15,654 nucleotides of DNA from a candidate division WOR-3 bacterium (GCA_039802265.1 JBDRWI010000053.1:1-15654); one strand, 5' to 3'. Shown: positions 1 through 15,654, counted from the first letter of the stretch. Notes: generated by a model from the sequence alone, not told the origin. Program-made: numbers and translations.

Positions 1-267
1 ATTGCATAGTTAAATCCCAAAATCCAGATAAAGTAGCGCAGGATCGTTTCACTCGCAGAATTGCTGCGCTTGCTAATTGAGATAAAATCCTCACGGATTA
101 ACTCCTAAAAACTCGTTGGTCGTTGGACGGTTGCGAAAAGCGCATCGTTGCGCGGTTTCGTTAGTCGGATAAGAGTCTGACGACTTAACTACAAGAGATA
201 AAAGCCAGAAAGGTAGAGGATATTCTGTCATTAGCATCGAGCACTGCGGATTTGCCACATATATTTC

Positions 268-696
268 TCACACATTCAGAAATTTCAAAGCGAAATTGTA
301 AAATGATGTTGCATTATCAAGAATATCCTGCGCTGATTCTTTAGCATAGATATATCCATAATCGGCATCTTCACGAAGGTCCATTGCAGTCCGTAAATTA
401 TCAAGATGTTTAGATGGCATTTCTCTTTTATTTACAAGTAACTCCTGCAATGCAATCAATAAACAACGATGGCTCTTTTCACGATAACCTTTTCGAAAAA
501 TCAGCGCCCTTGCACAATGGAACATTGCATAATACCCTTGAATAGTAGCCCACTTTGCATCGCCAGCTTTCAAAGATTGCCTTGCTCTCTCAAGGTCATA
601 AGCAGCAGCGTTAAGTTCCTTTCTTATCATCTTATCTGTTGCCTTGAATGGTTTCAACTTACCATCATCAAGACAATTTTGAAATTCTTTATTCAT
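268..696 (-). CDS. HEPN domain protein (UPF0332/COG1895-like), putative toxin of an MNT-HEPN pair
   Basis: Motifs GYYAMFHCARAL, REKSH and REDADY are typical of this HEPN group. The start is placed at ATG 696 (MNKEF), which has GGGAGA upstream and overlaps the MNT stop by 8 bp (ATGAATAA). Confidence 0.85.
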   Translation of the reverse strand: MNKEFQNCLDDGKLKPFKATDKMIRKELNAAAYDLERARQSLKAGDAKWATIQGYYAMFHCARALIFRKGYREKSHRCLLIALQELLVNKREMPSKHLDNLRTAMDLREDADYGYIYAKESAQDILDNATSFYNFALKFLNV

Positions 697-1210
697 TCTT
701 CTCCCAGAGCACAATACCTCTTGTAATCTGTTCAAACAAAGAAGGGTCTTTTTTCTTCAAACTGGAAAATTCAATACTGTTCATAACTACAGGCACAATC
801 CTGGTATTTTTAGCGAGAATTTTTCTAACCCGGGTTGCGTCGTTTGTTATGACCAGAAGGTCAATATCACTCTCAGAAGTATCTTCCCCCTTTGCCGAAC
901 TGCCAAATAGTATTACCCGACGCGCACTATCTCCCAATTTCTTGACGAGTGGCATTAGCGACGATGTGGTAAACAATATCTTCAATTGCTTTATTACAGG
1001 ATTACCTGAATCAATCTGATAAAATTTCATACGACCTTTTCTATTGCAATAAATCAGACCATCTTTTGAAAGTTCATTTAATACCCGACTGGTAAAACCC
1101 AGACTTAAACCGGTCTTTCGTGAAACTTCGCGCATATGGACATCTTTATCCGCCTCTATCAAAAATTTAAGAATGGTTAGGGGTGATTTTTTGTTCATCC
1201 AGGTGAACAT
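689..1210 (-). CDS. Winged-HTH plus minimal nucleotidyltransferase (MNT), putative antitoxin
   Basis: N-terminal HTH (VHMREVSRKTGLSLGFTSRVLNELSKDGLI) and C-terminal GS-x10-DxD motif (FGSSAKGEDTSESDIDLLVI). GGAGA RBS upstream; translationally coupled to the HEPN gene. Confidence 0.88.
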   Translation of the reverse strand: MFTWMNKKSPLTILKFLIEADKDVHMREVSRKTGLSLGFTSRVLNELSKDGLIYCNRKGRMKFYQIDSGNPVIKQLKILFTTSSLMPLVKKLGDSARRVILFGSSAKGEDTSESDIDLLVITNDATRVRKILAKNTRIVPVVMNSIEFSSLKKKDPSLFEQITRGIVLWEKNE

Positions 1211-1229
1211 GTGTTCATCTCCATGAACA
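1192..1229. promoter_or_regulatory. Two tandem palindromic operators TGTTCA-N6-TGAACA over the MNT start codon and RBS
   Basis: Perfect 6-bp arms at 1192-1209 and 1212-1229, with a 20-bp period. Confidence 0.75.
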
Positions 1230-1257
1230 ATTATCTATATCCAACGGGAAAAGCCAA
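1230..1257 (-). promoter_or_regulatory. Putative sigma70 promoter of the MNT-HEPN operon (TTGGCT-16-GATAAT)
   Basis: -35 at 1252-1257 and -10 at 1230-1235, directly abutting the operators. The match to consensus is imperfect. Confidence 0.45.
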
Positions 1258-1278
1258 GGGCATCGGAGTTTCGGAGGG

Positions 1279-1381
1279 ACGGAGGAAAGGCATTGCGGAT
1301 TTCGGATTGCGGAATGCGGATTTGACAAGATACAAAATACGGAGGAAAGGCATTTCGGATTTCGGATTGCGAATTGCGGAA
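1279..1381 (+). repeat. Heptamer tandem tract (ATTGCGG/ATTTCGG family) within a 42-bp duplication
   Basis: 1279-1320 and 1339-1380 match with 3 mismatches; each is ACGGAGGAAAGGC followed by heptamer units. Confidence 0.85.
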
Positions 1382-1558
1382 TGAGAAAAAAAGATAGGCT
1401 ACCGCTATCGTCAGTTCCACGCTGACATCCACAGAGGCGGGCTGATCCCCTGTGCCCGACAAGGGCGCTCTGTTCATATATCCGCCAGAAATCTTAAAAA
1501 AACTGCTACCCCAGGGGTAGAGTTTTTAAGTTCAATCAACAGGGGTCATTAATATAAT
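1382..1558 (-). ncRNA. Candidate structured RNA or leader, copy A
   Basis: Lies downstream of a consensus promoter. Ends in hairpin GTCAG-CGTGGAA-CTGAC, then hairpin GATAG-CGGTAGC-CTATC plus T7. 1382-1423 is identical to 3154-3195, with patchy homology out to ~1497. Confidence 0.5.
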
Positions 1559-1564
1559 TGGAAA

Positions 1565-1592
1565 ATTATATTGAAAATAAAAGAAATGTCAA
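1565..1592 (-). promoter_or_regulatory. Sigma70 promoter TTGACA-16-TATAAT
   Basis: Perfect -35 at 1587-1592 and -10 at 1565-1570, pointing into RNA-like element copy A. Confidence 0.75.
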
Positions 1593-1621
1593 GGTAAAAA
1601 GAGAGACTGGATGCTGGAAAG

Positions 1622-1684
1622 GGCATTTTGAATTGCGGATTGCGAATTGTGAAAACGACATTTCGAATTGCATAGTTAAATCCC
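1622..1684 (+). repeat. Heptamer tract plus 18-bp motif ATTGCATAGTTAAATCCC, which also occurs at 1-18
   Basis: Degenerate ATTGCGG/ATTTCGA units at 1622-1671; exact 18-bp match between 1667-1684 and 1-18. Confidence 0.8.
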
Positions 1685-1699
1685 GAATTTTTAAGCAAA

Positions 1700-2986
1700 T
1701 TAGTTTGTCATTATTAACCATTTTACAAATGGTATAGTTTTAATTTTAATTCCATTTAACTCTTCTTCAAATTCCTGATCTTTAGTAATTATAAAGCCTT
1801 TCTTTTTCTTTAACATTTTACAGGCTTCAATCAAACCATTATACTCACGCCCTCTATTTTCATCTGTTATCTCCCAAGTAACCTGGAGCGGTTCAAAAAT
1901 TCTCCCGGATTTCTTTATGATAAAATCACATTCATATTCAGCAGCGTTATAATAAATTTCATATCCATTTCTTATTAATTCCAAAAAGACTATATTTTCA
2001 AGGGCACGCCCCCAATCAAATGATTTTGTCCTTGAAGCAATGCCAATATCAACAAGATATACCTTTGCCGGGTTTCTCAAACGCCTATATGAAGACGGAG
2101 AAAACACCCTTGTCTCAAAGGTTAGCATAGATTGAATAAATGCGCGATAATAGGTAAAGATAGATGATTTTGAAAGCGGAAATCTGCCTTTAAATTGTTT
2201 GTAGAATGCCAATCCTGAAAATTTTGAACTGAAATTAGCGAACAAATTTTCCCTTAAAGCCTCCAAGAGATTGAGATTATTTATGTTGAATTGCTCAACC
2301 AAATCTTTAAAAAACATTGCATTTAAATATTGATATAATATCTTTTGTTTATCAAAATCACTCTTTGCAAATACTACTTCAGGAAAACCACCATATTTGA
2401 GATATTCAAGTAAATATCTACTGAGCATCATCTTCTCCTTACCATACAGAATGCTTTTATCAAGAACAATACCCTGCGCCATCAAAAACTCTCTGAAAGA
2501 GAAAGGAAATAGAGGAACAGCCCATTCCCTGCCACGGAGTGAACTGCTTATATTCTGGGGATTAATTTTTGATGATGAACCTGCCACATAAAGAGTGATC
2601 GCCTCCCTTTCAACAAGACGTCGGGCATACCTCTCCCACTCTAAAACATTTTGAATCTCATCAAATAGAAAAATGACATCCTTTTTATATAACAGATGCG
2701 GATACAGTTCAAAAAAACTTTCCCTTATTTTATCAAGTTCGCTGATAGCAATACCATTCAGTCTTTCATCCTCAAAATCAATGTAAAGTGCGCGACCTTT
2801 ATTTTGTTTAAAAAGTTCGTATAAGACAAAGGTCTTACCACTGCGCCGAACTCCATAAATCACATTAACTTTTTTCAATCGCGTGGTGATTGGTAAACCC
2901 TGGCGTGGCAATATCTTACTGATTTGATTATTGATGAATTGCTCGTTTGATTTAATAATTTCTTTTATTGTTTCTTTGCTTATCAT
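1700..2986 (-). CDS. AAA_14 ATPase with C-terminal DUF4143 (COG1373-like)
   Basis: Walker A GVRRSGKT, Walker B FLFDEIQ, AGSSS, GGFPE, KVYLVDIG, ENIVFLEL and ECDFII..LQV nuclease-fold motifs; 428 aa. Confidence 0.92.
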   Translation of the reverse strand: MISKETIKEIIKSNEQFINNQISKILPRQGLPITTRLKKVNVIYGVRRSGKTFVLYELFKQNKGRALYIDFEDERLNGIAISELDKIRESFFELYPHLLYKKDVIFLFDEIQNVLEWERYARRLVEREAITLYVAGSSSKINPQNISSSLRGREWAVPLFPFSFREFLMAQGIVLDKSILYGKEKMMLSRYLLEYLKYGGFPEVVFAKSDFDKQKILYQYLNAMFFKDLVEQFNINNLNLLEALRENLFANFSSKFSGLAFYKQFKGRFPLSKSSIFTYYRAFIQSMLTFETRVFSPSSYRRLRNPAKVYLVDIGIASRTKSFDWGRALENIVFLELIRNGYEIYYNAAEYECDFIIKKSGRIFEPLQVTWEITDENRGREYNGLIEACKMLKKKKGFIITKDQEFEEELNGIKIKTIPFVKWLIMTN

Positions 2987-2989
2987 TTT

Positions 2990-3041
2990 TGTCCTTTTCC
3001 AAGGGACATTTTACTGAAAATTTGTCCTTTTGTCAAGGACG
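2990..3041 (-). promoter_or_regulatory. Promoter TTGACA-17-TAAAAT with two palindromic operators GTCCTT-N5-A(A/G)GGAC
   Basis: -35 at 3031-3036 and -10 at 3008-3013. Operators at 2990-3008 (covers +1 and RBS) and 3023-3041 (covers -35), 33 bp apart. Confidence 0.72.
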
Positions 3042-3062
3042 AAGAGATATCTGGTCGGTATG

Positions 3063-3155
3063 ACGGAATTGCGGATTGCGAAGACGGCATTTCGGATTTC
3101 GAATTTCGGATTGCGGAATGCGGATTGCGGAAACGGCATTTCGGATTGCGGATTG
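3063..3155 (+). repeat. Heptamer tandem tract (ATTGCGG/ATTTCGG family)
   Basis: About a dozen degenerate heptamer units interrupted by ACGGC, in the same orientation as the tracts at 1279-1381 and 1622-1671. Confidence 0.85.
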
Positions 3156-3292
3156 AGAAAAAAAGATAGGCTACCGCTATCGTCAGTTCCACGCTAAATT
3201 GAGTAACAGGCTGACTCCTTCTGCCTCAAAAAGGACGCAGTGCCCATCTCTATAAAAGAAAATCTTAATATAGAGGCAGCAACATTACTTAT
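3154..3292 (-). ncRNA. Candidate structured RNA or leader, copy B
   Basis: 3154-3195 is identical to 1382-1423. Upstream blocks TTAAGATTT, GCG(T/C)CCTT, GGCA and TCAGCC are shared with copy A. Same terminal hairpin plus T7. Confidence 0.5.
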
Positions 3293-3297
3293 TATAG

Positions 3298-3326
3298 ATA
3301 TTATATAAAAAATGTAAATATGTCAA
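3298..3326 (-). promoter_or_regulatory. Sigma70 promoter (TTGACA with TAATAT at 17 bp or TATAAT at 15 bp)
   Basis: -35 at 3321-3326; equivalent position to the promoter of copy A. Confidence 0.65.
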
Positions 3327-3338
3327 GGCAAATGAAAT

Positions 3339-3593
3339 CTGAGTCCTCTCCACATTTTTTAAAACTCAAATGCACAATATTTGAAAGGATTGTGGATTTT
3401 CAATATTCTACATTAAAATTAAATTGAATAACCTGTAAATAACCGAAATAATAAATGTCTCCCCTCCCTTGATGGGAGGGGATAATGGGGAGGGTGATTA
3501 TTTCAGGTTTTTCCCACCCCCACCCTGAAATGAATTCAGGGCAGGCTCTTTTTCCTCCCCCATGAAAGGGGGAGGAAAGTGGAGAGGAGTCAG
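3339..3593. mobile_element. Non-autonomous IS4-family (IS50/Tn5-like) MITE, 255 bp
   Basis: 15-bp terminal inverted repeats CTGA(G/C)TCCTCTCCAC at 3339-3353 and 3579-3593. Perfect 9-bp flanking direct repeat AAATGAAAT at 3330-3338 and 3594-3602. No transposase ORF inside. Confidence 0.8.
3460..3578. repeat. Inverted pair of BoxC/REP-like GC-rich hairpin repeats inside the MITE
   Basis: Hairpins TCCCCTCCC-N5-GGGAGGGGA (3460-3482) and TTTCCTCCCCC-N6-GGGGGAGGAAA (3551-3578) with GGGGAGGGTG / CCCACCCCCACC tails; related to 14787-14872. Confidence 0.7.
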
Positions 3594-3635
3594 AAATGAA
3601 ATATCAAAAGAGTGAAAGGAAGATTCAAAATGAAC

Positions 3636-5315
3636 CTATCTCAAAAGAATTATCTCTTCTCCCCTTTTAAACCCTCCAGCCTCTAATCTTAAAAGATAAA
3701 CACCCGCAGGTAAACGTCGGTTTCTGTCATCGCAACCATCCCAGACAACCGATCCCCGCTCACCGTTTAACTTTAGTGGAGAGAATTTCTTAACCAGTCT
3801 CCCGGATACATCGTAAATCTTTAAAGTAGCAACTATAGAGGAGTGAGTAGCAAGATTGAAATTTGGGACCTGGTATTTAATCACGCATTGATTGGGGAAG
3901 GGATTAGGAGAGATTGTCAGGTAACCCGACTTTGCACCAATTCTTCTATTTTCAGTAACGACCTGGAGTGTTGCCTTGAATTTGACCGTGCCAATGTCAT
4001 AATAGGTGGGAGCGCTCAATGTCCTGCCGGTGATTGCCAGTTCACCGGAAATGGGATGGGCAGCAAGTGCCAGGCAGTAGTCAAGCGAGTCAGAAAAATC
4101 GTAGGTGACTGCCCATTGTAATGTTCCAGATGAATCATACATTAAGGCGATGTAGTCGTTATAGGTTGTTATGCCTCTGCTGGTTCCTCCAATATAAATG
4201 TTGGCATACTGGTCCATTGCCATACACTTTCCGCCGACCTCATCTGACGGTGTGTCATAGTTATTTGCTGGTCCGTTATACCTCTGGACCCATTGCTCAT
4301 TGCCGTTTGCATCATATTTTATGAGGACAATATCGGAGCCGCTACCCAGTCCCTGGCTCTGACCAACAACATAGACATTCCCCGCATCATCCACCTTGAT
4401 TCCATAACCACCATCTGCACCACTCGTGTCCGGATTATTATAGGTAACCGCCCACTCTTGATTTCCGAGCGAATCGTATTTTATGGTAATAATGTCCGTG
4501 GTCGTATTCAAATTGCGCACCGAACCAGTAATATACACATTACCACTTTGATCAACGCAAATATCCCGCGCCTGGTCAGAACTATCGGCAGTTCCGTTAT
4601 AAGTCCTGACCCAGATTGTATCTCCAGTCTGGGCATTGAGTTTTGCAGTCAGGCAGTCATATCTTGTACCCGTTGCATAGGGATTTACATAGCCGGTGAC
4701 ATAGACATAGCCCTGATTATCCGCAATTACCTTGTGCCCCTTGTCATTGTAGTTGCCTGAACCATTTATGCGATTGACCCACAACTGATTGCCACTGGAA
4801 TCATATTTGACTGTTGCAATATCGTCCTGATATGATGCACCCCGGCTGTAGCCGGTGACATAGACATTCTCCTGGGAATCAATACACACCCAGTGGGCAA
4901 AGTCGTAGCCATTGCCGGTGCCGTTATATCGCCTTGTCCAGACAGTATCACCGTTTGACCGATATTTAATGGTGAGATAGTCTCCAGCACCTGAGCTCAT
5001 TGTATAACCGGTGAGATATAAACTGCCCGAAGGGGCAACAACGATGGAACTTGCTCTTTCATTGGCTGAACCCGGACTTACGAAATTCCTGACCCAGACA
5101 GTATCACCGGAAAGATTATATTTTATCGTGGTCCAGTCATTTCCCGTGCCCGAAGTTTCCGTGGTACCGGTGACATAGACATAGCCGGAATCGTCCATTG
5201 CAATGGCATAGCCCCAGTCTGACATTGCCCCGGGGCTGGTCCAACGATTTGCCCAGAGTGTATCAACCTGGGCAAAGATGATTGGTATCAATGCAAGACT
5301 AAAAAAGACTGCCAT
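3636..5315 (-). CDS. Secreted SBBP-type beta-propeller repeat protein with C-terminal T9SS-CTD/FlgD Ig-like domain
   Basis: Start moved to ATG 5315 (GAGGAGG RBS, short signal peptide MAVFFSLALIPIIFAQ). About eight repeats of the type D-x-x-GNVYVTG...TIKYD..G...W..RYNG. Tail ISPNPF...LKIYDVSGRLVK...VWDG.D...LPAGVYLLRL. Confidence 0.88.
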   Translation of the reverse strand: MAVFFSLALIPIIFAQVDTLWANRWTSPGAMSDWGYAIAMDDSGYVYVTGTTETSGTGNDWTTIKYNLSGDTVWVRNFVSPGSANERASSIVVAPSGSLYLTGYTMSSGAGDYLTIKYRSNGDTVWTRRYNGTGNGYDFAHWVCIDSQENVYVTGYSRGASYQDDIATVKYDSSGNQLWVNRINGSGNYNDKGHKVIADNQGYVYVTGYVNPYATGTRYDCLTAKLNAQTGDTIWVRTYNGTADSSDQARDICVDQSGNVYITGSVRNLNTTTDIITIKYDSLGNQEWAVTYNNPDTSGADGGYGIKVDDAGNVYVVGQSQGLGSGSDIVLIKYDANGNEQWVQRYNGPANNYDTPSDEVGGKCMAMDQYANIYIGGTSRGITTYNDYIALMYDSSGTLQWAVTYDFSDSLDYCLALAAHPISGELAITGRTLSAPTYYDIGTVKFKATLQVVTENRRIGAKSGYLTISPNPFPNQCVIKYQVPNFNLATHSSIVATLKIYDVSGRLVKKFSPLKLNGERGSVVWDGCDDRNRRLPAGVYLLRLEAGGFKRGEEIILLR

Positions 5316-5596
5316 AAAGGCCTCCTCGGATATATCAAATAAAAGGGTAAGATGGCTCAAAAAGGCTCAAGAAGTGAGAGAGGGCATAAATGGCAAGAAG
5401 GCAAAAATGGCAATCACTAACATCAGTAAGAAAGAAATTGACCATCGGTTTCGGTTTAGAAATGCGATATAGTTTAGTTATTGTACTTAGTAACCAACAA
5501 ACGACAACCAATAGACTAATCTCGTTTCCAAACCAAAACCTAAACCGTTTATCATATCTTGCCATGTTGAGCTTTGTTTACCTGCTATCCCCTTTT

Positions 5597-5605
5597 ATTT
5601 TACCA
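5597..5605 (-). promoter_or_regulatory. Possible extended -10 promoter TGGTAAAAT
   Basis: TG-n-TAAAAT on the minus strand, ~280 bp upstream of the beta-propeller gene; no clear -35. Confidence 0.3.
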
Positions 5606-5615
5606 TAAGTATTTC

Positions 5616-5649
5616 ACCCTCACCTTGTTCTTCTCCCTGAGGTGAGGGT
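5616..5649. repeat. BoxC/REP-like hairpin remnant
   Basis: ACCCTCACCT-N14-AGGTGAGGGT with perfect 10-bp arms; CACCCTCACCTT is shared with 14837-14846. Confidence 0.6.
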
Positions 5650-5895
5650 TGTGCAATACTCCTTACCAATATCATCGGTATTGCCCTGAACTTCTACATC
5701 CATCTCCGCATGCATTTTGAGAATCTATGCCGAATCATACATAATGACCTCTTTAAGACCTGAGGTCGTGAACAGAACACAAGGAACAGTGGTAAGAAGG
5801 GATAAGATTAAAGACATAACGAAACATAAAACTCCGGTTAGATATAAGGGCAATTTGAGGCAATTAGGCATAAAATTTGGCATATAAACCAAATA

Positions 5896-8436
5896 CTACT
5901 TTTTGTAGTATTTTGAATAATACTTATAGTAATAGTGATAATAATAACTTCCTGATTTTGGTGGTGCACCATTTATCACCACACCAATTATTTCTGCGTG
6001 TGCCGATTTCAGTATATCACTGGCATTCTCCAGTTCTTTAAATCCAGTCTTGCTATACATTGCAGTAATCAGGACACCGTCACAGAACCGCGCCAGGTAT
6101 GTGGCGTCAGCAAAGAGCAGGATAGGCAGACCATCAATAATGATATAGTCATATTCTTTCTTGAGTTTCTGCAATATCTGATTCATCTTCTCCGATTCAA
6201 GGAAGATAAATGGATTCGCCGGAATATTACCAACGGGCAGGAGGTAGAGGGTGACGGAGGTATCCCGGGCTATCTGCTCTTTGTCTTCCTCGGCACTGGT
6301 CGCCTGGTAATGAATGACCGTGGATTCCAAATTCGCATTTCCGCTCAGAATATCAAATATACCATTTGCCTTTTTCATCTTTAAGACATCGGTGAGATGC
6401 CCCCGCTTTTTACGAAAGTCGGTATCAATTAAAAGGACTCTCCTACCGGCATTTGCCATCACATAACCGAGATTCAGGGCAACAAATGTCTTACCCACCT
6501 CTGGACCGGGTGATGCGATATAGATAACACGGTACTGCTTCTCCGGATGGGCAAATTCAAGGTGAACCGATAGTTTTCGGAATGCCTCAAATTCGGCGGA
6601 TGAACGGTCCTGGACAAATTCCAGTAAACGCCGGAGCCTGGGTGATTCCTTCAATCCCAGAAGATTTGCCGAGATTTGTCCGATATACTCAAGACTCAGA
6701 CTTGGTTTGATTCTTTTCTCCTCAGCATTTAGCAGAGAAGGGATTGTGCCATAGATTGAGAGATTAAGTCGCTCCTTGATTAGTTCCGGGTCCTTTATTG
6801 TATTATCAAAATATTCAACGACAAAGACAACTGCAGTGCCAATCAGCACTGCAAAGAAGAAAGACAAAAATATTGAAAGCAAAACCCGACGGGGATTGAC
6901 CGGGGTATTCTGGACAAACGGCGGATTTATCAGTTTGATGTCCGATGTTACTCCTGCCTCCTGGACCCGCGTCTCTTCAAGTTTCTCGGAAAAGAATGTA
7001 TACAACTTCTCGGCGGTTTCCTTATCCCTTTCCAGCCGGGCAAGGTTGATTTCATCCGATGGGATATTCTCAAGTTTGAACTGCAATGCCTTTATCTGAT
7101 TTGCCACACCCTGGATATCGGTCTTGATTGTCCGGACCCGACGCCCTATCTCATCCTTGAGTTGTTCTTTTAGCCCATCGTATTTTGCCTTGAACTCGGC
7201 ATACCTGGGATGGTTTGTTGAATACTCCTTTAATATCCCTTTCAGGTCGGCATCAACCTGAATTAACTGAGAGTATAGTTGCTGGATAATGGGTTCGGAG
7301 ATCATGGTCGTGGCAAAATTCAATGGCAGGGTGCTCAAGGTATCGGCTGAGAGGTAATTGTTAATATCGTTGAGAATCTCCTCTTCAATCTCCAGTTGAT
7401 TCTTTCTTGACTCTAATGTTGATATCTGATTTATAAGGGCCTGGGTTGATGCCCTTAAATCGGCAATCTTTTTGGTTTCTTTAAATAGCCTTATTCTTTC
7501 TTCAAGTTCATTCAAACGCGCCTGATATAAATTGAGTTGTGACTCAATGAAATTCCGGGACTGGACAAACTGGAGGCTCTTTTCAAGGATATTTTCTTTT
7601 ATCAGATAATCAGCAAGGGCACGGGCAATCTGCAGCCCCTGCTTTTTGTCTCCCCAGTAGAATTCAATCCTTAAGATACCAATAAGACTCATCCCCGGAA
7701 AGATTGTCTTGGCGGTAACTGCCTTTTTCCCTGCCTGCTCACCAGAGACCGGCACACCCGAGCGATCGCCCGCCCTTTCAACCTTGTCTGCCTCAAGGAC
7801 CTTTACGGCAATTGAGTTGCGCAGGGCAACTGCCATGCGATGCCGGGGATAGAATGAAATTGAATATGTCTTCGCGAGATTTGGGGTATGAAACGAATCA
7901 ATTGTAAACTCAAGTGCCCCAAGATTGATGTATTCACCAAATTTCTTCTCAATTGATTCGTTATTTACCCTTAATGCAAATCCCCGGCCATTTTCCAGGA
8001 TCCTCAGGATATAAGGACCCAGAGGCTGGTCAAAATCGTGCCTAATCTGCACTTTTATTGCTAATTCCGAACCGCCTTCCTTGACAAATGTATAAAGACC
8101 AAGGCTATCAACAACCTTTTCGGAAAGTTTCAGGCTCAAGAGGGTGGCGATTACCCGCTGGGTCACGGTACCGATCTGGGTCGTGGGTGCCTCGCTGGTG
8201 CTACCAAAGAATCCCTCTACCGGACGATTCTCGGCAATGCCGACATCAAAACTGGAAAGGTATATTGGTGTATAGGGTCTTGATACACGGAAGAGAAGAA
8301 TCACTAAAAAGACAGGAAGGGCAAATATGAAAAATAACCGGCGCCGCCGGAGAAACTTATACCACAATTCCTGAAGGCTTAATGGTTTCTCTGCTTCAAG
8401 AAGATACTCTGCGGGTTCGCTATCACCTTGTTTCAT
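5896..8436 (-). CDS. wzc: Polysaccharide co-polymerase / bacterial tyrosine autokinase (Wzc/GumC-CapB type)
   Basis: N-terminal TM, periplasmic coiled coil and second TM after PVNPRR. Kinase motifs EAFRKL, Walker A SPGPEVGKT, Walker A' LIDTDFRK, Walker B YIIIDGLP, IIGVVIN and a C-terminal Tyr cluster. Confidence 0.9.
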   Translation of the reverse strand: MKQGDSEPAEYLLEAEKPLSLQELWYKFLRRRRLFFIFALPVFLVILLFRVSRPYTPIYLSSFDVGIAENRPVEGFFGSTSEAPTTQIGTVTQRVIATLLSLKLSEKVVDSLGLYTFVKEGGSELAIKVQIRHDFDQPLGPYILRILENGRGFALRVNNESIEKKFGEYINLGALEFTIDSFHTPNLAKTYSISFYPRHRMAVALRNSIAVKVLEADKVERAGDRSGVPVSGEQAGKKAVTAKTIFPGMSLIGILRIEFYWGDKKQGLQIARALADYLIKENILEKSLQFVQSRNFIESQLNLYQARLNELEERIRLFKETKKIADLRASTQALINQISTLESRKNQLEIEEEILNDINNYLSADTLSTLPLNFATTMISEPIIQQLYSQLIQVDADLKGILKEYSTNHPRYAEFKAKYDGLKEQLKDEIGRRVRTIKTDIQGVANQIKALQFKLENIPSDEINLARLERDKETAEKLYTFFSEKLEETRVQEAGVTSDIKLINPPFVQNTPVNPRRVLLSIFLSFFFAVLIGTAVVFVVEYFDNTIKDPELIKERLNLSIYGTIPSLLNAEEKRIKPSLSLEYIGQISANLLGLKESPRLRRLLEFVQDRSSAEFEAFRKLSVHLEFAHPEKQYRVIYIASPGPEVGKTFVALNLGYVMANAGRRVLLIDTDFRKKRGHLTDVLKMKKANGIFDILSGNANLESTVIHYQATSAEEDKEQIARDTSVTLYLLPVGNIPANPFIFLESEKMNQILQKLKKEYDYIIIDGLPILLFADATYLARFCDGVLITAMYSKTGFKELENASDILKSAHAEIIGVVINGAPPKSGSYYYHYYYKYYSKYYKK

Positions 8437-8456
8437 TTAACTACTCCATTATAAGG

Positions 8457-8490
8457 ATTATATAGAAAAATTCTATCCTGTCAACAGGAT
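8457..8490 (-). promoter_or_regulatory. Promoter TTGACA-16-TATAAT for the wzc-like gene, with -35 inside the palindrome ATCCTG-N4-CAGGAT
   Basis: -35 at 8479-8484, -10 at 8457-8462, palindrome at 8475-8490; GGAG RBS before ATG 8436. Confidence 0.72.
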
Positions 8491-8566
8491 TTTATCATTT
8501 GCATCCGGCGATTTCTTTTCTCAAATTATATCAACGCCGAAACAGCGATGGAGATTTATATCAATA

Positions 8567-9652
8567 CTATATCGTCTTCGTTACAATCAATTCTTTTAAT
8601 TCAATACCGGAACTGCCCAGTACCCGGCTGACCTGACCATCACGGAAATATCGCTCAACCGGATAGTCCTTCATATAGCCGTAACCACCATAGACCTGAA
8701 TCGCATTGGTCGTGACCTCAGCAACCATTTGATTGCTTAAATAACGGGCTAAAGCAGCGGCGCGGGTAAAGTCTTTACCATTATCCCTGATCACTGCTGC
8801 ATCGTAGAGCAAAAGCCGCACCGATTCAATCTGGGTTGCCATATCGGCAATCATTTCCCGGACCATCCCAAAGTTGATGATTGGTTCGCCAAACTGTACC
8901 CGCTCCTTTGCATATTTTATTGCATTCTCCATAGCGGCCTCTGCGATACCGAGATTCAGTGCGGAATAACCGAGATTGGAAAATAATTTCAGCTCAGCCA
9001 TTATGGAATTCCCCTCGCCTTTAAGTTGATTTAGAAGTGGCACAGTGCAATCATCAAAGATAATCTCATTGATACCGCCCGCATTCATACCAATGATATT
9101 ATTCTTCCTGTTTCTTTTTATCCCGGTGATTGTATCATCAATAATCAGGGCATTGACCTTGCCTGCAGATTCAACAAATAATATGAACGGTCCACAGGCA
9201 TCGCCATTGAGCAGGATATGATTTCTGCCGGTGATTCTATAGCAACCATTCTCTTCTTTTACGGTCAGTTCATTTGTAGCAAATTCTGCAAACCCGCCAA
9301 TAACCCTTCCGCTGGCGGCATCCGGCAGGTATCTCTTTTTCTGCTCTTCATTACCAAATTTGACAATGGTATGGGAGAATAATATATTGTGGGCAAGAAG
9401 GATGAGTGCGGTGGAAGGGCAGACCCTGCTTATCTCTTCAAGGCCTACCAGTAATGAAACGGTATCAAGGAGACAGCCACCATAGACTTCAGGTATTGTG
9501 GCACCACAGAGGCCCATTGCACCGAGCTGGGTGATAATCTCCTTTGGATATATCCAATTTTTGTCAAATTCATCAACCTTTTCGGCAATAACATCCCTTG
9601 CAAACTTTCTCACCTCACTCTGTAATAACTGAACCTCTTTACTCAATTCCAT
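8567..9652 (-). CDS. Acyl-CoA dehydrogenase family protein, likely non-catalytic subunit
   Basis: ACAD fold motifs PEVYGG, RVQFGEPI, QVYGGYGYMKDYPVERYFRD. Lacks TEP..GSD and the YEGT catalytic Glu. Start placed at ATG 9652 after AAGGAG. Confidence 0.88.
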   Translation of the reverse strand: MELSKEVQLLQSEVRKFARDVIAEKVDEFDKNWIYPKEIITQLGAMGLCGATIPEVYGGCLLDTVSLLVGLEEISRVCPSTALILLAHNILFSHTIVKFGNEEQKKRYLPDAASGRVIGGFAEFATNELTVKEENGCYRITGRNHILLNGDACGPFILFVESAGKVNALIIDDTITGIKRNRKNNIIGMNAGGINEIIFDDCTVPLLNQLKGEGNSIMAELKLFSNLGYSALNLGIAEAAMENAIKYAKERVQFGEPIINFGMVREMIADMATQIESVRLLLYDAAVIRDNGKDFTRAAALARYLSNQMVAEVTTNAIQVYGGYGYMKDYPVERYFRDGQVSRVLGSSGIELKELIVTKTI

Positions 9653-9654
9653 CT

Positions 9655-10800
9655 TCACTCCTTTTTGTATCCAATCTCACGGATAATCTCCAGGGCAATC
9701 TGTCCCCGCTGAATCTGGTTTGTGCCTTCATATATCTGGGTAATCTTGGCATCGCGAAGCATCTTTTCTACATTGTATTCTCTTAATAATCCATAGGGAC
9801 CCATAATCTCAATTGCCTTAAGGGTCATCTTCATTGCAATATCAGAAGGGAATAACTTGGCGAATGAGGCCGGCATCGTGGTATTCTTTATACCCCCATC
9901 AATGGCGCGGGCAGCGGCATAAACCAGTGCCCTTGCCGCCTCAATCTCGGTTGCCATATCGGCAATCTGGCGCTGTATGTATTGATTACCAAGGAGATTC
10001 CTGGTCGTAGCAAACCTGAGTACTTCCTCATAGGCTCCCTGTGCTACACCAAGTCCAATTGCACCAACACCAGGACGGGCGCGGTCAAAGTTGCGCATTG
10101 TGTAGATAAATCCCATCCCTTCTCTTCCCATAAGATTTTCCTTCGGAACTTTGCAGTCAGAGAAGACAAGTTCGGTTGTGGTTGAGGTTCTTATTCCCAA
10201 TTTATTTTCGTGTTTGCCAAATTCAAATCCCGGCATTCCTTTCTCAACGATAAATGCTGAGATACCCCGGGGACCCCGGGTTCGATCCGTTGAGGCAAGC
10301 ACAACATAGACATCGGCAATACTACCATTGGAGATGAACTGTTTGACCCCATTTAAGATGTAGTAATCACCCTCTTTACGGGCAGTCGTCTGAATATTTG
10401 CCACATCACTACCGGCCTGTGCCTCGGTTAGACCAAATGCACAGAGCAGCTCACCGCTGGCAATTTTGGGCAGATACCTTCTCTTCTGGTCTTCCGAGGC
10501 AAAATAGATTATTGGTCCTGAACCCAGTGCCCCGACCGCATAGGCGGTGGCAACACCGGCACAGATGCGCGCAACCTCTTCACAGGCGATGCTCATATCC
10601 ATAATCCGGGCACCGGTGCCTCCATATTCCTTTGGGATGAAAATCCGCAATAGCCCTTCCCTTGCCATATCTTCAATTATTGCCCTTGGGAATTCTGCCT
10701 TCTTATCAAGTTCATCACGCACCGGCAGAATCAGGCGCTCCGCTATACTCCGCACCTTTTCTTTCAACTGCCGCTCTTCATCGGTCAAGAAATATTCCAT
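9655..10800 (-). CDS. Acyl-CoA dehydrogenase (short-chain/butyryl-CoA DH-like), catalytic subunit
   Basis: AFGLTEAQAGSD, LNGVKQFISNG, KLGIR and RDAKITQIYEGTNQIQ; GGAGG RBS. Confidence 0.93.
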   Translation of the reverse strand: MEYFLTDEERQLKEKVRSIAERLILPVRDELDKKAEFPRAIIEDMAREGLLRIFIPKEYGGTGARIMDMSIACEEVARICAGVATAYAVGALGSGPIIYFASEDQKRRYLPKIASGELLCAFGLTEAQAGSDVANIQTTARKEGDYYILNGVKQFISNGSIADVYVVLASTDRTRGPRGISAFIVEKGMPGFEFGKHENKLGIRTSTTTELVFSDCKVPKENLMGREGMGFIYTMRNFDRARPGVGAIGLGVAQGAYEEVLRFATTRNLLGNQYIQRQIADMATEIEAARALVYAAARAIDGGIKNTTMPASFAKLFPSDIAMKMTLKAIEIMGPYGLLREYNVEKMLRDAKITQIYEGTNQIQRGQIALEIIREIGYKKE

Positions 10801-10820
10801 ATTCCTCCCTCTATTTTGCC

Positions 10821-10848
10821 ATTTTAATAATTTTCCTTATAAAGTCAA
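10821..10848 (-). promoter_or_regulatory. Promoter TTGACT-16-TAAAAT for the ACAD pair
   Basis: -35 at 10843-10848 and -10 at 10821-10826, 20 nt before ATG 10800. Confidence 0.65.
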
Positions 10849-10852
10849 GAGC

Positions 10853-13372
10853 CTAACGGCTTTTCTGTAATATGTCAATCAAAAATCTTGATGGTAGTTG
10901 TTGCCGGCCTGACCGGTACTTCGGATATAGAAGATATAATCTTTTCTGCGCCCGGGTTACAGCAACATAGCACAACCTCCGCTCCTCTTCCAAATCCTGC
11001 TGGGAGGATAGACTCCGGGTCATCGGAAAGATGTCTTCTGTGAGGTCAACCAAAAAGACCACCGGAAACTCCATCCCTTTGGCACTGTGCACGGTCATAA
11101 GTTTTACGGTATCCTTTGTCCAGTTTGCCAGGTCCATCTCCTGAATTAGTTTCAATTCGCTTAAGAATTTATTAATGGTAATCCCTGAGTCAGAGTAGTT
11201 CCGTGCAAACTCCAGAAATTCATCAATATTCTCCCCCTTCTGCCGTGTAAGACCAACGATTTCACTGATGATGTTATAAGGAGTCAATAGATTTAGATTC
11301 TGGATATGGTGTTCAATAACCTTTTCTGCCTTAACCAAGGCATTCTTTTTGATGCCTAAAATGGCGCATGCCCTTTTTAAAAAATCTTTCTGGTCTTCAT
11401 CCGGGGTATATGCTGAAAGCAACTCCAGATATCCGATAATCGGCTTAAACTCCGCCTTTTCCTGGAATGATACACCGCTGATCAGGGTATAAGGAATGCC
11501 GGACTCTTTTAATCCTTCTTCGTATATCTGGGCAAGATAGTTCATCCGGTATAATATTACAATATCCTGATAGGTAAAATCCAGTTCTAAAAGTTCTTTT
11601 ATCTCCCTTACAATATAGTCAACCTCATCATCGGGTGAGGTCGCGGCATAGACAATTACCTCAGCGGTATCAAGATTGGGTATTGCAGTGGACTCCCGCT
11701 GCATTATGCTGTTTGCCACCTCAAGGATTGACTGGGGAAGTCGGAAACTACGATTTAGATTAAATACCTTGGTCTCGGGAAAGTCCCGGGGGACACGATA
11801 GAGCAATTTTTTATCAGCACCCCGCCAGCCATAGATTGCCTGGTCCTCATCACCGGTAAAAAAGAAGTTATTCCTTACCAAGAGTGAAATAAAAATGTAT
11901 TGTGCCAGATTGATATCCTGGAGTTCGTCAACAAAGAGGTATTCAAAGAGTTCCTGATAGAACTCCCTTAAATCGGGAAATTCCTTCAACAGTTCTGTAG
12001 CATAGATAATCAGGTCGTCATAATCAAGGATGTTGTTTGCCCTCAGATATGACTGGTATTGCTTGTAAACACTCAAACACTGCTCTTCCCACTGATTCCG
12101 GGGTTTGAATCCTTCCGGGGTAATAGCCCTTGCCTTTAATAACTGAATTGCCTTGATGACCGCATTGAGTCGGTATTTGCCGACCTTGAAATCTAAACGG
12201 GCAAAGAGCTTCTTTGGCTCTTCAACAATGAAGTCTTCGCCTATATCAAGTCTTTCTGCATCCCTTCGGAGAATCCTTAAGGCAAGCGTATGGAATGTGC
12301 CAATCCAGAGTTCATAATTGGGCTGAGTTATAAACTGACTGATCCTCTGCCTTATGTCATTTGCCGCCTTGTTGGTAAAGGTACAGACAAGTAGCCTGGA
12401 TGGAGGGATTCCCCGTTCAATCAACCGGCGCACACCATAGGTCAGGGTTGTCGTCTTACCACAGCCGGCCTGTCCCAGGACCAAAAGTTTACCATCAATT
12501 GATTCTATAATCGCCTCCTGCTCCGGTGAAAGGGTAATCTCCTGCGGCTTCTTTGCGATAATGGCAACCGGTTTTTCAATCTTTATACCCCTGCTCTTCT
12601 TTTTTAAACCTTCAAGTATCGACCCGGTATCGGGTCTTGTCTCGGGTGTCGGGCTCAAACACCTGATGACAATGTCATCAAGATAGTCAGGAACATCACG
12701 GCGCACAAGGCTGGGAATGAGAAGTTTCCCCTTTAAAATTTTTTCTTTCAAGCCGTCCAGACTGTCATCAAGGAATGGCGGAACCCCGGTGAGCAGTTCA
12801 TAAAGAATGACACCCACACTCCAGATATCAGATTTTTCACTGTAAGAGCCAGCCCAGGACTCCGGTGCCATATAGATTGGGGTTCCGGCGGTGGAGGCGG
12901 CAAGAGAACCCGATTTAATGAATCTTGCCAGTCCAAAATCGGTTATCTTCACAACATTATCTTCTGTCAACAAGATATTCTCCGGTTTGAGGTCACGATG
13001 GAGCACACCGCGGTTATGGGCATAACTTATTGCCTCCAGTATCTGATTTAATATCCATGTTGCCTGATTGATAGCAATACCCCCCTTTTTTATTATATCC
13101 CGCAATACATTTCCCTTGATATATTCCATTACCAGAACAAACTTATTGTCGATTATATCAATGTTGTAGAAGCGGACGATATTGGGATGATTCAAGGAGG
13201 CAAGGAGTTTTGCCTCATCCTTGAGCATCACAATATCTTCTTTTCGCATCCGGGAGATCTTTAAGGCAAACTCTGATTCAATTATTGTATCATAAGCCCG
13301 AAATACATCGCCAAACCTACCCCCGCCAAGCCATTCAATAATCTCGTATTTACCGAGTTTTTTTAAAAGCAT
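10853..13372 (-). CDS. Fusion of a Hanks-type Ser/Thr protein kinase (aa ~9-256) and a UvrD/PcrA/Rep-like SF1A helicase (aa ~281-839)
   Basis: Kinase: GGGRFG, ALK, HPNIV, HRDLKPEN, DFG, APE, DIWSVG. Helicase: GQAGCGKT, TFTNKAA, GTFH, VDELQD, GDEDQAIYGWRGA, ILYR, LMTVHSAKGMEF, EEERRLCYVAVTRA, PSRF. Single uninterrupted ORF. Confidence 0.93.
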   Translation of the reverse strand: MLLKKLGKYEIIEWLGGGRFGDVFRAYDTIIESEFALKISRMRKEDIVMLKDEAKLLASLNHPNIVRFYNIDIIDNKFVLVMEYIKGNVLRDIIKKGGIAINQATWILNQILEAISYAHNRGVLHRDLKPENILLTEDNVVKITDFGLARFIKSGSLAASTAGTPIYMAPESWAGSYSEKSDIWSVGVILYELLTGVPPFLDDSLDGLKEKILKGKLLIPSLVRRDVPDYLDDIVIRCLSPTPETRPDTGSILEGLKKKSRGIKIEKPVAIIAKKPQEITLSPEQEAIIESIDGKLLVLGQAGCGKTTTLTYGVRRLIERGIPPSRLLVCTFTNKAANDIRQRISQFITQPNYELWIGTFHTLALRILRRDAERLDIGEDFIVEEPKKLFARLDFKVGKYRLNAVIKAIQLLKARAITPEGFKPRNQWEEQCLSVYKQYQSYLRANNILDYDDLIIYATELLKEFPDLREFYQELFEYLFVDELQDINLAQYIFISLLVRNNFFFTGDEDQAIYGWRGADKKLLYRVPRDFPETKVFNLNRSFRLPQSILEVANSIMQRESTAIPNLDTAEVIVYAATSPDDEVDYIVREIKELLELDFTYQDIVILYRMNYLAQIYEEGLKESGIPYTLISGVSFQEKAEFKPIIGYLELLSAYTPDEDQKDFLKRACAILGIKKNALVKAEKVIEHHIQNLNLLTPYNIISEIVGLTRQKGENIDEFLEFARNYSDSGITINKFLSELKLIQEMDLANWTKDTVKLMTVHSAKGMEFPVVFLVDLTEDIFPMTRSLSSQQDLEEERRLCYVAVTRAQKRLYLLYPKYRSGRQQLPSRFLIDILQKSR

Positions 13373-13385
13373 AACAACAATTTTA

Positions 13386-13411
13386 AAAAAGACGCATCAG
13401 CAGGCTGATGC
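13386..13411 (-). terminator. Possible intrinsic terminator
   Basis: GCATCAG-CCTG-CTGATGC hairpin followed by GTC and a T-run on the minus strand, between the 288-aa gene and the kinase-helicase gene. Confidence 0.5.
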
Positions 13412-13443
13412 AGGCTGGAGAAAAGATACTCCGGGATGGGTGG

Positions 13444-14310
13444 TCATTCGGGGAATACCGAGATATGAACGGGTCTATCCGCAAACAAAACTGCCTGTCC
13501 AAGGAATTTTGCTTTTTTGAATCTTAAATGTTCCAGATTTTTTTCGGACATCCCAGTCTTTAGCACGGCGGTGATTTTGTCCATAAAGTCCTCTATATCC
13601 GGGCAGGTTCCACGGCACCTTTGATATTCAATCGCATCCAGGGCATAACTCCGCAATAACTTCTTTTCAAACTTCTGATAGATCTCCGGCGCAGCGAATA
13701 TATCACAGCCGAGGATTTGATTACCTGCCACGCCGATAAATCCAACTGTATTATGATTCAGACCGGAAAATCCTTCAAGATAGCGTTCAACCTCATCCGC
13801 GAGGTTTTCGTAGATTTCATGCATTGAGGATGTCCGGGAGCGAGTTCGGGTCACAGTAAGTTTGCGCTCAATCTCCTTCCAGACAGTCTGCTGGGTGTCA
13901 ACTTTCTTATTAACCGCTGAGGCGAGGATGGAACGAATCCGGGGATATGAGCAGTATCCGGTCTTGAATCCACCGATCTCTTCCCAGCGCCTTTCTTCGG
14001 CACAGATTACCGGGATCTGCCGTTGAGAATGCGCCCGGGCAATGATTGAGCGGGCAACGATGCGGTTCTGCAAGGAACCGGTAATCTCTTCACCATCAAT
14101 CATCAATACCGGTAGTCCACCGCCGTTATCAAATATGATCTTATTGACATCCGGGTTTTTCAATTCGGAAAAACTGCCCTTTTTACTCTCAAGCACCTCG
14201 TCAATTGTCGCAAGATTTAAGTTATTATTATCTGAACCATCCTTTATTGGAAAGATGGTCAGATTTCTCAAAAAGACTGGCTCGGCAAGATTAAAATTTA
14301 AATCCGTCAT
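13444..14310 (-). CDS. ARPP-1 / DUF6569-like protein
   Basis: Recognised from family-like motifs NLTIFPI, VN.....N....PVLMIDGEEI.G..QNRIV, IPVICAE..RW, QQTVW, GCDIF and KLLRSYALDA. AGGAGG RBS. Confidence 0.7.
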   Translation of the reverse strand: MTDLNFNLAEPVFLRNLTIFPIKDGSDNNNLNLATIDEVLESKKGSFSELKNPDVNKIIFDNGGGLPVLMIDGEEITGSLQNRIVARSIIARAHSQRQIPVICAEERRWEEIGGFKTGYCSYPRIRSILASAVNKKVDTQQTVWKEIERKLTVTRTRSRTSSMHEIYENLADEVERYLEGFSGLNHNTVGFIGVAGNQILGCDIFAAPEIYQKFEKKLLRSYALDAIEYQRCRGTCPDIEDFMDKITAVLKTGMSEKNLEHLRFKKAKFLGQAVLFADRPVHISVFPE

Positions 14311-14318
14311 CTTTCCTC

Positions 14319-14762
14319 CTACGGACTATAGAATGCCCCAAAATGGTATACCACAGACCATTCAGTATACCAGGTCCAGTTCCGGCTATAGGCACGGACC
14401 CGCCAGAAATAGTAGCCATTACGATTTATAGTGAAGTTATAAGAAGAATAGTCCACATCAATCAAATTTTCACCGGTCAGGGCACTTGAATCATCTTTGA
14501 CGATTTCCAGTTGATAATATTCAGCACCATTCACACTACTCCAGGTAAGTAAAACATTATGGGGAAAAGGTGTTCCATACCAGATGGCGGTATCGTTTTT
14601 AGGACTAATGAGTTGGGGCGGTGCGGGTGGTGGATAGAGGGAATCAAACTTTGGTTCATAATCGTGGGGGTTCTTACAACCGCCACCGAGGTTCAAAAAA
14701 AAATAGATTGTGCCTGTTAAAATGCACAAATAAAAGATTTTCTTCTTTTTATTCCCTACCAT
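14319..14762 (-). CDS. Putative lipoprotein with a fibronectin-III/Ig-like domain
   Basis: Basic N-terminus, hydrophobic stretch and lipobox-like LGGGC. PQLISP.N, LTWSSV.GA.YYQLEI and YFWRVRA...WS motifs. GAGGAGG RBS. Confidence 0.72.
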   Translation of the reverse strand: MVGNKKKKIFYLCILTGTIYFFLNLGGGCKNPHDYEPKFDSLYPPPAPPQLISPKNDTAIWYGTPFPHNVLLTWSSVNGAEYYQLEIVKDDSSALTGENLIDVDYSSYNFTINRNGYYFWRVRAYSRNWTWYTEWSVVYHFGAFYSP

Positions 14763-14786
14763 TCTGCCTCCTCGGATATATCAAAT

Positions 14787-14872
14787 CCCTCTCCCCCTGT
14801 GGAAGAGGGCAAGGGTGAGGGGTAACCAATTTTATCACCCTCACCTTAATCCTCTCCCGTCAAGGGAGAGGA
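14787..14872. repeat. Inverted pair of BoxC/REP-like repeats
   Basis: CCCTCTCCCCCTGTGGAAGAGGGCAAGGGTGAGGGG followed by CACCCTCACCTTAATCCTCTCCC-GTCAA-GGGAGAGGA. Confidence 0.75.
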
Positions 14873-15022
14873 TAATCTTATTAAATTTCATAGCATTTTT
14901 ATGCACATAAGTAGCGCGACTACATACCCTTGATTTAATAAGGGGGCTATTAAGCCTTACCCTATTAAAATTATTTTTCTTTTTTCGCGTTACCATAAGT
15001 CTTTTTAGTTTTATTAAAAGAC

Positions 15023-15654
15023 TCAACGTCCAACACAGACAAGATATACATCATAGCTATATAAGTTTGTTTTTGTGTATCCGCAGATAATACAATCTCC
15101 CATTGAATTTAATAGTGACGAACGTCCGTAATTATACTGCCAGTCTCCAATGTTATATTCTTTTATTTTATTTCCACTACCATCAGTCTCAAGGTAATAG
15201 ATATCTATATCATTCCCGATATCGGTAATATAACCAACCACGACAAACCTTCCATCTGGTGATTCTTCCACCGAATAGCCATTATCAGTATAGGTGCTGC
15301 CATAGGTCTTTTCCCATATCAGATTTCCCGAATTATCTGTCTCTATCAGATATATATTCCCATTTCCACCTACAATTATATACCCATTATCTGTAGTCTG
15401 TTTTACCATATTACCACAGTCAGAGAGACTGGTGCCATAGGTTCTTGTCCATAGTGTATCGCCGCTGGCATTGGTCTTGATAAGATAGACATCACCGCTG
15501 CTTCCGGTGGAGTATGTGTAACCAGCAATGATAAAACCGTTATCATTACATACCTGAACTGAATTACCACCATCTAACCCGGCCCCCCCATAGGTCCTTG
15601 TCCATAAAGTATCACCATTGAAATCGGTCTTGATCAACCACACATCTCCTGAGC
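15023..15654 (-). CDS. Beta-propeller repeat protein, 5'-partial (C-terminal part only)
   Basis: Repeats of the type LIKTD..GDTLWTRTYGG...G.SV...D.GFIIAG. The frame stays open to the window edge, so GTG 15643 is not the true start. Confidence 0.85.
   Translation of the reverse strand, partial: SGDVWLIKTDFNGDTLWTRTYGGAGLDGGNSVQVCNDNGFIIAGYTYSTGSSGDVYLIKTNASGDTLWTRTYGTSLSDCGNMVKQTTDNGYIIVGGNGNIYLIETDNSGNLIWEKTYGSTYTDNGYSVEESPDGRFVVVGYITDIGNDIDIYYLETDGSGNKIKEYNIGDWQYNYGRSSLLNSMGDCIICGYTKTNLYSYDVYLVCVGR

Follow-up and report, generated by a model that had tools for sequence, protein, structure and literature searches.

A conserved Ser/Thr kinase-UvrD/PcrA helicase fusion of the WOR-3 phylum and its ARPP-1 partner gene point to a candidate DNA-linked signalling pair

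The 15,654-nt contig JBDRWI010000053.1 of a candidate division WOR-3 bacterium (GCA_039802265.1), which in its entirety forms the window analysed here, carries a fusion of a Ser/Thr protein kinase with a UvrD/PcrA-type helicase. The fusion is real, conserved and uncharacterised, and is a candidate for DNA-linked kinase signalling put together from known domains and an ARPP-1 domain protein (ARPP) encoded by a neighbouring gene. Fusion and ARPP are kept and lost together, which points to a DNA-linked signalling pair and not to a mobile anti-virus system. The explanation that we favour, with confidence about evenly balanced, is that the fusion is a chromosomal kinase that tracks DNA and acts together with ARPP in signalling DNA stress.

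The fusion was identified as a single open reading frame without internal stop, with kinase and helicase in one chain. The gene and its parts are as follows.

10853..13372, minus strand: Ser/Thr kinase-UvrD/PcrA helicase fusion gene, 839 aa (ORF, Pfam, relatives, AlphaFold model)
12614..13348, minus strand: Hanks-type RD kinase domain, aa 9-253, of a family-specific clade (Pfam, invariant residues, profile gap, tree)
12533..12607, minus strand: Lys-rich linker, aa 256-280, unconserved and probably flexible (Lys count, 16% mean identity, pLDDT)
10868..12532, minus strand: SF1A helicase core, aa 281-835, with every motif present (Pfam, alignment, fold match)
11123..11452, minus strand: shortened and divergent 2B subdomain, about aa 641-750 (motif IVa-to-V span, 23% mean identity, no RGIG-like motif)

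Pfam matches were obtained to Pkinase at residues 9-253 (E 9e-60), UvrD-helicase at 281-532 (E 3e-61) and UvrD_C (E 2e-48), and the linker at 256-281 holds 7 Lys per 26 aa. Since the highest hydropathy of any 19-residue window was only 1.49, within the kinase, the protein has no transmembrane (TM) segment. An initial sequence-only reading, which had described an RD kinase, a Lys-rich linker and an SF1A helicase without TM segment, is thus confirmed by ORF, Pfam, motifs and hydropathy. The translation contains the kinase motifs GGGRFG, K38, E53, HRDLKPEN, DFG, GTP and APE, and the features of a Hanks-type RD kinase, i.e. Gly loop, Lys-Glu pair, HRD, DFG, APE and activation-loop Thr. Helicase motifs are GQAGCGKT, TFTNKAA, DELQD, GDEDQAIYGWRGA and SFRL in the first part and YRMN, TVHSAKGMEF and EERRLCYVAVTRA in the second; these correspond to motifs Q, I, Ia, II, III, IV, IVa, V and VI, all of which are present and align to PcrA 1PJR.

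PcrA 1PJR was the best match of the helicase by sequence and by predicted fold, and all ATP- and ssDNA-binding motifs are common to the fusion and the PcrA/UvrD/Rep enzymes (PDB 1PJR, 2IS1, 1UAA, 9DCI), its best sequence and fold matches; a 3'-5' DNA-dependent motor is predicted from the motifs. In contrast to these enzymes, the fusion has an N-terminal kinase, a 2B subdomain about 50 aa shorter, a short C-terminal tail and a clade of its own, and it scored below the NCBIfam cut-offs for pcrA (411 versus 911 bits), uvrD and rep. The predicted kinase fold resembled PknB (TM-score 0.82-0.90), and the RD core is like that of PknB/PrkC, but their TM helix and PASTA repeats are missing (219 versus 450 bits). 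In the AlphaFold model (pTM 0.59), linker pLDDT fell below 50 at 261-276, and the linker probably tethers the kinase flexibly to the helicase. In the model, no fixed contact between kinase and helicase is evident, which counts against the favoured explanation.

An assembly chimera or a singleton is ruled out by relatives, distribution and read data. Among the best 120 relatives listed (47-99% identity), 116 were at least 800 aa long and contained both domains. At the junction, a contig from run X1 spans 11740-12931 with 5 differing letters in 1192 bases; as this run may be near the source sample, it is the relatives that carry weight against a chimera. A split form was likewise rejected, with no stand-alone kinase of the same type in 201 genomes. 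The earlier reading knew of no characterised kinase-UvrD/PcrA fusion, and our literature search, within a coverage of few subscription papers, returned no published description; the accessible part of the CoCoNuT paper mentions no such fusion.

The relatives that carry a name belong to WOR-3. Within this phylum, the fusion was present as a single copy in 79 of 201 genomes, about 10 of the 79 being partial matches. A kinase-profile search of the 201 genomes gave 77 matches of at least 333 bits, each from a different genome and each located at the fusion, with the next match at 254 bits; two further fusion genomes carry partial pieces at contig edges. The fusion occurred in 20 of 40 families, for 17 of these in every sampled genome. 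The genome under study (89% complete) encodes, besides the fusion, an ordinary PcrA and a second kinase. Fusion helicases, including members named Thermosulfidibacteraceae and bacterium JZ-2024, formed a single clade separate from stand-alone PcrA (SH-aLRT 100), and the fusion kinases likewise one clade (SH-aLRT 99). A metagenome scan for Thermosulfidibacter-type loci yielded general kinases only.

Family groupings of the fusion broadly agreed with an RpoB tree, which was a quick tree of 41 genomes with five fusion-bearing or fusion-lacking families (e.g. f7, f12, f25) outside it. On this tree the presence of the fusion changes state seven times, five of them forced by strong branches. None of 50,697 phage and 72,556 plasmid records covered 80% of the protein, and viral contigs held distant kinases only, the best match being at most 39% identical. 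Apart from ARPP-1, the 54 recurrent neighbours scanned were 53 housekeeping, envelope or unknown genes. The pattern of the fusion is one of old vertical descent with losses, not that of a mobile island.

The partner gene, overlooked in the sequence-only reading, lies directly upstream of the fusion.

13444..14310, minus strand: partner gene coding for ARPP-1 (PF20208), 288 aa; Q81 and C103 invariant (Pfam, adjacency, co-occurrence)
13383..13412, minus strand: hairpin and T-run within the 71 nt that separate ARPP from the fusion (sequence; similar hairpins in two relatives)

Its PF20208 score was 205 bits against a cut-off of 27, and ARPP-1 was the sole neighbour common across fusion-bearing families. 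ARPP was adjacent and co-oriented in 30 of 60 fusion loci from nine families; it precedes the fusion in 28 of these and follows it in 2, and 19 of the 30 pairs overlap or are separated by at most 8 nt. Against a tight link, ARPP lies away from the fusion, among unrelated housekeeping genes, in the other 30 loci. No third conserved partner was found among the recurrent neighbours of fusion or ARPP, and no repair gene recurred beside either, the latter counting against DNA-stress signalling.

Any ARPP match was found in 94 of the 201 genomes, in two clades of 69 and 24 rows (support 100). The orthologue of the roughly 300-aa clade, assigned by score and including two partial matches, occurred in 76 of 79 fusion genomes versus 1 of 122 others. 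In the single exception (G155), the gene lies 12 nt from a contig end, the fusion being expected beyond that end; those three fusion genomes in which no orthologue was found are 75, 80 and 93% complete. ARPP state equalled fusion state in 40 of the 41 genomes on the RpoB tree, with joint loss in several lineages, and a sign test on five independent pairs gave p 0.0625, the lowest attainable at n=5. LexA, a patchy control gene, did not follow the fusion pattern. A second, longer ARPP (ca. 340 aa) of the other clade is located in this genome at G000:C19:34133-34987 (L320), and the longer-clade ARPP follows a TonB gene in 5 of 20 such loci.

These patterns bear on whether the parts work together at all. 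Domains merely tethered and uncoupled, with an ARPP co-distribution due to common history only, would agree with the flexible linker, the pTM and the correlation of both genes' distances with those of RpoB (0.63, 0.53). We regard this as very unlikely, because the fusion was never split in 201 genomes, the pair was lost jointly in separate lineages and is adjacent in nine families, and a fusion-ARPP distance correlation of 0.38 persisted after RpoB was removed (17 genomes, non-independent pairs). It is also opposed by another kinase-UvrD fusion, which probably arose independently. This fusion of Blastocatellia (P0184 type, ca. 965 aa) has the same domain order, is common (300 matching stretches), and coexists with a stand-alone PcrA. 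A separate origin is probable, since its helicase is sister to a stand-alone paralogue from Blastocatellia and its kinase falls within a group of other kinases; a single origin of both fusions was not rejected by an AU test of the kinase tree only (p 0.135), and neither tree favours one origin. No ARPP was found within 6 kb in 80 Blastocatellia loci, and 61 genomes gave no sign of co-occurrence (fusion in 5, a count that is possibly too low with 14 candidates scored per genome, ARPP in 29, and 3 of the 5 with ARPP). A universal link of ARPP to kinase-UvrD fusions is thereby ruled out. Other kinase-helicase clusters in the ESM Atlas join a kinase to Upf1-like or DinG-like domains, in Bacillota, Actinomycetota and Chloroflexota.

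The ARPP protein has the appearance of an enzyme. Residues Q81, R83, C103, E105, R108 and W109 were invariant in 54 of 54 ARPP rows, the last four forming a C-x-E-x-x-R-W motif, and the predicted model was confident (pLDDT 87). Fold searches with this model returned no clear solved-fold match (best Z 5.4 over 62 residues) and no match to Cys phosphatases. In the accessible text of Iyer et al. 2022 (PMC9503650), the domain is regarded as a probable enzyme whose Cys and Gln are conserved; it is reported from ADP-ribosylglycohydrolase (ARG)-centred conflict systems and with HIRAN, WYL and a deacetylase, and is proposed to cross-link to sugars in an SRAP-like manner. The present gene shares the domain with its invariant Cys and Gln, whereas its kinase-helicase context differs from the published ones, being absent from those given in the main text as accessible. 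A covalent cross-linking of ARPP to abasic DNA is here a proposal by analogy with SRAP/HMCES.

Where ARPP stands apart from the fusion, it often precedes a diadenylate cyclase gene (10 of 40 loci), a RelA/SpoT gene (8) or a Nudix gene (8). Such neighbours suit a target other than damaged DNA, namely RNA, R-loops, a stalled RNA polymerase or a nucleotide signal that ARPP would make or remove, as does the work of PcrA-family enzymes at transcription conflicts. The neighbours are, however, limited to a few related families, and the fusion is missing the C-terminal tail of PcrA, which reportedly binds RNA polymerase (78 aa follow motif V, against a median of 175). We consider a non-damage target quite unlikely.

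Defence against phages or plasmids had been suggested alongside signalling. In a vertically kept system of this kind, the helicase would sense invader DNA, the kinase would arrest the cell, and ARPP would handle ADP-ribose or modified sugars. Kinases such as Stk2 and PglW (BREX type 2) belong to anti-phage systems. In favour of defence, the fusion-ARPP pair was repeatedly lost, the evolutionary rate of the fusion is about 1.7 times that of RpoB, and the PADLOC profiles GajB, mad6 and PD-T4-6 match the separate domains. GajB is accompanied in Gabija by an adjacent GajA nuclease; its profiles matched the fusion helicase only, with no GajA-like gene among the recurrent neighbours. The fusion reached 88 of the 990 bits required for PglW and 184 of the 460 bits required for Mad6 of MADS. 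The first description of ARPP came from conflict systems centred on ARG (PMC9503650, accessible text), but linked ARG and REase genes were not found among the recurrent neighbours, and ARG was not found in this genome (89% complete).

Mokosh type I likewise has a Ser/Thr kinase and a superfamily 1 helicase in one chain, which speaks for defence, its MkoA combining the kinase with an Upf1-like helicase and acting with a PLD nuclease in the text available to us (10.1101/2022.05.11.491447). The parallel drawn to it earlier fails, as helicase type and partner both differ: the fusion helicase is of UvrD type (E 3e-61; AAA_11 below its cut-off; top folds PcrA/UvrD) and not of Upf1 type, no PLD nuclease was found among the 54 recurrent neighbours scanned or in the window, the partner is ARPP, and the pattern is chromosomal and vertical. 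Defence is further opposed by the single copy with all-or-none presence by family, by the lack of any defence family among the scanned recurrent neighbours (54 of the fusion, 41 of ARPP), and by the phage, plasmid and viral searches above. It is less likely than DNA-stress signalling, and we hold it to be unlikely. Of the former view of a signalling or defence protein, the real, uncharacterised and conserved fusion with signalling as best inference stands, whereas the defence half sits poorly with the single copy, the vertical pattern and the housekeeping neighbours.

Conservation of the active sites was recorded over 60 fusions across the phylum (61 loci, one without called ORF). Invariant in 60 of 60 were the kinase residues K38, E53, D127, K129, N132, D145, G147, T164 and D182, and the helicase residues K306, T307, D482, E483, Q485, Y514, R544, R609, H762, K765, R799 and R807, with roles as in PknB and PcrA; the RD arginine R126 was kept in 55 and replaced by Gly in the other 5. 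Relatives and invariant residues thus bear out that the fusion is conserved with two intact active sites. Mean identity across the fusions was 51% in the kinase, on par with the best-kept helicase segment (the last 2A part, 54%), 39% in 1A/1B, 23% in 2B and 16% in the linker.

The 2B subdomain is reduced. The motif IVa-to-V span, which holds 2B, measured 153 aa in the fusion versus 201 in the ordinary PcrA of the same genome, with medians of 176 aa in the 47 of 60 fusions in which it was measurable and 202 in 75 stand-alone enzymes. The RGIG-like motif of 2B, which binds duplex DNA, was detected in 1 of 47 fusions versus 53 of 75 stand-alone enzymes. This shortening suggests that the usual duplex-binding brake may be lost. 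In UvrD1 and Rep 2B is autoinhibitory, and UvrD1 without it harms cells, according to the accessible part of PMC13646824.

Such a helicase could itself be what the kinase controls. As a built-in switch without outside targets, the kinase would then turn unwinding on or off by phosphorylating the motor, and ARPP would reverse or modulate this. The short and unconserved 2B with its rare RGIG-like motif, the harm done by unbridled UvrD1, the invariant C-x-E-x-x-R-W motif of ARPP, and the failure to find FHA or PP2C genes in this genome (89% complete) all suit this reversed control. It is opposed by linkers and 2B subdomains in which no conserved Ser/Thr was found, by the ordinary PcrA of this genome, which is also missing the RGIG-like motif, and by the ARPP model, which had no structural match to Cys phosphatases in searches with no clear fold match. 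We judge it improbable.

In the favoured explanation, fusion and ARPP would form a chromosomal module of two genes, old within WOR-3, that signals DNA stress. With its motifs intact, the PcrA-type domain would bind and track single-stranded DNA using ATP, carrying the tethered soluble kinase along, which would be switched on where motors load or stack. Activation would probably proceed by trans-autophosphorylation of the activation loop, where T164 is invariant, and the state of the DNA would thereby be turned into phosphorylation. For ARPP, linkage and joint loss with the fusion are observed; as a functional partner it would most likely act on the same damaged DNA, or serve as target or reset of the kinase, and routine repair would remain with the ordinary PcrA. 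A precedent is the ssDNA-dependent kinase YabT, which phosphorylates RecA (PMC4754617, accessible text); the sensor proposed for the fusion is instead a whole helicase. No FHA reader, PP2C phosphatase, SRAP or ARG gene was found in this genome (89% complete). The FHA and PP2C result counts against the module, as do the sign test with only p 0.0625, the three fusion genomes without an ARPP orthologue, the hairpin and T-run between the genes, the Blastocatellia fusion that lacks the ARPP link, and the first description of ARPP in conflict systems. A replacement of SOS is ruled out, since LexA occurs in this genome and in many others, both fusion-bearing and fusion-lacking.

A bolder version of DNA-stress signalling, which we consider distinctly doubtful, has ARPP trap abasic sites or blocked 3' ends via Cys103; the brake-less helicase would stall and stack, and the kinases would cross-activate and phosphorylate replication or division proteins. 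If true, this would be a bacterial lesion-capture and kinase checkpoint, independent of LexA and convergent with eukaryotic fork checkpoints, and the fusion of a kinase with a motor would have been invented twice in bacteria.

Several observations concern the surroundings. The hairpin and T-run at 13383..13412 may, by their sequence, uncouple ARPP and fusion in this genome; with 5 terminator-like sites found versus 4.7 expected, the hairpin finding is overall at chance level. That the hairpin is a genome-wide repeat was ruled out, as no more than 3 copies were found when up to 3 mismatches were allowed. REP-like palindromic units separate ARPP and fusion in the near relatives L031, L035, L036 and L040, and the hairpin looks like a worn copy of these. 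Upstream of ARPP, a 147-aa lipoprotein-like gene without Pfam match (14319-14762, minus strand) recurs directly in 14 of 60 loci, all from the two nearest families, which is probably local synteny. At 14770-14950, a hairpin-bearing intergenic repeat with 55 BLAST matches in the genome showed, in runs X1 and X2, very high contig depth and numerous loose ends, by its look a small dispersed repeat element. Elsewhere in the window, an HTH-nucleotidyltransferase (MNT) and HEPN pair (268-1210, minus strand) resembles a toxin-antitoxin module, and a Wzc-like polysaccharide chain-length protein (5896-8436, minus strand) that combines GNVR and P-loop domains with a C-terminus rich in Tyr is likely a bacterial tyrosine kinase. 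In family f16 (L087-L090, L081), dnaA and dnaN lie at a distance of two to three genes from the fusion, which is thus close to where replication likely starts. M54 or M48 zinc metalloproteases adjoin the fusion in two families (L048, L049, L053-L055, L057), in numbers too small to weigh; they would be of interest if ARPP forms DNA-protein cross-links.

Few bacterial Ser/Thr kinases activated by DNA are known, and no published one with a UvrD-type motor of its own was found. The pair supplies ARPP, a family without solved fold or assay, with a tight partner, and thereby with a concrete test. As a natural helicase with a cut-down 2B, the fusion also bears on the dispute over 2B as a brake or a wrench. 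Both genes are soluble and expressible, which makes the main questions directly testable despite an uncultured host.
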